The notes under the pieces: generated by a model
The model's database searches: none
What the model was told of the DNA's origin: nothing
The model's input: the letters and a program-made list of their open reading frames with translations, nothing else
In this document: one piece after another, positions 1 to 64,000 of the stretch
How the letters are laid out: each line of letters opens with the position of its first letter
How positions within the stretch are numbered: the stretch's first letter is position 1
Translations under genes and position numbers: made by a program
DNA from: Escherichia phage p000v
Direction: 5' to 3' (one strand)
Sequence record: NC_055781.1
Length of the DNA stretch: 64,000 nucleotides

Positions 1-1763
1 TGAACGAGAATGCTAATAAAGATTCTCGTGTTTTTCCAACTCAACGGGACCTTATGGCTGGTATTGTGTCTAAGCACATTGCCAAAAATATGGTCCCGTC
101 TTTTATTATGAATGCGCATGAAAGTGGAATTATCCACATGCATGATATTGATTATTCTCCTGCTCTTCCGTTTACTAATTGTTGTTTAGTCGATTTAAAG
201 GGGATGCTTGAGAACGGATTTAAATTAGGCAATGCTCAAATTGAAACGCCTAAATCGATTGGTGTTGCTACTGCAATTATGGCACAAATTACTGCACAAG
301 TTGCTTCACATCAGTATGGCGGAACTACATTTGCAAATGTCGATAAAGTTCTTTCTCCTTATGTTAAACGTACATACGCTAAACATGTTGAAGATGCAGA
401 AAAATGGCAAATCGCTGATGCGTTGAATTATGCTCAATCTAAAACAGAAAAAGACGTATACGATGCATTCCAAGCTTATGAATATGAAGTAAATACTCTC
501 TTTAGTTCAAACGGACAAACGCCTTTTGTAACAATTACATTTGGTACGGGAACCGATTGGACTGAACGAATGATTCAGAAGGCAATTCTGAAAAATCGGA
601 TTAAAGGTCTTGGTCGTGATGGGATAACTCCTATTTTTCCTAAACTTGTTATGTTTGTTGAAGAAGGTGTTAATCTTTATAAAGATGATCCAAACTATGA
701 TATTAAACAACTTGCGTTAGAATGTGCAAGCAAAAGAATGTATCCTGACATTATTTCGGTTAAGAATAATAAAGCTATTACCGGTTCTTCAGTTCCTGTT
801 TCTCCAATGGGTTGCCGTAGTTTCTTGAGCGTATGGAAAGATTCAACTGGAAATGAAATTCTTGACGGTCGTAATAATCTCGGTGTTGTAACACTGAATC
901 TTCCTCGCATCGCATTAGATTCTTATATTGGAACACAGTTCAATGAACAGAAATTTGTTGAATTATTCAATGAACGAATGGATTTATGTTTTGAAGCTTT
1001 GATGTGTAGAATTAGTTCCTTAAAAGGAGTTAAAGCGACTGTTGCTCCTATTCTTTACCAAGAAGGTGCATTCGGGGTTCGTCTTAAACCTGATGACGAT
1101 ATAATTGAGTTATTTAAAAACGGTAGAAGTTCAGTGTCTTTAGGATACATCGGTATTCATGAATTGAATATTCTTGTTGGTCGTGATATTGGACAAGAAA
1201 TTTTAACTAAAATGAATGCTCATCTTAAACAGTGGACTGAAAGAACTGGTTTTGCTTTTAGTTTGTATTCTACTCCTGCTGAAAACCTTTGTTATCGCTT
1301 CTGTAAACTCGATACAGAAAAATATGGAAGTGTAAAAGATGTTACCGATAAAGGCTGGTACACTAACAGTTTCCACGTTTCAGTAGAAGAAAATATTACT
1401 CCGTTTGAAAAGATTTCTCGTGAAGCGCCATATCATTTCATTGCGACAGGTGGTCACATTTCTTATGTTGAACTTCCAGATATGAAAAACAATTTAAAGG
1501 GACTTGAGGCCGTCTGGGATTATGCTGCACAACATTTAGATTATTTTGGTGTTAATATGCCAGTGGATAAATGTTTTACATGTGGAAGTACCCATGAAAT
1601 GACTCCTACTGAAAACGGATTTGTTTGTTCAGTTTGCGGAGAAACTGATCCTAAAAAGATGAACACCATAAGAAGAACATGCGGTTATTTGGGAAATCCG
1701 AACGAACGCGGATTTAATCTCGGTAAAAATAAAGAAATCATGCATAGGGTTAAACACCAATGA
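1..1763 (+). CDS. nrdD: anaerobic ribonucleoside-triphosphate reductase (class III), 5' end cut by window edge
   Basis: ORF track 54..1763 but the frame is open back to nt 3; C-terminal glycyl-radical motif RTCGYLG and Cys4 zinc site CFTCG...CSVCG; nrdG follows. Confidence 0.9.
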   Translation, partial: NENANKDSRVFPTQRDLMAGIVSKHIAKNMVPSFIMNAHESGIIHMHDIDYSPALPFTNCCLVDLKGMLENGFKLGNAQIETPKSIGVATAIMAQITAQVASHQYGGTTFANVDKVLSPYVKRTYAKHVEDAEKWQIADALNYAQSKTEKDVYDAFQAYEYEVNTLFSSNGQTPFVTITFGTGTDWTERMIQKAILKNRIKGLGRDGITPIFPKLVMFVEEGVNLYKDDPNYDIKQLALECASKRMYPDIISVKNNKAITGSSVPVSPMGCRSFLSVWKDSTGNEILDGRNNLGVVTLNLPRIALDSYIGTQFNEQKFVELFNERMDLCFEALMCRISSLKGVKATVAPILYQEGAFGVRLKPDDDIIELFKNGRSSVSLGYIGIHELNILVGRDIGQEILTKMNAHLKQWTERTGFAFSLYSTPAENLCYRFCKLDTEKYGSVKDVTDKGWYTNSFHVSVEENITPFEKISREAPYHFIATGGHISYVELPDMKNNLKGLEAVWDYAAQHLDYFGVNMPVDKCFTCGSTHEMTPTENGFVCSVCGETDPKKMNTIRRTCGYLGNPNERGFNLGKNKEIMHRVKHQ

Positions 1764-2230
1764 ATTATGATAGATTTTATCCTTGCGATTTTGTGAATGG
1801 CCCGGGATGCAGGGTCGTTCTTTTCGTTACGGGTTGTTTGCATAAATGCGAAGGGTGTTATAATAAATCAACATGGAATGCTAGAAATGGTATTCCATTC
1901 ACTGGTGAAACACTAGAACAATTAATTGAATGTTTGAATAATGATTATATAGAAGGATTAACTATAACCGGAGGTGACCCTCTCTATCCTGATAACCGAG
2001 ATGTTATTCATTGCATTGCTCAAACAGTAAAAAATCTTTATCCCAATAAAAGCATTTGGTTGTGGACAGGATATAAGTTTGAAGATATTAAACAACTAGA
2101 AATGCTTAAATATGTTGATGTTATTATTGATGGGAAGTATGAGAAAAATCTTCCGACTAAAAAGCTGTGGCGAGGATCAGATAATCAGCGACTTTGGTCA
2201 AATACCGATGGGGTGTGGAAACATGATTAA
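1760..2230 (+). CDS. nrdG: anaerobic RNR activating enzyme (radical SAM)
   Basis: 156 aa; CxxxCxxC motif CLHKCEGC near N-terminus; ATGA overlap with nrdD stop. Confidence 0.85.
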   Translation: MNYDRFYPCDFVNGPGCRVVLFVTGCLHKCEGCYNKSTWNARNGIPFTGETLEQLIECLNNDYIEGLTITGGDPLYPDNRDVIHCIAQTVKNLYPNKSIWLWTGYKFEDIKQLEMLKYVDVIIDGKYEKNLPTKKLWRGSDNQRLWSNTDGVWKHD

Positions 2231-2340
2231 ATTGAATTACATTATGGATACTATAAATGATATGATTTTTCGTTTTGGTCCAGAATTTTATTCGCAATAT
2301 AGTTTAATGATTATCAATGCTTAGTTAATTAAGGGTAAAT

Positions 2341-2556
2341 ATGTACAAATTTCGTAAAGGTTTAGCTGATTTTCTTACAACTGTAACGTTCTTTTTGTTT
2401 ATGGCAGTTGGAGCTATTTTTCTTATTCCTTTTACTGGTGTATTTTTCGTGATTAGTTTAATTTCTCCAGAAAAGGGTTTATCCTCCAGCGAATTCAATG
2501 AACGTTTGGACAAAATTACTAATAAACTGAATTCTGTTCTTGATAAAAAGGCTTAA
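2341..2556 (+). CDS. small membrane protein (hypothetical)
   Basis: 71 aa with one long hydrophobic stretch (FLTTVTFFLFMAVGAIFLIPFTGVFFVISLI). Confidence 0.4.
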   Translation: MYKFRKGLADFLTTVTFFLFMAVGAIFLIPFTGVFFVISLISPEKGLSSSEFNERLDKITNKLNSVLDKKA

Positions 2557-2558
2557 TT

Positions 2559-2876
2559 ATGATTAGTTTTGAGCGGTATGTAGTAGAGAGTTGGAATGGT
2601 TTTGATATGTTCGGTAATGACTATTATTTCTATGAATGTAGTCTGAACCCAAGCTTCTGGGCTGGACGTGAACAAGACCTCGAAGAAATCAACGCTCGTG
2701 CCGATTTGTTAGGTGAACTGCCTACGGTTTATTTTACCTTTGATGAATCCGGCTTCGTTATCCAGGTTTATTTTCCTGAAGAAAACTCTGGTGAGGATTC
2801 TGTTAATCCTCCTTATTGGGCTTACCAAGGAATTATTTCTCGTGGAACAAAACTCGAACTTAAAGAACAAGATTGA
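2559..2876 (+). CDS. hypothetical protein
   Basis: 105-aa ORF, 2-nt gap from upstream ORF; no recognisable motif. Confidence 0.4.
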   Translation: MISFERYVVESWNGFDMFGNDYYFYECSLNPSFWAGREQDLEEINARADLLGELPTVYFTFDESGFVIQVYFPEENSGEDSVNPPYWAYQGIISRGTKLELKEQD

Positions 2877-3165
2877 AATTTATGGCATCCCTGAAGAAGT
2901 TGGACGTTGTCCAGGATGTTATACTGTTACAAAACTTTTAAAGGAGCTCAATGCTCCTTATACATTTTATAAAGTCCTCACTAATAATGGTAAGATTGAA
3001 TATGACCGTCCTTTAATCGTATCTCTTGCTAAACGTGCAGGATTCACTTCACTTAATATTCGTTATCCTGTCATATTTTTAAATGATAAGAAACAAAAGA
3101 ATATTGCAGAGTTTAAAAAGTCCTTGATTTCATTAGGATATGACTCTGATATCATAGAAGATTGA
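2842..3165 (+). CDS. nrdH: glutaredoxin-like protein, start uncertain (GTG at 2842 proposed)
   Basis: IEIYGIPEEVGRCPGCYTVTK thioredoxin-fold CxxC motif; no in-frame ATG nearby, the ORF-track N-terminus 2713.. overlaps the upstream gene; AAGGA 12 nt before GTG. Confidence 0.55.
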   Translation: MEQNSNLKNKIEIYGIPEEVGRCPGCYTVTKLLKELNAPYTFYKVLTNNGKIEYDRPLIVSLAKRAGFTSLNIRYPVIFLNDKKQKNIAEFKKSLISLGYDSDIIED

Positions 3166-3190
3166 CCAGGTGCCGCCTGGTCTTCTTTAT
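3164..3190 (+). terminator. intrinsic terminator (GACCAGG-tgccg-CCTGGTC then T-rich)
   Basis: 7-bp stem hairpin right after the nrdH stop, followed by TTCTTTAT. Confidence 0.5.
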
Positions 3191-3273
3191 CCCATTTCCA
3201 ATATAATCTATTGGAATCTTCACTTCACTATCTCCTTGTGCCCCTCTCAAACCAAAAATATTTTCATAAAACA

Positions 3274-3302
3274 GTTTACATCCTCAATAGTTGTGTTAAG
3301 AT
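3274..3302 (+). promoter_or_regulatory. T4-type early promoter (GTTTAC -17- TAAGAT)
   Basis: -35-like GTTTACA and -10-like hexamer 17 nt apart, about 30 nt upstream of the ATG at 3331. Confidence 0.45.
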
Positions 3303-3330
3303 TAAACCATCTACTATAGAGGAAAATAAA

Positions 3331-3513
3331 ATGACAATTGAAGATAAAGAAATTAAGGTTGACCAGTACTATTCTGTCAACGGTAATGCAGTACAGATAA
3401 CCAGAGTTTCAAGCCTGGATGTTTGGTACCGTTCAATCAAATATCCAGAAATTGGTGAAATGCTTTGTGACCGTGGTATCTTCTGTTCAATTGCAAAGGA
3501 AATTAAGCCATGA
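3331..3513 (+). CDS. hypothetical protein (60 aa)
   Basis: internal ATG of ORF 3211..3513, preceded by GAGGAAAATAAA RBS and an early promoter. Confidence 0.4.
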   Translation: MTIEDKEIKVDQYYSVNGNAVQITRVSSLDVWYRSIKYPEIGEMLCDRGIFCSIAKEIKP

Positions 3514-3758
3514 TTAGTTTAGACTCAAAGAAAGTTGTTCTAACCCTTAAAGTTAATGACGAGCGACTGGTATTCATTACCATTTCCGATTTACATGTTG
3601 AAATTGCTAATGGCGTCCGTACTTATCAAGCAAATAAAACTCATTGGGATTATATCCCGATGTTGACGCTTACTCAGCGTTTAGAATCAATCGGTCTTAA
3701 AGACCTTTCAGTAAGTGAAGTGAATTTTATCAAACGTGTCGTATCAATCAACCTCTGA
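3510..3758 (+). CDS. hypothetical protein
   Basis: 82-aa ORF, ATGA overlap with upstream gene. Confidence 0.4.
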   Translation: MISLDSKKVVLTLKVNDERLVFITISDLHVEIANGVRTYQANKTHWDYIPMLTLTQRLESIGLKDLSVSEVNFIKRVVSINL

Positions 3759-3765
3759 GGTACTT

Positions 3766-4059
3766 ATGGGTAAAACATATCGTCGTAAAGATTTGAAAGT
3801 TCGCGATTATGACTATTTTGGTAAGCGTAAAGCTCCTGACGGTGTTAGCCACAAGGACATGGTTGAAAACATTTTCCGCTCAGATAAATGGAAACGTATG
3901 AAAGGAGTTGATTCTGAAGTCAAGAATGAAATGAATCGACAACTCCGCAAAGAAGTTCGTAAGTTGAAAAAAGATGTTTACAGTAAAGAAGAGTATGATT
4001 ATAATACTTCTCATACTGAAGCCAAACGTAAAGCTAACGAATGTTATCGTTACAGTTGA
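3766..4059 (+). CDS. hypothetical basic protein
   Basis: ATG at 3766 with GAGG RBS; Lys/Arg-rich (RRKDLKVRDYDYFGKRK). Confidence 0.4.
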   Translation: MGKTYRRKDLKVRDYDYFGKRKAPDGVSHKDMVENIFRSDKWKRMKGVDSEVKNEMNRQLRKEVRKLKKDVYSKEEYDYNTSHTEAKRKANECYRYS

Positions 4060-4066
4060 GGAAATT

Positions 4067-4201
4067 ATGAATATCAAACGAATGCTTTTTAAGCAGGGAT
4101 TATATACTTTAAATGTTAATCCAAAGGGTGATACAACTAAATGGTCTGTAAATGACTGGATTAAGTTCATCGATGAAAATGGGGCGTGGAACACAAAATG
4201 A
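4067..4201 (+). CDS. hypothetical small protein (44 aa)
   Basis: ATG preceded by GAGGAAATT RBS right after the upstream stop. Confidence 0.3.
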   Translation: MNIKRMLFKQGLYTLNVNPKGDTTKWSVNDWIKFIDENGAWNTK

Positions 4202-4398
4202 ATCCTGAAAATATTGTGTCATGGCAACTTCGTGAAGAACGTGCCGAATTCTTTGCCAATATGAAACTCAACGGTGTTGAGGATGAAGACTTTTTACGCT
4301 GGTTCTGGATTTACAAATACAAAGAATGCCAACATGCTGTGCTATTGACTTGCGCAATTATGTACGAAGGCTGGAAAGGCGCTAAAAAGTTCGGTTAA
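4198..4398 (+). CDS. hypothetical protein
   Basis: ATG overlapping upstream stop (ATGA); 66 aa. Confidence 0.4.
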   Translation: MNPENIVSWQLREERAEFFANMKLNGVEDEDFLRWFWIYKYKECQHAVLLTCAIMYEGWKGAKKFG

Positions 4399-4453
4399 TA
4401 GTTTATGATGGTAGGAAGAAGTGTTATCTTCCTACCAATTTGAGGAGAATATC

Positions 4454-4693
4454 ATGGAACAAGAATTAGACATTATTACATCGAAAAAACGTCTTGAAGT
4501 TGTAGTGAACGGCTCAACTATTAAGTTTGTATATGACACTTTAACTGATGCTATTACCGTTAGTTGTGGCGGAAAGGCTTTTAGTCTAGATTCTACTGAA
4601 AACAAATACCCGTTCTATAAAGGTATCTTTGATATGGGTGTTGATATCAGTGTTCGTCAAGCAAACTATTTACATTATCTTATCACGAAATAA
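4454..4693 (+). CDS. hypothetical protein
   Basis: ATG with GAGGAGAATATC RBS; 79 aa. Confidence 0.4.
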   Translation: MEQELDIITSKKRLEVVVNGSTIKFVYDTLTDAITVSCGGKAFSLDSTENKYPFYKGIFDMGVDISVRQANYLHYLITK

Positions 4694-4696
4694 CGC

Positions 4697-4728
4697 ACAA
4701 ACTCTTGAGAGCAGAGTATAATGCTCTC
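4697..4728 (+). promoter_or_regulatory. promoter module, copy 1: AAACTCTTGAGAGCAGAG-TATAAT-GCTCTC (repeated at ~49641)
   Basis: perfect TATAAT lying in the loop of the 6-bp inverted repeat GAGAGC/GCTCTC; an identical ~30-nt sequence recurs upstream of ndd. Confidence 0.45.
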
Positions 4729-4759
4729 GTTGGATAATAAAATAACAGAGGAAAATAAT

Positions 4760-5092
4760 ATGTCTACTAAAATCAAAAACGTAGTGAACTCTTTCGCTTT
4801 CGATAAAGTTGTTAGTCTTCTAGAAAAAGGTGGTATTGTTACTCCTCAAGTTCTTGACGCGTGGGAATTCCGTCTTTATGAAATCATGCAAAAACACGAC
4901 CAGAAAATTGGACGTAATTCTATTCGTGAAATTCTAGTACAATATATTCTTTCTGAATTTGACGTTGCCGCATTTGGTGTTGAATCTAAAGCTTATCAGA
5001 AACATGAAATCTCTGAAAAAACTATCCGTCGTATGAAAAATCAACGTAAGAAAAAATTCGCTGACTTGAAAATTGTTAAGGCGGTAAAATGA
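4760..5092 (+). CDS. hypothetical protein
   Basis: ATG with AGGAAAATAAT RBS; 110 aa. Confidence 0.4.
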   Translation: MSTKIKNVVNSFAFDKVVSLLEKGGIVTPQVLDAWEFRLYEIMQKHDQKIGRNSIREILVQYILSEFDVAAFGVESKAYQKHEISEKTIRRMKNQRKKKFADLKIVKAVK

Positions 5093-5316
5093 GCATACTA
5101 ACAGAAACTTTGATTAATGATCTGCGTCTAGCTGGTTACGAAGTTGGTACAAATAGTCTAGGTCTTCCTCAGATCGAAGGTCCTGGATTTATTCTAGAAT
5201 ACGAATTCAAACAATGGTGGTTATATGCTACGGTTGACGATGCGTTGAATATTGATTTCGTTGACCAATTTGATTCATTGGATGCTGCCTTATTTGCAGC
5301 AAAGGAACTAGAATGA
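5089..5316 (+). CDS. hypothetical protein
   Basis: 75 aa, ATGA overlap with upstream gene. Confidence 0.4.
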   Translation: MSILTETLINDLRLAGYEVGTNSLGLPQIEGPGFILEYEFKQWWLYATVDDALNIDFVDQFDSLDAALFAAKELE

Positions 5317-5582
5317 AATTAACTCGAATCAGTATAACTGAAGAAAAGCTGGGCGAATTTTACGTCGACAACTTTATGAAAGTTACGTATTTTCCATTTG
5401 TTAAAGGTGTCGGTTTTTGGGAAACTCATGTATCTCAATTAAACGAAGGCGACTATAACGAAACACATGAGAACTTTTTAGATTTTCTTTATGGAGCTGG
5501 ATTAACCGAGCTTTATATTGATATACATGAGTTCAAACGTTTAATGGAAAAAGTATTCCAGGCGTATTGTTTGCTCCGATAG
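5313..5582 (+). CDS. hypothetical protein
   Basis: 89 aa, ATGA overlap with upstream gene. Confidence 0.4.
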   Translation: MKLTRISITEEKLGEFYVDNFMKVTYFPFVKGVGFWETHVSQLNEGDYNETHENFLDFLYGAGLTELYIDIHEFKRLMEKVFQAYCLLR

Positions 5583-5589
5583 TATCTCG

Positions 5590-5633
5590 TGCTTTAAGAT
5601 AGGTCTCTAAATATTATGATATAATAGACCTAT
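5590..5633 (+). promoter_or_regulatory. promoter region upstream of gene 55 (MotA-box-like TGCTTTA plus several -10-like hexamers inside an 8-bp inverted repeat)
   Basis: TGCTTTA at 5590-5596; TATTAT/TATGAT/TATAAT overlapping; inverted repeat ATAGGTCT (5599-5606) / AGACCTAT (5626-5633). Confidence 0.35.
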
Positions 5634-5654
5634 GAATTGAGCCAAGAGGTACTT

Positions 5655-6212
5655 ATGACTGAACAAAAACCTAAAAATAACTATGTGAATAATAAAGAGC
5701 TTCTCGCCGCTATAATCGAGTGGAAAAAGGAGCTCTTAAATAATAAAGACCCAAACAAAATTATTCGTCAGAATGATACCATCGGTTTAGCAATTATGCT
5801 TATCGCCGAAGGCCTGTCCAAACGTTTCAACTTTTCAGGATATACCCAGTCTTGGAAGCAGGAGATGATTGCAGATGGGATTGAAGCCTCTATTAAGGGA
5901 CTTCATAATTTCGACGAAACTAAGTACAATAACCCACATGCATACATAACTCGAGCTTGTTTTAATGCTTTTGTCCAACGTATCAAAAAAGAACGTAAGG
6001 AAGTTGCAAAGAAATATAGTTACTTCGTTCATAATGTCTACGACAGTCATGACGATGATATGGTAGCGTTGGTAGATGAAACGTTTATTCAAGACATCTA
6101 CGATAAAATGACGCATTATGAAGAATCCGCTTATAAAGCTCCTGGGGCTGAAAAGAAGGAAGTTGTTAGCGATTCGCCTAGTTTGGATTTTTTATATGAG
6201 GATGACAATTGA
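5655..6212 (+). CDS. 55: late-transcription sigma factor gp55
   Basis: 185 aa (same length as T4 gp55); ATG at 5655 after GAGG RBS; position between the nrd cluster and gene 47. Confidence 0.85.
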
Positions 6213-6411
6213 CATCTCTAACTACTTAGAAGAACCTTTTGACGAAGCAATCCCTTATTTGGTAAAACTGTTGGGTCGTGAATTTAAAATTAATTTTGAC
6301 ATCGACCCTTTGAACCCACATGACGTGTCATTTTCAATAAATGGGACTCCAGTTGAGTACGAGTTCTGTATTGAAGAGGATGGACGTTTTTATTTTAATT
6401 TAATGAGATAA
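6196..6411 (+). CDS. hypothetical protein
   Basis: ATG overlapping the 3' end of gene 55; about 71 aa. Confidence 0.35.
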
Positions 6412-6412
6412 T

Positions 6413-6736
6413 ATGACTACCGAGATTATTGAAAATAAAGAAGCAGAAGATGCAGTAGCTAAAATGCTACAAGAAATCCAAAAGAAAAATGAAGCTGAAG
6501 CACGTAAAAAATCCGAAAAGATTCTTAAAAAGAATCGTTTTGAACTAAACCGTCTTTATGCACATGCTCAAGAAGCAGCAATTCAAAACAACTTCGAAGC
6601 TTACGAATATGCTATTAAGAAATCTCGGGATATTCTACGACAACCATATAATGACAAGTTAATTAAAATCCAGTGGATTACTACTCGTCAGGCTATTGAG
6701 GACATCATTAATGGCGCTAGTTCAAACAAAGTTTAA
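6413..6736 (+). CDS. hypothetical protein (predicted helical, charged)
   Basis: 107 aa, Lys/Glu-rich. Confidence 0.4.
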   Translation: MTTEIIENKEAEDAVAKMLQEIQKKNEAEARKKSEKILKKNRFELNRLYAHAQEAAIQNNFEAYEYAIKKSRDILRQPYNDKLIKIQWITTRQAIEDIINGASSNKV

Positions 6737-6917
6737 ACGTCTGAAGCTGAACGCAGGGTTCTCTCTTAAATTGGGAGGTCCTCTTTGTGTTAAAATTTCT
6801 GAAAAGGAATATCACGACGGTTCTATTACAGAAATTTGTCCGCCTATTGTAAAGGCAGACCCAAAACAACTCGTATGGGTCGATTCATTTCAAGTTAAGA
6901 AATGGTGGAAACGATGA
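6711..6917 (+). CDS. hypothetical protein
   Basis: ATG at 6711 with GAGG about 10 nt upstream, overlaps upstream 3' end; 68 aa. Confidence 0.35.
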   Translation: MALVQTKFKRLKLNAGFSLKLGGPLCVKISEKEYHDGSITEICPPIVKADPKQLVWVDSFQVKKWWKR

Positions 6918-6956
6918 GAGAAATTGATTTAGGCATTTTCTGAGAGGTGCTTATGC

Positions 6957-7130
6957 ATGACGAACATCCCGACTTCTGAAAATTTCGATAAAATCCGTAA
7001 AGGCAAAGCAGAAAGAATGAGACGTTTTAAAGAGTCTTATGATAAAGCTAAAGCCGAAGGAACTATTACGTACAAGCCCATTCGATTTAAAAGTTCAAAT
7101 GAGCCTTTGTACGGTGTACTATGTGGATAG
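6957..7130 (+). CDS. hypothetical small protein (57 aa, below ORF-track cutoff)
   Basis: ATG after GAGAGG RBS; ends 1 nt before an intrinsic terminator. Confidence 0.3.
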   Translation: MTNIPTSENFDKIRKGKAERMRRFKESYDKAKAEGTITYKPIRFKSSNEPLYGVLCG

Positions 7131-7153
7131 GAACTCTTCGGAGTTCCTTTTTT
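7129..7153 (+). terminator. intrinsic terminator (AGGAACTC-ttcg-GAGTTCCT then TTTTT)
   Basis: 8-bp stem, UUCG tetraloop, T-run. Confidence 0.6.
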
Positions 7154-7176
7154 GCTTTATAAACGGATGATAGAAT
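7153..7176 (+). promoter_or_regulatory. MotA-dependent middle promoter upstream of gene 47
   Basis: TGCTTTA MotA box, 11-nt spacer, TAGAAT -10; 24 nt before the ATG at 7200. Confidence 0.55.
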
Positions 7177-7199
7177 GAATTAACTAATGAGGAAATAAT

Positions 7200-8219
7200 A
7201 TGAAAATTTTGCACTTAGGCGACTTCCATATCGGAGTCAAACAAGACGACCCATGGGTCCAAGATATTCAACGTGATGGTATTCGTCAAGCAATTGAATA
7301 CTCTAAGAAACACGGGATTAAAACTTGGATTCAGTACGGTGATTGGTTTGACGTCCGTAAAGCAATAACACATCGTACAATGGAATTCAATCGTGAAATC
7401 GTTGATATGATTTCTAAAGCAGGCATTCACGTTCATGTCACGATAGGAAACCATGACATGGCGTTTAAGAATACAATAACACCTAACACTGTTTCTGAAT
7501 TGTTAACTCAATTTGAAAACTTTACTATTTACGAACATCCAACTACTGTAGATTTTGACGGATGTCTGATTGATATCGTTCCGTGGATGTGTGAAGAAAA
7601 TACAGGTGAAATCTTAGAGCACATCAAGACTTCTTCTGCTGCGTATTGCGTTGGTCACTGGGAACTGAACGGCTTTTATTTCTATAAAGGAATGAAGTCT
7701 CATGGGCTTGAACCTGATTTCTTAAAGACCTATAAACAAGTCTGGTCTGGCCACTTCCACACAATCTCTGAAGCTGCTAACGTCAAATATATTGGGACAC
7801 CATGGACCCTTACTGCAGGTGACGAGAACGACCCACGTGGATTCTGGGTATTTGACACTGATGTTGAACGTATGGAATTTATTCCTAATGAAACAACATG
7901 GCATCGACGAATCACTTATCCATTTAAAGGCAAAATCAATTATTCTGATTATACTAATCTAGCCGTACGTGTTATAGTATCAGAAATTGATTCAGAGTTG
8001 ACTAAATTTGAATCTGAACTTGAAAAAGTAGTTCACTCTCTTCGTATGGTTTCTAAAGTTGATAACAGTGTTGAATCTGATGACGACCAGGAAATCGAGA
8101 TTAAATCACTTCAAGATATCATTAAAGAATATATTGACGCGATTCCAGATATCTCAGACGAAGACAGAGAAGCGCTGGTCAAATATTCCAACGAACTTTA
8201 TATTGAGGCAACACAATGA
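7200..8219 (+). CDS. 47: recombination endonuclease subunit gp47 (Mre11-like)
   Basis: 339 aa; phosphoesterase motifs LGDFH, GDWFD, GNHD. Confidence 0.9.
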   Translation: MKILHLGDFHIGVKQDDPWVQDIQRDGIRQAIEYSKKHGIKTWIQYGDWFDVRKAITHRTMEFNREIVDMISKAGIHVHVTIGNHDMAFKNTITPNTVSELLTQFENFTIYEHPTTVDFDGCLIDIVPWMCEENTGEILEHIKTSSAAYCVGHWELNGFYFYKGMKSHGLEPDFLKTYKQVWSGHFHTISEAANVKYIGTPWTLTAGDENDPRGFWVFDTDVERMEFIPNETTWHRRITYPFKGKINYSDYTNLAVRVIVSEIDSELTKFESELEKVVHSLRMVSKVDNSVESDDDQEIEIKSLQDIIKEYIDAIPDISDEDREALVKYSNELYIEATQ

Positions 8220-8473
8220 CTTTAGATGAATTTAACAATGCTGGGCTAGGGCTTGAAGTTGAAATAGACGTTAAAGATGATGATGGATTCGAGAACACTA
8301 TCAAGTATTGGATTGAGCCATTACGTGTTGAAGGCAATGAAGTTAAAGCAGTTCATGTCTACACCGACTGGGCTATTGAATTTAGCTTTAATATAATGGA
8401 CAACGATACTCCTGGCTCTATTCTTAAAATGGCTGAAGCATGTATCAAGGATGCGTATAATGACGAAGACTGA
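8216..8473 (+). CDS. hypothetical protein
   Basis: 85 aa, acidic; ATGA overlap with gene 47 stop. Confidence 0.4.
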   Translation: MTLDEFNNAGLGLEVEIDVKDDDGFENTIKYWIEPLRVEGNEVKAVHVYTDWAIEFSFNIMDNDTPGSILKMAEACIKDAYNDED

Positions 8474-8699
8474 CTATGAAATCCATCGTCACGAATTTAG
8501 TATTGGTGACGGTTATATTGGTATCGTTGAATGGACTGAGAATTACGAGGAATCAACTCCTCGTTTCTTTGGAACAATGTATGTTACCTGTGAGTACGCA
8601 CCAGGTGTTGTTATGTATGCAGAACTAGATGAATATTTTTCTGATAGGGATGACATGTTAAAATATGTAGAGGACTTCATTCGAAGAGAATACATATGA
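8451..8699 (+). CDS. hypothetical protein
   Basis: 82 aa; overlaps neighbours. Confidence 0.4.
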   Translation: MRIMTKTDYEIHRHEFSIGDGYIGIVEWTENYEESTPRFFGTMYVTCEYAPGVVMYAELDEYFSDRDDMLKYVEDFIRREYI

Positions 8700-10384
8700 A
8701 ATCATTTAAATTAAATCGTGTTCGTTATCAAAACATCATGTCGGTAGGTGGGAATCCTATTGATATCCAATTAGATAAAGTCCAAAAGACATTAATCACT
8801 GGTAAAAATGGTGGTGGTAAATCTACGATGTTAGAAGCCATTACTTTCGGACTTTTCGGTAAACCATTTCGTGATGTTAAGAAAGGACAAATCATTAATA
8901 GCACGAACAAGAAAGAGCTCTTAGTTGAGCTTTGGATGGAATTCGATGATAAAAAATACTTCATTAAACGTGGCCAAAAGCCCAATATTTTCGAAATCTC
9001 CGTTGACGGTGTTCGTCTTGATGAATCTGCCAGCAGTCGTGACTTCCAAGAAGAATTTGAACGTAGCATCGGAATGTCATACGCGTCTTTTAAACAGATC
9101 GTTGTGCTTGGGACGGCAGGGTATACCCCTTTCATGGCTCTTAGCACCCCTGCTCGTAGAAAACTTGTCGAAGACCTTTTAGAAGTCGGCACACTCGCTG
9201 AAATGGATAAAATCAATAAGTCTCAAGTTCGAGAACTTAATTCCCAGGGGCAAGTTCTCGATGCCAAGAAAGATGGTATTATCCAACAAATTAAGATTTA
9301 TAACGAGAATATCGAACGCCAAAAGAAATTATCTGGCGATAATGTAGCACGTCTACAGAATATGTATGACGACCTAGCCAAAGAAGCTCGTTCATTAAAA
9401 GCAGAAATTGAAGAAGCTAATGAGCGTCTACTTAATATCGTTCTTGACGAAGACCCTACTGAGGCATTCAACAAGATCGGACAAGAAGCATTCTTGATTA
9501 AATCTAAAATCGACTCATATAACAAAGTTATTAAGATGTATCATGACGGTGGCACATGTCCTACTTGTGCATCACAGTTGCACCAGGGTGATCCTATTGT
9601 CTCTAAGATTACCGATAAGCTTCATGAATGTAATCACTCATTCGAGCAACTTACCTGTCACAGAGATAATCTGAGTGTCCTAGTGGACGAATATAGAGCT
9701 AATGTTAAGACTAAACAGGACCTTGCATCTGATATTCGTACCAAGAAACAAGCAATGATTGCCACTATTGATAAAGCTAAGAAAGTTAAAGCTGCAATAG
9801 AACAAGCCTCGGCGGAATTTATCGACCATGCCGATGAGATAGCTTTGCTTCAAAAAGAACTTGATAAAATCATTAAAACAAAATCGGATAACGTTCTTGA
9901 AAAATACCATCGTGGTATTATAACAGATATGTTAAAAGATTCTGGTATTAAAGGTGCTATCATTAAAAAATATGTGCCTCTGTTCAACAAGCAGATTAAC
10001 CATTACCTTAAAATCATGGAAGCTGATTATGTGTTTTCTATTGACGAAGAATTCAATGAATCTATAAAATCACGTGGTCGTGAAGATTTTAGTTATGCTT
10101 CATTTAGTCAAGGTGAAAAGGCACGTATCGATATCGCATTGTTGTTTACATGGCGAGATATTGCTGAAAAAGTTTCTGGTGTTAAAATCAACACGTTGAT
10201 TCTTGATGAGGTTTTTGACGGCGCTGTAGATTCTGAAGCTGTTAAGGCTATAGATACCATTCTTGGAAGTTTACAAAATACTAACGTGTTCATTATCTCT
10301 CATCGAGACCATGACCCTCAACGTTATGGACAACATCTTCAGATGAGTAAAGTTGGACGATTTACTGTAATGACTGTTTCATAA
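8696..10384 (+). CDS. 46: recombination endonuclease subunit gp46 (Rad50/SbcC-like ATPase)
   Basis: 562 aa; Walker A GKNGGGKST, zinc-hook CPTC, C-terminal LILDEVFDG. Confidence 0.9.
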   Translation: MKSFKLNRVRYQNIMSVGGNPIDIQLDKVQKTLITGKNGGGKSTMLEAITFGLFGKPFRDVKKGQIINSTNKKELLVELWMEFDDKKYFIKRGQKPNIFEISVDGVRLDESASSRDFQEEFERSIGMSYASFKQIVVLGTAGYTPFMALSTPARRKLVEDLLEVGTLAEMDKINKSQVRELNSQGQVLDAKKDGIIQQIKIYNENIERQKKLSGDNVARLQNMYDDLAKEARSLKAEIEEANERLLNIVLDEDPTEAFNKIGQEAFLIKSKIDSYNKVIKMYHDGGTCPTCASQLHQGDPIVSKITDKLHECNHSFEQLTCHRDNLSVLVDEYRANVKTKQDLASDIRTKKQAMIATIDKAKKVKAAIEQASAEFIDHADEIALLQKELDKIIKTKSDNVLEKYHRGIITDMLKDSGIKGAIIKKYVPLFNKQINHYLKIMEADYVFSIDEEFNESIKSRGREDFSYASFSQGEKARIDIALLFTWRDIAEKVSGVKINTLILDEVFDGAVDSEAVKAIDTILGSLQNTNVFIISHRDHDPQRYGQHLQMSKVGRFTVMTVS

Positions 10385-10385
10385 A

Positions 10386-10419
10386 CGCTTTAACACGATG
10401 TGGTTATAATGACCACATC
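10386..10419 (+). promoter_or_regulatory. middle-type promoter with -10 in a hairpin loop
   Basis: CGCTTTA box, 12-nt spacer, TATAAT; TATAATG sits in the loop of the 8-bp inverted repeat GATGTGGT/ACCACATC. Confidence 0.45.
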
Positions 10420-10426
10420 AAATTAA

Positions 10427-10627
10427 ATGGAGAACAACATGGAGTATTCAACCGGACAACATCTTCTTGTTGTCCCTGAAATTAAAAAATATGTTTTGAC
10501 CAATACGTTTTCAGGTGAAGAACATATTGTTACTGAACAAATGCTCAAATCTGCTTTTAAAGATGAGTATAATAAAATAATGTCTAATCGCAATTCCGCA
10601 TGGACAGTTACTGACTTCTACGAATAA
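10427..10627 (+). CDS. hypothetical protein
   Basis: 66-aa ORF between 46 and the rpbA-like gene. Confidence 0.4.
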   Translation: MENNMEYSTGQHLLVVPEIKKYVLTNTFSGEEHIVTEQMLKSAFKDEYNKIMSNRNSAWTVTDFYE

Positions 10628-10639
10628 GAGAGAAATAAT

Positions 10640-11056
10640 ATGTTTACTACTGCTAAAGGTTTCACTGCTGCTGATCTGAAAGTTACTTCTATCCGTACTG
10701 ACGCTAACCCGCATAACCATAATCGTGTTCGTAAAGCATGGGTCCTGCATTGTGATGACGCAAGTGCTAAAAAGCTTCAATCTTTGCCACAAGAAACTCG
10801 TTTTATGATTTATGGTTTTATTGATAACGATGTATCTGATATGTGGATTCATCTGATGCGTAAGCACTATAAAGATTCTATTGAAGCAGGTGGAAAAATC
10901 GTTCTTGATAAAGATGGTTCTGAGCGCCTGGAAGATTTCTACTGTGTTGATGCTGACGAACAACTAATTGCAGCTGGCGAAATTGTTGCTTCTAAAATTC
11001 CAGAATATATTGAATCACTGCCTGAAGCTATTAAAAAGCAGATGGTTGCTGCATAA
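10640..11056 (+). CDS. rpbA: RpbA-like protein (assigned by position)
   Basis: 138-aa ORF immediately upstream of gene 45, where T4 has rpbA; no motif checked. Confidence 0.45.
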   Translation: MFTTAKGFTAADLKVTSIRTDANPHNHNRVRKAWVLHCDDASAKKLQSLPQETRFMIYGFIDNDVSDMWIHLMRKHYKDSIEAGGKIVLDKDGSERLEDFYCVDADEQLIAAGEIVASKIPEYIESLPEAIKKQMVAA

Positions 11057-11098
11057 TAAATTTGTTATAAACTTTGAATTGTCTTGAAAGGAAATAAA

Positions 11099-11785
11099 AT
11101 GAAACTGTCTAAAGATACTATCGCTATTCTGAAAAACTTTGCCTCTATTAACTCCGGTATTCTGCTGAGTCAAGGTAAATTTATTATGACCCGTGCAGTT
11201 AATGGCACCACTTATGCGGAAGCAAATATCTCTGATGAAATTGATTTTGACGTAGCACTTTATGATTTGAATAGCTTCTTAAGCATTTTGAGTCTAGTGT
11301 CTGATGATGCTGAAATTTCAATGCACACCGATGGCAATATTAAAATTGCAGATACACGTTCCACAGTTTATTGGCCTGCTGCCGACAAGAGCACCATTGT
11401 TTTTCCTAATAAGCCAATTCAATTCCCGGTGGCTTCTGTGATTACTGAAATTAAAGCTGAAGACCTTCAACAATTGCTTCGAGTTTCACGTGGTCTTCAG
11501 ATTGATACAATTGCTATTACAAATAAAGATGGTAAAATTGTTATCAACGGTTACAATAAAGTTGAAGATTCTGGCTTGACCCGTCCTAAGTATTCTTTGA
11601 CTCTTACAGATTATGATGGTTCTAACAACTTTAACTTCGTAATCAATATGGCTAATATGAAAATCCAGCCAGGTAACTATAAAGTAATGTTGTGGGGAGC
11701 TGGTGATAAAGTTGCAGCCAAGTTTGAAAGCTCTCAAGTAAGTTATGTTATTGCAATGGAAGCCGATTCTACTCACGACTTCTAA
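11099..11785 (+). CDS. 45: sliding clamp gp45
   Basis: 228 aa from ATG at 11099; N-terminus MKLSKDTIAILKNFASINSGI matches T4 gp45 as recalled. Confidence 0.9.
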   Translation: MKLSKDTIAILKNFASINSGILLSQGKFIMTRAVNGTTYAEANISDEIDFDVALYDLNSFLSILSLVSDDAEISMHTDGNIKIADTRSTVYWPAADKSTIVFPNKPIQFPVASVITEIKAEDLQQLLRVSRGLQIDTIAITNKDGKIVINGYNKVEDSGLTRPKYSLTLTDYDGSNNFNFVINMANMKIQPGNYKVMLWGAGDKVAAKFESSQVSYVIAMEADSTHDF

Positions 11786-11790
11786 GTCAA

Positions 11791-11815
11791 AGCTTTACGT
11801 TTAATGTAGTACGAT
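11791..11815 (+). promoter_or_regulatory. middle-promoter-like element upstream of gene 44
   Basis: AGCTTTA box, 12-nt spacer, TACGAT. Confidence 0.35.
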
Positions 11816-11860
11816 TATGGAGGAGAAATCCTCCAGTTTAATGATAATGAGGAAAATTAC

Positions 11861-12823
11861 ATGATTACTATCAATTCCAAAGAACACATTCTAGAACAGA
11901 AATATCGTCCTTCTTCCATTGACGAATGTATTCTGCCTGCGTATGACCATGAAACATTCAAGTCTTTAGTATCTAAAGGAAAACTTCCTCATATTATTTT
12001 GCACTCTCCTTCTCCTGGTACAGGTAAAACAACCGTAGCAAAAGCATTATGTAATGATATCAATGCCGAAATGATGTTCGTCAACGGTTCTGATTGTAAG
12101 ATTGATTTTGTGCGTGGTCCGTTAACTGCATTCGCTCGTTCAGTCTCAATGGAAGGCAAGCCTAAAGTTATTGTTATTGATGAATTCGACCGTAGTGGCC
12201 TCGCCGAATCACAACGCCATCTTCGTACGTTTATGGAAGAATTCTCTAGTAACTGCTCTATTGTTATTACTGCTAACAACATCGATGGAATTATTGAACC
12301 ATTACGTAGCCGTTGTCGAGTTATCGAATTCGGTCGTCCAACCGAAGAAGATAAAATCTCGATGATGAAGAAAATGATTCATCGTATGGTTGAAATCTGT
12401 AAGAACGAAAATATCGAAATCGCTGATATGAAAGTTGTTGCAGCTCTTGTTAAAAAGAACTTCCCAGACTTTCGTCGTACAATTGGACAATTAGACCAGT
12501 ACTCGTCTAAAGGTGTTCTTGATGCGGGTATTCTGTCTATCGTAACTAATGACCGTGGCACAGTCTCTGATGTTATCGAAGCAATGAAGAACAAAGATAT
12601 AAAACAGCTTCGTGCATTAGCTCCAAAATATGCTGCAGATTATTCATGGTTCATCGATAAATTAGTTTCAGAATGTTATGACCAAGTTGCACCTGGTAAA
12701 AGTATTATTTCGCTTTACGAAATTGCAGGCGAAAATAATAAGTTTCATGGATTAGCAAGTAATATTGAATTACATGTTATGTATATGCTTCTTCAACTGA
12801 CCTGCGAACTGACTTGGAAATAA
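11861..12823 (+). CDS. 44: clamp loader large subunit gp44 (AAA+)
   Basis: 320 aa; Walker [11 protein letters not shown], Walker B VIVIDEFD. Confidence 0.9.
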
Positions 12824-12824
12824 T

Positions 12825-13388
12825 ATGAACTTATTCGATGATGACGTCCAGCTTAACGAGCACCAAATTGCATGGAAGTCTAATGACGCTGATGCGATTC
12901 AAAAATGTGCTGATATGTTTAAAGAAAAACCTGAGAATGAATTCTTTAAAATCATTAATGCTATTAATGAAAAGAAATCTATGTCAATTGCTCAGGTCGA
13001 CTACTCAAAATTTATGGTTGAGAACTCATTATCCCAGTTTCCAGAATGTATGCCAGCCGTTTACATGATGAACTTAGTCGGTTCTGAATTAAGTGATGAA
13101 GCGCACTTCAACTATATGATGGCGGCAATTCCACGTGGTCGTCGATTCTCTAAATGGGCTAAACTAGTCGAAGACACTTCAGAGTTACTAGTTATCAAAC
13201 TGTTGATGAAACATTACACAATCAACATGAATGATGCCACCGAGTATAAACGGCTCCTTGAAAAAAATAACAAGCTGCCAATAGTCCTTAAAGAACTGAA
13301 GGCCATGGTCACTGATGAATTTCTCAAAGAAGTTACTAAAAACGTAAAAGAACAAAAACAATTTAAAAAATTAGCATTGGAATGGTAA
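12825..13388 (+). CDS. 62: clamp loader small subunit gp62
   Basis: 187 aa (T4 gp62 size) directly after gene 44. Confidence 0.8.
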
Positions 13389-13759
13389 AAATGATTGAAA
13401 TTAAATTGAAGAACCCTGAAGATTTTCTGAAAGTCAAAGAGACTCTGACCCGTATGGGCATCGCTAATAACAAGGATAAAGTTCTTTATCAGTCCTGTCA
13501 TATCCTCCAAAAGCAAGGTAAATACTACATCGTCCACTTTAAAGAAATGCTGCGTATGGACGGACGTCAGGTTGATATTGATGGTGAAGACTATCAGCGA
13601 CGTGATTCGATTGCTCAGTTGCTTGAAGACTGGGGATTAATTGTTATTGAAGACTCTGCTCGTGAAGATCTATTTAGCCTGACTAATAACTTCCGAGTTA
13701 TCTCTTTTAAACAGAAAGATGACTGGACTTTGAAAGCAAAATATACAATTGGTAATTAA
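13382..13759 (+). CDS. regA: translational repressor RegA
   Basis: 125 aa, overlaps gene 62 3' end, directly upstream of gene 43 as in T4. Confidence 0.8.
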
Positions 13760-13764
13760 AGCAA

Positions 13765-13783
13765 TGGGACTTCGGTCCCATTT
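13765..13783 (+). terminator. intrinsic terminator (TGGGAC-ttcg-GTCCCA then TTT)
   Basis: 6-bp stem with UUCG tetraloop after the regA stop. Confidence 0.55.
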
Positions 13784-13840
13784 GGAGTATAATAAGTTCA
13801 TCAACAAACAAAAGACAATAACTCGTCTAAAGGAAATTAA

Positions 13841-16552
13841 ATGAAAGAATTTTACTTAACGGTTGAACAGATTGGTGATTCAATTTTTGAACGTTACATC
13901 GATTCTAATGGCCGTGAACGTACTCGTGAAGTAGAATATAAACCATCACTGTTTGCTCATTGTCCGGAAAGTCAGGCTACGAAATATTTTGATATCTACG
14001 GTAAGCCGTGTACTCGTAAACTATTCGCTAACATGCGTGATGCGTCTCAATGGATTAAACGCATGGAAGATATCGGACTTGAAGCACTTGGCATGGACGA
14101 TTTCAAATTAGCGTATTTGTCTGACACTTATAACTATGAAATCAAATACGACCATACAAAAATTCGTGTGGCTAACTTCGACATCGAAGTAACATCTCCG
14201 GATGGGTTCCCTGAGCCGTCACAAGCAAAACATCCTATTGATGCTATCACCCATTATGACTCAATTGACGACAGGTTCTACGTATTTGATCTATTGAATT
14301 CTCCATATGGTAATGTAGAAGAATGGTCTATTGAAATCGCTGCTAAGCTTCAAGAACAAGGTGGTGATGAAGTTCCATCTGAAATTATCGATAAAATCAT
14401 TTATATGCCGTTCGATAACGAAAAAGAATTGTTGATGGAATATCTCAACTTCTGGCAACAGAAAACTCCTGTCATTTTGACTGGATGGAACGTTGAGTCA
14501 TTTGATATTCCATATGTGTATAACAGAATCAAGAATATTTTTGGCGAATCTACTGCGAAACGTTTATCACCACATCGTAAAACTCGTGTTAAAGTTATCG
14601 AAAACATGTATGGTTCTCGTGAAATCATTACATTGTTCGGTATCTCTGTTCTTGATTACATTGACCTTTACAAAAAATTCTCTTTTACCAATCAACCGTC
14701 GTATTCTCTGGATTACATTTCAGAATTTGAATTGAACGTTGGTAAACTGAAATATGACGGCCCTATTTCTAAGCTTCGTGAAAGCAATCACCAACGATAT
14801 ATTTCTTATAACATCATCGACGTGTATCGTGTATTGCAAATTGATGCTAAGCGCCAGTTCATCAACTTGAGTTTGGACATGGGTTATTATGCTAAGATAC
14901 AGATTCAATCTGTGTTCAGCCCAATTAAAACATGGGATGCTATTATTTTTAATAGCCTTAAAGAGCAGAACAAGGTGATTCCACAAGGTCGTTCTCACCC
15001 GGTTCAACCTTATCCTGGCGCTTTTGTTAAGGAACCTATTCCAAATCGATACAAATATGTAATGAGTTTCGACCTTACATCTCTGTATCCAAGTATTATT
15101 CGCCAAGTGAATATTAGCCCAGAAACAATAGCAGGAACGTTTAAAGTAGCTCCATTGCATGATTATATTAACGCAATCGCTGAACGTCCTTCAGATGTGT
15201 ACAGCTGCTCTCCTAATGGCATGATGTATTATAAAGACCGTGATGGTGTAGTTCCAACTGAAATCACTAAGGTCTTTAATCAACGTAAAGAACATAAAGG
15301 TTACATGCTTGCAGCTCAACGTAATGGTGAAATAATTAAAGAGGCATTGCATAATCCTAATCTTTCTGTTGACGAACCATTAGATGTTGATTATCGTTTC
15401 GACTTCACTGATGAGATTAAAGAAAAGATTAAAAAGTTGTCTGCTAAATCTCTTAATGAAATGTTGTTCAGAGCTCAACGTACTGAAGTTGCAGGTATGA
15501 CTGCACAAATTAACCGTAAATTGCTTATCAACTCACTTTATGGTGCACTTGGAAACGTTTGGTTCCGTTATTACGATTTGCGTAATGCAACTGCAATCAC
15601 AACATTTGGTCAAATGGCTTTACAGTGGATTGAACGTAAAGTTAATGAATATCTGAATGAAGTTTGTGGTACAGAAGGTGAAGCTTTCGTTCTTTATGGT
15701 GATACAGACTCTATTTACGTATCTGCAGATAAAATTATTGATAAGGTTGGTGAATCTAAATTCCGTGATACCAACCATTGGGTGGACTTTTTAGATAAGT
15801 TTGCACGTGAACGTATGGAACCGGCTATTGATAGAGGTTTCCGTGAAATGTGTGAATACATGAACAATAAACAACACTTAATGTTCATGGACCGAGAAGC
15901 TATCGCTGGTCCTCCGCTCGGTTCTAAAGGTATTGGTGGATTCTGGACTGGTAAGAAACGTTATGCATTAAACGTGTGGGATATGGAAGGTACTCGTTAC
16001 GCTGAGCCTAAACTCAAAATCATGGGTCTAGAGACTCAGAAATCTTCGACCCCTAAAGCAGTACAGAAAGCTCTTAAAGAATGTATTCGTCGTATGCTTC
16101 AAGAAGGTGAAGAATCATTACAAGAATATTTTAAAGAGTTTGAAAAAGAATTCCGTCAATTGAATTATATTAGCATCGCGTCGGTATCTTCTGCGAATAA
16201 CATTGCTAAATATGACGTTGGTGGATTCCCTGGTCCTAAATGCCCGTTCCATATTCGTGGAATTCTGACATATAACAGAGCTATCAAAGGTAATATTGAT
16301 GCTCCACAAGTTGTAGAAGGCGAAAAGGTATACGTTCTGCCTTTACGTGATGGAAACCCGTTCGGTGATAAATGTATCGCATGGCCTTCTGGTACTGAAA
16401 TCACAGATTTAATTAAAGACGACGTACTTCATTGGATGGACTACACTGTTCTCCTTGAGAAGACATTTATTAAACCACTTGAAGGATTCACATCAGCAGC
16501 GAAACTCGATTACGAGAAGAAAGCATCTCTGTTCGATATGTTCGATTTTTGA
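13841..16552 (+). CDS. 43: DNA polymerase gp43 (family B, with 3'-5' exonuclease)
   Basis: 903 aa; exo motif FDIEV, polymerase motifs DLTSLYPSII, KLLINSLYG, YGDTDS; sequence matches RB69 polymerase as recalled. Confidence 0.97.
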   Translation: MKEFYLTVEQIGDSIFERYIDSNGRERTREVEYKPSLFAHCPESQATKYFDIYGKPCTRKLFANMRDASQWIKRMEDIGLEALGMDDFKLAYLSDTYNYEIKYDHTKIRVANFDIEVTSPDGFPEPSQAKHPIDAITHYDSIDDRFYVFDLLNSPYGNVEEWSIEIAAKLQEQGGDEVPSEIIDKIIYMPFDNEKELLMEYLNFWQQKTPVILTGWNVESFDIPYVYNRIKNIFGESTAKRLSPHRKTRVKVIENMYGSREIITLFGISVLDYIDLYKKFSFTNQPSYSLDYISEFELNVGKLKYDGPISKLRESNHQRYISYNIIDVYRVLQIDAKRQFINLSLDMGYYAKIQIQSVFSPIKTWDAIIFNSLKEQNKVIPQGRSHPVQPYPGAFVKEPIPNRYKYVMSFDLTSLYPSIIRQVNISPETIAGTFKVAPLHDYINAIAERPSDVYSCSPNGMMYYKDRDGVVPTEITKVFNQRKEHKGYMLAAQRNGEIIKEALHNPNLSVDEPLDVDYRFDFTDEIKEKIKKLSAKSLNEMLFRAQRTEVAGMTAQINRKLLINSLYGALGNVWFRYYDLRNATAITTFGQMALQWIERKVNEYLNEVCGTEGEAFVLYGDTDSIYVSADKIIDKVGESKFRDTNHWVDFLDKFARERMEPAIDRGFREMCEYMNNKQHLMFMDREAIAGPPLGSKGIGGFWTGKKRYALNVWDMEGTRYAEPKLKIMGLETQKSSTPKAVQKALKECIRRMLQEGEESLQEYFKEFEKEFRQLNYISIASVSSANNIAKYDVGGFPGPKCPFHIRGILTYNRAIKGNIDAPQVVEGEKVYVLPLRDGNPFGDKCIAWPSGTEITDLIKDDVLHWMDYTVLLEKTFIKPLEGFTSAAKLDYEKKASLFDMFDF

Positions 16553-16592
16553 TATAATGCCATGGACGGTAAACTAATTAAATGAGAGAAAT

Positions 16593-17228
16593 ATGAAAAC
16601 TACACCAATCACTATCGCTATTGACGCAATCGTAAAACAAGCTTCATCTCTTGCCACTATGGCTAAAGTAATTAGTCAAAACTCTGCCCGATATAATGCT
16701 ATTCTTGAAACTCTTCGTCGCCCTGGACTGAGTAATTATGAAAGCCGAGTAATTATTACAGGTGTTGGTAAGAACGCTAATATCGCAACTAAAGCTTCCG
16801 AGACTTTTGCTTCACTAGGTATTCCTAGCATGTATTTGAACACCGGGCATTATTCTCATGGCGACGCAGGATTTATTGCACCTAATGATGTATTAGTTCA
16901 CATCAGTCGTTCTGGTAAGACTGAAGAAATGATAGGTGTTGCTAAACATCTTCGTATGATTCGTCCTCAGGTTAAACAGATTCTGTTACATTGTAACCCT
17001 GACATTCCGCAAGAATACGAAGCTCTTTTTGATTATACGTTCTGTACAGGCATCGCGGTAGAGGTTGATGAGAATTCTCTGGCTCCGACCATGTCCACTA
17101 CATTGTTGTTAGCGCTTATCGATACGTTTGCTATCAACCTTTCGTCTGAACGTGGATTTACCTCTAATGACTTCCTTAAGTTCCACCCTGGTGGTGCACT
17201 AGGTGCCATGTTACGAGGCGAACAATGA
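16593..17228 (+). CDS. SIS-domain sugar-phosphate isomerase, arabinose-5-phosphate isomerase-like (KdsD/GutQ N-domain type)
   Basis: 211 aa; VIITGVGKNANIA, HISRSGKTEE and C-terminal HPGGALG motifs typical of A5P isomerases; no CBS domains. Confidence 0.75.
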   Translation: MKTTPITIAIDAIVKQASSLATMAKVISQNSARYNAILETLRRPGLSNYESRVIITGVGKNANIATKASETFASLGIPSMYLNTGHYSHGDAGFIAPNDVLVHISRSGKTEEMIGVAKHLRMIRPQVKQILLHCNPDIPQEYEALFDYTFCTGIAVEVDENSLAPTMSTTLLLALIDTFAINLSSERGFTSNDFLKFHPGGALGAMLRGEQ

Positions 17229-17368
17229 AAGCAATAACAATAGGACTTTTACTATTGATGCTTGTCATGACTATCTACTGGAGCTTAACGGCTCCAGTAA
17301 TGATTCCGACTCTTATAATCGGATGGATTATGATTGGACTACAAGCAAAGTATGAATGCTTTAACTAG
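17225..17368 (+). CDS. small two-helix membrane peptide (47 aa)
   Basis: ATGA overlap with isomerase stop; MKAITIGLLLLMLVMTIYWSLTAPVMIPTLIIGWIMIGL; below ORF-track cutoff. Confidence 0.35.
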   Translation: MKAITIGLLLLMLVMTIYWSLTAPVMIPTLIIGWIMIGLQAKYECFN

Positions 17369-17381
17369 AATAGTGTACAAT
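17357..17381 (+). promoter_or_regulatory. MotA-dependent middle promoter upstream of the nucleotidyltransferase-kinase gene
   Basis: TGCTTTA box, 12-nt spacer, TACAAT -10; 28 nt before the ATG at 17410. Confidence 0.5.
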
Positions 17382-17409
17382 ACACCTACTTACCAATGAG
17401 GACTTCAAC

Positions 17410-19095
17410 ATGAAAAAAGCTGTTATTCTTGGTGCTGGACTGGCAACTCGTTTGTATCCAATAACGCACCATATTCCTAAGGTGCTTGTTAACTATAAAC
17501 AAGACACTATTCTGAGCAATTTGTATACAATTTATTCTGACCTTGGCGCAGATGAAATTATTGTAGTAGTTCATTCAAAATTTGCTGAAACTGTTCGAGC
17601 TTATTGCGAGCAAGAAGGGTTCAATGTGACTATTCGTACAGTTGATGAAGCGTATGGTTCTGCTTATGCTCTTGCTAAATTATACAAAGATTTAGATGGC
17701 CATAACGTAATTGTTAACTGGTGTGATATTATTCCTGACTTTGGTTCATGGTCTTGGAATGTTAACGCAATCTATGTTAAGGGTGATGAATGTCGATATA
17801 ATTTCGATGGTGAAAATATCACTAACGTAGGTTCAACAGGTGGTAATGTTGTAGGAATTTATCAGTTCAAAGACTGGGAATTCTACATGGGTTCTACTGA
17901 TGAGGAAATTCACGAATACTGCAAAGGTCGTGATTTCGTAGAATTCCTTTACGGCAGTGCATTCAATAAATCAGAGCTTATGAATCTAATTGATTTAGGT
18001 GATATGCCTAAACTTGAAAAGGCTCATGAAGTTCGTGAACTGAATCGTAGTTTTAATGCAGTTGAAATTGGCGAAGAAACTGTAACTAAATTCGCGTTAA
18101 CCGAACAAGGTCGAGCTCTTCAAAAAGATGAGATTTCATGGTATTTGAAAGTGAAATCAGATTCAGTTCCTCAGTTAGTTTCGGTAAATGAAAATAATTT
18201 TGAAATGGAACGTATTAAAGGTAAGCCGGCATTTGAATATATTAAATCCAAATCAAGTCTTGCTCGTCCACAAATTGTTGATGCAATTTTAGATGCACTG
18301 AAATTCAGCACGGACACTTATTTTGTAAGTCCTGAAACTGTTCGCCGTGATTTCACTAAAGAGTTCTATACGAAAGTTATTGATCGTTGTGAAAGCATTC
18401 AGCCATTGATTGATTCATTTGGTAAAATCACACGTGTGAACTACACTAAGATTGGACGTCTGAAGCCAATGTTGAAACAAGCTTTAGAACATCTTATTCG
18501 TTATCATAACCGTTCTCAGGGACAGTACTCTGTTATTCATGGTGACCCGAACTTCAGTAATACTATGATTACCGATAACGGCGAAGTCAAGTTTATCGAC
18601 CCTCGTGGATATTTTGGTGAAACCAAGATTTACGGGCCAAAATTGTATGATGAAGCTAAAGTGCTTTATGCTGTTTCAGGTTATGATGAATTCAATGCTA
18701 ATCCGACCTGGGGTCAGTTTACTATTGATGAAACAACTTGTAATGTGACTATTAACATCAATCCATTAGTTTACAAATATGGAAAGATGAGTTCGTTTAA
18801 CGAGTATCATCATTTGGCAGTAGCAATTATCTGGATTGCATTAGGTGGTTATTTCAAGAATAATCCACTTAAAGCGGTTGCCGCATATTATAAAGGTATG
18901 GAACTTCTGACTAAGCAATTACGTAACATGGGCCGTGTACTTCAAGACGGCTCTATTAGTTATGACGTAGCAGAACCTGTAACGGCTACTCTGATTACAA
19001 AAAATCCTGGTAAATGGGTACTAACTGATAAAGAAACTGGTGTTTCCTATCGTCCAATCGGCGGCGATATCACTCATCAATGGGAACGAATCTAA
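17410..19095 (+). CDS. bifunctional sugar-1-phosphate nucleotidyltransferase (N-terminal) / sugar kinase of APH-choline-kinase type (C-terminal)
   Basis: 561 aa; N-terminal KKAVILGAGLATRLYPIT (G-x-G-T-R-L-x-P-x-T nucleotidyltransferase signature); C-terminal HGDPNFSNTMI...IDPRG catalytic-loop-like motifs. Confidence 0.7.
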   Translation: MKKAVILGAGLATRLYPITHHIPKVLVNYKQDTILSNLYTIYSDLGADEIIVVVHSKFAETVRAYCEQEGFNVTIRTVDEAYGSAYALAKLYKDLDGHNVIVNWCDIIPDFGSWSWNVNAIYVKGDECRYNFDGENITNVGSTGGNVVGIYQFKDWEFYMGSTDEEIHEYCKGRDFVEFLYGSAFNKSELMNLIDLGDMPKLEKAHEVRELNRSFNAVEIGEETVTKFALTEQGRALQKDEISWYLKVKSDSVPQLVSVNENNFEMERIKGKPAFEYIKSKSSLARPQIVDAILDALKFSTDTYFVSPETVRRDFTKEFYTKVIDRCESIQPLIDSFGKITRVNYTKIGRLKPMLKQALEHLIRYHNRSQGQYSVIHGDPNFSNTMITDNGEVKFIDPRGYFGETKIYGPKLYDEAKVLYAVSGYDEFNANPTWGQFTIDETTCNVTININPLVYKYGKMSSFNEYHHLAVAIIWIALGGYFKNNPLKAVAAYYKGMELLTKQLRNMGRVLQDGSISYDVAEPVTATLITKNPGKWVLTDKETGVSYRPIGGDITHQWERI

Positions 19096-19481
19096 TGCAC
19101 CGTGTAGAAAACATGCTTAATCTTTGTTTTGATGTCGATGATTGTATAACAGAGTGGAATAACAATCGTGATTACGTGAACTTCAAACCAGACGTCGAAA
19201 TGGTGTCTGCCATTAATGCCCTGTATGATGCAGGGCATACCATAACGCTTTACACTGCCCGTGGTATGAAGTCGGTAGGTCCTGGTCGTATAGCAATTGA
19301 CATTCTCCCAAGTCTGATTCAGAACTTGGAAAACATTGGTTTGAAGTACCATAATTTGCTAACACATAAACCAGTATATGATTGGATTATCGACGACAAA
19401 GCTATGCGTCCTGACGAATTCAAAGCTCTTATGAATAAAGGCGAATTCGAAACATTTAAATCATATAAACCAAATCTATAA
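19095..19481 (+). CDS. small HAD-like phosphatase (putative)
   Basis: about 129 aa from ATG overlapping upstream stop (TAATG); FDVDDCIT resembles HAD motif I, WIIDDK resembles motif IV; capless. Confidence 0.45.
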   Translation: MHRVENMLNLCFDVDDCITEWNNNRDYVNFKPDVEMVSAINALYDAGHTITLYTARGMKSVGPGRIAIDILPSLIQNLENIGLKYHNLLTHKPVYDWIIDDKAMRPDEFKALMNKGEFETFKSYKPNL

Positions 19482-19538
19482 TAATTTAAGTAAGACCTGC
19501 AAAAACCATCGCATCAATTAACGCGAGATGCAAAAAAA

Positions 19539-20699
19539 ATGAATACTTTTAAAATCGGAACGAATTTTGATTTAGCTCTTCTTGATAAAATCGTAGAGCT
19601 CAATAAAACCTATCCTAATAGCTTGATAAACGAAGTATATGGCTCTACAAGAGAAATGGCTTTTGTAGCAGCCAGACCTGATTTTAGGCTTCCTGACGTT
19701 GACAAAAAGATGTTAGAAGACTACGTTAAACGTTGTAACGAATTAGGTATTTGCTTTAACTATACACTCAACACGATAAATCCTGGTTCAAAAAGAGAAC
19801 TAGTTGAGTGGAAGAAGAAAGCTATTCAGGATTATGTTCAGTATCTTTGGTCAATAGGCGTATGGCGTATTACTATCGCTAACCCTGTTGTTATGGAAAT
19901 TGTTCGTGAAGTCAATAAAGATATTGAGATTGAAGTTTCAACAATTCTACATGTCGATGCGGTAACTCAAATCAAATACTTACATGACCAATATAACATC
20001 AAAAAGGTCTGTTGCGGAATTCATAAGAACCGTTCAGTTTCTTTCCTGAAGCGTGCAGCAGAGTTTTGCAATAAGAACAATATAATATTTGAAGTTCTTG
20101 TAAATGAGTTCTGTTCTAATGCTGGTAAAGGGTATACAACACATTGTAGTTATCGTGACTCTTGCTATATTTTCCATAGTACTGATGTTACCGCTGATGA
20201 TGCTAAATCCTTAAATGGATATCCTATGCAGCACTGTATTAAAGCTCGTGATACAGACCCATTTAACTGGTTGAGAACTCGTTTTGTTCGTCCTCAAGAT
20301 TTGAAACTTTATAATGATATTGGTATCACTCAATTCAAAGTTTCAGGACGTACAGGTAGCACAGACTACATTTTGAAAGTTCTTGAAGCATACGCTTCTG
20401 AAAAGTTTGAAGGTAATTTGTTAGAACTGTGGAAGCCTTTAGAGACTATTTTCACTCTTGAAAATGAGACTGAGTTTTCACATACAGTAAATATTGAAAC
20501 CTCTTTGTTAGATGGCTTTTTAGAAAAAAGGTGGTTCAGACATCCAGATTTTGATTGTGCTAATGAAATCTGTGGGTCAACGTGTACATATTGTGAAAGG
20601 TATTATAAACGTCAATTATCTAAAAACGGGTTAGCAGAAAACTCCATATCTATTATTGATATAACTAACTCTGATGACGCTTTGAGGTACCCGGAATGA
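19539..20699 (+). CDS. Cys-rich protein, possible U32-family TIM-barrel/Fe-S enzyme
   Basis: 386 aa; motif order FKIGTNFD, NEVYGS, YTLNT, EVLVNEFCSNAGKGYTTHCSYRDSC resembles peptidase-U32 signatures by eye; C-terminal CANEICGSTCTYC Cys4 cluster. Confidence 0.35.
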   Translation: MNTFKIGTNFDLALLDKIVELNKTYPNSLINEVYGSTREMAFVAARPDFRLPDVDKKMLEDYVKRCNELGICFNYTLNTINPGSKRELVEWKKKAIQDYVQYLWSIGVWRITIANPVVMEIVREVNKDIEIEVSTILHVDAVTQIKYLHDQYNIKKVCCGIHKNRSVSFLKRAAEFCNKNNIIFEVLVNEFCSNAGKGYTTHCSYRDSCYIFHSTDVTADDAKSLNGYPMQHCIKARDTDPFNWLRTRFVRPQDLKLYNDIGITQFKVSGRTGSTDYILKVLEAYASEKFEGNLLELWKPLETIFTLENETEFSHTVNIETSLLDGFLEKRWFRHPDFDCANEICGSTCTYCERYYKRQLSKNGLAENSISIIDITNSDDALRYPE

Positions 20700-20935
20700 T
20701 TTCTAGAAAAAGTTTTAATTATAAACTTAACGAAGAGATTTTGACTATGAAACTGAACACTAACGAACAAATTCTTAAAAAGGCCCTTATGGGCCTGTTT
20801 GAAACCAAAGCGGCTAAAGTGATTAAAGAACCTGTTCAATTGGAATACTACGCTGATGCATTTCTTCATAGTGTTCTTGGAAGTATCGATGCTGAAGCTT
20901 TACGTTATATCAACATTGTCAAGAAATTCAAATAA
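20696..20935 (+). CDS. hypothetical protein
   Basis: 79 aa; ATGA overlap with upstream gene; not hydrophobic, so not Imm-like. Confidence 0.4.
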   Translation: MISRKSFNYKLNEEILTMKLNTNEQILKKALMGLFETKAAKVIKEPVQLEYYADAFLHSVLGSIDAEALRYINIVKKFK

Positions 20936-20958
20936 GCTTTACGAATTGAGTATATAAT
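20935..20958 (+). promoter_or_regulatory. middle-promoter-like element upstream of gene 42
   Basis: AGCTTTA box, 11-nt spacer, TATAAT; 20 nt before the ATG at 20978. Confidence 0.4.
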
Positions 20959-20977
20959 AAATTGTATTGAGGTAAAC

Positions 20978-21694
20978 ATGGGAAAACATAACACAATGAA
21001 ATATATCAAAGCCGCAGATTTTCAAACCGCATTTAAAGCAGTCAATCGTGAAATTTTAGAAAACCCGGAATTCGTAACTGATTCTCGTATTGGACGTTGT
21101 AATGAAATTGGGTCTATGACAGTAGTTGTTGACACTCCATCATCATTCAAAATGACCGACCCACGTATTAACCGCATCTCTTATGAATATGCCGAAGACT
21201 TCTGGAAGTTTATGATTTCTGGTGGTACCAACGCAGAAGAAGCGTTTAAGGCATATCCTAATGTCGCTAAATTTATTTCTAAACCAAAATCAGATGTTTT
21301 GCCGGCGAACTTCAACACTTTCTATGGTCCTCGCATTGCGGCCCAATTACCAACTCTTCTAAAAGAACTTAAAGAGAAGCCTAACTCCCGAAGAGTTGTG
21401 TTCCAAATTCTAGAAAGTTCTGATCAGGCTTTGCTTGATTCGGACGAAACACTTGAATATCCATGTACTGACTCAGTAACTTATTATATTCGTGATGGTA
21501 AGCTTTATACCCACTGTCATATGCGTTCTCAGAACTGTGCTGTTGTTATGCAGTTGGATTTTTATCTCCAAGGAAAATTACTTCATTATATCGCTAACGA
21601 ATGCGGTGTAGAAGTTGGTGATTATACTCATACCATGGTAAGTGCCCATGTGTTTGAACGTGATTTTGATTATGTTAAAGGATTCCTTGACTAA
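20978..21694 (+). CDS. 42: dCMP hydroxymethylase gp42 (thymidylate-synthase fold)
   Basis: 238 aa, close to T4 gp42 length; assigned by position after gene 43 and size; no catalytic motif checked by eye. Confidence 0.85.
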   Translation: MGKHNTMKYIKAADFQTAFKAVNREILENPEFVTDSRIGRCNEIGSMTVVVDTPSSFKMTDPRINRISYEYAEDFWKFMISGGTNAEEAFKAYPNVAKFISKPKSDVLPANFNTFYGPRIAAQLPTLLKELKEKPNSRRVVFQILESSDQALLDSDETLEYPCTDSVTYYIRDGKLYTHCHMRSQNCAVVMQLDFYLQGKLLHYIANECGVEVGDYTHTMVSAHVFERDFDYVKGFLD

Positions 21695-22593
21695 TGGCTA
21701 TTTTCCGCGTACCAATCTTGAGTATGCGGTCTTATGAAACTGGACAGTATGCTATCCTTAAGGATGGCAACTTCCAACTTCATTTGCACCGTGCTAATCC
21801 GGGTGATGTGATTACATATCCACGTAATGCATCTGATATTAAAGAATGCGAACGTCTTTTCCCAGAATTTAAGTTTGTTCCATTATGGTATAAAGATAAC
21901 GCGTATAACACTCGTAAATATTTCTGGACTGAAAATGAATTTGTGGTTGATTCATTAATTGATTATTATGATTGTGATTTTCTAATCACAGATATCACTG
22001 GTTATGGTGGCGCTTTTGATGTGGAATTCAATTTCAATATCACTGCAGACCCTAATAAACCACGTTTTTATATTGATGAATTCTTAAAAACCGACATGTT
22101 GTCTGTTAATCGTTCACTTCAAACTACTGTGTTGAATGAACGTCAAAAAGAAGTGCTGGTTAACGCAGGTGCAGATGGTAATAAGATTATCGTAACGCAG
22201 AAAGTTATACGTCCTTCCATCATGCAGCGTCTTGTAGGTGATTTGGCTCCTATTCATCTAGATGGTATTTTTCATCCATTTCGAATTAGTGACCCATGTT
22301 ATCGTTTTGAACAAGTGGTTGAATGTGCAATTCAATTAGGTCAACCGCTTTATATAACCGATCCAAATAATAGCTTCGACAGAAATAAGTATCCTGAAGA
22401 AGCGCTGATTCGAATTTTTAAACCAACTAAAACTGAGTACTATCAAATTCTTAAAGGACGTCCGAAAATTCAATATTTCGAAAATCCTGAAGAAGTATTC
22501 CATCCAGGTCTTGGTGAGTTCATCTACTTTAATGCTTTAATTTCTTCGCCGTATAATATACCTAAATACGAAGATGTCGTAATCGAGGAATAA
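21694..22593 (+). CDS. hypothetical protein occupying the T4 beta-glucosyltransferase slot
   Basis: 299 aa; TAATG overlap with gene 42 stop; no resemblance to T4 beta-gt seen by eye. Confidence 0.45.
   Translation: MAIFRVPILSMRSYETGQYAILKDGNFQLHLHRANPGDVITYPRNASDIKECERLFPEFKFVPLWYKDNAYNTRKYFWTENEFVVDSLIDYYDCDFLITDITGYGGAFDVEFNFNITADPNKPRFYIDEFLKTDMLSVNRSLQTTVLNERQKEVLVNAGADGNKIIVTQKVIRPSIMQRLVGDLAPIHLDGIFHPFRISDPCYRFEQVVECAIQLGQPLYITDPNNSFDRNKYPEEALIRIFKPTKTEYYQILKGRPKIQYFENPEEVFHPGLGEFIYFNALISSPYNIPKYEDVVIEE
22533..22557 (+). promoter_or_regulatory. MotA-dependent middle promoter inside the 3' end of the 299-aa gene
   Basis: TGCTTTA box, 12-nt spacer, perfect TATAAT; 38 nt before the ATG at 22595. 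Confidence 0.5.
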
Positions 22594-22594
22594 A

Positions 22595-23143
22595 ATGGCT
22601 AAAATTATTTTAGTAGATGGCCCGGATAATGCCGGTAAAACAACTTTCATTAATGACATAATGGAAATTAGTGAAAGATATGTAAAGATTGATTTCCCTA
22701 AACGAACAGTTGATGGACGTTTCGATGTTAAGTCTCGAAATGAAGTTGGCTGTTTCGAAACGATGTTGAATTATTTAGACCCTACTAAGATTTATCTGTT
22801 AGACCGTGGATATATTAGTAACTGGGTTTATGGACGTATTCGACAAGATGCGGACTCGATTCTTGACGTTTATGAACAGGACTATGTTCGTCTTTGCCAA
22901 AACCATGATGTGTTCACAATTATTTTAACACGTAACGAAATGACTGAAAGTTTTGAAGACGACCTTATTACTTTGTCTTCATTCGGTTTTAATACAGTCA
23001 TTTCACATTTTGAAGAGTTTGCAATTCATAACAAAATCCAAACATATCAATTACTTAATCATGATGGTGCTAACAAAGTTATAGGATTTAATGCAAGCGA
23101 ACGTAATGGTTTGATTACAGAAATCATCAAATGGGCTCGTTAA
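22595..23143 (+). CDS. P-loop nucleotide/nucleoside kinase-like protein (thymidylate-kinase-like fold)
   Basis: 182 aa; Walker A VDGPDNAGKTT and DR motif LLDRGYISNWVYG. Confidence 0.55.
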   Translation: MAKIILVDGPDNAGKTTFINDIMEISERYVKIDFPKRTVDGRFDVKSRNEVGCFETMLNYLDPTKIYLLDRGYISNWVYGRIRQDADSILDVYEQDYVRLCQNHDVFTIILTRNEMTESFEDDLITLSSFGFNTVISHFEEFAIHNKIQTYQLLNHDGANKVIGFNASERNGLITEIIKWAR

Positions 23144-23164
23144 GAGCCTGTTTAAAGTTTTAAA

Positions 23165-23189
23165 TGCTGTATAACCCTTAGTATATAAT
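23165..23189 (+). promoter_or_regulatory. middle-promoter-like element upstream of uvsX
   Basis: TGCTGTA box (one mismatch), 12-nt spacer, TATAAT. Confidence 0.4.
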
Positions 23190-23242
23190 CGTTTTATCTT
23201 TTAAACATGAGTAAAATATAATGATGCCTATGGAAAAATACA

Positions 23243-24415
23243 ATGTCTGATTTAAAATCTCGTCTGATTAAAGCTTCTACTTCTAAAATGACTGCAGACT
23301 TGACTAAGTCTAAGCTGTTTAATAATCGTGATGAAGTCCCTACTCGTATTCCGATGTTGAATATTGCACTAGGTGGTGCTCTGAATGCAGGATTGCAATC
23401 AGGCTTGACTATTTTTGCTGCACCTTCTAAACACTTTAAAACGCTGTTTGGACTAACTATGGTTGCAGCGTATATGAAGAAATATAAAGATGCAATCTGT
23501 TTGTTCTATGACTCAGAATTTGGTGCTTCAGAATCTTATTTTCGTTCAATGGGTGTTGATTTAGACCGTGTAGTTCATACACCAATTCAGTCCGTCGAAC
23601 AACTTAAAGTTGATATGACTAATCAGCTTGACGCGATTGAACGCGGTGATAAAGTTATTATCTTTATCGATTCAATCGGTAATACTGCATCTAAGAAAGA
23701 AACCGAAGATGCATTGAATGAGAAAGTCGTAGGTGATATGTCTCGTGCTAAGGCACTTAAATCTCTGTTCCGTATTGTGACCCCGTATCTGACTATTAAA
23801 GATATTCCGTGTGTTGCAATCAACCATACAGCAATGGAAATCGGCGGACTATATCCTAAAGAGATTATGGGTGGTGGTACAGGTATTCTTTATTCTGCCA
23901 ACACGGTATTTTTTATCTCTAAACGTCAGGTTAAAGAAGGTACAGAATTGACCGGTTATGACTTCACGTTGAAAGCAGAAAAATCTCGTACAGTTAAAGA
24001 GAAATCTACTTTCCCGATCACGGTTAATTTCGATGGTGGTATCGACCCATTCAGTGGCTTGCTAGAAATGGCAACTGAAATCGGTTTTGTGGTTAAGCCT
24101 AAAGCTGGTTGGTATGCTCGTGAATTCCTTGACGAAGAAACAGGTGAAATGATTCGTGAAGAAAAATCATGGCGTGCTAAAGCTACTGATTGTGTAGAAT
24201 TCTGGGGACCTTTGTTTAAACACAAACCTTTCCGTGATGCGATTGAAATGAAATATAAGCTAGGCGCTATCTCGTCTATTAAAGAAGTTGATGACGCTGT
24301 TAACGACCTTATTAATTGCAAAGCAACAACTAAAGTTCCGGTTAAAGCTTCTGATGCTCCGTCTGCAGCAGATATAGAAAACGACCTTGACGAAATGGAA
24401 GATTTCGATGAATAA
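23243..24415 (+). CDS. uvsX: RecA-like recombinase UvsX
   Basis: 390 aa; N-terminus MSDLKSRLIKASTSK matches T4 UvsX as recalled; RecA-fold ATPase. Confidence 0.95.
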   Translation: MSDLKSRLIKASTSKMTADLTKSKLFNNRDEVPTRIPMLNIALGGALNAGLQSGLTIFAAPSKHFKTLFGLTMVAAYMKKYKDAICLFYDSEFGASESYFRSMGVDLDRVVHTPIQSVEQLKVDMTNQLDAIERGDKVIIFIDSIGNTASKKETEDALNEKVVGDMSRAKALKSLFRIVTPYLTIKDIPCVAINHTAMEIGGLYPKEIMGGGTGILYSANTVFFISKRQVKEGTELTGYDFTLKAEKSRTVKEKSTFPITVNFDGGIDPFSGLLEMATEIGFVVKPKAGWYAREFLDEETGEMIREEKSWRAKATDCVEFWGPLFKHKPFRDAIEMKYKLGAISSIKEVDDAVNDLINCKATTKVPVKASDAPSAADIENDLDEMEDFDE

Positions 24416-24749
24416 TCTCGATGATTTAAATCTAGAAATCGTTGATGAATCCCCTTCTTCGGAAGGGGAAGACATTCGCAAAGAACGAGTGTTTAATGAA
24501 TCTCTTAAAATTATCCGTTCAGCAATGGAAAATGTCATTCAAGAGATTCTGATTACACTTGAAGATGGTTCTCATCATATAGTCTATATTACAAAACTAG
24601 ACTGGGTTGATGGTAAAATCGTAATGGACTTTGCAGTTCTTGACCAGGACAGAAAAGCAGAACTTGCACCACATGTTGAAAAATGTGTTACAATGCAAGT
24701 ACAACAAGCTTTTAATGAACGAACCAAGAAAAAATTTAAATTCTTTTAA
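24408..24749 (+). CDS. 40: gp40-like protein (assigned by position)
   Basis: about 113 aa from ATG overlapping the uvsX 3' end; between uvsX and 41 as in T4. Confidence 0.5.
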   Translation: MNNLDDLNLEIVDESPSSEGEDIRKERVFNESLKIIRSAMENVIQEILITLEDGSHHIVYITKLDWVDGKIVMDFAVLDQDRKAELAPHVEKCVTMQVQQAFNERTKKKFKFF

Positions 24750-24758
24750 GGAGTTATC

Positions 24759-26201
24759 GTGGTAGAAATTATTTTGTCTCATCTAGTATACGACCAGGCT
24801 TATTTTTCTAAGGTCTGGCCTTATATGGATTCTGATTACTTTGAGCGTGGACCGGCAAAAAACGTCTTTAAAATTATAAAGAGCCACGTTAACGAATATA
24901 ATGCAATGCCATCTATCAATGCATTAAAGGTGGCTTTAGATAACAGTTCTTTAACTGAAGCTGAATATAAAGGAACTTCAGACCTAATTGAAAAATTGGC
25001 TGATACTCCTGAAGACCATGAATGGCTGGTTAAAGAAACTGAGAAATATGTCCAGCAAAAAGCGATGTATAATGCTACATCCAAAATCATTGAGATTCAG
25101 TCTAATGCTGAACTACCTCCAGAACAACGTAACAAGAAAATGCCTGACGTAGGAGCTATTCCTGATATTATGCGTCAAGCGCTTTCAATTTCGTTCGATA
25201 GTTATGTTGGACATGACTGGATGGAAGACTACGAAGCACGCTGGCTTTCTTATCTAAATAAAGCACGTAAGGTCCCGTTCAAATTAAACATTTTGAATAA
25301 AATCACCAAAGGTGGTGCCGAAACCGGTACACTAAACGTTTTAATGGCGGGTGTTAACGTTGGTAAATCTTTAGGCCTTTGTTCACTTGCTGCAGATTAT
25401 CTTCAAACAGGTCATAATGTTCTTTATATTTCCATGGAAATGGCTGAAGAAGTTTGTGCTAAGCGTATAGATGCAAACATGCTTGACGTATCACTTGATG
25501 ATATCGATGATGGTAACGTATCTTATGCTGAATATAAAGCCAAGATGGAAAAATGGCGTTCAAAAACAACATTAGGACGTTTAGTAGTTAAACAGTATCC
25601 TACCGGTGGAGCTAATGCTAATACATTCCGTGCATTGCTTAATGAGTTAAAACTCAAGAAGAACTTTGTGCCGTCTGTAATCATGGTTGATTACTTAGGT
25701 ATTTGTGGGTCTTGTCGTATCAGAGTTTACACTGAAAATAGCTACACATTAGTTAAAGCTATCGCAGAAGAACTTCGTGCATTAGCAGTAGAATCTGAAA
25801 CAGTTCTATGGACTGCTGCTCAGGTAGGACGTGCAGCATGGGATGCTTCAGACATGAACATGAGTGATATCGCAGAATCAGCAGGTTTACCAGCAACGGC
25901 AGATTTCATGTTGGCTGTAATTGAAACCGAAGAACTTGCACAAGCTGAACAACAACTTATCAAACAAATCAAATCACGATATGGTGATAAGAATAAGTGG
26001 AATAAATTCCTGATGGGTGTACGTAAAGGCAATCAGAAATGGGTTGAGATTGAGCAAGAAGGCATGAACACACCTAACACAGTAAATGAAAACGCAGGTG
26101 CTCAGATGCGTCAAGCAGAGGTGAATCGTACGGAACGCGTAGGTAAAGCCAAAGCAACACGTGCTGACCTAGATAGCTTAGCCAACGAGTTAAAATTTTA
26201 A
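24759..26201 (+). CDS. 41: replicative DNA helicase gp41 (DnaB-like)
   Basis: 480 aa; Walker A GVNVGKS; GTG start preceded by AAGGAG RBS. Confidence 0.95.
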   Translation: MVEIILSHLVYDQAYFSKVWPYMDSDYFERGPAKNVFKIIKSHVNEYNAMPSINALKVALDNSSLTEAEYKGTSDLIEKLADTPEDHEWLVKETEKYVQQKAMYNATSKIIEIQSNAELPPEQRNKKMPDVGAIPDIMRQALSISFDSYVGHDWMEDYEARWLSYLNKARKVPFKLNILNKITKGGAETGTLNVLMAGVNVGKSLGLCSLAADYLQTGHNVLYISMEMAEEVCAKRIDANMLDVSLDDIDDGNVSYAEYKAKMEKWRSKTTLGRLVVKQYPTGGANANTFRALLNELKLKKNFVPSVIMVDYLGICGSCRIRVYTENSYTLVKAIAEELRALAVESETVLWTAAQVGRAAWDASDMNMSDIAESAGLPATADFMLAVIETEELAQAEQQLIKQIKSRYGDKNKWNKFLMGVRKGNQKWVEIEQEGMNTPNTVNENAGAQMRQAEVNRTERVGKAKATRADLDSLANELKF

Positions 26202-26207
26202 TAAAAA

Positions 26208-26226
26208 GGAGACTTCGGTCTCCTTT
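26208..26226 (+). terminator. intrinsic terminator (GGAGAC-ttcg-GTCTCC then TTT)
   Basis: UUCG tetraloop hairpin right after the gene 41 stop. Confidence 0.55.
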
Positions 26227-26230
26227 CGGG

Positions 26231-26260
26231 GTTTACATCTTCCTCTAGGCATGATATGAT
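26231..26260 (+). promoter_or_regulatory. T4-type early promoter (GTTTAC -18- TATGAT)
   Basis: consensus-like -35 and -10 upstream of ORF 26290. Confidence 0.45.
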
Positions 26261-26289
26261 GTACTTACACTAACCAAGAGGAAAACATT

Positions 26290-26664
26290 ATGAATATGTC
26301 TCAAGCAATTTTTACTGCAATCACCGAAAACACAACTGTTGAAGTAGTTTCTCCGCTGGCAACCTACGTTATTCTTGCTCCTAAATCTATTGTATCTCGT
26401 ATGGAAAACATGGGCAAACGTATCGTACAAATCGTTGGAGCCGGAAATCAAAAACTTGATTATCTGCGAACCATCAAAGCTTATGAACATTTCCAACTCG
26501 AAAAAGGTTCTCCCATCCAGGTAGAACTCGTAAATGGTGATATCGTTCGAGCAATGTTCCATCATTTCTATGCATTGAATGACCCATCTAAAGCGGTTCG
26601 TTTAATTGCATACGACGCAAACCAAAACGAAATCAACGCAGATATATCTAAATTACGTTTTTAA
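26290..26664 (+). CDS. hypothetical protein
   Basis: 124-aa ORF. Confidence 0.4.
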   Translation: MNMSQAIFTAITENTTVEVVSPLATYVILAPKSIVSRMENMGKRIVQIVGAGNQKLDYLRTIKAYEHFQLEKGSPIQVELVNGDIVRAMFHHFYALNDPSKAVRLIAYDANQNEINADISKLRF

Positions 26665-26715
26665 GTTTACTTCTCCAGTAGTTATGTTATTATAGATCTA
26701 TCAACTACTGGAGAA
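26665..26715 (+). promoter_or_regulatory. early promoter (GTTTAC -17- TATTAT) embedded in a 13-bp perfect inverted repeat
   Basis: TTCTCCAGTAGTT (26671-26683) / AACTACTGGAGAA (26703-26715); -10 in the loop; the right arm contains the GGAGAA RBS of the next gene. Confidence 0.5.
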
Positions 26716-26719
26716 CAAA

Positions 26720-27037
26720 ATGAAAACCATCGATTGTAAAGCAGAATTTAAGATTTTTTATCACGGTTCAAGTAGTTCAGCTAACATCGAAAACATGCTT
26801 TGTCCTCCTGAAGAAACAGGAGTTCTGTCTGAAACCGGACGTAAGAAAAACTTGAATCGTGTATTCTTTACTGAAGATATCGGTTTAGCAAAGATTTACG
26901 CAGGACGAGCAGCACGCTCTTATGGAGGTGAACCACGTCTCTATCGAGTAATTTCTCCGGTAGATGTAGTTCAAATGAATGATACTAAAGGTGCTACAGT
27001 TTATCATGCTGAATGGGCATTTTGCGAGGAAATATGA
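26720..27037 (+). CDS. hypothetical protein
   Basis: 105-aa ORF with RBS; no recognisable family. Confidence 0.4.
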   Translation: MKTIDCKAEFKIFYHGSSSSANIENMLCPPEETGVLSETGRKKNLNRVFFTEDIGLAKIYAGRAARSYGGEPRLYRVISPVDVVQMNDTKGATVYHAEWAFCEEI

Positions 27038-27222
27038 GCAAATTAACTAAAATTACTTTTATTGGCTGGTTTAAAAGCGGTGAGATGTTCACTAAAGATA
27101 TCATGTTATCAGGTGATCGTGAAGAAATCGAGTGGGTTGCGGTGCAACTCGCCGAAGTGAACAATGCATTAGTTAAAGCATTTATTAATGACGAGAAAGT
27201 TTTTGAAGCTGATTTTCGATAA
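27034..27222 (+). CDS. dmd: Dmd-like small protein (possible antitoxin, discriminator of mRNA degradation)
   Basis: about 62 aa from ATG at 27034 (ATGA overlap); size and position between 41 and 61 match T4 dmd; assignment from recalled family features. Confidence 0.4.
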   Translation: MSKLTKITFIGWFKSGEMFTKDIMLSGDREEIEWVAVQLAEVNNALVKAFINDEKVFEADFR

Positions 27223-27235
27223 TTTTAAAATAACT

Positions 27236-27265
27236 GTTTACAAGCACCACATACTGTGTTACTAT
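27236..27265 (+). promoter_or_regulatory. T4-type early promoter (GTTTAC -18- TACTAT)
   Basis: upstream of lipoprotein ORF 27294. Confidence 0.45.
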
Positions 27266-27293
27266 CTTTTTATCAACTACAGAGGAAATTGAA

Positions 27294-27662
27294 ATGAAAA
27301 AATTAATCGCTTTAGCAATGGTATTTGGATTAACAGGATGTGGTGCTCATGGCTTTATCCCTAATAACGTTGGCCAATTGATTTATAACCCGAATGTTAA
27401 ACAGTACAACCAACCTAAAGTTGAAGTGGAAGACCCGGTTACTGTAGGTAATCGAATGATTCAAGCTGATGCCCATGCTCAACGTTATCGTGATTCTGAT
27501 ACTGTAGCATTGTCAAAAGAACAACGCGTTAAAGAACATTGCTTACAGGCTACTGAAATCGCATTCATTCGCTATGTTGAAACAACTGGCAAAGAGCCTT
27601 CCCAGAAACAAATCGCGAATAACTACGTCCAGTGTATTGAACGTTTAAACAAATTTAATTAA
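27294..27662 (+). CDS. putative lipoprotein
   Basis: 122 aa; signal peptide with lipobox MKKLIALAMVFGLTGC. Confidence 0.5.
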   Translation: MKKLIALAMVFGLTGCGAHGFIPNNVGQLIYNPNVKQYNQPKVEVEDPVTVGNRMIQADAHAQRYRDSDTVALSKEQRVKEHCLQATEIAFIRYVETTGKEPSQKQIANNYVQCIERLNKFN

Positions 27663-27665
27663 TTG

Positions 27666-27695
27666 GTTTACACCAAAGTTAAACCAAGATACTAT
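27666..27695 (+). promoter_or_regulatory. T4-type early promoter (GTTTAC -18- TACTAT)
   Basis: upstream of ORF 27724. Confidence 0.45.
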
Positions 27696-27723
27696 AAACA
27701 TAACAAATCAAGAGGAAATTAAC

Positions 27724-27972
27724 ATGGAATTATTCGTGGCTAGTTCAGTAGCAGTTTTAATCGCAGGTATTGGTTCAATCATCATTTACATGTTGCCTTG
27801 GGTAATCGCACTTATTCGTGGCACAAAAAGCACAACAGCAATCTTCTTTGTATCTTTACTCTTTAACTGGACGATGATTGGTTGGATTGGAACTTTAATT
27901 TGGTCTATCGTTGCCGAAAAGAAATCTGCTCAGCAGACTCAACAAGTAATTATTATTCGCGAAAAAGAATAA
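27724..27972 (+). CDS. small inner-membrane protein (two predicted TM helices)
   Basis: 82 aa, two hydrophobic segments. Confidence 0.45.
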   Translation: MELFVASSVAVLIAGIGSIIIYMLPWVIALIRGTKSTTAIFFVSLLFNWTMIGWIGTLIWSIVAEKKSAQQTQQVIIIREKE

Positions 27973-27976
27973 ACTT

Positions 27977-28011
27977 GTTTACATTATAGATGGACTATAG
28001 TATAGTAGTCC
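27977..28011 (+). promoter_or_regulatory. T4-type early promoter (GTTTAC -18- TATAGT) with inverted repeat GGACTA/TAGTCC around the -10
   Basis: upstream of ORF 28036. Confidence 0.45.
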
Positions 28012-28035
28012 TATCAAATCAACTAAGGAGTTAAA

Positions 28036-28329
28036 ATGAAAAAGTTATCATTGGCAGCAATCCTACTTGCAGTATCATGTGCACCGGCTCCAGTTACGGC
28101 AGGTTATGATAAAGACCTCTGTGAGTGGTCAATGACTGCAAATCAAGAAGATGTTGAACAACAAATCTTCTCTGATATCATGAACATCACTAAACGAGAC
28201 CGTCCTAATATGGTTAATAAAGTTGTTGAACAACTTAAGTCTGGCGGTATCATGCAGTACAACTATGTTTTGTATTGTGACCCTAATTTCGATAACAAAG
28301 ATATCGTAACCGAAATCACAGGTGAATAA
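28036..28329 (+). CDS. sp: secreted/periplasmic protein, Spackle (Sp)-like
   Basis: 97 aa with N-terminal signal peptide (MKKLSLAAILLAVSCAPAPVTAG); size and position between 41 and 61 match T4 sp. Confidence 0.45.
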   Translation: MKKLSLAAILLAVSCAPAPVTAGYDKDLCEWSMTANQEDVEQQIFSDIMNITKRDRPNMVNKVVEQLKSGGIMQYNYVLYCDPNFDNKDIVTEITGE

Positions 28330-28330
28330 T

Positions 28331-28981
28331 ATGATTTATTATATGCACAAAAACGCGCCATTTAAATATGGTAAATTTCCTAATGCACAATGTTATAATA
28401 TAACGCCGAATGAAAATAATAACGGATACCATATTGGTGTAATTTTTGTAATTGTTAAAGATAACGAAATCGTTGCCTGGGCAGATTTTAAAGGTACAAC
28501 ATATGATGTTAATCCTGTGCCTTTCACATATTACAATATAATGGATTTGGCATATGATTATAATTGGTTTACTCATGACACGTTGGCTCATATTGAAGGT
28601 GTAGGATTTGACATCTCTTATTCTAGCTATTCGTTACGTCCTATGAGCCGAGCTCACGGTAAAGATGTATCATATCTTTCAATTCGGAAACGTGTAAACT
28701 TCAAACGTAGTACAGAGTATGTTGGTGGACTCTTTGTTAAAGATAATAAAATAACCCGTATTAGTTATCCTTTAAGTGTAGATCAAAAAGATGTTGATGT
28801 TGATTTAGTCTTAACTGAAAGTAACATTAATCGTATTGCTTCTGTATATTTTGATATCAATGAAAAAATTGTAGTGTGTGGATACGAATTACCACTTGAA
28901 GAAAAGGCTGAAGCAATTGAAGTCGAATTAGAAATTTCTGTTGATGACCAAATATTTAATGCATTTATGAATCGAGGTTAA
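28331..28981 (+). CDS. hypothetical protein
   Basis: about 216 aa from the ATG right after the upstream stop. Confidence 0.4.
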   Translation: MIYYMHKNAPFKYGKFPNAQCYNITPNENNNGYHIGVIFVIVKDNEIVAWADFKGTTYDVNPVPFTYYNIMDLAYDYNWFTHDTLAHIEGVGFDISYSSYSLRPMSRAHGKDVSYLSIRKRVNFKRSTEYVGGLFVKDNKITRISYPLSVDQKDVDVDLVLTESNINRIASVYFDINEKIVVCGYELPLEEKAEAIEVELEISVDDQIFNAFMNRG

Positions 28982-28982
28982 A

Positions 28983-29180
28983 ATGACTACTGCAATTTGC
29001 ACTGGTTCTAAAATTAGTGTTTTTACAAGTTTTGAAGATTATGAAGTTGTTTCAAAACACCAATACAATATTAACGTAAAAGCTAATGATGGTGTAATTT
29101 GGAATATTCCACACTATGAAGACACTACATATGAAGTCACAGATGCGAACGGTGATAAAGCGATCTTTGTGATTGATTAA
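28983..29180 (+). CDS. hypothetical protein
   Basis: 65-aa ORF. Confidence 0.35.
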   Translation: MTTAICTGSKISVFTSFEDYEVVSKHQYNINVKANDGVIWNIPHYEDTTYEVTDANGDKAIFVID

Positions 29181-29199
29181 ATATACTCAGGAGGTACCT

Positions 29200-29667
29200 A
29201 TGGGTATTATTAACACTGCAATAGATTCTGTTTACGCATATAAGTTTATTCGACTAATGCAAAAACCTTTTACCGAATGGAAAGCGTACGAAGCCAAAAT
29301 AATCGACGAACGTGGAAGTGTTCTTAAACGTCCTTCTACTCCCGAAGAGAAAGCGGCTTATACACCTTTTCATGCTTCAGTTCGTTCAATGAAGCGAATG
29401 ATGAGTACTGTTCCAGGTCTTAATGGAATGGCCTCAATGATGTCTGCCTGGAGTGCTGTAGCTTCACGCTATAACATTACTGAAGAACAACAGAAAGAAA
29501 TATTTAAAGAACTCCCTTTATTTGAGGATATGGTTGCTGGTGATTCAGGTGGCAGTCCTCAAGCTATTGCATCAGGAACAACTACAGGTGCAGTCGTAAA
29601 TAAAGGTCCAGAACAAATTCCTTCCAAGAAAAGAAAGCGAATTAAAGTAAATATTAATAAGTTGTGA
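29200..29667 (+). CDS. hypothetical protein
   Basis: ATG at 29200 with CAGGAGGTACCT RBS; 155 aa. Confidence 0.45.
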   Translation: MGIINTAIDSVYAYKFIRLMQKPFTEWKAYEAKIIDERGSVLKRPSTPEEKAAYTPFHASVRSMKRMMSTVPGLNGMASMMSAWSAVASRYNITEEQQKEIFKELPLFEDMVAGDSGGSPQAIASGTTTGAVVNKGPEQIPSKKRKRIKVNINKL

Positions 29668-29706
29668 TAAGATGGCCTTATTAATTTAAGGCCTCTGGAG
29701 AATACT

Positions 29707-30729
29707 ATGGCTGAATGGATAGATAATGAATTTGCTTATCGTGCGTTTTCTCACCTACCTCGTTTTAGACAAATCAATAATTCAAGCACATTTAAATTAA
29801 CATTTCGATGCCCAGTTTGTGGCGACTCTCAGACAGATGCAATGAAAGCCCGCGGATGGTATTATGGCGGTACTCCAGGTAATGTGCATTGCTATAACTG
29901 CCAATATCATAATACAATTTCTGGATACTTAAAAGAGTACGATGAAGAGCTTTATCGCGAGTATCTAATGGAAGTTCGTAAAGAAAAAGCTAGAATGGAA
30001 CCAAAGATTGAAAAGGTTCCTGAACATAAACCGGAACCGGAGAAAAAGACTATAAATTCTTTGCCGTCTTGTTCTCGTCTGGACAAGTTGCCTGAAGAGC
30101 ATCCTATTGTGAAATATGTTAAGTCTCGGTGTATTCCTAAAGAATCATGGAACAGATTATGGTTCACATTAGAATGGCCCAAATTGGTCAACAAGATTCA
30201 ACCTGGTACGTATAAGAAAGAGATTCCCGAGCCACGTTTAGTGATTCCTATTTTTAATAAAGACGGGAAGGCCGAGTCATTCCAAGGACGTGCACTTCGT
30301 AAAGATGCTCCTCAAAAATATATCACTATTAAAGCTTTTGAATCCGCAACAAAAATTTATGGTGTTGAACGTGTTAAGGAAGGGGACGTCTGGGTAATGG
30401 AAGGCCCTATTGATAGTTTATTCATACCCAATGCAATAGCTATTACAGGCGGCTCAATAGATTTAGATGTGGTGCCATTTAAAGAACGTCGGGTATGGGT
30501 AATGGATAATGAACCTAGGCATCCGGATACTATAGCTCGTATGAAGCGATTAGTTGATGCAGGCGAACGTGTCATGTTCTGGGACCGAGCTCCATGGAGA
30601 TCAAAGGATGTGAATGATATGGTAATGAAAGAAAATGCAACACCACAAGAAATTTTAGAATATATGAAACAGAATATTTCAAGTGGGTTGCATGCTAAAA
30701 TGAGATTATCTCGTTATTCGAAGATTTAA
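29707..30729 (+). CDS. 61: DNA primase gp61
   Basis: 340 aa; N-terminal zinc ribbon CPVCGDS...CYNC; TOPRIM-like acidic motifs. Confidence 0.9.
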   Translation: MAEWIDNEFAYRAFSHLPRFRQINNSSTFKLTFRCPVCGDSQTDAMKARGWYYGGTPGNVHCYNCQYHNTISGYLKEYDEELYREYLMEVRKEKARMEPKIEKVPEHKPEPEKKTINSLPSCSRLDKLPEEHPIVKYVKSRCIPKESWNRLWFTLEWPKLVNKIQPGTYKKEIPEPRLVIPIFNKDGKAESFQGRALRKDAPQKYITIKAFESATKIYGVERVKEGDVWVMEGPIDSLFIPNAIAITGGSIDLDVVPFKERRVWVMDNEPRHPDTIARMKRLVDAGERVMFWDRAPWRSKDVNDMVMKENATPQEILEYMKQNISSGLHAKMRLSRYSKI

Positions 30730-30923
30730 ACAAGCCCTATAATAGCAAAGGCCAAATCAACTACAGTATCCAATGGAACAGAAGGAACTATAATACCATG
30801 GGCAACTAACAATGGTGCAATCCCGAAGTTCCATGAAATAATGCCACCTACAACTATTGCAGCGATAGCAGTTTTCTTTTTATTGCCTTTAATAGCGTTG
30901 ATTAACGATGGAAGTTTAAACAT
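30726..30923 (-). CDS. small membrane protein encoded antisense to the early genes
   Basis: 65 aa, strongly hydrophobic; AAGGAGATATT RBS before the ATG on the - strand; convergent with gene 61. Confidence 0.45.
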   Translation of the reverse strand: MFKLPSLINAIKGNKKKTAIAAIVVGGIISWNFGIAPLLVAHGIIVPSVPLDTVVDLAFAIIGLV

Positions 30924-31011
30924 AATATCTCCTTAGTTACCTATTATTTATTACGCTTTATAAAATTAATGTTAGAATTAACTCTCTTATACTGAATTGA
31001 AAGGAAAAATA

Positions 31012-31533
31012 ATGGCACACTTTAACGAATGTTCACAACTTATTTCTGGTGTTGATAAAGCAGAAGAAGCTTATTTTAATGCTCTGATTCACGAAGATAA
31101 AGACCCACTGCAGGTAATGCTTGATATGCAGAAATCTTTACAGGTTCGTCTGGCAAATGACAAGCCTGAACATAACAAACATCCTGATGAATTGGCCACT
31201 GCTGGTGATGTTGTTGATTGGCTGCGTAATCAGAAAGATTATATTGATGATGAATTTCGTGAACTGCTGACTTCACTTGGTGGTATGAGCAACGGTGAAA
31301 AAGCCGCCAGCAGTGTATGGAAGCCGTGGAAGGCACAACACGCTGAATATCGAAATCGTCGTATCGATGAACTGTCTCCTGAAGACCAGCTCGAAATTAA
31401 ATTCGAAATGATTGATATTCTGCACTTCGTTCTGAACATGTTCCAAGGTCTGGGTCTTTCCGCTGAAGAAATCTTTAAACTTTACTACTTGAAAAACCAA
31501 CACAACTTTGAACGTCAGGATAATGGTTACTGA
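31012..31533 (+). CDS. 56: dCTP pyrophosphatase gp56 (MazG-like)
   Basis: 173 aa from ATG at 31012; T4 gp56 size; MazG-like helical acidic motifs. Confidence 0.8.
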   Translation: MAHFNECSQLISGVDKAEEAYFNALIHEDKDPLQVMLDMQKSLQVRLANDKPEHNKHPDELATAGDVVDWLRNQKDYIDDEFRELLTSLGGMSNGEKAASSVWKPWKAQHAEYRNRRIDELSPEDQLEIKFEMIDILHFVLNMFQGLGLSAEEIFKLYYLKNQHNFERQDNGY

Positions 31534-31539
31534 TTAAGT

Positions 31540-31547
31540 TATAAATA
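31540..31547 (+). promoter_or_regulatory. late promoter TATAAATA upstream of soc
   Basis: exact T4 late-promoter octamer 32 nt before the soc ATG. Confidence 0.55.
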
Positions 31548-31578
31548 CACCTGTAATTAAACAACAAAGGAGTTAATT

Positions 31579-31815
31579 ATGGGTGGTTACGTTAATATCA
31601 AAACCTTTACTCATCCAGCGGGTGAAGGCAAAGAAGTTAAAGGTATGGAAGTTTCTGTTCCGTTTGAAATCTATTCTAACGAGCATCGTATTGCAGATTC
31701 TCATTACCAAATCTTTCCATCAGAAAAGGCAGCTTATTCTACTGTAGTTTCTGATGCAGCTGACTGGAAAACTAAGAACGCTGCAATGTTTACCCCTACA
31801 CCAGTAAGTGGTTAA
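31579..31815 (+). CDS. soc: small outer capsid protein Soc
   Basis: 78 aa; GYVNIKTF...FPSEKAAYSTV matches T4 Soc as recalled; late promoter upstream. Confidence 0.8.
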   Translation: MGGYVNIKTFTHPAGEGKEVKGMEVSVPFEIYSNEHRIADSHYQIFPSEKAAYSTVVSDAADWKTKNAAMFTPTPVSG

Positions 31816-31823
31816 ATAATTTA

Positions 31824-31849
31824 AGGAATCCTTCGGGATTCCTTTTTTC
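31824..31849 (+). terminator. intrinsic terminator (AGGAATCC-ttcg-GGATTCCT then TTTTT)
   Basis: 8-bp stem, UUCG loop, T-run after soc. Confidence 0.6.
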
Positions 31850-31858
31850 GTTTCTAGA

Positions 31859-31888
31859 GTTTACATCTACTAAAAACTGTGTTAAGAT
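31859..31888 (+). promoter_or_regulatory. T4-type early promoter (GTTTAC -18- TAAGAT)
   Basis: near-duplicate of the promoter at 3274. Confidence 0.45.
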
Positions 31889-31916
31889 ATTCTTACTTAC
31901 TCAAGAGGAGAACAAT

Positions 31917-32144
31917 ATGTTAAATCGTTGGATTAAACCTAATAACACATTAGGTGCTTTGATTGCTCAAGAAGTTTCGTTGAAATACGGTCTTGGATAT
32001 TACGATGATGTAGTCGTACACTCATTCATGATGGATGGTGAAGACGTCAAATTTAATGCCGAAATCCGTTGGGATGATGGTGGTGTTCGTTTTGTTCGAG
32101 GAACAATTAATGCTTACGATACTGAAGAAGTTATTTGCTGTTAA
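31917..32144 (+). CDS. hypothetical protein
   Basis: 75-aa ORF. Confidence 0.4.
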   Translation: MLNRWIKPNNTLGALIAQEVSLKYGLGYYDDVVVHSFMMDGEDVKFNAEIRWDDGGVRFVRGTINAYDTEEVICC

Positions 32145-32157
32145 ACCAGGCGAAGGT

Positions 32158-32346
32158 ATGATGCCTATTCCTGATACACACGAAAAAAGTTGGGAATACA
32201 TTGGTGACGGCATGATGGAAGAAGTTATTCGTCCTAAGTCTGCTTCAAACTCTTCAAGTTATAATCATTCATACGTATCGTCTTGGCCTGGTGATTCCGG
32301 GTCAAGTTATTCTGATTGTGGTTCAAGCTCAGGGAGCTGCGAATGA
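32158..32346 (+). CDS. hypothetical Ser-rich protein
   Basis: ATG ATG after GAAGG RBS; 62 aa, C-terminal Ser/Gly/Cys-rich tail. Confidence 0.3.
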   Translation: MMPIPDTHEKSWEYIGDGMMEEVIRPKSASNSSSYNHSYVSSWPGDSGSSYSDCGSSSGSCE

Positions 32347-32522
32347 ACAAGATAGTTAAATGGTTTAAAAGCTGGGACGATGGTGTCGGTCCAGAAGATT
32401 GGCTGGATGTTCTTGAAGAGAATATGGCTAAAGAATTCCAGAAACATGAAGAAAAGCTCGTCGAAGATGAAGGCGAACGTATTGTAAAACTTTATATGGG
32501 TGAACCATCGAGGAAATTATAA
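32343..32522 (+). CDS. hypothetical protein
   Basis: 59 aa from ATG overlapping upstream stop. Confidence 0.35.
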   Translation: MNKIVKWFKSWDDGVGPEDWLDVLEENMAKEFQKHEEKLVEDEGERIVKLYMGEPSRKL

Positions 32523-32986
32523 TGGATGCTATGTTATTTAAAATGTACTTGCTTGAAGCCAAGTCGTTTAAACATATACCAGTAGAAGATAAGACTCCAC
32601 TAGAAATAGCTATTCTCATTAACAAAAGTCTAAATAATCCGCAATATATCGTAGAAGAATTCTGCAAATTGCAGATTCCTAAAGGTTACAAAATTCGTGT
32701 AGAGCGAGTTGGAGCTATTACTCGTTCTAAAAATTCTCCGTTTAGTCTTGAAGAAGGCATAAAGGACTTAGGTTATGAATCTACGGAAAATGCCGTTTAT
32801 GTGAATCCTGAAAAGCGTTTAGACTTGTTTGAAAAGCGAGACCATAAGTATTTTGCCAAAAAATACTTTATTACATCATTAGCAGATTTAATCCATTTGC
32901 AACGAGCTATTTGGAAATTTTTTAAGACAAAAGGTGTAGCGCTAGAAACATTCTCCGAGCAGCCTAGTTTTTATTTAGGTGAATAA
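32522..32986 (+). CDS. hypothetical protein
   Basis: 154-aa ORF. Confidence 0.45.
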   Translation: MDAMLFKMYLLEAKSFKHIPVEDKTPLEIAILINKSLNNPQYIVEEFCKLQIPKGYKIRVERVGAITRSKNSPFSLEEGIKDLGYESTENAVYVNPEKRLDLFEKRDHKYFAKKYFITSLADLIHLQRAIWKFFKTKGVALETFSEQPSFYLGE

Positions 32987-33167
32987 TATGGACCTTATGA
33001 GTATGTTTGACGAGCCTGAAGTTGAGGCTCCTAAAGTGCATCGTAGTGAACTTGTTGATGAACTAGATAGTATTATACAACGACACGGCTTTAGTTTACC
33101 TGTTGAAGCCCTGAAAGACCTTGCCTCTTATTATGACGACCCTCCACCATGGAGTCCTTGGAAATGA
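32979..33167 (+). CDS. hypothetical acidic protein
   Basis: 62-aa ORF; the start could instead be the ATG at 32988. Confidence 0.35.
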   Translation: MNNMDLMSMFDEPEVEAPKVHRSELVDELDSIIQRHGFSLPVEALKDLASYYDDPPPWSPWK

Positions 33168-33326
33168 AAGAGAAATTTAAAGAGAAATTCTTACTAGAAA
33201 TCAAGGAAAAAGACTTTGAGACATGGTATCGAATGGTGAAAGGGTTGACATTGCTTTTTAAAGCATCCTTATTCATGTTAGAACAACCTGGTCCTGATGG
33301 ACCTTTAGTAGGAAAGCTTAAAAAGT

Positions 33327-33356
33327 AGTTTACATTCCCTCCTCTCGTGTTATGAT
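33327..33356 (+). promoter_or_regulatory. T4-type early promoter (GTTTAC -18- TATGAT)
   Basis: followed by an 18-codon micro-ORF, then a second promoter-like element before the modA-like gene. Confidence 0.4.
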
Positions 33357-33514
33357 AGGCTTATCTTTAAATGGAGGTCTATCATGACATGTCAATCTGA
33401 ACTTCAAGAACGCGAATACCTAACAAAATCATTCATTTGAAAATGTTGAATTTTTAGTGTACAAACTCTACTGACGATGATACTATACTTTTATCAACCA
33501 CAGGAGAAACCTAA

Positions 33515-34123
33515 ATGTTTATGCCGTATAATGAATGTGAAATTGAAGAAATGGTTCGTCGTGCTCAAAACCCCGAATATCAAGATGTATTGCAGTACGA
33601 AATTGATAGTCAATTCAGCGACATTGAACAAAGTGTACTGTGGCAGTGTATGGAAAACAAGCCTGATAGCATCCAACAGGAGTTAAGTTCAATCGTTCGT
33701 AGAAATTGGACGTCTTCTGTTCCTGAGACAATGTATCGTGGAATCTCTAAGAAAACTATGGCCACACTCGATGATAAAGGCGTTGGTAGTATTATTAAAT
33801 TTGACAGAGTAATGAGCTTTAGCCCGGTGTTTGGTGTAGCACGTAACTTTGCTTCGTATAATTTTTACGGAACATTTAATATGTTCTGCATCAAAGATGC
33901 ACCATTTGCTTTCAACTTCCGTGAACATATGCTTAACATGATTCTGGCTGCGCCATCTTGTGAGTTCAATGGAGCTTTCCCTGAAGCGACAAGACGGTCT
34001 AATGCTAGACTTATATCTGACGAATGTGAATTTATGCTCCCTATAGGGACTACACTGCGTGTAGATTCTATTATTCAAGATGGAAGTTATACAATCTGGA
34101 ATCTGTCTATTGTCGGTTACTGA
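33515..34123 (+). CDS. modA: ADP-ribosyltransferase, ModA/ModB-like
   Basis: 202 aa; R-S-E pattern (YRGIS, FSPVFG, ECEFMLP); T4 mod position relative to dda. Confidence 0.55.
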   Translation: MFMPYNECEIEEMVRRAQNPEYQDVLQYEIDSQFSDIEQSVLWQCMENKPDSIQQELSSIVRRNWTSSVPETMYRGISKKTMATLDDKGVGSIIKFDRVMSFSPVFGVARNFASYNFYGTFNMFCIKDAPFAFNFREHMLNMILAAPSCEFNGAFPEATRRSNARLISDECEFMLPIGTTLRVDSIIQDGSYTIWNLSIVGY

Positions 34124-34197
34124 CTGGATTGGAATAACCGGATGGAACTCAGAACCATTATAACACATAAAAAATTAAAGCATTTTATGAAAAAAGA

Positions 34198-34226
34198 GTG
34201 TACACTACCTGAGGGCATGATATTAT
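34198..34226 (+). promoter_or_regulatory. early promoter (GTGTAC -17- TATTAT)
   Basis: upstream of ORF 34277. Confidence 0.4.
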
Positions 34227-34276
34227 AGACCTATCAGCTAAATGACCTTAACGTCCGTAAGACAGAGGAAAATATT

Positions 34277-35023
34277 ATGTTATCAAATAATAAAATTAAC
34301 AAAATCAATCGTCGTCTTGACCACACCAGAGCTTCTGCGAAGAGACGCTCTAAGGATTTTAACTTAGACTTTAATTACCTTAAAAACATTCTTGATCAAA
34401 AGGTCTGCGCTTACTCAGGTGAATCTTTCAATAACGCTGTTGAAGGTGAGAAATTATCCTTAGAACGTTTTAATAACGATATCGGCTACATTAAAGGTAA
34501 TGTTATCCCAGTTAAGAAAAAATATAACACGGCTCGTTCTGATTTAACATTAGAAGAACTTATTGAGAAACGTGATGCCATTGCAAGACGTATCGCTAAT
34601 CCTTCTGTCCGTAAAGTAGAGAAACTTAATCTCGACGAGAAGAAATGGGCCCAAATCAAAAAGGTTTATGATACCATTTTAAAAATCCGAGCAAAACGTG
34701 AAAATCGTGTTAAGCATATGGCGAACATGATGAAAAATCAACCTTTATCTAACGAATCTAAACTTAGAATTGTTGCTTTGAAAGCACGCATTAACGGCTC
34801 ACATCAAGCGGAAGGACATGAACTTACTAAACTCAACGTTCTTCTTAAAGGCTCTGACTGGAAAACTAAAACTAAATTAACTGACGCTGAATCGCTTTTC
34901 GATACATATGATAAAGTTATCCAAGGTCTGCAACGTTTTGAAAAGATTGGTTTCATTGGTAAATTAAAATTGAAACGTGGCCTACCACTTAGCGCATCAT
35001 TATTCCAACTGATTAAAGGTTAA
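34277..35023 (+). CDS. srd: Srd-like basic protein (assigned by position)
   Basis: 248 aa, Lys/Arg-rich; between the mod-like gene and dda as in T4. Confidence 0.35.
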   Translation: MLSNNKINKINRRLDHTRASAKRRSKDFNLDFNYLKNILDQKVCAYSGESFNNAVEGEKLSLERFNNDIGYIKGNVIPVKKKYNTARSDLTLEELIEKRDAIARRIANPSVRKVEKLNLDEKKWAQIKKVYDTILKIRAKRENRVKHMANMMKNQPLSNESKLRIVALKARINGSHQAEGHELTKLNVLLKGSDWKTKTKLTDAESLFDTYDKVIQGLQRFEKIGFIGKLKLKRGLPLSASLFQLIKG

Positions 35024-35025
35024 TT

Positions 35026-35337
35026 ATGGTTTATGTATATGCAATAGTTTATCGAGATATGGAAGGATTTACTGTCCCGGTTCCACTTGATGAGCATCGT
35101 CCTGCAGTATTTTTTAGAAAGGATATTGCAGATAAAGTTTTCGATACTTTGAAAACACAGTATAAAACAGATTTAAAAATGGGAGTTCTAAGAATGGTCG
35201 AAACTCCGCGTAAGTTCTGGTTTAATAAGCTTGAAATGAAACACATTAAACTAGATGCGGAGACGCAAAGATTGTATCAACGAATTCTAGATACTGGCCG
35301 TATTGTTAGTATTCCAATTGCAGGGACTTTACGATGA
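35026..35337 (+). CDS. hypothetical protein
   Basis: 103-aa ORF directly upstream of dda. Confidence 0.4.
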   Translation: MVYVYAIVYRDMEGFTVPVPLDEHRPAVFFRKDIADKVFDTLKTQYKTDLKMGVLRMVETPRKFWFNKLEMKHIKLDAETQRLYQRILDTGRIVSIPIAGTLR

Positions 35338-36647
35338 CATTTGATGATTTGACTGAAGGCCAGAAAAACGCCTTCAACGTTGTTATGAAAGCTATTAAAG
35401 AAAAGAAACATCACGTAACTATTAATGGGCCTGCTGGTACAGGTAAAACAACCCTTACTAGATTCATCGTTGAAGCCCTTATTTCTTCTGGAGAATCAGG
35501 TATTATTTTAGCAGCCCCTACACATGCTGCTAAAAAGGTTCTAAGCAAACTTGCAGGTCAAGAAGCATCGACTATTCATAGCATTCTTAAAATCAACCCA
35601 ACTACATACGAAGAAAACGTATTGTTTGAACAGAAAAAGGTTCCCGACTTAGCCTTGTGTCGTGTACTGTTATTTGATGAAGCATCAATGTGCGACCGTT
35701 CTCTGTTTAAAATAATGTTAGCTAGTATCCCTAAATGGTGTACAGTAATTGGAATCGGCGACAGATGCCAGATTCGTCCAGTGGACCCCGGCGAATCAAC
35801 TGCGTATCTAAGTCCTTTCTTCACTCACAAAGACTTCGTGCAATGCAACCTTACAGAAGTTAAACGTAGCAATGCACCAATTATTGATGTTGCGACTGAT
35901 ATTCGTAATGGCAAATGGATTTACGATAAAGTAGTTGATGGACACGGTGTTCATGGATATACAGACCTTAAATCGTATATGATGAACTATTTTAATGTCG
36001 TTAAAACTCCTGAAGACCTTTTCGAAAATCGAATGATGGCATTCACAAATAAGTCGGTTGACAAGTTGAATTCAATTATTCGCCGAAAACTTCTTGAAAC
36101 AGAAAAGCCATTTATTAAAGACGAAGTCATTGTTCTACAAGAGCCGTTTACCAAGACGTATAAGCTAGATGGCAAAAATATGACTGAAATGCTTTTCAAT
36201 AACGGGCAATTCGTTCGTATTCGAGATGCCGTAGAAACGTCTACATTCGTTAAAGCACGCGGTGTTTCAGGCGAATATATGATACGATACTGGAATCTTA
36301 CAGTAGAAACATATGGGGATGATGAAGAATACGTCCGCGAGGATATAAAGGTTATTTCTTCCGAAGAAGAGCTTTATAAATTCAATTTGTTTTTGGCTAA
36401 GACCGCAGAAACATACAAATTCTGGAATAAAGGTGGTAAAGCTCCATGGAGTGAATTCTGGGATGCTAAACGTATGTTCACTAAGGTGAAGGCACTACCA
36501 GTATCAACCTTCCATAAGGCCCAGGGTATGTCTGTTGACACGGCCTTTGTTTATACACCGTGTATCCATTATGCTGATTCAGAATTAGCTAAACAGTTAT
36601 TGTATGTCGGCACAACTCGTGGTCGTTTTGACGTCCATTTTATTTGA
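35334..36647 (+). CDS. dda: DNA helicase Dda (SF1)
   Basis: 437 aa; Walker A GPAGTGKTT, Walker B LFDEASM. Confidence 0.9.
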   Translation: MTFDDLTEGQKNAFNVVMKAIKEKKHHVTINGPAGTGKTTLTRFIVEALISSGESGIILAAPTHAAKKVLSKLAGQEASTIHSILKINPTTYEENVLFEQKKVPDLALCRVLLFDEASMCDRSLFKIMLASIPKWCTVIGIGDRCQIRPVDPGESTAYLSPFFTHKDFVQCNLTEVKRSNAPIIDVATDIRNGKWIYDKVVDGHGVHGYTDLKSYMMNYFNVVKTPEDLFENRMMAFTNKSVDKLNSIIRRKLLETEKPFIKDEVIVLQEPFTKTYKLDGKNMTEMLFNNGQFVRIRDAVETSTFVKARGVSGEYMIRYWNLTVETYGDDEEYVREDIKVISSEEELYKFNLFLAKTAETYKFWNKGGKAPWSEFWDAKRMFTKVKALPVSTFHKAQGMSVDTAFVYTPCIHYADSELAKQLLYVGTTRGRFDVHFI

Positions 36648-36656
36648 GAGAAAATT

Positions 36657-37334
36657 ATGAGCACTGATGTTATTATAGATTTTGAAACATTCGGCAATAC
36701 GTCAAAAGCTGCTGTTATTGACCTTGCGGTTATTGCATATAATTCAGACCCTGAAGTTGTTGAAACATTTGAAGAACTTGTTCAACGAGGTAAGCGAATT
36801 AAATTTAATTTAGCTTCTCAAAAAGGGAAGCGAGTTTTCGCTAAATCCACTATGAAATGGTGGAAAGAACAATCGGCTGAAGCACGTAAAAACCTGGCTC
36901 CGTCTGAAGACGATGTCACTACGCTTGAAGGCATTAAAATCTTTTTAGATTATTGTCGAGCTAATAAAGTTGACCAATGGAAATCACAGATGTGGTGCCG
37001 TGGTATGAGCTTTGACTTCCCGATCTTGGTCGATTTGATTCGTGACCTCTATCGTGATGAAGGTGTTCTTGAACCAGATATTGATACCGATAAATTAGAA
37101 CCTGTTAAATTCTGGGCTCAACGCGATATTCGTACGGCAATCGAAGCTTACTCGTTGACACGAGGATTAAGTATGTGTCCATTACCGATGGGTACGCTAA
37201 AAGGATTCGTTGCCCATGATAGTATTCATGATTGTGCTAAAGATATTTTGATGTTAAAATATGCTCAGCGTTATGCGCTTGGCCTTGAAGATGTCCCTGA
37301 GAATCCTGACCCGTTAAGTGTAAAACAGCGATAA
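36657..37334 (+). CDS. dexA: exonuclease A (DEDD family)
   Basis: 225 aa; N-terminal IIDFETFG; adjacent to dda as in T4. Confidence 0.8.
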   Translation: MSTDVIIDFETFGNTSKAAVIDLAVIAYNSDPEVVETFEELVQRGKRIKFNLASQKGKRVFAKSTMKWWKEQSAEARKNLAPSEDDVTTLEGIKIFLDYCRANKVDQWKSQMWCRGMSFDFPILVDLIRDLYRDEGVLEPDIDTDKLEPVKFWAQRDIRTAIEAYSLTRGLSMCPLPMGTLKGFVAHDSIHDCAKDILMLKYAQRYALGLEDVPENPDPLSVKQR

Positions 37335-37339
37335 AACCA

Positions 37340-37369
37340 GTTTACAACCAAGGATGGTTGGAGTATAAT
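37340..37369 (+). promoter_or_regulatory. early promoter (GTTTAC -18- TATAAT), duplicated at 37898
   Basis: GTTTACAACCAAGGATGGTTGGAGTATAAT. Confidence 0.5.
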
Positions 37370-37400
37370 CTTTCTATCTTAACCAAACAGGAAAAACATT

Positions 37401-37895
37401 ATGAATATCAATACTATGGCTACTTACATCCTGAAAGACGAAAAACAAATCAACTGGTACGGTGCTTCAGTGCGAGCTTATGAAAAGTTTTGTGAAATTT
37501 TAGGTGCCACTCAAGGTAATAGTTTCACTATTGTTAACTTCATCAAACAAGTTGAAGGCCCTTGGTTATTCTTAGAAATTAAAAATTCATATGGTACAAT
37601 TTCTACTACCGCCCTTCCAAGCACCGACTTTGAACTGTTGATTGAAGAAGCACCTGTTAAAGATGGTCTCCACTTTGATATGGATATCGCTTGTATGTAC
37701 GGTACTCTGATTAAGCCTATTGAGCCTACTGATTTGTTGTGTAAATATGTTTCAATTCGACGCCCATTCGTTGGTCCAGTAAATGGATGGGTAACTGACC
37801 AATGGATTGAAGACGGTGTTGAACTTCTGAACGTTGTTCATGCAGGTGATTTTAGTGTAGTTCCACGTAGTGCTGTGGTTAATATCCTTAATTAA
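37401..37895 (+). CDS. paralog family member A (hypothetical)
   Basis: 164 aa; C-terminal GWVTDQWIEDGVELLNVVHAGDFSVV shared with the two following genes. Confidence 0.5.
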   Translation: MNINTMATYILKDEKQINWYGASVRAYEKFCEILGATQGNSFTIVNFIKQVEGPWLFLEIKNSYGTISTTALPSTDFELLIEEAPVKDGLHFDMDIACMYGTLIKPIEPTDLLCKYVSIRRPFVGPVNGWVTDQWIEDGVELLNVVHAGDFSVVPRSAVVNILN

Positions 37896-37897
37896 TG

Positions 37898-37927
37898 TTG
37901 TACATCCAAGGATGGATGGAGTATAGC
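37898..37927 (+). promoter_or_regulatory. early promoter (TTGTAC -18- TATAGC), near-copy of the one at 37340
   Basis: TTGTACATCCAAGGATGGATGGAGTATAGC; 25 of 30 nt identical to the upstream copy. Confidence 0.45.
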
Positions 37928-37957
37928 GAATTCAATTTAAACAAAGAGAGAGAAATT

Positions 37958-38413
37958 ATGATTACTATTGGTGAAATTAAGCGTGTATCGTCTGCATCTC
38001 GTTCTAAAGCTGCAGGTCGTCTAGTTGAAGTTGTCGGACTTCGTACTAATGGTACTGGTCGTGTTAAAGAAGTTAAAGTTCGAATCATTCCTAGTTCTGG
38101 AAAAAGTGAAACTCAGTACGCTTACGTAAGTCCTAAATTCTTGGAAACTCATGTGAGCGCTCATTTTGCTTCTACTGAACCTAATGTACAGTTCAAATGG
38201 GCCCTTTGCAAAGGCGTTGAATTCCAGACTGATAAAGAATTTGATTTCATCGACGAATATGGTTATCCAAGCAAAACTGATATCATGTGTGGCTTCATTA
38301 GTGACCAATGGGTTGAAGATGGTGAAAAGTTATACAATATCGTATTCTTAGGTGACTTCCGAGTTGTTAAAGAATCTGAAATCACTCGCTATGTATCTCC
38401 TCGTAAAGCTTAA
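37958..38413 (+). CDS. paralog family member B (hypothetical)
   Basis: 151 aa from ATG at 37958; ASRSKAAGRLVEV and GFISDQWVEDGEKLYNIVFLGDFRVV shared with member C. Confidence 0.5.
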   Translation: MITIGEIKRVSSASRSKAAGRLVEVVGLRTNGTGRVKEVKVRIIPSSGKSETQYAYVSPKFLETHVSAHFASTEPNVQFKWALCKGVEFQTDKEFDFIDEYGYPSKTDIMCGFISDQWVEDGEKLYNIVFLGDFRVVKESEITRYVSPRKA

Positions 38414-38422
38414 GGAATTATT

Positions 38423-38842
38423 ATGAATATTGCAAATCTCTCTATTGGTGATTATGTACACGTATCAGATGCTTCTCGCTCTAAAGTTGCTGGGAAGTTG
38501 GTTGAAGTTCTTTATGTAAGTGATCCGGTTTTTGGACGTAACGAAGTTAAAGTTCGTGACGCCGATGGCAACATTGGTTACGTTAAAAGCCAATTCATTG
38601 AACCAGAAGAAAAAGCGTTCAAATGGGGACTATGCAGATCAGTTTCTGTTGAAAAAGACCATGAATTCACTATTGCTGCGGCAACTGATGGGACACCGTG
38701 GAAAACTAAGCAAATCGCTGGATTTATTAGCGACCGTTGGGTAGAAGATGGTGTTAAGCTTTATAACATCGTTTTCGCTGGACAGTTCATGGTAGTTCCT
38801 GAATTCCAAATTAAAAAATATAGCCCAGCTGCTTTCGCATAA
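38423..38842 (+). CDS. paralog family member C (hypothetical)
   Basis: 139 aa; ASRSKVAGKLVEV and GFISDRWVEDGVKLYNIVFAGQFMVV. Confidence 0.5.
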   Translation: MNIANLSIGDYVHVSDASRSKVAGKLVEVLYVSDPVFGRNEVKVRDADGNIGYVKSQFIEPEEKAFKWGLCRSVSVEKDHEFTIAAATDGTPWKTKQIAGFISDRWVEDGVKLYNIVFAGQFMVVPEFQIKKYSPAAFA

Positions 38843-38846
38843 AGTT

Positions 38847-38875
38847 GTTTACTTCTCCTCTGGTTTTGATATTAT
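38847..38875 (+). promoter_or_regulatory. early promoter (GTTTAC -17- TATTAT)
   Basis: upstream of ORF 38902. Confidence 0.45.
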
Positions 38876-38901
38876 AACCATATCAACCAGAGGAGAATAA
38901 T

Positions 38902-39426
38902 ATGTTAGTTTACCGCGTAGAACGTAGTTTTTGTACTCAACGTGAATCATTACCAGGAGTTGCTATCGAAGACGGTAAAGCCGTCAGAATTTGGGAAACC
39001 TCCTGGAATAAAGAACCTCGTTCGCCATACGGTTGGTCGGGCACCGACAACTCTGAAGAAACATGGGAGTTCCTTGATAAGCATGGAATACTCTCAGGTA
39101 ACTTCTACCATCACGGCGACAACTATAATGTACCTAATCGTCCTACAGTAAATGAAGACAAACTCCTTGAACAAAATATCTTAAGATACTATAGAATTGA
39201 GCACACATTTGAATTGAACGAAGATTGGGCTCAAGGGTTCTATTTTGGATTTGAAAGCGTTGACGCGGTTTATGCATGGTTTGATGACCAGGTGGATGTT
39301 GAACTCTTGAAAGCTAAAGGATACTACATCGCGGTCTATGAAGCACCTGATTTCATCCTCGGAAGTTGTCAATTAATGTTTAGACGTTCATTGGCAGAAC
39401 AAGTTGATTTTATTTTGCTAAAATGA
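38902..39426 (+). CDS. hypothetical protein
   Basis: 174-aa ORF with GAGGAGAATAAT RBS. Confidence 0.45.
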   Translation: MLVYRVERSFCTQRESLPGVAIEDGKAVRIWETSWNKEPRSPYGWSGTDNSEETWEFLDKHGILSGNFYHHGDNYNVPNRPTVNEDKLLEQNILRYYRIEHTFELNEDWAQGFYFGFESVDAVYAWFDDQVDVELLKAKGYYIAVYEAPDFILGSCQLMFRRSLAEQVDFILLK

Positions 39427-39460
39427 TGTACAACAACTATGGTCTATGATACTATAGACC
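39425..39460 (+). promoter_or_regulatory. early promoter with -10 in hairpin (GGTCTAT-gatact-ATAGACC)
   Basis: TACTAT -10 overlapping a 7-bp inverted repeat. Confidence 0.4.
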
Positions 39461-39483
39461 TATCAAAACAAGAGGAGAATATT

Positions 39484-39711
39484 ATGAAACGACAAATCAT
39501 TAAAAACGTAACTACTGATTCAAACATCGATGAGTTTGAAGATGTTCTGTTTAATCCTGATTTAGTTGTTGTACAGAAAAACTGGACCGGATTTTTATGC
39601 TACACCGAAGTGGTTTACGTTTACGAAAAACTCGGTGATGAAATGCCTATCTACGGTATCTTCCGTGAAATCACTGAAAACGGTACAACTTATTGGAAGG
39701 AAACTTACTAA
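39484..39711 (+). CDS. hypothetical protein
   Basis: 75 aa from ATG with GAGGAGAATATT RBS. Confidence 0.4.
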
Positions 39712-40121
39712 TGGCTAATAAATTCCGCGTTAACTCATGGTACCAATTTAAAGATAAACGTGCCCAAGAAGAGTTTATTAAAGACCATACTGATAACGGG
39801 ATTTATGCACGACGTCTTGGCATGGAACCATTTAAAGTATTAGATGTTGACCATCTTGGTCGTCCTACTAAAATTGTGACATCTACTGGCATGGTTGGAT
39901 ACGCGACAGGTGGTGATATCCTTGATGAAAACTTTATCTGGCTCTCCACGAATGAAGCAGAGTTCTTTGACGAAGTTGGAAATCCATATCAAGCGTCTGA
40001 AGAGCAAGACTCTGGAGAACTTGATGAATTGTCTGAATTTCCGGTGATGACGATTACTATCAAAAATAACGACCAGGCATGGTCTTTGTATCAAATGTTG
40101 AAAGCACATTTTAAGGAATAA
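39711..40121 (+). CDS. hypothetical protein
   Basis: 136 aa from ATG overlapping upstream stop (TAATG); ORF-track start 39693 is an upstream TTG. Confidence 0.45.
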
Positions 40122-40123
40122 TA

Positions 40124-40303
40124 ATGCCGTTATACGACTATAAATGCCAATCTGAAGATTGTGGTCATGAATATGAAAAAATTAAAAGGATTTCTGAACG
40201 AGAAAACGATGTTTGCCCTGAATGTCATCGTCTGTCTACTCGTCGGGTTTCTGCTCCTAAACATGTGAACGGTGGTTTTTACGACTTACTTAAAAAGGGT
40301 TAA
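40124..40303 (+). CDS. zinc-ribbon protein (FmdB-like, 59 aa; below ORF-track cutoff)
   Basis: MPLYDYKCQSEDCGHEYE...CPECHRLSTRR: CxxC-x17-CxxC; starts 3 nt after upstream stop. Confidence 0.5.
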   Translation: MPLYDYKCQSEDCGHEYEKIKRISERENDVCPECHRLSTRRVSAPKHVNGGFYDLLKKG

Positions 40304-40305
40304 TT

Positions 40306-40728
40306 ATGGCTTTTAAAGGTTTTGAAGTTGGTAAGAAATATCGTATTATCAAAGGTCAAGAAGATAATTTCTTGAGAATTCTTAATACGACTGGTAAACG
40401 TCTTAACACTACTCTGCATACAGTTTTATTATCAAGAGATTTTATTGTAGAAGAGATGATTGGCTACGGTGTTTCAATGATTGCCGCTGAAACCGATGGA
40501 CCTGGACGTACAATCATTAGTATGCAAGGTGATATTCTAATTTACGGTGCAGAATTTAAATTCTTTGAAGAAGTTCAGGAACCAGATACAGCTGTCGATT
40601 TCAAAAAAGGCTCTATAGAATTTGTTGATGGTTCGGTGATCGTATCAGGCGATGTGGTCATTACAGTTAAAAGTGAACAAGGGCGTTTGGCTGCAATTGA
40701 TGCACTTCAGAAAATTAAATTTAAATAA
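40306..40728 (+). CDS. hypothetical protein
   Basis: 140-aa ORF; followed by a terminator. Confidence 0.45.
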   Translation: MAFKGFEVGKKYRIIKGQEDNFLRILNTTGKRLNTTLHTVLLSRDFIVEEMIGYGVSMIAAETDGPGRTIISMQGDILIYGAEFKFFEEVQEPDTAVDFKKGSIEFVDGSVIVSGDVVITVKSEQGRLAAIDALQKIKFK

Positions 40729-40746
40729 GGGCTTCGGCCCTTTTTG
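40728..40746 (+). terminator. intrinsic terminator (AGGGC-ttcg-GCCCT then TTTTT)
   Basis: UUCG hairpin and T-run upstream of gene 39. Confidence 0.6.
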
Positions 40747-40791
40747 CTTTAGATTTCGGATGATAGAATACCTTCATAACGAGGAGACAAC

Positions 40792-42612
40792 ATGATTAAA
40801 AATGAAATTAAGGTATTGTCGGATGTAGAACATATTAAGAAACGTAGTGGCATGTATATTGGTTCTTCTGCTAAAGAAGCCCACGAGCGTTTTTTGTTTG
40901 GTAAATATCAACAAGTTGAATATGTTCCTGGTCTGGTTAAATTAATCGATGAGATTATTGACAACTCGGTTGATGAAGCTATTCGTACATCATTTAAGTT
41001 TGCAAATAAAATTGATGTGCAAATTAAAAATAATCAAGTTTCGGTGGAAGATAACGGACGTGGTATTCCTCAAGGTTTAGTTACCGACCAAACAGGTGAA
41101 CAAATTCCTGGGCCTGTAGCAGCCTGGACTATTCCAAAGGCCGGTGGTAACTTTGGTGATGACTCTGAACGTAAGACTGGTGGTATGAACGGCGTCGGGA
41201 GTAGTTTAACTAATATCTTCTCTACGTTGTTTACAGGCATCACGTCAGATGGCGAAAATGAAATCACTGTTAACTGTTCAAACGGAATGGAAAACAAATC
41301 ATGGTCTTCTAAGAAATCTAAAGGTAAAGGCACTAAAGTAATCTTCACTCCTGATTTCACTTCATTTGAAGAGCATAATTTATCTCAAATTTATTTAGAT
41401 ATTACTTTAGACCGACTTCAAACATTGGCAGTCGTTTATCCTGATATCAAGTTCACATTTAATGGTAAAAAGGTCGATGGTAATTTTAAACGATTTGCTA
41501 AACAATTTGGTGAAGATAACATCATTCAAGAAAATGATAAAGTCTCTATAGCATTCACAACATCACCAGATGGCTTCCGTCATTTAACTTATGTGAATAA
41601 CATCCATACTAAAAATGGTGGACATCATGTTGAATGTGTAATGGACGATATCTGCGAACATCTTTTGCCGGGTATTAAAAAGAAATATAAGGGTATTGAA
41701 GTCACTAAAGCTCGTGTTAAAGAATGTCTCACAATGTTGATGTTTATTAGAGACATGAGCAACATGCGTTTTGATTCTCAGACTAAAGAACGTTTAACGT
41801 CAACGTACGGTGATATTCGTAATCATATCCAATTAGATGCTAAGAAAATTGCTCAGGCACTTCTTAAAAATGAAGCCTTGATTATGCCTATTGTTGAAGC
41901 AGCATTAGCTCGTAAATTGGCGGCAGAAAAGGCTGCAGAAACTAAAGCAGCTAAAAAGGCAACTAAAGCTAAGGTTCATAAGCATATTAAAGCTAACCAA
42001 TGTGGTAAAGATGCAGATACGACATTGTTTTTAACAGAAGGTGATTCGGCAATTGGATATCTCATTGATGTTCGTGACCGTGAACTACATGGTGGATTCC
42101 CATTACGTGGTAAGGTGATGAATAGCTGGGGTATGTCATATGCTGATATGATGAAGAACAAAGAGCTCTTTGATATCTGTGCTATCACGGGTCTTATTCT
42201 TGGTGAAAAAGCAGAGAATACGAACTATCGTAATATTGCAATTATGACCGATGCCGATCATGACGGCCTTGGAAGTATTTATCCTGCTTTGCTTGCTTTC
42301 TTTAGTAATTGGCCTGAATTGTTTGAACAAGGACGTATTCGCTTTGTTAAAACACCTGTAATTATTGCACAAATTGGCAAAACTCAAAAATGGTTTTATA
42401 CTGTAGCTGAGTATGAAGAAGTTAAAGATACACTGCCTAAGCATAGTATTCGATACATCAAGGGATTGGGCTCACTTCAGCGGGATGAATATAAAGAAAT
42501 GATTCAAAACCCTGTGTACGACGTAGTTAAACTTCCTGAAAATTGGAAAGAACTATTTGAAATGCTCATGGGTAACGACCCTGAACTCCGTAAAGATTGG
42601 ATGCTAGGATAA
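40792..42612 (+). CDS. 39: DNA topoisomerase II large subunit gp39 (GyrB-like), uninterrupted
   Basis: 606 aa; GHKL ATPase region (IDEIIDNSVDEA) and TOPRIM (LFLTEGDSA, IMTDADHDG); no split into 39 and 60. Confidence 0.9.
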   Translation: MIKNEIKVLSDVEHIKKRSGMYIGSSAKEAHERFLFGKYQQVEYVPGLVKLIDEIIDNSVDEAIRTSFKFANKIDVQIKNNQVSVEDNGRGIPQGLVTDQTGEQIPGPVAAWTIPKAGGNFGDDSERKTGGMNGVGSSLTNIFSTLFTGITSDGENEITVNCSNGMENKSWSSKKSKGKGTKVIFTPDFTSFEEHNLSQIYLDITLDRLQTLAVVYPDIKFTFNGKKVDGNFKRFAKQFGEDNIIQENDKVSIAFTTSPDGFRHLTYVNNIHTKNGGHHVECVMDDICEHLLPGIKKKYKGIEVTKARVKECLTMLMFIRDMSNMRFDSQTKERLTSTYGDIRNHIQLDAKKIAQALLKNEALIMPIVEAALARKLAAEKAAETKAAKKATKAKVHKHIKANQCGKDADTTLFLTEGDSAIGYLIDVRDRELHGGFPLRGKVMNSWGMSYADMMKNKELFDICAITGLILGEKAENTNYRNIAIMTDADHDGLGSIYPALLAFFSNWPELFEQGRIRFVKTPVIIAQIGKTQKWFYTVAEYEEVKDTLPKHSIRYIKGLGSLQRDEYKEMIQNPVYDVVKLPENWKELFEMLMGNDPELRKDWMLG

Positions 42613-43409
42613 TGAATTATCGTAAAATTTATGATAAACTTATCGCTGCGGCTAAAAACCGCAGCACTATTCCTAATTATACTGAAACTCACCATATTTT
42701 GCCTAAATCTATGGGTGGGAGTAATGCTAAATCAAATCTAGTTAAAATGACCCCTAGAGAGCATTTTATCGCCCATTTATTGCTTTATAAAATTCATAAG
42801 AACCGTTCTATGCTTATGGCTATTAGAGCTTTTTACATGGGAGCTAGAAATTCTAGAGATTATGATTGGCTTAAACAAGAATTCTCTAAAGAGCACTCTA
42901 GATTTATGAAAGAATGGATTGCTAAAAATGGCAACCCATTTAAAGGTAAAAAACATACTAAAGCAACAAGAGAATTAATGTCACATATTGCTTCACAACG
43001 TATAGGCGAATTAAATCCGTTTTATGGTAAAACTCATACGCAAGAAGCAATAGATAAAATAATACAGGCCAACAAGTTATCTTGGGAGAATGGGCGAAAA
43101 GCACCTGTAAAAACAAAAGAACACCAGGATAAAATAACTAAATCAAGAATGGAAACATTTAAAACAAAAGGATTTAAACCATACACTCCTAGGTCGGAAG
43201 AAACTAAAGCTAAGACTAGAGAGTTGTATAAATCTAAATATGAAAGAAGGCCTATAAGAATCACAAGTGTAAAAACAGGTGAAACTATTGATTTTAACTA
43301 TCTTTATGAATTAAGGGAGTATTTAGGTATAGGGTCTTCTAATATATTGAAAGCATTAAATAATCCTAACAGAACCTGCAAAGGTTATAAAATGTGTTGG
43401 ATGTCCTAA
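42612..43409 (+). CDS. HNH homing endonuclease with NUMOD3 repeats (freestanding mobile gene)
   Basis: HNH motif ETHHILPKSMGGSNAKSNLVKMTPREH; repeats NPFKGKKHTKATRE and NPFYGKTHTQEAIDKI; ATG overlaps gene 39 stop. Confidence 0.8.
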   Translation: MNYRKIYDKLIAAAKNRSTIPNYTETHHILPKSMGGSNAKSNLVKMTPREHFIAHLLLYKIHKNRSMLMAIRAFYMGARNSRDYDWLKQEFSKEHSRFMKEWIAKNGNPFKGKKHTKATRELMSHIASQRIGELNPFYGKTHTQEAIDKIIQANKLSWENGRKAPVKTKEHQDKITKSRMETFKTKGFKPYTPRSEETKAKTRELYKSKYERRPIRITSVKTGETIDFNYLYELREYLGIGSSNILKALNNPNRTCKGYKMCWMS

Positions 43410-43430
43410 GCTCCTTCGGGAGCTTCATTT
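43408..43430 (+). terminator. intrinsic terminator (AAGCTCC-ttcg-GGAGCTT then T-rich)
   Basis: UUCG hairpin right after the HNH gene. Confidence 0.5.
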
Positions 43431-43451
43431 TAATTTTAATAAGGCTTAATT

Positions 43452-44552
43452 ATGAAAGTTATGTTTATCCCATCTCGCGCAGTCCCATTTAACCCAGAAC
43501 GTGTACAAGGTGGTCTTGAAGCAGTACATTTAAATGTATTGAAATATCTTGTGTCCATCGGTGCTGATATTGATTATATCGGCTTTGATAATGACACGTT
43601 TGGTGACTGGAAGGTTAATCATCATCCTGTTGGTCATCTGACTAAATTCAGTCTAGGTATGAGTTATACTATGGCTCGTAAGATTGTTGAACTAGCCGGC
43701 ATCCATGAATACGATTTTGTTGTTACTATGGAACCGACTAAACTAACCGTTCAGGCAATTAAAGACGCAGGTCTCTCTAAAGTTCATAAGAATTTTATGG
43801 CAACACCATTTGAACCGGTATCTCGTGGCATTGTTCAAATTTGGGACCAGACTATTCAAATTCATAAGAATGGTGGTAAGAGTTATGCTCCTACTAAAGC
43901 CTTCCGTGAATTTGAACGCAAATATTGTTATATGACTTCAGGTCTGACTGACAAAATTGATTATGATTATTGGCGAGCAAATCCGTTGTTTGAAGCCGAA
44001 GATTATCCGGTTATTTGTTTGACTGAAAAGCCAGAAGTTCTTCCGGCGACGGATCTGATTATTAGTGCACAACGTTATGACACTAAAATGCGTCGTACTG
44101 ATGTTGCTCTTGAAGCGATTAAAGCACTAGGCGAAAATGGTGCAGGATACTGTCCTAGTAAATGGGCACCACCAGCTAAATATCCTGTTATTATTGATGC
44201 TCCACACAGCGAAATCATGGAACGTCTTAAAACAGCTAAAGCACTTATCAATACGTGTCCTGACACGGGTACGGTAGAGAATAGTTCTATTGAAGCCATC
44301 TCTAAAGGTGTCCCTGTGATTCAGTTAGTTTTTAAGGATTATCCGCACGCGACATTCGAATATGACCCAGATACTGTGCGTGTAGAAATTGATTCCTCTA
44401 CTCCTAAGAAAGAAGTAGTTGCGCTTTACACAAAAGCTGTATTAGAATTCACTGACACATACGAAGCTCGAGTTAAACGTGCTGAAGCAGTATGGAAGAA
44501 GTATAACCGAGATGCAGTTGTTGCGATGTGGGATAAAATCTTCACAGCGTAA
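43452..44552 (+). CDS. GT-B fold glycosyltransferase (GT4-like), candidate DNA hydroxymethylcytosine arabinosyltransferase
   Basis: 366 aa; N-terminal MKVMFIPS...GGLEAVHLNVLKYL and C-terminal TGTVENSSIEAISKGVPVIQ resemble the GT4 E-x7-E/PVI motif. Confidence 0.65.
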   Translation: MKVMFIPSRAVPFNPERVQGGLEAVHLNVLKYLVSIGADIDYIGFDNDTFGDWKVNHHPVGHLTKFSLGMSYTMARKIVELAGIHEYDFVVTMEPTKLTVQAIKDAGLSKVHKNFMATPFEPVSRGIVQIWDQTIQIHKNGGKSYAPTKAFREFERKYCYMTSGLTDKIDYDYWRANPLFEAEDYPVICLTEKPEVLPATDLIISAQRYDTKMRRTDVALEAIKALGENGAGYCPSKWAPPAKYPVIIDAPHSEIMERLKTAKALINTCPDTGTVENSSIEAISKGVPVIQLVFKDYPHATFEYDPDTVRVEIDSSTPKKEVVALYTKAVLEFTDTYEARVKRAEAVWKKYNRDAVVAMWDKIFTA

Positions 44553-44568
44553 ATCCTGAATCGCCTGA

Positions 44569-44619
44569 GGCACTATTACACATAAGATGATAGATTATAT
44601 GGTCTTTAGTAATAGTGCC
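44569..44619 (+). repeat. 11-bp perfect inverted repeat GGCACTATTAC / GTAATAGTGCC with 29-nt AT-rich loop
   Basis: read directly; lies between the glycosyltransferase gene and the small ORF before rIIA. Confidence 0.6.
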
Positions 44620-44644
44620 CTAGGAATCTACTGAAGAGAATATT

Positions 44645-44845
44645 ATGAGAACATATAACGTGGACTTGGAACTTTTTGATAAAGCAGTGCTCCGGGAATT
44701 CCGGCTTATCCAAAGATTTTTTGATATCGAATCAGCAGAGTCCTTTAAAGAACGCTTTAAAGAAATTCGATATAAAATACAAACCGATACAGCTACTAAA
44801 GAAGAACTTCTTGAAGTAGCAGAAATTTTTAAACGTAACTTGTGA
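44645..44845 (+). CDS. hypothetical protein (rIIA.1 position)
   Basis: 66-aa ORF with GAAGAGAATATT RBS. Confidence 0.4.
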   Translation: MRTYNVDLELFDKAVLREFRLIQRFFDIESAESFKERFKEIRYKIQTDTATKEELLEVAEIFKRNL

Positions 44846-44857
44846 TGAGAGAAAAAT

Positions 44858-47071
44858 ATGATTATTGAAACGGCTAAAGAAACGATTATTGGTTCAGGCG
44901 GTAAGAGCACAGCATTCACTATTCAAGGCAATAGCAAAGTTTATAAGATTTTGTCTAATGACCTTTATACAAACAAAGAATTGGCTTGTGTACGTGAATT
45001 AATTACAAACTGTATCGATGGACAAATTCTTAACGGTTGCACTGATAAGTTTATTGTTCAGGCTCCAGGTCGTTTAGACCCACGCTTTGTAGTTCGAGAC
45101 TTTGGTCCTGGTATGAGCGATTTCACCATTAGAGGTAATGACGAAGAGCCAGGAATCTATAACTCATATTTTGCTTCAACTAAAACATCGAGTAACGATT
45201 TCATCGGTGGATTCGGACTCGGTTCTAAAGCTCCGCTAGCATATACCGATACGTTTAACCTTACGTCTTATCACAACGGTGAAGTTCGTGGTTACGTAAT
45301 CTACCAAGATGACACAGGTCCACAAATTAAGCCGACCTTCGTAGATAAGATGGGTCCTGATGACCGTACGGGTGTAGAAGTAGTTGTACCGGTTAACCCG
45401 GAAGATTTTGAAAAGTTCGCATCCGAAATTGCATATGTTATGCGTCCTCTAGGTGATATTGCAGAAGTTCGTGGTGTTAAAGATATTAAATACTTCCCGG
45501 AATTTGACGATGTATATTTGGCCAAGGAAGCTCCATGGGGTGAACGTGGTAATATCATGGCTGTTTATGGCGGTATTGTATATCCAATCGGAAGCGTTAT
45601 TAAAGAACAAACATGGATGATGACACGATGCACTACAGCTTATATTAAATTCCCTATGGGTGAACTAGATGTAGCTCCGTCTCGTGAAGCATTGTCATTT
45701 GATAAACGTACGGTAGCAAATATCCATAAACGCGTTGCAGAAATCGATGCTAAATTGTTCGCTGAAGATTCTAAGAAATGGATTGATTGTAAATACCCAC
45801 GTCATGTGTTCCGTGAAATTGATTCTCTTGGCTATACCGCTCGTAAATACATGGAAAAGGCTGGGTCTAATATTGAATCACTGAAATACTCTAAAGAACA
45901 ACTAACTTATTCTGAGTTGTACAAACGTTTTAAAATGGGGCCTGAGTGGTGTAATCTTGGTGTCGTATACGATATCGTTGAATCCCCTCGTCTTCGTCGT
46001 ATTCGTGAAAGTGGTAGCTCAACGGCAACCATTTCAATTAACAGTCTGATTGGCATTAACATTAAAAACGTTGAAATTGTTATTGACGACGTTAAGGGAC
46101 GCGTTCCATTAATGCGAGCTCTTAATTCAATTGAAATGTCTAAAGACGAGGTTAAATTAACTGGTAAAGTTCCACGCGGTTTTGGTAAAAGCGTACTATT
46201 CGTTGACCCTACAGACGAAGATGCAATGAAACTTCTGGAACGCCTTAAAGTTATCTTTGATGGCGACAACATTAACATGTACAAGACTTCAGAGCTTTTA
46301 CAAATCGTTAAGCCATGGATTGAAGTCAGGAAACGGACTAATGAGCCTCGTCCTAAATCGCCAAGTGCTCATCGATTCTTTAAGAATGAAAACGATGTTT
46401 GGGTATCAGAAGACCTCTTTATTCCGGCAAGTGAAGCAGATGAAATCCAAGGTTATGCTATAGTTCGTAATCGTTCTAATGCTGAATGTCTTGACGCAGA
46501 TAAAGGTTGGTTGAACTATGACTCCAATTTCTTGACCCGTATTGCTGATTTGTCAGGTATTAAAGAGTTCACTGTAGTTCGTCCACAGATTGCTAAGAAA
46601 GTTCGTAAACTTGGTGAAGTAGAATGTTTGTTCGAAAAATCAATTAATGACTATATTACGCTAATCGATAAAGTGGATTATGATGAGTATGTATCACCAA
46701 GTCGTAGAGCACAGCCTTATTTGAATCATATTACTCGTAATGAAGAGCTTAACTTCCTTAGTAAGTATTTTAGCTCTAAGAACAAAGAAATCAGTAAAGA
46801 CTTTGCAAAACTCTCAACAGTAAATAATCGTTGGGGATGGAATCGATTCGCAGGTGCTACTAATACAGACATGAATAAGAAGTTAGAACTGTGTGCTAAA
46901 ATTTTCGATAAGCTTAAAGATAATGCTTACGATAATGATGATAAAATGGTTATTGAATTCGAAACCAATTATCATATTGTGTCAGAATACATGGGACGAC
47001 GTGGTACTCTTTCCAAAGAACAGGTCGCTCAAATCGTTAAATTCATGAAGGCCGTGGAAGCGGCCAAATAA
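44858..47071 (+). CDS. rIIA: rIIA protein
   Basis: 737 aa; N-terminal GHKL-ATPase-like region; immediately upstream of rIIB. Confidence 0.9.
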   Translation: MIIETAKETIIGSGGKSTAFTIQGNSKVYKILSNDLYTNKELACVRELITNCIDGQILNGCTDKFIVQAPGRLDPRFVVRDFGPGMSDFTIRGNDEEPGIYNSYFASTKTSSNDFIGGFGLGSKAPLAYTDTFNLTSYHNGEVRGYVIYQDDTGPQIKPTFVDKMGPDDRTGVEVVVPVNPEDFEKFASEIAYVMRPLGDIAEVRGVKDIKYFPEFDDVYLAKEAPWGERGNIMAVYGGIVYPIGSVIKEQTWMMTRCTTAYIKFPMGELDVAPSREALSFDKRTVANIHKRVAEIDAKLFAEDSKKWIDCKYPRHVFREIDSLGYTARKYMEKAGSNIESLKYSKEQLTYSELYKRFKMGPEWCNLGVVYDIVESPRLRRIRESGSSTATISINSLIGINIKNVEIVIDDVKGRVPLMRALNSIEMSKDEVKLTGKVPRGFGKSVLFVDPTDEDAMKLLERLKVIFDGDNINMYKTSELLQIVKPWIEVRKRTNEPRPKSPSAHRFFKNENDVWVSEDLFIPASEADEIQGYAIVRNRSNAECLDADKGWLNYDSNFLTRIADLSGIKEFTVVRPQIAKKVRKLGEVECLFEKSINDYITLIDKVDYDEYVSPSRRAQPYLNHITRNEELNFLSKYFSSKNKEISKDFAKLSTVNNRWGWNRFAGATNTDMNKKLELCAKIFDKLKDNAYDNDDKMVIEFETNYHIVSEYMGRRGTLSKEQVAQIVKFMKAVEAAK

Positions 47072-47080
47072 GGAAACATT

Positions 47081-48028
47081 ATGTACAATATCAAATGCTT
47101 GTCCCAAGAAGAACAGTTAGAAGCTTACGGCCTGGTTGAATCAGGCAAATGGACTCGTAAAGAAATTGCCGATTACTTCGACATTTCAACAGATACTCTT
47201 CGTAAGATTGTTAAGAATTTTAAAGCAGAAGGCGTTGTCCCTGAAGCAAACGATGCCTCTTATGTAATCGAAGAAGTTCCAGAAAATGATGAACCTATTA
47301 TCGGCGGACATCGTCCTGAAATCGTATGGAACGCGTCATCTAAATTTATTTCAATTATTGAAGGACGCGTAGCATACAATGCGACCCCATCAAGTCATGC
47401 AAATTTTGAAGAAATTAAAGCTAATCTGGTCGCAGGAAACCTTAGTAAAGCTGTCGAACTTATTAACATCAAGAAAGCTATTAGTAAGTTTGTTGACGGT
47501 AATGTTGTTATTGAAGGTGGTAGTTTATTTTATCAAGGTATAGAGATTCGTTCTGGCCTGGTTAATCGTATTATTGATTCCATGGAAAAAGGCGAAGACT
47601 TTAAATTCTATCTGCCGTTCCTTGAAAACCTGTTAGAAAACCCAAGCGAAAAAGCTGTACAACGTTTATTCGACTTCTTGGTTGCAAACGATATTGAAAT
47701 CACTGAAGATGGGTATTTCTATGCGTGGAAAGTAGTTCGTAAGGACTATTTAGACTGCTATAGTGGTACATTTGATAACTCCCCAGGTAAAGTTGTTTCA
47801 ATGCCTCGTACTCGAGTTAACGACGATGATACTCAAACCTGTTCTCGCGGTCTCCACGTTTGTGCTAAATCTTATATTCGCCACTTTGGTTCAAGCTCAG
47901 ATAAAGTTGTGAAAGTTAAAGTTCATCCACGTGATGTTGTATCCATCCCGGTTGACTACGGTGATGCTAAGATGCGTACTTGTCGTTATGAAGTAATTTC
48001 AGACGTTACTGAATTATTTGCAGAATAA
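47081..48028 (+). CDS. rIIB: rIIB protein
   Basis: 315 aa; N-terminus MYNIKCL and C-terminal region match T4 rIIB as recalled. Confidence 0.85.
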   Translation: MYNIKCLSQEEQLEAYGLVESGKWTRKEIADYFDISTDTLRKIVKNFKAEGVVPEANDASYVIEEVPENDEPIIGGHRPEIVWNASSKFISIIEGRVAYNATPSSHANFEEIKANLVAGNLSKAVELINIKKAISKFVDGNVVIEGGSLFYQGIEIRSGLVNRIIDSMEKGEDFKFYLPFLENLLENPSEKAVQRLFDFLVANDIEITEDGYFYAWKVVRKDYLDCYSGTFDNSPGKVVSMPRTRVNDDDTQTCSRGLHVCAKSYIRHFGSSSDKVVKVKVHPRDVVSIPVDYGDAKMRTCRYEVISDVTELFAE

Positions 48029-48033
48029 TAATT

Positions 48034-48056
48034 GGGGACTTCGGTCCCCTTTTTTT
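48034..48056 (+). terminator. intrinsic terminator (GGGGAC-ttcg-GTCCCC then TTTTTTT)
   Basis: strong UUCG hairpin and T-run after rIIB. Confidence 0.65.
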
Positions 48057-48070
48057 CTTTAGGGGTAATT

Positions 48071-48358
48071 ATGATTCATCCATTTGACGTATCAGAATCC
48101 AAAATTGCTAATCTTCGTGGTCATCATAAGTGTAAATCAGTTTATTGTGCTAAATTGGTAAAACATCCTGGTGATGCACACTACGGCTGGTTAGAATGCG
48201 ACGAAGTTGTTATTGAAATCCCGCCTGTAGATGCAGAATATCTTGAAGAAGGAGACCGCATTTATTTTGGCGAACTACACATCAGAGGTATCTATGGTAA
48301 AGACGAACTTGGGACTGTTGAGGCTGAAGAATCTTCCGACATTTATCCTGTCGAATGA
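48071..48358 (+). CDS. hypothetical protein
   Basis: 95 aa from ATG after AGGGGTAATT RBS; ORF-track start 48032 lies inside the terminator. Confidence 0.4.
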   Translation: MIHPFDVSESKIANLRGHHKCKSVYCAKLVKHPGDAHYGWLECDEVVIEIPPVDAEYLEEGDRIYFGELHIRGIYGKDELGTVEAEESSDIYPVE

Positions 48359-48374
48359 GTTTTTGACTAGCGAA

Positions 48375-48851
48375 ATGAAGGTTAAGATCGCTGATACTGC
48401 TCGGTACTCGTTGAAACAAGATCCAGGTCAAATAAAAGAAGACGTTGTTCGACGTTGTAAGGTTGCAGTCTTTGCAGAGTATGTAGTAGCAAATTGGCTA
48501 GACGGATATGTTAATAAAGGTAATGAAGACGTAGAAGACCCGTACACGTATGCATGGGACGTTTTAGCTCATCCTAAGTACTGTGGTCTACGCATAGAAG
48601 TAAAGACCCATCAGATGGATTCGAAATGGATTTCGGTTACCACAGGATACAGTGGTGATTATCCGGGTGGTAACGGAATCAACATAGGGCCCTTCTTGAA
48701 CCATCGAGTCGCTGACTGTATTATTATATTGAATGTCAAAGAAACCTCACCTGACGTCTTCTCTTATTCTATAAAGTTCGTGGGAGACCATGAAGACCTA
48801 AAGAAAATCGTCCGCAAGAGCAACTACAACGGATGGTATCTTCATCTTTAA
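48375..48851 (+). CDS. hypothetical protein, possible PD-(D/E)xK nuclease (T4 denB position)
   Basis: about 158 aa from internal ATG; AWDVLAH...RIEVKTH resembles a D...E-x-K nuclease core. Confidence 0.3.
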   Translation: MKVKIADTARYSLKQDPGQIKEDVVRRCKVAVFAEYVVANWLDGYVNKGNEDVEDPYTYAWDVLAHPKYCGLRIEVKTHQMDSKWISVTTGYSGDYPGGNGINIGPFLNHRVADCIIILNVKETSPDVFSYSIKFVGDHEDLKKIVRKSNYNGWYLHL

Positions 48852-48863
48852 TTTCATAAAAGT

Positions 48864-48900
48864 GTTTACAACTAAGTAGGACTATGATATAGTAGTCCTA
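48864..48900 (+). promoter_or_regulatory. early promoter (GTTTAC -18- TATAGT) with inverted repeat TAGGACTA/TAGTCCTA
   Basis: upstream of ORF 48920. Confidence 0.45.
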
Positions 48901-48919
48901 TCTAAAAGAGGATAACATC

Positions 48920-49183
48920 ATGAAATTTAAATTTTTCTACGCAAAACATAAAGTAACAGGCGAATTTGTTTCAATGTACAACACTGCAGATGACGAAGGG
49001 ATGATTTATACCCATTTGGGTCTATCTCATTGGGACTCGGACGTGCCTTATATGTCATCTGAAGCCGAAATAACTCGTTTAGTTAACGGACATATGAACG
49101 ACCATTTTGGTGTTATTCTTTCTAAAGACCTTAAAGAGGTTATCAACAAAGGATATATGGAACTCGCGGAAGTTGAGATATGA
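48920..49183 (+). CDS. hypothetical protein
   Basis: 87-aa ORF with AAGAGGATAACATC RBS. Confidence 0.4.
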   Translation: MKFKFFYAKHKVTGEFVSMYNTADDEGMIYTHLGLSHWDSDVPYMSSEAEITRLVNGHMNDHFGVILSKDLKEVINKGYMELAEVEI

Positions 49184-49266
49184 GCTCTAAAATGTGGATC
49201 GGAATATGGTTGCTTAGTATCCCAATGATTTGTATAATATTTTCAATTGTGTTGAGGTACTTATGA
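49180..49266 (+). CDS. micro-ORF, hydrophobic peptide (28 aa)
   Basis: MSSKMWIGIWLLSIPMICIIFSIVLRYL; ATGA overlap with upstream stop. Confidence 0.25.
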   Translation: MSSKMWIGIWLLSIPMICIIFSIVLRYL

Positions 49267-49373
49267 AAAATGCACTTCTTATTGTACTAAGAACAATTTG
49301 TGATACGGGTTTTTACATTGCATGTTCGTTCACTGGAACATGGTTGGCTTTAACATATTTTAATGTAATTTAA
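49263..49373 (+). CDS. micro-ORF, hydrophobic peptide (36 aa)
   Basis: MKNALLIVLRTICDTGFYIACSFTGTWLALTYFNVI; ATGA overlap with the previous micro-ORF. Confidence 0.25.
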   Translation: MKNALLIVLRTICDTGFYIACSFTGTWLALTYFNVI

Positions 49374-49375
49374 TT

Positions 49376-49415
49376 GTTTACAACACAGTAGGATTATGGT
49401 ATAGTAGTCCTACTG
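49376..49415 (+). promoter_or_regulatory. early promoter (GTTTAC -18- TATAGT) with inverted repeat CAGTAGGA/TCCTACTG
   Basis: upstream of ORF 49435. Confidence 0.45.
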
Positions 49416-49434
49416 AAACATGAGGAATACAAAA

Positions 49435-49635
49435 ATGGCTAAGCTTTTTAAAGATGTTGAAATTGGTGAAAAATTCGTCCTGAATAATGGACAGCAGCTT
49501 ATTCGTGTAGCTTCTATAGCCGGACAAACTCATAACTGTATCGCCCCAACGTGTTGGACTCGATTCTTTATTGAAGATGACACTGAATGTTTAACTGTTG
49601 AAGAGCTTTTTGAACGTTCTGATATAGCCGAATAA
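49435..49635 (+). CDS. hypothetical protein
   Basis: 66 aa from ATG after GAGGAATACAAAA RBS. Confidence 0.4.
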   Translation: MAKLFKDVEIGEKFVLNNGQQLIRVASIAGQTHNCIAPTCWTRFFIEDDTECLTVEELFERSDIAE

Positions 49636-49637
49636 AA

Positions 49638-49674
49638 TTGTACAAACTCTTGAGAGCAGAGTATAATGCTCTCA
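49638..49674 (+). promoter_or_regulatory. promoter module, copy 2: TTGTAC -18- TATAAT inside GAGAGC/GCTCTC inverted repeat
   Basis: about 30 nt identical to 4697..4728; upstream of ndd. Confidence 0.45.
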
Positions 49675-49711
49675 TGGATTACAAAAACATTAATCAATTG
49701 AGGAAATTAGC

Positions 49712-50158
49712 ATGTCCAAATATTTAACTCGTAAAGACCTTCTGGCAGTTGGTGGTGAAGTTGTTGCAGTAGTTCGTAATGGCGAATACGGTTCTGAAGT
49801 TTCTAAAGAGTTTCGTTCTCGTGAAGGTTTTTACTTCTTCGTTAAAGGTTCATCTGACTGGCGACAAGTAGCAGCACGATTCTTTGTAGGACGTCAACGT
49901 TCTAAACAAGGGTTAGATGCAATTCTTTCTCACATTCGTCAAGGCCGTTCACAACTCGCCCGTACTATGGGCACTAACAATATTGAATATGATGTAATCT
50001 TTGTTTCAGCTAAGAACATGAAACCTCTGACTACTGGTTACGGTAAAGGACAATTGGCTCTAGCGTTCACTCGCAACCATACATCAGAATATCAAACACT
50101 CACTGAAATGAACCGTCTTCTGGCCGATAATTTCAAATTCATTCTGCAGAGTTACTAA
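49712..50158 (+). CDS. ndd: nucleoid disruption protein Ndd
   Basis: 148 aa; region [29 protein letters not shown] and C-terminal [10 protein letters not shown] match T4 Ndd as recalled. Confidence 0.65.
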
Positions 50159-50165
50159 TTTATAC

Positions 50166-50198
50166 AGGCCTATTAAGTTAGGCCTTTAATTTATTTTT
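50166..50198 (+). terminator. terminator-like hairpin (AGGCCTA-ttaagt-TAGGCCT) with T-rich tail
   Basis: 7-bp stem followed by TTAATTTATTTTT after ndd. Confidence 0.45.
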
Positions 50199-50210
50199 GA
50201 GGTAATTAAA

Positions 50211-50357
50211 ATGGTAGCATGGATTATTGCATTGCTGTGTTGGTCGTTTTTATTCGTTAACACTTTAGTTACAGGCGAAACAACAGTACTTCAACAGGCC
50301 GTATCACAAGGTACCTTAGCGGTCTTAGCTCTTCTTAACGTATTAAAAGGCGAGTAA
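50211..50357 (+). CDS. small membrane peptide (48 aa), ac-like position
   Basis: MVAWIIALLCWSFLFVNTLVTGETT...; GAGG RBS; between ndd and 52, where T4 has ac/stp. Confidence 0.35.
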   Translation: MVAWIIALLCWSFLFVNTLVTGETTVLQQAVSQGTLAVLALLNVLKGE

Positions 50358-50497
50358 TGATTAAGAAAATCTTAGCAGGAGCCTTAGGGCTCTTGTTGTT
50401 GCTTACGGTTCTGTACTACGGTGTGATGTTTGGACTAATCCAAGTAGTGCTTTTCATTTCAGATGTTATAATGGATATTCGTTCATTAATATGGTGA
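50357..50497 (+). CDS. small membrane peptide (46 aa)
   Basis: MIKKILAGALGLLLLLTVLYYGVMFGLIQVVLF...; TAATG overlap with the previous peptide gene. Confidence 0.35.
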   Translation: MIKKILAGALGLLLLLTVLYYGVMFGLIQVVLFISDVIMDIRSLIW

Positions 50498-50501
50498 AAA
50501 T

Positions 50502-51827
50502 ATGCAATTGAATTCTCGTAATCTAAAAAGTATTATTGATAACGAAGCCTTAGCATATGCGATGTACACCGTTGAAAACCGTGCAATCCCAAACATGATT
50601 GATGGATTTAAGCCGGTTCAACGTTTTGTGGTTCATCGTGCATTAGATTTGGCTCGTGGTAATAAAGAAAAATTTCATAAACTTGCGTCAATTGCAGGCG
50701 GTGTCGCAGATTTAGGTTATCACCATGGTGAATCTTCTGCACAAGATGCAGGTGCATTAATGGCTAACACATGGAACAACAACTATCCACTGTTAGATGG
50801 TCAAGGCAACTTTGGTTCTCGAACAGTCCAAAAAGCTGCAGCATCTCGTTATATTTTTGCTCGTGTAAGTAAAAATTTCTATAACGTATATAAAGATACT
50901 GAATATGCTCCAGCTCATGAAGATAAAGAACACGTTCCACCAAAATTCTATCTTCCTATTATTCCGACAGTTCTTTTGAATGGCGTCTCTGGTATTGCAA
51001 CCGGTTACGCAACAAATATTCTGCCTCATAGTTTTAAATCGGTAAAAAAGGCTGTATTACAAGCTCTTCAAGGTAAAAATGTCACTAAGCCAAAAGTTGA
51101 ATTCCCGGAATTCCGTGGTGAAGTGCATGAAGTTGATGGGCGTTATGAGATTCACGGAACATATAAGTTCACATCTCGTACTCAAATGCAGATAACTGAA
51201 ATCCCATATAAATTCGACCGTGAAACGTATGTGAGTAAGGTTCTCGACCCGTTGGAAGACAAAGGTCTAATCTCATGGGAAGATGATTGTGGTGAACACG
51301 GCTTTGGGTTTAAGGTGAAGTTCCGTAAAGAGTACTCGCTTCCTGATGATGAAGAGCTACGTCATGAAAAAATCATGAAAGATTTTAGTCTCATCGAACG
51401 TCGTTCACAAAACATCACAGTGATTAATGAAAAGGGTAAATTAGCTGTCTATGATAACGTAGTGGACTTAATCAAAGATTTTGTTGAAGTCCGTAAGACT
51501 TACGTTCAGAAACGTATTGACAACAAAATCCTTGAATCTGAAAAAGCATTTAAACTGGCTTTTGCTAAGGCACACTTCATCAAAAAAGTTATCAACGGTG
51601 AAATTGTGATTCAGGGCAAGACTCGTAAAGCTTTGACTGAAGAGCTAGCACAAATCGAAATGTATAAAGAACATGTCGATAAACTGGTAGGTCTTAACAT
51701 CTTCCATATCACTTCCGATGAAGCACGTAAACTAGCAGAAGAAGCTAAAGCTAAGAAAGAAGAAAATGAGTATTGGAAGTCTACTGATGTTGTGACAGAG
51801 TACACTAAAGACTTGGAGGCACTTTGA
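50502..51827 (+). CDS. 52: DNA topoisomerase II medium subunit gp52 (GyrA-like)
   Basis: 441 aa; N-terminus with PNMIDGFKPVQR motif typical of type IIA topoisomerase A subunits. Confidence 0.9.
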   Translation: MQLNSRNLKSIIDNEALAYAMYTVENRAIPNMIDGFKPVQRFVVHRALDLARGNKEKFHKLASIAGGVADLGYHHGESSAQDAGALMANTWNNNYPLLDGQGNFGSRTVQKAAASRYIFARVSKNFYNVYKDTEYAPAHEDKEHVPPKFYLPIIPTVLLNGVSGIATGYATNILPHSFKSVKKAVLQALQGKNVTKPKVEFPEFRGEVHEVDGRYEIHGTYKFTSRTQMQITEIPYKFDRETYVSKVLDPLEDKGLISWEDDCGEHGFGFKVKFRKEYSLPDDEELRHEKIMKDFSLIERRSQNITVINEKGKLAVYDNVVDLIKDFVEVRKTYVQKRIDNKILESEKAFKLAFAKAHFIKKVINGEIVIQGKTRKALTEELAQIEMYKEHVDKLVGLNIFHITSDEARKLAEEAKAKKEENEYWKSTDVVTEYTKDLEAL

Positions 51828-51904
51828 GTGCCCTAGCCTTAGGATTTCTCGGTGCAATAGCTGCACTAGTGATTTGGCTGTATTGGTTGGACAAACATGA
51901 TTAG

Positions 51905-51923
51905 GGAGCTTCGGCTCCTTTTT
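51905..51923 (+). terminator. intrinsic terminator (GGAGC-ttcg-GCTCC then TTTTT)
   Basis: UUCG hairpin and T-run after gene 52. Confidence 0.6.
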
Positions 51924-51944
51924 GTGCATTTTTCTCACAAAACA

Positions 51945-51973
51945 GTTTACACGTGCTTCAAACATGATATTAT
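51945..51973 (+). promoter_or_regulatory. early promoter (GTTTAC -17- TATTAT) upstream of motA
   Basis: consensus-like elements 45 nt before the motA ATG. Confidence 0.5.
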
Positions 51974-52017
51974 AAACCTATCAAAACAAAACAAAACAAC
52001 CGAATTGGAGAAATAAA

Positions 52018-52650
52018 ATGTCTAAAGTTACTTACATCATCAAAGCTTCTGAAAACGCTCTGAATGAAAAAACTGCTGCAATAATGGTTTATATCATTAA
52101 GAACAACTTCACCACTGCTGCCAATGTCCGTGAAGCTCTGGAAGCAGAATACAATGCATCAGTTGTTAACTCTAACATCGGTGTATTGATTAAGAAAGGT
52201 TTAGTCGAAAAATCAGGTGATGGACTTGTAGCAACAGGCGAAGCAATGGATATTATCCAAAAAGCCGCAGATCTATTTGCTCAAGAAAATGCTCCAGAAC
52301 TTCTTCAGAAACGTAACACTAGAAAAGCACGTGGAGTTACTCCTGAAATGCATGAATTAGCAAACTTTGTTTTTGAAAATATTAAAGATAAAGTTGAAGT
52401 TAAAGAAATTGGTGAAAACCGTAGTAACTTAGAAGTTCGATTTGCAAAACGAGTTCTAGGTATTCGTCAGATCGAAATTCGTCGAGATGGCGCTCTTAGA
52501 ATCTTTGCATACAACATGTCAGAAACTGAATCAAAGCTGTTTACTTCTCTTGAAAATGATGTTAAGATTAAGATCGGTGGTAAATATACTTACATTGACT
52601 TCCCTAATGTGTCCAAAGAAATCATTACCCTTGTAACTAACGTACTGTGA
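52018..52650 (+). CDS. motA: middle-transcription activator MotA
   Basis: 210 aa (T4 MotA is 211); N-terminus MSKVTYIIKAS and SNIGVLIKKGLVEKSGDGL match T4 MotA as recalled. Confidence 0.8.
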   Translation: MSKVTYIIKASENALNEKTAAIMVYIIKNNFTTAANVREALEAEYNASVVNSNIGVLIKKGLVEKSGDGLVATGEAMDIIQKAADLFAQENAPELLQKRNTRKARGVTPEMHELANFVFENIKDKVEVKEIGENRSNLEVRFAKRVLGIRQIEIRRDGALRIFAYNMSETESKLFTSLENDVKIKIGGKYTYIDFPNVSKEIITLVTNVL

Positions 52651-52660
52651 GGAATACATA

Positions 52661-52990
52661 ATGAATAAGCTGAATATTATTAACGAACTTCGTAAATGTG
52701 CAGAACCTACTCAGGAAGGATGGGATATTTGGTACCACGGGGCTTATTTAGGGACAATTGTAAAGATTAAAGCAGGTCAATATACGGTTATTCGTGAAAA
52801 TAATGACGCGCCATTTGGCCTTCGTAAAAACTACATGGCAGCGATCAGTTCATTTGTTGATGCAGCTTACGAAATCTATAAAGAAGATTATAAAGAATAT
52901 CAGCAGTCACAACCGGTTATTCGTTCGATTGGTGTAAATAAACAATCACAAAAATCTATTTGGCAACGTATTAAAGGATGGTTTAAATGA
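52661..52990 (+). CDS. hypothetical protein
   Basis: 109-aa ORF. Confidence 0.45.
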
Positions 52991-53448
52991 AAACTTTTAA
53001 AGAACGTTTAGCTCTGTTAGATAAAGCTTTGTCGCGTGAGACTCCGGAAAGTCTGGCTGCTAAATTAGCTTCTTACGGTGGTGAATATACAGAACAAAAT
53101 GTTTTAGACGAAGTTCCTGAAATCTGTTGGCAGACTCTGTATTGGGATGAAAACCAAAAGTATCAACGACGAATTGTCTGCGCAGCCAACCGTTTTAAAT
53201 TAAAAGATGGACGAACTCTTATTATTCCAGGTGCTCGTCATTATTCTAAAGATATGGCAGAAGTTTTAGATGTAGTTAAACCTCAATTAGTTACTCAACA
53301 AGTTTGTGATGATGACCAAGGGTTTATTGACCAATATAGTAATTATTGGACACGTGAAGAAGCAATGATTATTGCAACTTACGCTGGACAAGTACGTATT
53401 GAACGTGGTGGTAATGAAAAAGAACTTTACTCTGAGGACCTTTACTAA
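52987..53448 (+). CDS. hypothetical protein
   Basis: 153-aa ORF, ATGA overlap. Confidence 0.45.
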
Positions 53449-53729
53449 TGAATCTTAAACAACTCCAGATTGATGCTATTGAAGCCCACATTAATCATAT
53501 CAAACGCCTGAATGCTATGATGGAAGAAAATTATGGTATGTATGCTAATCAGCCTGGTTGGGATGCTTTAGATCATCCTTATTTGGTTAATTTATGTAAA
53601 GGTGATACGTTAGCAATTATTCGTGATGGGTTAAAACCTTTCTTGCGCGACATGTATATTAAAATGAACGAAGAAATTATTAGCTCGTTGCAATATCAAT
53701 TAAGGAAATTAGATGATGAGAATAATTGA
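53448..53729 (+). CDS. hypothetical protein
   Basis: 93-aa ORF, TAATG overlap. Confidence 0.45.
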   Translation: MNLKQLQIDAIEAHINHIKRLNAMMEENYGMYANQPGWDALDHPYLVNLCKGDTLAIIRDGLKPFLRDMYIKMNEEIISSLQYQLRKLDDENN

Positions 53730-53940
53730 TTCTAAAGCAGATTATTTTAATTCTGTTAATGATAAGAATAAAGCTTTAATTCGCCACTTTATTACTGAGA
53801 TGGGTTATACTGACTCTAAAGATTTGAAAGAGCACATTATCGAATGTTCTGTGGCTAAAAAGTTTTCTTTCACAGACAAATGTTTAAATGAGGTTATAAA
53901 TCATTATGAACAATCTTGTAGCAAAACACGATTTCAATAA
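53713..53940 (+). CDS. hypothetical protein
   Basis: 75-aa ORF overlapping upstream 3' end. Confidence 0.35.
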   Translation: MMRIIDSKADYFNSVNDKNKALIRHFITEMGYTDSKDLKEHIIECSVAKKFSFTDKCLNEVINHYEQSCSKTRFQ

Positions 53941-54014
53941 GGCTTCCGTCCATAAGGACAAGAAGAAATCAGAACTTCAATCTAAACGCAAACAAAAACA
54001 TAAGGGTAAAGACT

Positions 54015-54302
54015 ATGCTTACTAAAATCAAAGAAAATCCTGCCACTGAACTTGTTATTCGTTGTGAAGAACTTGCAGAGCTTTATCAGGTTAACCGAGA
54101 AGTGTGTCGTAGTGTTATCGTAGATATGGCAGACGAAGTATGTTCTCGTATTCCTTTTAGTGTCGATTTCAACCATATGAAGCCTGGTGAAATCACTATC
54201 GTCTTTGGTTCTGACTATACTGAAGAACGGGCTCTTAATGTCCTAGAATATGAAATGTCATTCTTTGACATACAGGATTACATTGATAGTTATAAGGAAT
54301 GA
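54015..54302 (+). CDS. hypothetical acidic protein
   Basis: 95 aa, Asp/Glu-rich; lies in the T4 arn/motA.1 neighbourhood. Confidence 0.4.
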   Translation: MLTKIKENPATELVIRCEELAELYQVNREVCRSVIVDMADEVCSRIPFSVDFNHMKPGEITIVFGSDYTEERALNVLEYEMSFFDIQDYIDSYKE

Positions 54303-54303
54303 T

Positions 54304-54465
54304 ATGAGTCATAATCTTCAGAACGTAGTAGAGGCCGAACGTGAGCGTGAGGCTTTAATCTATAATGAACTATTAGTTCCATTCTTGGCCTTACACTCGT
54401 ATGAACAGGAAGACTACATTGATTACGTTAAAAGCGTAGAAAAAGCCGTTTACAATCAACACTGA
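54304..54465 (+). CDS. hypothetical small protein (53 aa)
   Basis: ATG right after upstream stop; acidic. Confidence 0.3.
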   Translation: MSHNLQNVVEAEREREALIYNELLVPFLALHSYEQEDYIDYVKSVEKAVYNQH

Positions 54466-54511
54466 TAATGGTACTATATCCATATCAACTAAGTGGAATG
54501 AATAAAACGTT

Positions 54512-54784
54512 ATGAATAAAGACATTGAAATCGTACGCGAAATTATTACTATTGCTTCTATTTTGATTAAATTCTCTAGGGAAGATATTGTTGAAGACCG
54601 AGCAAGTTTCATCGGATTCTTGAATGAGATTGGAATTAAAAAAGATGGTCGGCAGCTAAATCAGAATTCGTTCAGAAAACTAATTACAAATTTAACTGCC
54701 GAAGAAAAGAAAACACTGATTAGTGAATTCAATGAAGGTTTTGAAAATATTTATCGTCATTTAGCGATGTATTCTAACAACTAA
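54512..54784 (+). CDS. asiA: anti-sigma70 factor AsiA
   Basis: 90 aa; MNKDIEIVREIITIASILIKFSREDIVE... matches T4 AsiA as recalled. Confidence 0.85.
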   Translation: MNKDIEIVREIITIASILIKFSREDIVEDRASFIGFLNEIGIKKDGRQLNQNSFRKLITNLTAEEKKTLISEFNEGFENIYRHLAMYSNN

Positions 54785-55444
54785 TTATTTAGCCCTTCCT
54801 AGTATTCGGACCGCTTGGTTGCATATAGCTGCTAAGCGATCTTCCTCAAGTATATTACTCCCCTTATACCAATACATCGTCACAGTTCCAGCGTAGATGT
54901 TATCCAAATTAAAGTATGGACAACTATACATATAAGAAAGTTCGGCAGTCTTAGATTTTGTAGGCAAAAATGCAAATTCTGATTTAGACGAGAAATGACG
55001 GCCACTTAAATGAATTATATATTCATTGGCCGTTTTATCCACCGGGAATCCCCCAAGGGACTTTTCAGAAATTGTGCTAGGTAGTTTGCCTTCATAAGCT
55101 ATAAGGTCGACGAAATAATTTAAGTTTTTAGGTCTGAAAGAATACACAGCACTAAAATCTGCACCAGATGAGATATGAACTATTTGCAGTTGTTCTAGAG
55201 CCGCAGATTCAAAACGTAAAGCTCGTTCTTTTTGGATTATTTCAGTATAAGTATCATACTTAGATCTTACATAATAATCCAGCAAAATACTTCCTTTGTA
55301 CCATATTAGTGCCATTAGGAACAAAAGAATAATTACCGCTACTCGGGACATTAAAACCTTTCCAGTAGCGTTATCTTTGAAAATACGATCTAGCAACCCA
55401 AATAGAATATCACTAGGCGAAAATGACACTTTTGGTGTTGCCAT
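54785..55444 (-). CDS. t: holin (gene t)
   Basis: 219 aa; N-terminal TM segment; sequence matches T4 holin T as recalled; abuts the asiA stop with no spacer (convergent). Confidence 0.9.
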   Translation of the reverse strand: MATPKVSFSPSDILFGLLDRIFKDNATGKVLMSRVAVIILLFLMALIWYKGSILLDYYVRSKYDTYTEIIQKERALRFESAALEQLQIVHISSGADFSAVYSFRPKNLNYFVDLIAYEGKLPSTISEKSLGGFPVDKTANEYIIHLSGRHFSSKSEFAFLPTKSKTAELSYMYSCPYFNLDNIYAGTVTMYWYKGSNILEEDRLAAICNQAVRILGRAK

Positions 55445-55453
55445 AATACCTCC

Positions 55454-56005
55454 TTACTTAAAGATATTTATAATCGCTTTGATAATAGATTTGTTTTCAA
55501 GGTCAGGGAATTTAGGGAATTCGCCGCCAAGATGTTCATGTTTTTCTAAAAGGGCAAAGAATTTTTTGAGCTCTTTAAATTTTCGTTTTTCTTCTCTATT
55601 AGCAACCTCTGCGTCAATAAGAGAACTTAAAACACTGAATAATTTATAGAGTTCATGAATTTTCTTATCACGTTGAACTACACGTTTATATGCTTCATCT
55701 TCCTTCCACCCGTCGTCGGTCCAAAGGTCAAATTCACCAGGTTCTTCTGTAGTAACATTTTGAAGAGCACCTGGAGTGTCAATAACAATTTTTTGCTTAT
55801 CATATGTCCATACTGTTTTTCCTCGATGGTCTTCAACATATACCCATTCTTGCTCGCGTTCGTCAAATATAACAGCATAGCCTTCTTTAGGGTCTAAAGG
55901 TTTTTTTGGTGTCGAATGAGCCGGAAATCCTACGCCTTTTAATGGTTTATAATTTTCTTCTTTGTAAAATTCTTTAGTGTCAAAATAATAGTGATAGAGT
56001 TTCAT
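55454..56005 (-). CDS. 38: long tail fiber assembly/adhesin protein gp38 (short T4-type)
   Basis: 183 aa (T4 gp38 length); N-terminus MKLYHYYFDTKEFYKEENYKP. Confidence 0.85.
   Translation of the reverse strand: MKLYHYYFDTKEFYKEENYKPLKGVGFPAHSTPKKPLDPKEGYAVIFDEREQEWVYVEDHRGKTVWTYDKQKIVIDTPGALQNVTTEEPGEFDLWTDDGWKEDEAYKRVVQRDKKIHELYKLFSVLSSLIDAEVANREEKRKFKELKKFFALLEKHEHLGGEFPKFPDLENKSIIKAIINIFK
55465..55472 (-). promoter_or_regulatory. late promoter TATAAATA (- strand) for gene t, inside the 3' end of gene 38
   Basis: + strand reads TATTTATA about 20 nt upstream of the t start. Confidence 0.45.
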
Positions 56006-56010
56006 ATTAT

Positions 56011-56030
56011 AAAAAGGGACCGAAGTCCCT
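56011..56030 (-). terminator. hairpin with UUCG loop and U-run on the - strand between genes 37 and 38
   Basis: - strand reads AGGGAC-ttcg-GTCCCT then TTTTT; ends 5 nt before the gene 38 ATG. Confidence 0.45.
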
Positions 56031-56035
56031 TCTCC

Positions 56036-59000
56036 TTATGCTAAACGAACGATATAGTTAAAAGCAACGTTTTTAACTGTGTTTTCTGTATTTCCTGTGG
56101 CATTTACAGTTATTGTATGTCCATGGGAACCAATTGCAACAGTATGAGAATGAGCACCAATACCTACCGAATGGGTATGAGCACCAATACCCACAGTATG
56201 AGCATGGTTACCCGTAGCGCTAGTAGTTCCAGACCAACTATGGGTGTGGGCACCATCTGAAGAAGTTTTGGCCATATTCGACGATGCAGTGGCACCACTC
56301 ACGGTTGCAGTGAATTTAGCGTTACCGTTTGGACCCGCACTATTGTATCCATCATAGAATACGCTAGTGGGTATGCCGCCTTGTACCTGAGGACCTGAAC
56401 GCGCGTGTTGGTGCGCACCAGCGGAACTAGTATTACCACTCACTGTATGGTTATGGTTACCAGTGGTATTACTGGTCTTAGTACCATAATCAAAGCTTGA
56501 AGTCGTTTTGCTTCCGTAATCAAAACTAGAAGTGGTCTTAGTACCCAAATCTGTGCTTGATGCACTTGCACTATGGCTATGTGACTTAACACCATCTGCT
56601 TCTGTACTTAATACTGCACGTCCGGATGGTTTACCTTTAATCGTTTGCCCACGCATATCAGGCAGAGAGCCGGAAGGATACACTGCAGCTAACTTAGGAT
56701 ACAAGTCGACATCAAATGTTTGACCTTCCATTATGGCATAACCTTCAGGAGGTGTATCAGTAGGCCAAGGAATCGGAGCGCCAATTGGATAACTTGAGAC
56801 GATATCCGTCTTAAGGTTATTTATTGTGGTGTTCAAGTTGGCAAAGTTACCAGAACCACCTGTGATGTTACCATCAGTACCTAATTGAGCATTACCGACT
56901 TTAAGAGGTTTAGCTATATCAACCGTATCAGAGTTTAATGCAATACCATGGGAGTAGGTGTAACTGTGCATACGAACGATGTTACCACCATCGCCAATAC
57001 CTAAATACCATTTCGGAACATCTGCTTTACGTCCTTGGATGAAGTTAGAATATTCTTGTGTTGGGGCATTTATTCTAATAGCATCGGAGGCAGTATTAAC
57101 TGTAATACGTTGCCCTGATGTTGTTCCACTAGTTTCTACTTTAAATCTTCCACCACCGATATCAACATCATGATCCATGCTGACTTTACCAGTACTTAAT
57201 GTAATATAGAACGGACGTAAATTAGAAATACCACCTGATTCACCAACATTCTGTGGAGTTGGAATAATATAAAGCTTATCTTCAGAACGACGGAAAATAG
57301 CCCCGTATTCAGCATCGTAAATACGGAAAGCATCAGCAGTCCCGCCAATTTTAACCTGTCCGGTAATTGAGGCACCACCTTGAACAAACAATCCATTATT
57401 CATTGTAACGTTGCCAACTAGAGTGCTTAATCCGTTAACTCTAAGACTTCCGTCGGTTATTAAGCTTCCTCTAGCATTAACCTGTCCATTGAACTGAGTT
57501 ACAACAGGGCCTGTAGTTTCAGAACCGGTCGGAGCTACGCGTTGAGAATAGAAATAATAACCTTGGCCATCAGAAACCTCAAATACGGTTTCTCGAGCTT
57601 TATCACCAGTAGCATTAAATGAGTTACCCCATGCTTTAACTGTAACAGGGCTTTTGTTTTGACCTGCGCGAGTACCACTGTTCCAGTATATACTTCTAGT
57701 ACCATCTGCAGCCGTCGGAGCGTTAAACTGGAATCCCTGATTATCAGGTCCATCAATAATTATGCCTTTATTAAGACGAAAAGCTAATGTAGAATTAATA
57801 CTTCCAGTTGCGGCATTAAAGCTAATACTTTCACCGCCGGTGGTTAACTTCAATATACCTGGGTTAACTTCCATGCCTTCTTGAGTATTAATATTAGTTT
57901 TGCCTTTACCACGGAAATAGTGGTTCATTTTTCCGCCAGAATTATATCCAATATGGGTTTGACCGTCTCCAGCAGTGTTTTCATCAGCTTGTGTTTGAAC
58001 TGATAAAAATGCAACATTCGTTCCAGGCATAATCCATGTAGTGCCTTGGTCTTCTGAACGACCAAATATACCTTTACGAGTACTACGGAAACTATCAGGA
58101 GTAATAGAAGCAACAGAATTCCAATTACCTACTAAATCATAAACACCCTGCTTAATGTATTTTAAACCAGTGGCAGCATCACCCAAAGCAATATATCTTT
58201 CTCCCATTGGAGTAGGAGAGCCGTAGTTATTGGTATTTTCATCAGTGGTAATTGTGCCAATAGCAAGTGAACGACGTAATACCATTGCGCCATCATTACG
58301 AAGACCCATTAATTTAGTAGTAAGTGTATTTCCGGTCCACCAAGAAATTTCATCATTCTTACCAGTTTGAGCTGAAGCGATTTCATGGTAAATAGTTCCA
58401 CCTGATTTAGCTCGAACTTTACGAAGATAGTTTATACCATTTTCTTCACCTGTTCCAGGATAAACATACTGAACTAATGATTGCGAATCATATTGTCCAA
58501 ATGCTTTTGTATCTAAAATAATATTTTTAGTATTAATCTGAGGCGAAGTAATATTTCCGAGAGCTGCAATATTTCCAGATGTAGTTATACTACCTCCTGA
58601 TACTGCTAAACCTCCACCATCAACAGTAAATCCACCGTCACGGTGAAACGTCCAATATTTCGAATAACCAGATTCATTCATAAAATGAATTTTAAAACTT
58701 CCTTCGTTTACTAACGTACCAACAGAAAAAGTTCCATCTTTATAGCGTTGTTTAATCAGCGGATGATATTCTGAAACAGAAGTAGTTGAACTTAAATCTG
58801 TAAAGATAGGAGCTTTATTTAGATGTTGATTTGCCCAAGCGCCATTTCCAGCAGTTTTTGGCAAGAATTCAATATACTTTCCTGCATAAACAAACTGGTT
58901 TCCATTAAGATTATATGTGCCGTTTTGTAAATAATCACCATTTTGAGTTACATTACCGTTAATATCCCCGCCCTTAGCAAAGCCTAGGCTAATAATATTA

Positions 59001-59134
59001 CCGAGGTCATCTTTAGTAAAAAGAGTTCGATCTTTTAAGTTTATCGCTAATTCGCCTTCGGCTAATTGTGCTGCAGTAGGATTAACTCCTGCCACTTTGC
59101 TTCTTTTAAATTGTATCTGTTTTAATGTAGCCAT
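56036..59134 (-). CDS. 37: long tail fiber distal subunit gp37
   Basis: 1032 aa; C-terminal His-x-His repeats ([32 protein letters not shown]) typical of the T4 gp37 needle. Confidence 0.9.
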
Positions 59135-59142
59135 AAGTCCTC

Positions 59143-59808
59143 TTAATAATAGCCGAAATCTTGAACAGAATCTTTAATTACAATCTGGTCGAAACGAGGA
59201 ACATGATTAGCCTCAGACGCCGGATTCTGTGAGAAAAAGTTTGGTGCTGTTAAAGTACCAGTCATGGTATCGCCTTTACGCAATACACGGGAATTTGCGT
59301 TATCCGTAACAATATTTATTCGTCCATCAACATAATCTTTTCTTGTGAGATCATTTGCTGCAACTGGAGCAGTCATATCGCTTCTTACTTGTCCTGAAGC
59401 AGATACAACGCCTTTTGTGTTAATATCACCATTACGTGCATTAATTACTACAGTTCTACCTGCAGATCCTTGTGATGATTTAAAACCAATGCCATACCAT
59501 GAAACAATATCAATATTTGCTGTAACAAAAGTAGCAGCATCACCATTGCCAGGAAAAATACCGCTTTGGTTTGTGTTGTTTATAGCATATGGTATTTGCA
59601 CGCCACTGTTAAATGTTACCTTTGAAGCGTAAGTACCACCATTTGCTTTAGAAACGAAATCGTTATCAGCCGCTTGTGGTTTATTATATTCTGAATAGAG
59701 TTTAAACGTTTTATACAGGACGTCATCACCTGCTGGCATTAAAGGGAAATTACCTTGATGCCATATAACGGCACCGCCAGTTGTACTACCAGCTTTTAAA
59801 TCGGCCAT
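59143..59808 (-). CDS. 36: long tail fiber distal connector gp36
   Basis: 221 aa (T4 gp36 length); late promoter upstream. Confidence 0.85.
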
Positions 59809-59832
59809 AGTTGTCTCCTTATATGTATACCA

Positions 59833-59840
59833 TATTTATA
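59833..59840 (-). promoter_or_regulatory. late promoter TATAAATA (- strand) upstream of gene 36
   Basis: + strand reads TATTTATA about 25 nt before the gene 36 ATG. Confidence 0.55.
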
Positions 59841-59865
59841 CAAAAATGGGAGACCGAAGTCTCCC
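59841..59865 (-). terminator. intrinsic terminator on - strand (GGGAGAC-ttcg-GTCTCCC then AUUUUUG)
   Basis: between the gene 35 stop and the gene 36 late promoter. Confidence 0.5.
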
Positions 59866-59870
59866 TAAAT

Positions 59871-60998
59871 TTATTCTGATGCTTCTTTAAATTCTTGTCC
59901 AAATACCTTACCGGTATCAGTTGAAGATTGAGTAGGTAATGTCATTATGTCTGGAGCACTTAAAGATTCTGAAACATAATTTACACGAATACCATTTATA
60001 CCAAACTCAGCAGGTTTTGAAACGCTTCCATTACATGATACTTCAGTGAATATAACGTTTCTTAATCCGCCTTGCCCGACTGGAGCTGTACGATAACAAT
60101 AAATCGTGAACCCGTCAGCACCAGCAGGAATTTCTATGTAGTCTTCATATATCTTCCATTCACCTGCATCCCCATCAAAGTTTATATCCTTAAATGAAAT
60201 AGGTGAAGTAGAAGGAGATTTAAAGAAACGAATAGAAAGTCGTGTCGTCCCTTGTGCTAACAAATCAGCATCGGCCATTAGTTGGAATTTCATATAAAGG
60301 AAATCTCCGGGCTTCAATTTATACCCAGCGAGAGGTGTAATAATGGATGTTGTAGGCATCCTTTTAATTTCATTATTAGTACCTCCAATGGCAGATAAAA
60401 ATGTGTCTGTCGATTCATACGTACGACTAGGGAAGCCGGTAGCACCGATATCATCAATCGTGTCGTACACAACATCAAGTGGTGTACTATAGTCGGTTGA
60501 AGTTTTCTTATTACTATACTTAATATGTTCTAGTGCTATAGCATTCTTACCAGAAATATAAAATGCAGAATAAGAAATGTCAACTATATTTAAAACCTGT
60601 TGAGCTAATGGAATAACAGAACTCCCAGCTTTCGTAAACCATGCAAGAACTTCAGGAGGAAAGTTTGTTTTAGCGTTAGTGACAAGAGCAAATATAAAAT
60701 TCGAAGCATATGTGTCCATGTAAGTAACAAATGCACTTGATGTGGCGTCGTTTTCAGTAGAGAAATTATATGACTTAGATTCAACTACTGCACCTGTTGT
60801 AGGATTTATTACACGAACGTTTAATCCAACAGAAAAAACCTGGGACCCAAGTGGATTATCTTGGAACTTAATATAAGCAGGAGATGTTGATAGCGGACAA
60901 GAGCCCGCTATGCTTAATTTAAATCGTACTGAATTGCTTTCCGATAAAAATGGCGTTTGGACGTATCCTTGTCCAAACTTAGCCATAAATTTTTCCAT
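59871..60998 (-). CDS. 35: long tail fiber hinge protein gp35
   Basis: 375 aa (T4 gp35 is 372); between 34 and 36. Confidence 0.85.
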   Translation of the reverse strand: MEKFMAKFGQGYVQTPFLSESNSVRFKLSIAGSCPLSTSPAYIKFQDNPLGSQVFSVGLNVRVINPTTGAVVESKSYNFSTENDATSSAFVTYMDTYASNFIFALVTNAKTNFPPEVLAWFTKAGSSVIPLAQQVLNIVDISYSAFYISGKNAIALEHIKYSNKKTSTDYSTPLDVVYDTIDDIGATGFPSRTYESTDTFLSAIGGTNNEIKRMPTTSIITPLAGYKLKPGDFLYMKFQLMADADLLAQGTTRLSIRFFKSPSTSPISFKDINFDGDAGEWKIYEDYIEIPAGADGFTIYCYRTAPVGQGGLRNVIFTEVSCNGSVSKPAEFGINGIRVNYVSESLSAPDIMTLPTQSSTDTGKVFGQEFKEASE

Positions 60999-61006
60999 AA
61001 TACCTC

Positions 61007-64000
61007 TTATTCAATCCACTCGAATTTAACAGATTTATTCACAGGGTCTGGAATAATGCGGACATTACCAATCCTTAAGAAATCCCTTATTGTCAAGTTT
61101 CCGATTGTTGCATTATCAGAAGGTAAAGCACCAATATCAGAAGGTTGAGGAGGGTTTCCGCCATCAAATACCTGAACAAAACTTGACCAAGAATTTTTAG
61201 TTTTCTGCCATGTACGAGTCCAACGGGTTGTACGTGCTTCTGGAGTTGTTGGATAAGTAATCCAATCTTGGTAAAGAGAATCAAGCGTATTACCAAACTG
61301 AGTCAATGTACCAGGAGATTTAACTTCTTCGCCACGTTCTAAGTATGGAAGCCCAGTCACTTCATTAGTTTTTTCAACCATTTTAAAATAACCCGGGAAC
61401 TGGTTATAAGTGGCTGAATCGTTAATATCGATTGACCAGAATCCTACAGTATCAGATGTCGGTGCGCGAGTGTATAAATCAGCAGTTTTAGAGCCCTGAG
61501 AACGAATTCTCGAGTTAACAGTTAAACCACCTGAATTTATAGTAGCACCTTTGGCAATGATTAAGCTTTCACCAATCGTTACTTGGCCAGATGCATTATT
61601 AATAGCTAAAGGACGTAATCCATTAAATCCGCCGGTCTGATCGCCTGATGCAGTGAGCATAAAATAGGTATTAACAGCGTCATTACGAATAAAGAATCCG
61701 TAATCACCACTAATTGCTCTGAAAGCATTTGCAGACTTACTAATGAATTCACCATTGGCTGTAACTGAACTATTAAACGTTGAGACACCTGTAACGTTCA
61801 GAACGCCACGAACGCTAGCGTTGACTGATTGCATCGTACCTGAAATATTGAACAGCACATTATTCGACGTATCTCTTTGAGAATAGAAATGAGAGCCGGT
61901 AGCATCAGAGAATTCTATAATCGTTGCACGAGTTACATCAGAACCTCCGCTGTACTTATTACCCCATACACGAACATACAATGCAGAATCAGCATTACTA
62001 CCAGAAGCAGGACCTTTCTCAAATGTAAATCGAGAAGAAGTCGTTCCAGTATTAGAAATAGTCAGTGTACTATTAGCAGATACTGAACCACCAAACGTAG
62101 CAGTACTAGTTGATACAAGAGGGGCACTCAGATTCGTTTGTTGGGTTAAGGTTAGTGAACCATTAACCGTCTGTGCAATGTCCCTACGAATGAACTGAGA
62201 TGAATCTAGGCCATCTAATAAATTACTATCTACGGCTTTAGCTTTCAATGGCAAATAGTTAGCAAGTACACGGTTTAATTCATATGGTGATACTGCATAG
62301 CTATTTTTTTCGTATGATTCTAAAGGTTGTGTTGAACCAACTGTATCATTACCAACAAATGTAATAGAACCGGACGAAGTTTTAACGAATCCGCGAATTG
62401 CTGTAGTAGCAGCCCATGTTGGTTCATTCTGGACAATCCATTTTAAATTCTTAGGAGATACAGCAGTATTAGCAGAAGTTCCTGTTACAGTTTCAGCCTG
62501 AGTAGCAACCTTAATTACGCCTTCAGACGTTTCAGTGGACTTAGTCCCTAAAAGCTTTTTAGGAGTAATAAGAACATCATCTAAAGTTCCTGCATTAGAT
62601 TCTGCCTGGGTCGCTACGCGGAGTGTACCACGTTGTGTTTCATTTGCTTTAGAAATATCAAGAGTATAATGGTTCCACAAGGTTCCTTCTTCAATAAGTC
62701 CGGAATCAGAATTAACACTGGTACGGTCAGAAGAATCAAAATGAGTTTTAATTTTCAGTGGAGTCGAGATACGAGTATCATCAGTTCCAGTATCAAATTC
62801 AACTTGCGTAGCAAGTTCGGCTATGCCGGATAATCCTTCCGTAGCTTTCCTATCATTTAACGTCTTAGGCGTTACTGCACGTGTATAATCAGTCCCAGCA
62901 TTAGTTTCTGCTTGCGTAGCAATTTCAATTAAACCAATACGTCCATCAGTAGAAGTTTTCTTATGTAGTGTTTCAGGAGTTACTACAGCGTGAGAATAAC
63001 CTGCTTGTGATTGACCAGCAATTACTTCACTATCAACAGCTAAAATTACTGCACCTTGTTGAGCATAAGTTGCTTTATATTGGTCAAGGGCTTTAGGAGA
63101 AATAGTTAAATTATTTACGGTTTTATTATAAACGTTAGTGCCTGCAGCCCCACGAGTTTCAGCAGGAGTAGCAGAAGTAGTTGATACATATTTAACTATA
63201 CCAGACAGTGTTTCAGAACCCTGACGTGCCTGTAATTTCTTAGGTGTAATAATCGTTGTGTCATCAAGACCAGCATCGGTTTCAACCTGAGTAGCAATTT
63301 CAGCAAGACCACGACGAGTTTCAGTTGCTGTACGCTCATTTAGTTTTTTAGGCGTAACAATAGTATCATCCACAAATGTTGCAGTGGAATTCTGGTTAAC
63401 TTGTGCTGTTGTAGCAATTTTAGCGATACCACGTCGAGCTTCAGTTGCTGTACGATTTGCCAATGTTTCAGGAGTAATAGCAACTTCTTTAGCCGGAGAA
63501 TTTTCAAAATCAACATTTGCCTGTGCCTGAGTTGCAAGAGCAATAACACCTACACGAGCTCTAGTTGTATCGGTTCCAGCATCGACACGTTCTACAGTTG
63601 GGACATTCTGTTGAACAACCCAATAACGTGTACCAGCAACGGTGTCTTCGATATACGCTAATTCTAATACAGGAACATATGAAGTAGTGCCATTGAATTC
63701 CAATTCAGTAACAGAGACCCATTGAGCATCAGGTGGATATTCAGAACGTTTAGGGAACTGAAGCAATGCAACAGAAGAAGCAATTGTATCACCTTCAGCA
63801 GCTTTAATTTTTACTGTTTGGCCTTTACGCATGTAGTTCATTGAAATTTTAACAGTGTCACCACTCAAAATTCCGCTAGGCAGCGTAAGATTAATAGTTC
63901 CGGCTGTAGCGTTATTTGTGCCAAAAATAAGAACTTCTTCATTTGGACGAATATTTGAATCCGCACGGATAATACGAAGACGCGATTTCTGGTCGCCTTC
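61007..64000 (-). CDS. 34: long tail fiber proximal subunit gp34, 5' end outside window
   Basis: at least 997 codons open to the window end (ORF-track start 63868 is an internal TTG); repeated motifs TPKKL and GTLRVATQ; C-terminus matches T4 gp34 as recalled. Confidence 0.9.
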   Translation of the reverse strand, partial: EGDQKSRLRIIRADSNIRPNEEVLIFGTNNATAGTINLTLPSGILSGDTVKISMNYMRKGQTVKIKAAEGDTIASSVALLQFPKRSEYPPDAQWVSVTELEFNGTTSYVPVLELAYIEDTVAGTRYWVVQQNVPTVERVDAGTDTTRARVGVIALATQAQANVDFENSPAKEVAITPETLANRTATEARRGIAKIATTAQVNQNSTATFVDDTIVTPKKLNERTATETRRGLAEIATQVETDAGLDDTTIITPKKLQARQGSETLSGIVKYVSTTSATPAETRGAAGTNVYNKTVNNLTISPKALDQYKATYAQQGAVILAVDSEVIAGQSQAGYSHAVVTPETLHKKTSTDGRIGLIEIATQAETNAGTDYTRAVTPKTLNDRKATEGLSGIAELATQVEFDTGTDDTRISTPLKIKTHFDSSDRTSVNSDSGLIEEGTLWNHYTLDISKANETQRGTLRVATQAESNAGTLDDVLITPKKLLGTKSTETSEGVIKVATQAETVTGTSANTAVSPKNLKWIVQNEPTWAATTAIRGFVKTSSGSITFVGNDTVGSTQPLESYEKNSYAVSPYELNRVLANYLPLKAKAVDSNLLDGLDSSQFIRRDIAQTVNGSLTLTQQTNLSAPLVSTSTATFGGSVSANSTLTISNTGTTSSRFTFEKGPASGSNADSALYVRVWGNKYSGGSDVTRATIIEFSDATGSHFYSQRDTSNNVLFNISGTMQSVNASVRGVLNVTGVSTFNSSVTANGEFISKSANAFRAISGDYGFFIRNDAVNTYFMLTASGDQTGGFNGLRPLAINNASGQVTIGESLIIAKGATINSGGLTVNSRIRSQGSKTADLYTRAPTSDTVGFWSIDINDSATYNQFPGYFKMVEKTNEVTGLPYLERGEEVKSPGTLTQFGNTLDSLYQDWITYPTTPEARTTRWTRTWQKTKNSWSSFVQVFDGGNPPQPSDIGALPSDNATIGNLTIRDFLRIGNVRIIPDPVNKSVKFEWIE

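Follow-up and report, generated by a model that had tools for sequence, protein, structure and literature searches.

Background

In bacteriophage T4, the 'D region' between rIIB and gene 52 carries a number of small membrane-peptide genes. Early, non-essential small membrane proteins are the least understood part of T4 biology, and among the peptides considered here a phenotype is available only for Ac: T4 ac mutants, the missense G38R included, resist acriflavine, and E. coli is sensitised when Ac is expressed alone (bioRxiv 10.1101/2025.06.30.662393). In the same preprint a block of AcrAB-TolC efflux by T4 Ac is put forward as a proposal, on indirect evidence; older work, as summarised there, took the action of Ac as a change in membrane permeability. 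Another T4 peptide, Stp (26 aa), is an activator of host PrrC, and is encoded in the same genome interval as ac in T4, phage Ac3 and Dhakavirus. The T4 transcripts orthologous to those discussed below are classed as early in PMC9697503 (Table S2), where shotgun proteomics failed to detect the T4 Ac, 52.1, Stp and Ndd.2-Ndd.6 proteins. Such an outcome is to be expected of peptides so small and hydrophobic, yet it is still absence of evidence.

Two types of described regulatory elements are of interest for the same region. PeSLs (promoter-early stem-loops; Arbiol 2010, PMC2839356; Comeau 2014, PMC4122927) are repeated units of about 54 nt, composed of an early promoter and a stem, which lie on either side of a small variable cassette within a hyperplastic region; the PST/T4-type consensus is TTTACW-N17-TAYWAT, with an AGNA-loop-TCNT stem (PMC4122927). 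Middle promoters feature a MotA box with core TGCTT, located 12 +/- 1 bp upstream of a TAnnnT -10 element (PMC2988021). For one of them, T4 P52, the start site is mapped at 165227, printed as 65227 in Table 1 of PMC2988021.

Organization of the locus

The stretch of 64,000 nt analysed here, indicated as the window, belongs to a Mosigvirus, i.e. an RB69-like T4-type phage, and shows 98.6% identity to Shigella phage SHSML-52-1. Its gene order, rIIB-denB-...-ndd-ac-52.1-52-motA, is shared by T4 and RB69. Four small ORFs are found on the + strand, at 49180-49266 (28 aa), 49263-49373 (36 aa), 50211-50357 (48 aa) and 50357-50497 (46 aa). A preliminary description, made from the sequence alone, had reported these four frames as two overlapping pairs, arranged for translational coupling and related to the small membrane-peptide genes of the T4 D region; all of this is confirmed. 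In the first pair, the stop of the 28-aa ORF and the start of the 36-aa ORF share the ATGA at 49263-49266; in the second, the stop of the 48-aa ORF and the start of the 46-aa ORF form the TAATG at 50355-50359, with one common base at 50357. A further ATGA (49180-49183) joins the stop of an upstream 87-aa ORF to the start of the 28-aa ORF, and the ATG of gene 52 follows the stop of the 46-aa ORF by 4 nt. The overlapping or abutting stop-start arrangement of the coupled pairs is kept in other genera too.

Three larger genes provide the context. A homologue of ndd.1 (49435-49635, + strand; phrog_2183), annotated as such in RB69, precedes the nucleoid-disruption gene ndd (49712-50158, + strand), which has 61% identity to T4 Ndd, is annotated as ndd in relatives and is used below as a control for selection. 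Gene 52, encoding the topoisomerase II medium subunit and annotated in relatives, lies 3' of the second pair (50502-51827, + strand). The T4 genes ndd.2-ndd.4 are absent from the window. In the preliminary description the micro-ORFs were assigned to the interval corresponding to the T4 ndd-52 one, where T4 ac and stp do lie: the placement is correct for the second pair, while the first sits between denB and ndd. The four frames had also been called unannotated, which does not apply to the second pair, annotated as ac and 52.1 in RB69 and most relatives, and only partly applies to the first: LH01 and vB_EQ1 have an annotation for the 36-aa ORF, and phage 55 for both members. These are, in other words, known genes, and most of them already appear in the annotations of relatives.

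Taken as a whole, expression and function included, the explanation that the micro-ORFs are genuine early genes, namely ndd.6, a genus-specific gene at the ndd.5 position, ac and 52.1, with an additional 47-aa ORF as a member of the 42.1 family, is considered highly probable.

Conservation of the reading frames

The presence of the ORFs and their hydrophobicity are not, by themselves, above chance. The six frames of the window contain 253 ATG-ORFs of 25-60 aa, 2-21% of which are as hydrophobic as the peptides under study; since hydrophobicity does not discriminate among these small ORFs, it was dropped as an argument. It is conservation that lifts the four ORFs above chance. The preservation of the frames in relatives, on which the preliminary description had staked its reading, was found: all four are intact in 10 out of 10 Mosigvirus loci, with no frame-breaking change, and the single indel in the 1.6 kb compared across these loci is intergenic. 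Each ORF matches a PHROG family from end to end, and in the ndd.6, Ac and 52.1 families both frame and length persist over 5-10 genera. No match was found for any of the peptides in sequence searches of NCBIfam and PDB; a literature search on ndd.x and gp52.1 only matched papers on neurodevelopmental disorders, and one on ribosome profiling of T4 gave no relevant results.

Synonymous sites are saturated in comparisons between genera (pS 0.5-0.8): cross-genus dN/dS was therefore set aside, and the information comes from pN alone and from the less diverged T4-Dhakavirus pair. For 52.1, pN is 0.17-0.20 against T4 and Dhakavirus and reaches 0.43 against more distant genera; for ndd.6 it is 0.27-0.40, the corresponding range for the known protein Ndd being 0.26-0.33. 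In terms of amino-acid divergence, ndd.6 and 52.1 do not exceed Ndd, while Ac diverges faster. Within Mosigvirus, the third-position bias is weaker in all four ORFs than in ndd.

These data bear on the possibility that the four are chance open frames in AT-rich spacers, lying in DNA conserved for promoters, terminators and leaders rather than for peptides. Short hydrophobic ORFs are indeed frequent in the window, regulatory elements are present throughout the locus (two PeSL-like promoters, a hairpin, and a P52 counterpart inside 52.1, all described below), the T4 proteins have escaped proteomics, and the substitution pattern of the 36-aa ORF is not clearly coding. Frame and length, though, are kept across genera despite saturation of the synonymous sites, pN is well under pS in most pairs, and every one of the four matches a family profile over its entire length. 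In a densely packed genome, the ORFs moreover fill gaps of 251 and 343 nt, and do so on the coding strand; for ac, both missense and knockout phenotypes are described in T4, and Ac has an effect also when expressed alone. For the set of four, an origin by chance is thus extremely improbable, and the reading as genuine genes is retained.

The ac gene

By membership in phrog_2501 and by a conserved glycine, the 48-aa ORF (50211-50357, + strand) is identified as the orthologue of T4 ac, encoding the acridine-sensitivity membrane protein: it is ac itself, and not just one of the 'functional analogues' of T4 small peptides suggested in the preliminary description. The family is matched over residues 1-48 with an E value of 2.7e-21 (2.2e-25 for T4 Ac), and an iterated local profile unites the window and T4 proteins, recovering Ac in 6 genera, always with a length of 47-52 aa. 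In RB69 the gene is annotated as 'Ac acridine resistance protein'.

The window Ac shares with T4 Ac the family, the location between ndd and 52.1/52, and the overlap with the start of 52.1. The size is similar, 48 aa as opposed to 51, and so is the predicted fold: AF2 places helices at residues 2-21 and 25-46 of the window protein, separated by a break, and a helix-break-helix is predicted by ESMFold for T4 Ac too (bioRxiv 10.1101/2025.06.30.662393). The SQAxxQG core is conserved, and includes the glycine changed in G38R, which corresponds to G34, in the SQG motif, of the window Ac. There are differences as well. Direct comparison of the two proteins by phmmer gives an E value of only 4.7e-4, against a small local ORF set; the window Ac is closer to those of phage Ac3 and Jiaodavirus, which bear the TGETSV motif missing in T4. 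The overlap between ac and 52.1 is 1 nt long (TAATG) in the window and 8 nt long in T4, and the position 5' of ac, taken by stp in T4, is occupied here by a hairpin. A family motif, TGETSVxSQAxAQGTL, is found across the 6 genera: a diverged, yet clearly orthologous Ac, with this better-conserved motif, offers a useful contrast for mutagenesis.

As to function, the window Ac probably blocks AcrAB-TolC efflux, by analogy with what is proposed for T4. E. coli AcrZ is a 49-aa inner-membrane helix, which binds AcrB. Its likeness to Ac is in working principle only, both being helical membrane peptides of about 50 residues, with an action on AcrB that for Ac is a proposal; sequence searches of PDB found no similarity of Ac to AcrZ or to AcrB complexes. 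The other T4 peptide of the interval, Stp, has no counterpart: a six-frame search of the whole window for Stp-like peptides (phrog_6763) gave no match at E <= 0.1, the best one (E 0.27) being located elsewhere. Stp is also hydrophilic (GRAVY -1.0), in contrast with the hydrophobic peptides of the window.

The ndd.6 gene and the 36-aa ORF

The first cassette opens with an 87-aa early gene (48920-49183, + strand; phrog_2390), hypothetical in all relatives checked (RB69ORF270c in RB69), whose stop overlaps the start of the 28-aa ORF. In Dhakavirus and phage Ac3, homologous ORFs of 85-88 aa stand in front of ndd.6 and overlap it by ATGA in the same way; T4, in contrast, lacks this gene, so that the coupling of ndd.6 to an upstream frame of this kind distinguishes the window from it.

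On the evidence of family and motif, the 28-aa ORF (49180-49266, + strand) is the orthologue of T4 ndd.6, with a predicted single transmembrane helix. It matches phrog_8851 over positions 1-28 of 28 (E 3.7e-11; 1.6e-17 for T4 Ndd.6), has the same length as the T4 peptide (28 aa), and shares its motif, MSSKxWCxIWxxxIPxIC; in both phages a small hydrophobic ORF follows, with an ATGA overlap. Iterated profile searches recovered ndd.6 in 5 genera: the length is 27-29 aa in Mosig-, Tequatro-, Dhaka- and Gelderlandvirus, while in Kanagawavirus the match could be retrieved only as part of a 76-aa frame. Within Mosigvirus, the peptide is identical in 9 of the 10 copies.

The 36-aa ORF (49263-49373, + strand; phrog_18561) is, in contrast, an orphan restricted to Mosigvirus, and its support comes from within the genus only. 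It occupies the position of T4 ndd.5, and overlaps ndd.6 by ATGA as T4 ndd.5 does. Homology to T4 ndd.5 or ndd.2 was considered and rejected, as phmmer, iterated profiles and PHROGs gave no signal. T4 Ndd.5 (32 aa) belongs to a different PHROG, phrog_5011, and no match between this family and the 36-aa ORF was found in either direction: the ORF is a positional analogue only. The size given is that of the ATG-start form, preceded by a strong Shine-Dalgarno (SD) site, GAGG (-6.9 kcal/mol); a TTG-extended form of 47 aa, starting at 49230, also exists and, used as a query, retrieved only 3 clusters, with at least 92% identity, among 5.8e9 proteins. Hydrophobicity is moderate (GRAVY 1.07, a value equalled or exceeded in 13% of the null set). 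The frame is intact, and 36 aa long, in 10 out of 10 Mosigvirus loci, which differ by about 5 synonymous and 5 non-synonymous changes (4, 1 and 5 variable sites at the three codon positions). For this ORF alone, then, a chance open frame is a less probable reading which nevertheless deserves real weight.

The 52.1 gene and its embedded promoter

The 46-aa ORF (50357-50497, + strand) encodes gp52.1, a DUF7396 protein of family phrog_3595, predicted to form one long hydrophobic helix (residues 2-45 in the AF2 model, pLDDT 96.8). It matches Pfam PF24129 over positions 1-46 of 46, with an E value of 4.8e-23 and a score of 81.5 bits, the gathering cut-off being 27 bits. T4 gp52.1, also in PF24129 and phrog_3595, has the same length of 46 aa, the same 4-nt gap to gene 52 and the same embedded MotA-box promoter; the two peptides match by phmmer with E 1.3e-16, and their minor residue differences are limited to the N-terminal third. 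An iterated profile recovered 52.1 in 10 Tevenvirinae genera, with a length of 44-46 aa in nine of them; in Winklervirus it was recovered only inside a 79-aa frame. As many as 20 of the 46 residues are invariant, with an invariant core, LYYGVMFGLIQVVLFISDVIM. T4 and Dhakavirus, the informative pair, differ by 13 synonymous and 3 non-synonymous changes in this gene.

A regular expression search located a MotA-box middle promoter inside 52.1, at 50448-50472 on the + strand, the counterpart of T4 P52: TGCTT lies at 50448-50452, a 12-bp spacer follows the box, and TATAAT is found at 50467-50472, with a predicted start near 50479. When the sequences are aligned, the mapped T4 start (PMC2988021) also falls inside 52.1, 7 nt past the equivalent -10 element. 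Among 14 genomes, representing 10 genera, 13-14 conserve TGCTT and TAnnnT. The invariant core of gp52.1 coincides with this promoter.

Synonymous variation is lower within the promoter, affecting 3 of its 8 codons, as opposed to 11 of 13 upstream. The embedded promoter, and not the peptide, may account for part of the conservation of gp52.1, and the overlap between core and P52 advises caution against taking this conservation as purely peptide-driven. In the first 29 codons, outside the promoter, synonymous sites vary freely, while residues are kept.

The position of 52.1 relative to its neighbors is also conserved. The distance to gene 52 is 4 nt here and in T4; in other genera the two overlap by up to 7 nt or are up to 11 nt apart. 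Among the genera examined that have 52.1, all but Gelderlandvirus, where the pairing is not evident, show an overlap of 1-8 nt between this gene and an upstream small membrane ORF, although the partner varies. It may then be asked whether the frames, above all 52.1 in front of gene 52, are translated only as coupling devices or as a cover for the mRNA, with functionless peptide sequences. The retention of overlaps or short gaps in nearly every genus examined, even where the upstream partner of 52.1 differs, would suit such a role, as would the weak SD sites of ndd.6 (-3.6 kcal/mol), 52.1 (-4.2 kcal/mol) and gene 52 (-2.8 kcal/mol), and the presence, at the same overlapping position, of a 36-aa ORF and of a T4 ndd.5 unrelated in sequence. 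A mere spacer, though, would not hold 20 invariant residues out of 46, nor would the Ndd.6 motif be held over five genera; the residues of the first 29 codons of 52.1 are kept where synonymous sites are free to change, and the T4 Ac phenotype depends on the peptide, as shown by G38R. Coupling without peptide function is thus quite unlikely, and functional peptides are the preferred reading.

Promoters and expression

Two PeSL-like elements, both on the + strand, bracket the first cassette. Element 1 (48847-48900), a T4-type early promoter found by promoter scan and regular expression, features GTTTACA at 48864-48870, a 17-nt spacer and TATAGT at 48888-48893, with a stem-loop formed by TAGGACTA..TAGTCCTA; it fits the PeSL consensus. 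Element 2 (49359-49412), recognized by scan, regular expression and repeat as an early promoter for ndd.1-ndd, features GTTTACA at 49376-49382 and TATAGT at 49400-49405; the 36-aa ORF extends into it by its final 5 codons. The two constitute a 54-nt direct repeat, with 83% identity. Size, composition and location around a small variable cassette recall the known PeSLs; in these, however, the stem is upstream of the promoter, while here it encloses the -10 box. A terminator-like hairpin (50166-50185, + strand), AGGCCTA-TTAAGT-TAGGCCT followed by a T-rich tail, lies between ndd and ac, and is annotated as an ARNold terminator in phage ATK47. Promoter scan and regular expressions revealed no sigma-70 or MotA-type promoter between this hairpin and ac, from which expression of ac and 52.1 by read-through is inferred.

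The arrangement is most likely to produce helical inner-membrane peptides, translated by coupling from early polycistronic mRNAs. According to this scheme, host RNA polymerase would start at the strong promoter at 48864-48893, so that the 87-aa gene, ndd.6 and the 36-aa gene share a single mRNA; the second early promoter (49376-49405) would serve ndd.1-ndd, and read-through of the weak hairpin would extend transcription to ac-52.1-52. Ribosomes ending one frame would restart on the next at the ATGA and TAATG overlaps. Later in infection, the MotA-dependent middle promoter in the 3' part of 52.1 would allow expression of gene 52 alone. The products would be helical peptides of 28-48 residues, inserted in the host inner membrane. 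SD sites of the four ORFs (-6.9 kcal/mol for the 36-aa ORF and, with GAGG, for ac; -4.2 for 52.1; -3.6 for ndd.6) are all stronger than the random mean (-1.6). Restart at the overlaps may explain why the weakest sites are those of ndd.6 and 52.1, two frames that start at an overlap; the 36-aa frame does so too, yet keeps a strong site.

Possible functions of the peptides

For ndd.6, the 36-aa peptide and gp52.1, analogy suggests, as the most likely mode of action, a single-helix peptide binding and modulating an inner-membrane protein of the host or of the phage.

An action on the membrane in general, instead of specific binding, may also be envisaged, by depolarising or pore-forming peptides, or by exclusion factors like T4 Imm/Sp or type I toxins. 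Size, hydrophobicity and early timing fit, one family of similar peptides (42.1, see below) is coupled to imm, and Ac itself was taken, in the older work, as changing membrane permeability; on the other hand, Ac expression in E. coli is drug-specific and not generally toxic, according to the discussion of the preprint, where impaired efflux is blamed for stronger killing by acriflavine and ampicillin (bioRxiv 10.1101/2025.06.30.662393), and Pfam, NCBIfam and PDB reveal no similarity to known toxin, holin or exclusion families. A general membrane action is rather unlikely. This alternative bears on function alone, and does not conflict with the genes being real.

Within the preferred reading, specific binding, a broader and admittedly speculative extension, which we would not expect to hold in full, is that Ndd.6, the 36-aa orphan, Ac, gp52.1, 42.1 and the TTG-start ORF described below constitute a repertoire of single helices, each aimed at a different inner-membrane machine of host or phage, in analogy with the action proposed for Ac on AcrB; gp52.1 would be dual-use, its invariant V-L-F-I-S-D-V-I-M core being fixed jointly by peptide function and P52, and the coupling to gene 52, found universally, would point to some part played alongside the membrane-associated topoisomerase or replication complex.

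Other small ORFs of the window

The similar 47-aa peptide gene noticed elsewhere in the preliminary description (17225-17368, + strand) is present, and belongs to the T-even '42.1' family (phrog_3610, E 4.5e-27). Its start overlaps, by ATGA, the stop of an upstream arabinose-5-P isomerase gene; the peptide probably folds as a two-helix hairpin. The family was found by tblastn in 574 phage records, annotated as 42.1 in RB32, SP18_gp046, and, in a shorter form, RB69ORF054c; T4 holds an intact copy of 49 aa. The motif MIPTxIxGW..LQxKYECxN is common to RB32 42.1, SP18_gp046 and the T4 ORF, all of which overlap an upstream stop; in these three phages the family is coupled to imm, which encodes a superinfection-immunity membrane protein.

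Of the other hydrophobic small ORFs, the one at 20104-20214 was rejected, as it lies off-frame inside a 386-aa gene, and the one at 40167-40268, in a 185-nt gap, has neither an SD site nor a family, and is doubtful as a gene. A hydrophobic candidate of 26 aa with a TTG start (51824-51904, + strand) overlaps the stop of gene 52 by TTGA, as a positional analogue of T4 motA.1. No PHROG family matches it; the frame is intact, with its TTG, in 10 out of 10 Mosigvirus copies, with GGAGG 6 nt upstream, and in nearly all other genera a hydrophobic ORF starting with ATG is located at the stop of gene 52 or overlaps it.

In the RB69 reference and in several of the relatives' records checked, ndd.6, the 36-aa gene, the full 47-aa form of RB69ORF054c and the TTG-start ORF are missing or truncated: restoring them is a small but concrete improvement of the annotation, chiefly in the way of correction and tidying up.

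Identity and arrangement of the small reading frames

The four small open reading frames are all present in the window, on the + strand: those of 28 and 36 aa at 49180-49266 and 49263-49373, those of 48 and 46 aa at 50211-50357 and 50357-50497. They occupy two coding-strand gaps, of 251 and 343 nt, which are otherwise devoid of genes. The overlaps reported in the preliminary description are confirmed: the 28-aa stop overlaps the 36-aa start (ATGA, 49263-49266), and the 48-aa stop shares one base with the 46-aa start (TAATG). In addition, the stop codon of an 87-aa frame overlaps the start of the downstream 28-aa frame (ATGA, 49180-49183), and the ATG of gene 52 is found 4 nt past the stop of the 46-aa frame. 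Shigella phage SHSML-52-1 shares 98.6% identity with the region, and about 150 further Mosigvirus (RB69-like) genomes share 96-98%. The gene order of the region (rIIB, denB, 87-aa gene, 28- and 36-aa frames, ndd.1, ndd, 48- and 46-aa frames, 52, motA) is that of the T4 "D region".

The 28-aa frame aligns end to end with phrog_8851 (E 3.7e-11); T4 Ndd.6, also of 28 aa, is a member of this family. The 48-aa frame falls into phrog_2501 (E 2.7e-21), as does T4 Ac (2.2e-25). The 46-aa frame scores 81.5 bits against Pfam DUF7396 (cut-off 27) and is assigned, like T4 gp52.1, to phrog_3595. For the 36-aa frame the sole match is phrog_18561; it takes the same overlapping position after ndd.6 as T4 Ndd.5 (phrog_5011), to which no similarity is detectable. 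No sequence resembling Stp is found anywhere in the window.

The frames had been described as unannotated, which is largely wrong: RB69 and most relatives carry the 48-aa frame as "Ac acridine resistance protein". The suggestion of functional analogues of known small peptides pointed in the right direction and was understated, these being the known genes themselves. Useful by-products are annotation corrections and a number of side observations.

Conservation and selection

In an AT-rich genome, neither hydrophobicity nor the presence of an ORF is by itself evidence for a gene; the window contains 253 ORFs of 25-60 aa, 2-21% of which are as hydrophobic as the micro-ORFs. Conservation of the frames in relatives, proposed as a check in the preliminary description, is observed: all are intact in 10 Mosigvirus loci, where the sole indel across 1.6 kb is intergenic, at 49431. 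In two Mosigvirus genomes (L006 and L036) the ac stop is changed from TAA to CAA (equivalent to window 50355): Ac becomes one residue (Q) longer and the TAATG overlap with 52.1 turns into ATGA, so that the coupling geometry is preserved.

Iterated profile searches over 36 loci extended the survey to other genera. Ndd.6, with the motif MSSKxWCxIWxxxIPxIC, has 27-29 aa in Mosig-, Tequatro-, Dhaka- and Gelderlandvirus; in Kanagawavirus the match lies within a longer, 76-aa frame. Ac is found in six genera (47-52 aa, motif TGETSVxSQAxAQGTL), the T4 protein being the divergent member. gp52.1 is found in ten genera, in all but one with 44-46 aa; the Winklervirus match lies within a 79-aa frame. Between genera, synonymous sites are saturated (pS 0.5-0.8). 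Non-synonymous divergence of 52.1 is 0.17-0.20 versus T4 and Dhakavirus and at most 0.43 versus Moonvirus; the T4 and Dhakavirus copies are separated by 13 synonymous and 3 non-synonymous changes. Values for ndd.6 (0.27-0.40) may be compared to those of the control protein Ndd (0.26-0.33), while Ac evolves faster (0.35-0.54). Such conservation of frame and residues across genera excludes, for three of the four, that they are chance ORFs in regulatory spacers; for ac, T4 genetics does so too.

The 36-aa frame is the weak member of the four. Its length is constant, yet it is confined to Mosigvirus, forms 3 clusters at 92% identity or above among 5.8 billion proteins, and shows about 5 synonymous to 5 non-synonymous substitutions in the 10 Mosigvirus loci. 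Here a chance ORF is unlikely, though a good deal less so than for the others.

A predicted middle promoter within 52.1

A predicted MotA-box middle promoter, TGCTTTTCATTTCAGATGTTATAAT, is located inside 52.1 at 50448-50472 (+), with the canonical 12-bp spacing (consensus in PMC2988021). For the T4 middle promoter P52, the start has been mapped to 165227 (Table 1 of PMC2988021, where it appears as 65227); in the alignment, it falls 7 nt past the equivalent -10 box within T4 52.1. The window promoter is orthologous to the mapped T4 P52, and would serve gene 52. TGCTT and TAnnnT are retained in 13-14 of 14 genomes, from 10 genera, and TGCTT...TATAAT occupies the same stretch as the invariant peptide core VLFISDVIM. 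Synonymous variation is seen in only 3 of the 8 degenerate codons of the promoter stretch, GTG, CTT, ATT, GAT and GTT being without it, versus 11 of 13 in codons 1-29 of 52.1. The core is therefore under two constraints at once. Outside the promoter, codons 1-29 keep their residues while synonymous sites vary, indicating that the gp52.1 peptide is also under selection.

A 47-aa protein from an ENA metagenome contig (P0019) features residues 1 to about 15 of a T4-type Ndd, fused in-frame to residues from about 15 to 46 of gp52.1. This corresponds to a natural loss of ndd-stp-ac in which the P52-bearing part of 52.1 is retained.

Expression signals

Two strong early promoters of T4 type (GTTTACA-N17-TATAGT) are found at 48864-48893 and 49376-49405 (+). 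Each lies, along with a stem-loop, in one of two 54-nt direct repeats, 83% identical, at 48847-48900 and 49359-49412 (+), which bracket a cassette formed by the 87-aa gene, ndd.6 and the 36-aa gene. In both, the -10 box is enclosed by the stem TAGGACTA..TAGTCCTA: the repeats fit the promoter-early stem-loops (PeSL) of T4-type phages (PMC2839356; PMC4122927). A third early promoter in the window, at 27977-28006, has the TATAGTAGTCCTA tail in common with them.

A candidate hairpin terminator is located 3' of ndd, at 50166-50185. Because no promoter was found between this hairpin and ac, we infer that ac and 52.1 are expressed by read-through. In T4, transcripts of ac, 52.1, ndd.2-ndd.6 and motA.1 are classed as early, and the orthologous small proteins were undetected by mass spectrometry (PMC9697503 Table S2).

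The Shine-Dalgarno sequences of the 36-aa and 48-aa frames are strong (-6.9 kcal/mol, a value reached by about 2% of random positions). Weaker ones are found at 52.1 (-4.2 kcal/mol) and ndd.6 (-3.6), where the start overlaps a stop, which is what coupled re-initiation would allow; the 36-aa frame is an exception, its overlapping start having a strong Shine-Dalgarno. Translation of the micro-ORFs might serve purely as a coupling device, as the conserved overlaps and changing partners would fit; the invariant residues, however, do not.

Predicted structure and function

AlphaFold2 predicts gp52.1 as a single continuous helix (residues 2-45, pLDDT 96.8). For the Ac orthologue, modeled from a shallow alignment (pLDDT 73.9), two helices (2-21 and 25-46) are separated by a break at G22-T24; a two-helix ESMFold model has likewise been reported for T4 Ac. 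No relative with a solved structure was found.

Among the small peptides, function data exist for Ac alone. Acriflavine resistance in T4 results from ac knockouts and from the G38R substitution; Ac alone, in E. coli, raises acriflavine sensitivity about 1000-fold, and ampicillin sensitivity too, and the T4 protein was proposed to reside in the inner membrane and impair AcrAB-TolC efflux (bioRxiv 10.1101/2025.06.30.662393), an idea restated as an assumption in PMC13250531. The T4 G38 equivalent, G34 in the window Ac, is conserved, and the chances that the latter acts by the same mechanism may be put at about even. The favoured reading of Ndd.6, the 36-aa peptide and gp52.1 is a similar mode of action, with a helix that would bind a specific inner-membrane partner; possibly, the peptides are instead membrane-active in general, rather than specific binders.

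The 47-aa frame and the modification cluster

The 47-aa frame at 17225-17368 (+) is also real, its start overlapping by ATGA the stop of the upstream gene. It belongs to phrog_3610, corresponds to RB69ORF054c, RB32 gene 42.1 and SP18_gp046, and has tblastn matches in 574 phage records. RB69ORF054c is annotated as 36 aa, from an internal ATG. The 47-aa form (2226-2369 in the RB69 locus L037) is favoured on three counts: its Shine-Dalgarno is better (-5.9 versus -3.9 kcal/mol), it overlaps the upstream isomerase gene by ATGA, and other genera have matches over its full length.

An intact 49-aa ORF of the same family (phrog_3610, E 1.2e-25) is present in T4 strain wild (KJ477684; locus L040, 644-793), at about 26213-26362 on the minus strand, without annotation in that record. 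The imm stop and this ORF share an ATGA overlap, within the so-called imm-42 intercistronic region, and the mapped T4 P42 start (26320, reference numbering) would fall within it. In the window, a MotA-box-like motif, AATGCTTTAAC...TACAAT (17355-17381, +), where the 47-aa frame ends and just upstream of a 561-aa gene, is by pattern match a possible second middle promoter inside a micro-ORF. The surrounding segment (16593-19095, +) follows DNA polymerase gene 43 and includes an arabinose-5-phosphate isomerase (SIS) gene and the 561-aa nucleotidyltransferase/kinase-like gene: relatives' annotations identify it as the arabinosyl-hydroxymethylcytosine modification cluster that is characteristic of RB69-like phages.

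Other small frames and the gene 52-motA interval

Two + strand genes are separated by a 185-nt gap that holds a 33-aa ORF (40167-40268, +), hydrophobic in its C-terminal half. With neither a Shine-Dalgarno (-1.0 kcal/mol) nor a PHROG family, this ORF is unlikely to be a gene. In L006, an IMG/VR Mosigvirus contig, the 87-aa gene is interrupted by a nonsense codon, W38* (equivalent to window 49031-49033), and ndd.6 is fused into an 83-aa frame in one T4-like contig (L016, 1540-1791): these may reflect either genes that are dispensable in nature or errors of assembly.

A 26-aa hydrophobic ORF, MSALALGFLGAIAALVIWLYWLDKHD, is found at 51824-51904 (+). It starts with TTG, overlapping the gene 52 stop (TTGA), with GGAGG 6 nt upstream and a hairpin terminator directly 3'. 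No PHROG family was found for it, nor any annotation in the records checked; TTG and frame are intact in 10 of 10 Mosigvirus copies. In nearly every other genus a hydrophobic ORF with an ATG start (T4 motA.1 and analogues) is located at, or overlaps, the gene 52 stop.

Finally, SHSML-52-1, LH01 and phage 55 (loci L001, L003 and L035, about 4723-4958) have about 235 bp of additional sequence, bearing a 71-aa gene, in the interval from gene 52 to motA; it is absent from the window (compared at 51935-52017), from RB69 and from one IMG/VR contig. A repeat flanks this segment, window 51935-52083 matching twice in each of the three phages, consistent with repeat-mediated gain or loss.

Follow-up and report, generated by a model that had tools for sequence, protein, structure and literature searches.

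In the window analysed here, a stretch of 64,000 nucleotides from the genome of Escherichia phage p000v (NC_055781.1), two exactly identical stretches of 32 nt precede the gene 55.2 homolog and the gene ndd. They are probably paralogous copies of one conserved early promoter-leader cassette of the T-even phages, of the PeSL type. PeSL, promoter-early stem-loop cassettes of T4-type phages, are described in two studies (Arbiol et al., 2010, PMC2839356; Comeau et al., 2014, PMC4122927). The finding is therefore real and largely ordinary, since PeSL-type cassettes are already known from T4-like phages.

The repeat pair and its promoters

The repeat ACAAACTCTTGAGAGCAGAGTATAATGCTCTC is present at 4697-4728 and at 49642-49673, in both cases on the + strand, which is the direction of early transcription in the window. 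An earlier note on this DNA had described an identical promoter-hairpin module of about 30 nt, occurring twice, 45 kb apart, upstream of ORF 4760 and of ndd. Its 30-mer is exact at 4699-4728 and 49644-49673 (both + strand), its positions were off by merely 1-4 nt, and the exact identity amounts to 32 nt with two copies only in the window. A substantial difference between the copies, which the note had allowed for, was thus not seen. No third copy of the 30-mer was found in the window with up to 3 mismatches, nor were further copies of the repeat found there by blastn-short or by a Hamming scan with up to 10 mismatches, and 100 shuffles gave a chance expectation of 0 matches for the 30-mer.

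Past the repeat, the similarity continues for about 14 nt with a 1-nt indel, the downstream continuations being GTTGGATAATAAAA versus A-TGGATTACAAAA (= ATGGATTACAAAAA). The flanks of the two copies are unrelated. A segmental duplication is ruled out, since the similarity of the two loci stops within about 46 nt. Judging by position, other repeats of the window fall among the tail-fibre genes of the - strand: diverged direct repeats of 48-67 nt with 63-79% identity at about 62.4-63.5 kb (62465-63477), and three 30-nt tandem units at 56473-56560.

The window belongs to a Mosigvirus, an RB69-like T-even phage, and shares 98% identity with SHSML-52-1, APCEc01, the LF82 series and others. Both copies are embedded in a similar arrangement, the elements of which are as follows.

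4454-4693, + strand: ORF075c homolog, the gene before copy 1 (stop codon 4691-4693)
4694-4699, + strand: -35 position of copy 1, CGCACA, degraded (3/6 versus the T-even TTTACA)
4697-4728, + strand: copy 1, exact 32-nt repeat, core of the 55.2 promoter-hairpin cassette (sequence search)
4706-4729, + strand: predicted hairpin of copy 1, 5' arm TGAGAGCA (4706-4713), loop GAGTATAA (4714-4721), 3' arm TGCTCTCG (4722-4729) (folding, covariation)
4717-4722, + strand: -10 hexamer of copy 1, TATAAT, 17 nt past the -35 position
4732-4742, + strand: RegB/S1 motif of copy 1, GGATAATAAAA, 11/11 versus GGA(G/U)RAYARAA, GGAU variant
4748-4752, + strand: Shine-Dalgarno sequence GAGGA of 55.2
4760-5092, + strand: gene 55.2 homolog (DUF7570), served by copy 1, 78% identical to T4 gp55.2
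49420-49635, + strand: ndd.1 homolog, the gene before copy 2 (stop codon 49633-49635)
49639-49667, + strand: sigma-70-type early promoter of copy 2, TGTACA (49639-49644), 17-nt spacer, TATAAT (49662-49667) (promoter scan, 10/12 matches)
49642-49673, + strand: copy 2, exact 32-nt repeat, core of the ndd promoter-hairpin cassette (sequence search)
49651-49674, + strand: predicted hairpin of copy 2, 5' arm TGAGAGCA (49651-49658), loop GAGTATAA (49659-49666), 3' arm TGCTCTCA (49667-49674) (folding, covariation)
49676-49686, + strand: RegB/S1-like motif of copy 2, GGATTACAAAA, 10/11 (position 5 is U, not a purine)
49700-49704, + strand: Shine-Dalgarno sequence GAGGA of ndd
49712-50158, + strand: ndd, nucleoid disruption protein, served by copy 2 (Pfam Phage_T4_Ndd, E = 2e-89)

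As the earlier note had stated, both modules lie upstream of ORF 4760 and ndd; both are intergenic, and a Shine-Dalgarno sequence follows shortly after each, with the start codon ATG at 4760 and 49712, respectively. The cassette starts behind the stop codon of the upstream gene with a -35 element (T)TTACA, followed by the spacer AACTCT together with the 5' arm of the hairpin, the 8-nt loop GAGTATAA and the 3' arm. After a further 1-2 nt, GGA(G/U) with an A-rich run is present, and a variable leader leads to the Shine-Dalgarno sequence and the ATG. A PeSL is expected to have a stable stem-loop within or beside an early promoter, in the gap separating one gene's stop codon from the Shine-Dalgarno sequence and ATG of the following gene, and this is found for both copies. 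The products of ndd, 55.2 and, in T4, motB presumably all act on the host DNA or nucleoid and are toxic.

The two promoters are not equally well preserved. Copy 1 was not called by the promoter scan, and the -35 of an early promoter is present in copy 2 only. In relatives, the -35 of 55.2 reads TATACA (RB69, SHSML, F2) or TTTACA (AV114, IME08, Marfa). Where an A/T-rich UP-like region would be expected, upstream of the -35, copy 2 has GCCGAATAAAAT, with 68% A+T over 25 nt; the corresponding sequence of copy 1, ATCACGAAATAA, is devoid of the AAAAATA run of RB69, SHSML and the gp265 copy. Since the -35 is lost, the promoter of copy 1 is probably weak in this window, with the RNA elements still being kept. 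The TATAAT hexamer would occupy -12 to -7, and the predicted start is therefore the last base of the hairpin 3' arm, G4729 in copy 1 and A49674 in copy 2. The extended -10 TG is absent from both copies. A MotA-dependent middle promoter was rejected, as the sequence from -35 to -26 is (T/C)(G)(T/C)ACAAACT and contains no TGCTT, the box (a/t)(a/t)TGCTT(t/c)a being expected near -30. A T4 late promoter was rejected as well, the -10 reading GTATAATG and not TATAAATA.

For RB69, the type of the genus, early promoters Pe:165022 (ndd) and Pe:42515 (55.2) have been predicted at the same two loci (Nolan et al., 2006, PMC1524935, additional file 3). Both come solely from an HMM, which scored them at 18.2 and 8.9 (the low score being that of Pe:42515), and neither the hairpin nor the nature of the pair as one cassette was remarked upon there. 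The ndd cassette of RB69 is identical over the 32-nt repeat and the leader. Its 55.2 copy has the stem GAGAGA/TCTCTC, and the two RB69 copies are thus, unlike those of the window, not identical.

Covariation of the hairpin

The hairpin follows the formula TGAGAGCA-GAGTATAA-TGCTCTC(A/G) with a stem of 7-8 bp. Its predicted RNA energy is about -11.7 kcal/mol, with a z of about -3.2 for the 39-nt core. The loop contains the first five bases of TATAAT, and the final T opens the 3' arm.

In order to follow the stem, 27 distinct variants from 33 T4-like IMG/VR matches and phage records were aligned without gaps. Standard pairs are present in 97.2% of the stem cells versus 84% in column shuffles, none of which (0 of 500) is as high, although kinship among the variants means that these shuffle statistics overstate independence and that there are about 6-8 independent stem types. 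Changes on both sides were seen in six of the eight pairs. If the 3' partner is moved by 1-3 columns, pairing drops to 33-54%. The stem types include GAGAGCA/TGCTCTC, AGGAGCA/TGCTCCT, GAGAGA/TCTCTC and GAGGAC/GTCCTC as well as GGGACCA/TGGTCCC, GGGAGCA/TGCTCCC and GGGGTCA/TGACCCC. At the orthologous ndd locus, GAGAGCA/TGCTCTC of Mosigvirus is opposed to GGGGTCA/TGACCCC of SP18; three pairs differ, and all three are compensated.

Within the inner 7 pairs, 10 G.T or T.G cells occur on the + strand and no A.C or C.A cell. Pairing in + strand RNA is favoured because the mismatch intermediates are G.U on the + strand only. Taken together, this points to a hairpin that is selected as a + strand structure, most simply as an RNA hairpin in read-through transcripts. 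The strong selection that had been proposed as one cause of the identity is supported by the covarying stem and by the ndd copy, for which 142 phage records show an identity of 99% or more over 61 nt. No Rfam family matched either cassette with E <=1 in the two regions searched. The sole Rfam match in these regions, Atu_C9 at 4433-4630 (E 0.29, 13 bits versus a gathering score of 40), lies within the ORF075c region and is noise.

Further promoters of the window have a cassette-like geometry. At 48865-48900, 49377-49412 and 27978-28013, early promoters with GTTTACA, 17 nt and TATAGT with TGn are present. These have a stem of 6-8 bp and a loop with TATAG of 8 nt in two of the three and of 14 nt at 49377, and they form a separate stem family, (T)AGGACTA/TAGTCC(TA). 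By spacing, the promoters at 48865 and 49377 match Pe:165795 and Pe:165283 of RB69.

The cassette family, recombination at its edges and rival readings

A search of the full genome and of relatives for further copies, proposed in the earlier note, was fruitful. The complete genome of SHSML-52-1 was joined from four pieces and Hamming-scanned. It contains four family members, each located on the early strand a short way ahead of a Shine-Dalgarno sequence with its ATG, and the motif is thus far from being abundant genome-wide; more members were found in other T-even genera. The four members, of which the gp265 and gp102 loci correspond to places outside the window, are:

ndd member, early strand: exact match
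gp265 (hypothetical protein) member, early strand: exact match, perfect TTTACA -35
55.2 member, early strand: 3 mismatches, stem GAGAGA/TCTCTC
gp102 member, early strand: 6 mismatches, stem AGGAGCA/TGCTCCT

Both 3' junction variants, CA-TGGAT and CG-TTGGAT, are known from the gp265 locus. In IMG/VR, the exact 22-nt core is present at 6 loci only, and the pattern with free arms, ACAAACTCT-N8-GANTATAAT, at 44 loci. Twelve of the 44 are chance matches in unrelated contigs with non-complementary arms and served as a control. In the T4-like loci, the cassette precedes 55.2, ndd, motB and other genes.

Furthermore, the 55.2 cassette is present in IME08 (Dhakavirus) and in the Klebsiella phage Marfa, and the ndd cassette in SP18 (Gaprivervirus), there with the -35 TGTACA as in copy 2. 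IME08, Marfa, RB69 and JS09 each have their own 55.2 variant. Within Mosigvirus, the 55.2 stem is GAGAGCA in the window, F2 and AV114, GGGAGCA in JS09 and GAGAGA in RB69 and SHSML, and GAGAGCA/TGCTCTC is common to three loci. The orthologous loci of Dhakavirus and Gaprivervirus have locus-specific stems, all of which start with GGG.

In T4, a single member was found, located before motB and with the stem GGGACCA/TGGTCCC (positions 1-50000 and 163500-168903 were scanned, and BLAST gave one place in a T4 record). No cassette is present at ndd or 55.2 of T4; different hairpins occupy the same places. Upstream of ndd (2542-2601 of the fetched piece) T4 reads GGCCG...CGGCC-TT-GGAGTAGAAAA, and upstream of 55.2 (40786-40850 of the fetched piece) GGGCTTCGGCC-TTTTT-GGATAATAAAA, in each case a hairpin followed by a RegB-type motif, with a gap of 2-5 nt between the two. 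A hairpin followed by GGA(G/U) and an A-rich run may, as judged from these sequences, be a more deeply conserved unit than the promoter cassette.

The edges of the cassette coincide with breaks in homology. For many phages, the BLAST alignment to the 55.2 region opens precisely where the module does, at query position 138. In AV114, a Mosigvirus without ORF075c, the stop codon of 55.3 is joined directly to cgaTTTACAAACTC. In the window, the stop codon of 55.3 is followed by tagTTTAtgat, a 10-bp hairpin (4410-4436), a Shine-Dalgarno sequence, ORF075c and then CGCACAAACTC. Upstream of ORF075c, a second element is present:

4401-4436, + strand: promoter-like and hairpin element with the -35-like GTTTAT (4401-4406) and a 10-bp hairpin, GGTAGGAAGA (4410-4419) and TCTTCCTACC (4427-4436)

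No good -10 was found for this element; the predicted RB69 promoter Pe:42816 falls in this region, matched by position only. By sequence comparison, the ORF075c cassette sits within the former -35 of the 55.2 promoter and between two promoter-hairpin elements, which is the arrangement of the PeSL model. On the 3' side, Dhakavirus-like contigs have the same upstream flank and cassette followed by different ORFs. The ndd.1-ndd.6 region of T4 is organised differently. The indels and ORF replacements known from PeSL are therefore found here as the presence or absence of ORF075c at the 5' edge and as ORF swaps at the 3' edge. The breakpoints that could be located lie in the -35 and the Shine-Dalgarno regions, outside the stem.

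Two further observations concern neighbouring regions. In Gaprivervirus-type genomes (IMG/VR contig 2706795394; SP18, 701-1190 of the fetched piece), two family members are arranged in tandem about 410 nt apart and flank one small ORF upstream of ndd, which is the configuration required by the PeSL mini-circle model. In the window, about 185 nt just upstream of gene 55 (5393-5578) have no counterpart in SHSML-52-1; these include most of an ORF of 89 aa (5313-5582) and represent another indel in the 55.x hyperplastic region.

Of the recombination suggested earlier, the part at the cassette borders stood, borne out by the homology breaks and the ORF075c indel, and exchange among the copies is plausible. 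In its favour, a single stem is common to three Mosigvirus loci where the orthologues of sister genera have stems of their own, and the patchwork of Mosigvirus stems suggests such an exchange. The Mosigvirus identity is explained almost as well by strong constraint having preserved the ancestral state, and the stems of the outgroups do not reveal which one was ancestral.

That a small mobile element was recently duplicated or transposed to the second locus would account for 32 identical nt amid unrelated flanks, and PeSL mini-circles are reported for RB49 and phi1 (PMC2839356). It is nevertheless quite unlikely, because the loci predate the split of the genera: the cassette is at both loci in all Mosigvirus relatives examined and already at 55.2, ndd and gp102-type loci in Dhakavirus, Gaprivervirus and Marfavirus (55.2 in IME08 and Marfa, ndd in SP18). 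Neither a transposase nor terminal repeats or target duplications are present, the copies are 45 kb apart, a relative genome has two more diverged members, and a clean empty site, i.e., a relative without the cassette at one locus, was not seen among the inspected records. The recent duplication raised in the earlier note is thus not borne out. A shared regulator site, also raised there, would mean that a dimeric DNA-binding protein of the phage or the host uses the inverted repeat as its operator and thereby controls 55.2 and ndd together. In its favour, the inverted repeat overlaps the -10 hexamer, hardly any variation is seen between genera in the loop and the spacer ACAAACTCT, and the shut-off of T4 early promoters is incompletely understood (PMC3014915). 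However, the arms differ between the loci of SHSML-52-1 (GAGAGCA, AGGAGCA, GAGAGAT) and also between genera with complementarity alone being kept, and G.T intermediates on the + strand are A.C on the other strand, meaningless for the recognition of a duplex. The G.T-only asymmetry therefore speaks against a protein operator, which is disfavoured and appears very improbable, and against a symmetrical cruciform. The latter affects a role of the inverted repeat in the DNA, as cruciform or single-strand hairpin, be it as recombination hotspot or as an aid in promoter melting. A hotspot would explain the shuffling and the homogenisation; homology breaks at the cassette edges, T4-type phages recombine via short homologies, and a stem-loop serving as recombination target is a speculation of Arbiol et al. 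(PMC2839356). This role is considered unlikely, as none of the located breakpoints is in the stem (all are in the -35 and Shine-Dalgarno regions) and the 5' arm is outside the region melted by RNA polymerase.

A limited yet appreciable probability is given to the hairpin being a terminator or attenuator that shields each early gene from transcription arriving from upstream, with the copies identical as a shared terminator-promoter unit. According to Arbiol et al. (2010, PMC2839356), this was the role originally proposed for PeSL stem-loops, and one RB49 PeSL stem-loop lowered lacZ about as much as rrnB T1; T4 has, at the same position upstream of 55.2, a terminator-like UUCG hairpin followed by TTTTT. 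On the other hand, neither copy was called on the + strand by the terminator scan, and both lack a T-run after the hairpin, the tails being GTTGGATAAT and ATGGATTACA, which rules out an intrinsic (Rho-independent) terminator. The terminator-type hairpins of the window differ from the cassette: GGGACTTCGGTCCC with a UUCG tetraloop and followed by TTT is present at 13766-13783, 26209-26226 and 48035-48052, which is the usual intrinsic-terminator type of T-even phages.

The RegB-like site and known systems

Under the preferred reading, a conserved PeSL-type promoter-leader cassette, the steps of its function in this phage are derived from T4 or from the sequence. Host sigma-70 RNA polymerase would start at the last base of the 3' arm, and the cassette's own transcript would lack the hairpin. 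It would begin 2-4 nt before an exposed RegB/S1-type site, giving a burst of immediate-early mRNA that would quickly be inactivated by RegB. Read-through transcripts from upstream genes would carry the whole hairpin, which may serve in the protection of the 3' end of the upstream message or in attenuation, and pairing of GGA with the conserved CUCU might mask the RegB site in this RNA. The copies would be identical as promoter, spacer, hairpin and leader are all constrained, with homogenisation by recombination within the Mosigvirus lineage also being likely. At the cassette edges, recombination would recur and exchange the adjacent ORFs.

In every family member, GGA(G/U) and an A-rich run are located 1-2 nt past the hairpin. 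The RegB consensus has 4 matches in the window versus 0.89 expected, the identical 11-mer GGATAATAAAA is also found upstream of 55.2 in T4, and regB is annotated in the relative SHSML-52-1 at a locus outside the window. Piesiniene and colleagues are said to have described a RegB GGAU site in RB69 in 2004. The RegB consensus is GG*AGRAYARAA (PMC1702504, PMC3014915), GGAU being tolerated only in strict A-rich contexts, and the site has to be single-stranded (PMC3014915). Of 30 GGAU sites in T4, two are cut by RegB and most resist, according to Durand et al. (2006, PMC1702504); one of the two cut sites is tied there to ORF 55.2 and may be the GGAU of GGATAATAAAA.

A relative with experimental data is the motB promoter of T4. 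It is identical to the window repeat at 28 of 32 positions, and the 4 differences are all in the stem and compensatory (GGGACCA/TGGTCCC); loop, spacer and -35 are as in the cassette. Two nt after the hairpin it has GGAGUAUAAAA, where the window copies have GGAUAAUAAAA and GGAUUACAAAA. This motB leader is the minimal RegB/S1 substrate, and the motB transcript is cut there in vivo; the 5' end produced by the motB promoter is visible in primer extension (PMC1702504). The differences are that another gene is served, the window gene matched by position to motB having a different promoter class (at 38848), and that the motB site is GGAG, the preferred RegB target, whereas the window copies are GGAU, which is cut only in strict contexts.

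In the minimum-energy fold, GGA(G/U) pairs with the conserved spacer (A)CUCU in all 27 variants. This extends the helix by 5 pairs and 4-6 kcal/mol in GGAG forms and by 3 pairs and about 1-2 kcal/mol in the Mosigvirus forms. Since both sides are nearly invariant, the GGA/UCU extension is beyond a covariation test. A tentative and rather doubtful reading is that the cassette is an RNA switch in which read-through RNA would be protected from RegB and RNA from its own promoter exposed. Here, the spacer (A)CUCU might be an anti-GGAG segment, which together with the 5' arm would form an extended helix; the RegB site would be buried in it, and the upstream cistron would be left with a protective hairpin. 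Transcripts from the own promoter would lack those segments and might present the RegB site 2-4 nt from the triphosphate end.

A similar logic is known from T4 gene e (reviewed in PMC3014915), where a promoter lies within an inverted repeat, own transcripts lack the 5' arm and read-through transcripts fold, as in the cassette. In contrast, the gene e promoter is late and the ribosome-binding site is masked; the cassette has an early promoter, and the putatively masked element is a RegB-like site some 20-30 nt ahead of the Shine-Dalgarno sequence. The early promoters at 26666-26722 and 38848-38904 (GTTTACT, 16 nt, TATTAT) resemble gene e more than the cassette does; they lie inside inverted repeats of 12-13 bp, TTCTCCAGTAGTT...AACTACTGGAGAA and TTCTCCTCTGGTT...AACCAGAGGAGAA. 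Their 3' arm covers the Shine-Dalgarno sequence GGAG just before the ATG, so that read-through transcripts would mask the ribosome-binding site and own-promoter transcripts would not. At 26710-26720, a match to the RegB consensus is present (GGAGAACAAAA).

With PeSL, the window cassette shares the position between the upstream stop codon and the downstream Shine-Dalgarno sequence and ATG, the sigma-70-type early promoter, and indels and ORF swaps at its borders. In PMC2839356 and PMC4122927, a stem-loop over the -10 is a named and common subclass, which fits the window cassette, the siting in hyperplastic regions is the same, and denB-ndd is a published exchange site. The cassette differs by the missing T-run after the hairpin, which leaves terminator activity here putative, and by its stems, which are not of the G-run/C-run type of RB49. 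It adds the RegB-like GGA(G/U) with the A-rich leader and the complementary CUCU, neither of which was found in the available text of the PeSL papers.

As a discovery, the repeat pair is of little value, as it represents a PeSL-type early promoter in a known phage group with RB69 promoters predicted at both positions. A modest addition is the covariation across 27 variants from several genera, by which the stem-loop overlapping the -10 appears to be selected as a + strand structure; this was not found in the available text of the PeSL papers. The recombination at the cassette edge of 55.2, seen as the ORF075c indel, is useful for the annotation of Mosigvirus genomes and for engineering at natural junctions. 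Moreover, the cassette family is linked to the experimentally defined RegB/S1 site of T4 motB, and it becomes testable that the promoter used decides on RegB sensitivity. If the RNA switch were true, two kinds of mRNA would result for the same gene, one immediate-early and short-lived, the other delayed-early and resistant to RegB, and this would provide a mechanism for the long-noted RegB resistance of some GGAG/U sites.

Follow-up and report, generated by a model that had tools for sequence, protein, structure and literature searches.

The motA–asiA interval of Escherichia phage p000v, located at 52661–54465 of the 64,000-nucleotide stretch analyzed here (the window; NC_055781.1), corresponds to the "arn operon" conserved among T-even phages, in its RB69-type (Mosigvirus) form. 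The acidic 95-aa protein encoded in its arn slot is a highly diverged Arn orthologue, as indicated by its fold, by transitive sequence links, and by synteny. The explanation as a whole, i.e., an RB69-type arn operon in which the 95-aa protein is a diverged Arn and likely a DNA mimic, is held with good confidence.

The features of the region are listed in Table 1. The product of motA matched Pfam MotA_activ (E = 2.4e-39) and MotCF and shares 51% identity with T4 MotA, and the genes downstream of asiA (holin t, gp38, and gp37) lie on the − strand. All ORFs at 52661–54465 are encoded by one strand, with overlaps or very short gaps between them; the start codon of arn.4 is located 10 nt past the stop codon of motA. 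Since each of them matched a phage protein family in PHROGs (E = 1e-22 to 1e-73), they are considered genes and not chance ORFs. An earlier note on this DNA had counted six small ORFs in the cluster, but there are actually seven, the 39-aa DUF7230 ORF having been overlooked. The counterpart of this ORF in a relative carries the annotation RB32ORF249c, and no further DUF7230 motif was found in the window. The last ORF, previously begun at 54250 (71 aa), most likely starts at the ATG at 54304 (53 aa): the phrog_5245 profile covers only residues 19–71 of the 71-aa reading, relatives annotate the gene as 162 nt, and AAGGA is located 8 nt 5′ of this ATG.

Table 1. Features of the motA–asiA interval and its surroundings (positions in the window).
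Feature	Position	Strand	Remarks
Gene 52	50502–51827	+	
Sigma-70/T4-early-type promoter-like site (TTTACA, 16 nt spacer, TATTAT, with TG)	51946–51973	+	5′ of motA; 10/12 matches
motA, activator of middle transcription (left border of the cluster)	52018–52650	+	
arn.4 homologue, 109 aa, basic, pI 9.3	52661–52990	+	phrog_1594, 5e-53
arn.3 homologue, 153 aa	52987–53448	+	Most conserved in the cluster; 83% identity to T4 Arn.3
arn.2 homologue, 93 aa	53448–53729	+	phrog_1844, 9e-42; 40% identity to T4 Arn.2, E 6e-20
arn.1 homologue, 75 aa, overlaps the end of arn.2	53713–53940	+	phrog_4452, 4e-40
39-aa ORF, very basic, pI 10.1	53906–54025	+	Pfam DUF7230, 5e-13; phrog_1359, 4e-22
Arn-family protein, 95 aa, putative DNA-mimic anti-defence protein	54015–54302	+	arn slot; phrog_8202
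AsiA.1-like ORF, 53 aa, acidic	54304–54465	+	phrog_5245, 1e-30
Promoter-like site (TTTACA, 17 nt spacer, TACTAT, with TG)	54449–54477	+	Consensus match only
asiA, anti-sigma-70 factor (right border of the cluster)	54512–54784	+	Pfam AsiA, 2.4e-32; 73% identity to T4 AsiA

When the cluster proteins were compared with those of T4 by BLASTP, six matched T4 partners, and the 95-aa protein matched none. The Arn.4 homologue is 76% identical to T4 Arn.4 across 67 C-terminal residues, and the Arn.1 homologue is 74% identical to T4 Arn.1 along 42 aa. The likeness of the AsiA.1-like protein to T4 AsiA.1 is restricted to the N-terminus (MSHNL in both); T4 AsiA.1 itself matches phrog_5245 with residues 1–28 (2.6e-4). 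Translation of the gaps between the annotated T4 genes extended the correspondence. The arn.1–arn gap of T4 holds a 39-aa ORF that lacks annotation and shares 79% identity with the DUF7230 ORF of the window. The motA–arn.4 gap encodes a counterpart of the first 41 residues of Arn.4 in the window, T4 having ATA where the longer arn.4 of the window has ATG, and the arn.2–arn.1 "intergenic region", once translated, is homologous to the N-terminal 29 aa of the window's Arn.1. In both genomes, the order is motA, arn.4, arn.3, arn.2, arn.1, the 39-aa ORF, arn, asiA.1, and asiA. The two clusters are collinear, seven ORFs for seven in the same order; therefore, nothing is expanded relative to T4, and the description of the cluster as expanded in the earlier note is refuted. 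That description went back to a count of only two T4 genes in the interval, motA.1 and arn. In fact, the T4 RefSeq record has six (arn.4, arn.3, arn.2, arn.1, arn, and asiA.1), and motA.1 sits on the other side of motA.

Among relatives, 146 Mosigvirus records cover at least 80% of the 3-kb region, the best ones with 96–99% identity; this level is reached in the Shigella phages JK36, JK42, and JK45 and in Escherichia virus mar005P1, which are RB69-like T-evens. The Dhakavirus version of the cluster contains one additional ORF and lacks arn.1. The gene order is conserved across Tequatrovirus, Mosigvirus, and Dhakavirus, in conflict with the notion of a variable early-gene cassette. Strong divergence between genera is confined to the arn slot and, less markedly, to arn.2 and asiA.1. 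Pfam and NCBIfam searches with the cluster, at E values up to 10, returned only DUF7230, MotA, and AsiA.

The 95-aa protein is indeed acidic, as had been noted from the sequence: it has a pI of 4.37, with 20 Asp + Glu versus 9 Lys + Arg, and a net charge of −11, compared with 92 aa, a pI of 4.55, and a net charge of −9 for T4 Arn. All members of the Arn and phrog_8202-type families that were compared fall within 91–104 aa, pI 4.05–4.55, and net charges of −9 to −16. The protein belongs to phrog_8202, which is labelled "unknown function", and its close relatives form six clusters at ≥81% identity among 5.8 billion proteins. Its type is present in 177 phage records. Of these, 164 are at ≥80% identity and are, by name, mostly Mosigvirus, and the other 13 are at about 30–34%; one of the latter that was inspected (IME341) is a Dhakavirus. 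T4-type Arn was found only in 485 records, at ≥88% identity, listed or named as Tequatrovirus-type coliphages. The two families are thus divided by genus.

Direct comparison does not connect the 95-aa protein to T4 Arn. BLASTP produced no alignment between them even at E = 10, phrog_3151 was not matched at E = 0.01, and the identity in an alignment is about 16%, against 40–83% for the neighboring genes. The connection is provided by intermediates. An exhaustive search of 1.8 billion representatives with the profile of the 95-aa family found a 91-aa metagenomic protein, P0011 (E = 5.7e-7), and this protein aligns with T4 Arn by BLASTP with 33% identity over 90 aa (E = 7e-11). In tblastn, P0011 matches Tequatrovirus Arn and Mosigvirus proteins alike. 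It also occupies the same genomic slot, being followed downstream by a 42-aa ORF, asiA, and the holin gene. The same exhaustive search returned long ankyrin-like or low-complexity repeat proteins (P0008–P0010 and P0012), which were disregarded on account of their many short matching stretches.

Profile comparisons led to the same family. The profile of the 95-aa family and P0011 had a single match among 177,635 PDB sequences, 3wx4_A (E = 4.3e-6), in a search whose alignment was built without T4 Arn, since its inclusion (T4 Arn is 3WX4) would be circular. With P0011 left out as well, hhalign aligned the 95-aa family with T4 Arn in the same register over 79 columns (E = 4.5e-4, probability 33%). 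The PHROG assignments cross over: phrog_8202 is the second match of T4 Arn (0.005), and phrog_3151, "inhibitor of MrcBC restriction", is the second match of both the Dhakavirus member (3e-5) and P0011 (2e-7). A C-terminal motif, [FY]-[DE]-[IL]-x-D-Y-[IF], is common to all lineages, and its D-Y is invariant in the nine-sequence alignment. Furthermore, the 95-aa protein and T4 Arn have eight acidic columns in common versus 3.2 expected (permutation, p = 0.004). The position of the gene agrees with these links, as it is the last but one before asiA and follows arn.1 and the 39-aa ORF.

Structure prediction, which the earlier note had named as a check, points in the same direction. The AlphaFold2 (AF2) model of the 95-aa protein, a monomer built from a shallow alignment of seven sequences, has a pLDDT of 82 and a pTM of 0.70, and the predicted fold is that of Arn, with 3WX4 as the best match by two methods. 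A phmmer match to the PP7 coat protein in the PDB (tandem dimer, E = 4e-4; single chain, E = 0.76) was rejected as chance because the duplicated chain inflates the E value and no coat protein appeared in either fold search. The earlier proposal of the 95-aa protein as a DNA-mimic anti-restriction candidate therefore stands as a predicted role, now for a remote T4 Arn homologue in the arn slot.

T4 Arn inhibits McrBC restriction of T4gt, has been proposed to act as a dimeric DNA mimic that binds McrB, and also binds H-NS (PMC12707154). The restriction that it relieves is that of non-glucosylated hmC DNA by the type IV nuclease McrBC, after Ho et al. 2014 (PMC12707154, PMC7064336). By analogy with T4 Arn, the 95-aa protein would be a small acidic dimer copying the charge pattern of DNA, and this dimer would sit where a nucleoid protein or a defence protein of the host binds DNA. 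On the same analogy, it most likely blocks McrBC-type or other DNA-binding defences as a DNA mimic. T4 Arn inhibits PUA-Cal-HAD as well; it differs from T2 Arn at three residues, and a single one of these differences, N70S, abolishes the inhibition (bioRxiv 10.64898/2026.01.15.699771). The residue aligned with N70 of T4 Arn is T69 in the 95-aa protein. Given the 84% sequence divergence and the effect of N70S in T4 Arn, conservation of the target is not to be assumed. As for the DNA to be protected, a homologue of RB69 ORF048c, a dCMP-hydroxymethylase-like protein, is encoded at 20978–21691 with 98.7% identity, and ORF048c is part of the RB69 gene set tied to arabinosyl-hmC DNA (PMC6024577, PMC8056088). 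Because this homologue is present, the phage DNA is expected, from its gene content, to be hmC-derived.

The genes of the cluster are presumed to be co-transcribed soon after infection from a promoter 5′ of motA, and would be translationally coupled, because they lie on one strand with start and stop codons that overlap or nearly abut. The promoter-like sites in Table 1 are matches to a consensus only, and the generic promoter scan was at chance level (10 sites versus 10.8 expected); the generic terminator scan was likewise not above chance. The site at 51946–51973 is the only good candidate for driving transcription of motA and of the cluster behind it. The 10-nt gap between motA and arn.4 is too short to hold a promoter, and a scan for MotA boxes inside the cluster (TGCTTnA followed by a −10 element at 11–13 nt) revealed no convincing middle promoter. 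The site at 54449–54477 overlaps the end of the AsiA.1-like ORF by ~17 nt and extends into the 46-nt gap that precedes asiA.

The arn operon of T2 and T4, whose genes, gene order, and orientation between motA and asiA match those in the window, is stabilised against RNase E by the host sRNA ArcZ, which in T2 pairs at the 3′ end of arn.2, before a 70-nt spacer with an RNase E site (bioRxiv 10.64898/2026.06.19.733364). The ArcZ-pairing sequence of T4, CCAGGGAAAT, is found at arn.2 +285 to +294; unlike in T4 and T2, it is absent from the 3′ end of the window's arn.2. The calculated energy of the duplex with ArcZ is −16.7 kcal/mol for the window versus −27.6 kcal/mol for T4, and the value for the window is no better than that of shuffled sequences, being equal to the shuffle mean. 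The ArcZ sequence used here reproduces the published T4 site. Moreover, arn.2 overlaps arn.1 in the window, whereas T2 and T4 have the 70-nt intergenic region, and the GCAUU RNase E motif of T2/T4 is altered to GCCACUUU / GCCACTTT. Judging from these sequence differences, the ArcZ/RNase E control element is probably not conserved in Mosigvirus.

Descent from Arn is also compatible with a change of target. On this reading, a serious alternative though less likely than not, the 95-aa protein is an Arn homologue that has lost activity against McrBC and is now directed at a different DNA-binding defence or host protein, such as an arabinosyl-hmC type IV enzyme, a GmrSD/BrxU-type nuclease, PUA-Cal-HAD, or H-NS only. 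It would agree with the position of the arn-slot gene as by far the most diverged in the cluster (~16% identity versus 40–83% for its neighbors), with the split of Arn (485 records) and the 95-aa type (177 records) by genus, and with the RB69-type nature of the phage, whose hmC sugar chemistry differs. A precedent exists in N70S, one of the three T4/T2 Arn differences, which switches the inhibition of PUA-Cal-HAD (bioRxiv 10.64898/2026.01.15.699771). Yet the acidic character and several acidic positions have been kept, which would fit an unchanged general mode of action and perhaps an unchanged target. It is suggested only tentatively that RB69-type Arn is a specificity-switched DNA mimic that, under hosts attacking arabinosyl-hmC DNA, diverged too far to be recognized in pairwise comparison, with the operon neighbors remaining 74–83% identical. 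A switched Arn may neutralise a non-McrBC defence, e.g., a type IV/GmrSD-like nuclease or a PUA-Cal-HAD-type system, and, if this is true, the 95-aa protein, P0011, and the Dhakavirus branch form a natural series for the evolution of DNA-mimic specificity. Far less credible is the replacement of arn by an unrelated acidic protein through cassette exchange, with the likeness to Arn arising from convergence on a small α/β fold. P0011, encoded in the same slot, has significant similarity to each of the two families, and since both of its alignments span about 90 residues, it is hardly a chimera of the two. The non-circular profile finds Arn only in the PDB (E = 4e-6), the PHROG cross-matches are reciprocal, and the C-terminal motif with the invariant D-Y is common to both families. 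The convergence or replacement reading is thus largely refuted, and descent from Arn is retained.

The remaining alternative concerns the genes around arn: the whole cluster could be a counter-defence island in which each non-arn gene, including that of the 39-aa peptide, neutralises a different host system. The idea was raised by the authors of the T2 ArcZ study (bioRxiv 10.64898/2026.06.19.733364); the genes lie alongside arn and are presumably expressed together with it, and homologues of Arn.3 occur in 1593 phage records from many genera. Nevertheless, we regard it as unlikely. None of the six non-arn small genes matches a family of known function in PHROGs, Pfam, or NCBIfam, and the fold search with Arn.3 gave no informative match. 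Arn.3, Arn.4, and Arn.1 are 74–83% identical between T4 and the window, a degree of conservation contrary to the quick divergence that anti-defence genes usually show, and the "anti-restriction nuclease" labels on these genes seem to come from the names arn.1 to arn.4 and not from data. The preferred explanation accordingly remains that of an RB69-type arn operon with a diverged Arn.

This assignment bears on current annotation. To date, the arn-slot gene is called "hypothetical" in most Mosigvirus records, and a published table of genes linked to modified bases has no Arn entry for the RB69 group (PMC8056088 Suppl. Table 3). The name "anti-restriction nuclease" is already given to the arn-slot orthologue in at least one GenBank record, that of vB_Eco_F31. 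Many GenBank records, and PHROGs (phrog_4452), put the same label on homologues of arn.1 to arn.4, apparently on the strength of the gene names. With the true Arn orthologue assigned, both the "hypothetical" gap and the spread of the label over arn.1 to arn.4 are corrected. The gain for annotation is modest, as a known family in an already known, conserved operon receives one more divergent member, and no new kind of system is involved. Arn, for its part, targets several defences with single-residue specificity, and a homologue with 16% identity is a useful probe of DNA-mimic targeting because its fold and charge are common with Arn despite that low identity. Since phage therapy is among the possible uses of RB69-type phages, the set of anti-defence genes that they carry also matters in practice. 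The arn-slot protein is a reasonable experimental lead.

Among known systems, T7 Ocr and Tn916 ArdA, which mobile elements express early and which compete with DNA for defence enzymes (PMC12707154), resemble the 95-aa protein in their small size and strong acidity and in this predicted mode of action. However, they are not homologous to it, and their folds and targets differ (type I R-M, BREX, and RNAP); neither was among the fold-search matches of the 95-aa protein. T4 Arn (PDB 3WX4, phrog_3151) is much alike in its slot between the DUF7230 ORF and asiA.1/asiA, length, acidity, fold, and C-terminal D-Y, but the 95-aa protein belongs to a separate family, phrog_8202, with about 16% identity and no direct BLAST or PHROG match. 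RB69ORF259c of RB69, annotated as hypothetical, is 93.7% identical to the 95-aa protein and occupies the same position. The copy in the window is four codons shorter than the RB69ORF259c group (95 versus 99 aa), as are some other members such as P0005. The 95-aa protein is an ordinary member of the RB69ORF259c group.

Three stretches of the T4 arn operon that are treated as intergenic are coding-like in character, all on the minus strand. The arn.1-arn gap contains an unannotated 39-aa DUF7230 ORF (MNNLVAKHNFNKASVHKDKKKAFKESNRKQKHKGKVYDY), and in-frame translation of the T4 gaps preceding arn.4 and arn.1 gives the N-terminal parts by which the Arn.4 and Arn.1 orthologues of the window are longer; T4 has ATA where an ATG would precede arn.4. 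One of the three coding-like stretches is the 70-nt spacer reported to hold the RNase E site.

Coordinates of the features in the arn operon and of the phage-type marker
Feature	Sequence	Position	Strand
Coding-like stretch	T4 reference stretch (L001, NC_000866 158500-166000)	3092-3174	-
Coding-like stretch	L001	3307-3376	-
Coding-like stretch	L001	4335-4467	-
39-aa DUF7230 peptide (MNNLVAKHDFNKASVHKDKKK)	window	53906-54025	
Arn.1 homologue	window	53713-53940	
TGA stop of Arn-like gene	window	54300-54302	+
Additional 112-aa ORF	Dhakavirus IME341 stretch (L004)	1807-2145	
RB69 ORF048c homologue	window	20978-21691	

For the T2 arn transcript, a GCAUU RNase E motif has been described, and an ArcZ-pairing sequence, CCAGGGAAAT, lies in arn.2 of T4/T2 at +285 to +294 (bioRxiv 10.64898/2026.06.19.733364). 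Neither element is present at 53690-53729 or 53772-53805 of the window. The ArcZ duplex predicted for the arn.2 region of the window has an energy equal to the shuffle mean, using an ArcZ sequence that reproduces the published T4 site.

The 39-aa basic peptide occurs as a single copy within the window. Four further PHROG families, which differ in length (phrog_5724, phrog_4586, phrog_15229, and phrog_31895), have N-termini that match its initial 22-29 residues, which suggests a common N-terminal module. The Arn-like protein itself has 95 aa, compared with 99 aa in most Mosigvirus relatives, since its gene terminates four codons ahead of their stop; the longer proteins finish in ...KERYEP or similar, and the short form is also found in some database members.

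In phrog_4452, the family matched by the Arn.1 homologue of the window, and in many GenBank genome records, homologues of arn.1 to arn.4 are named "anti-restriction nuclease", and the genuine orthologue of Arn mostly carries the label "hypothetical". This labeling has the look of annotation creep that follows the gene names.

Among the three compared genera, the sole difference in gene content seen is in Dhakavirus (IME341), which carries the additional 112-aa ORF, located between arn.4 and arn.3, and is missing arn.1. The dCMP-hydroxymethylase-like homologue of RB69 ORF048c (98.7% identity) marks the window phage as RB69-type, and its DNA presumably contains arabinosyl-hmC.
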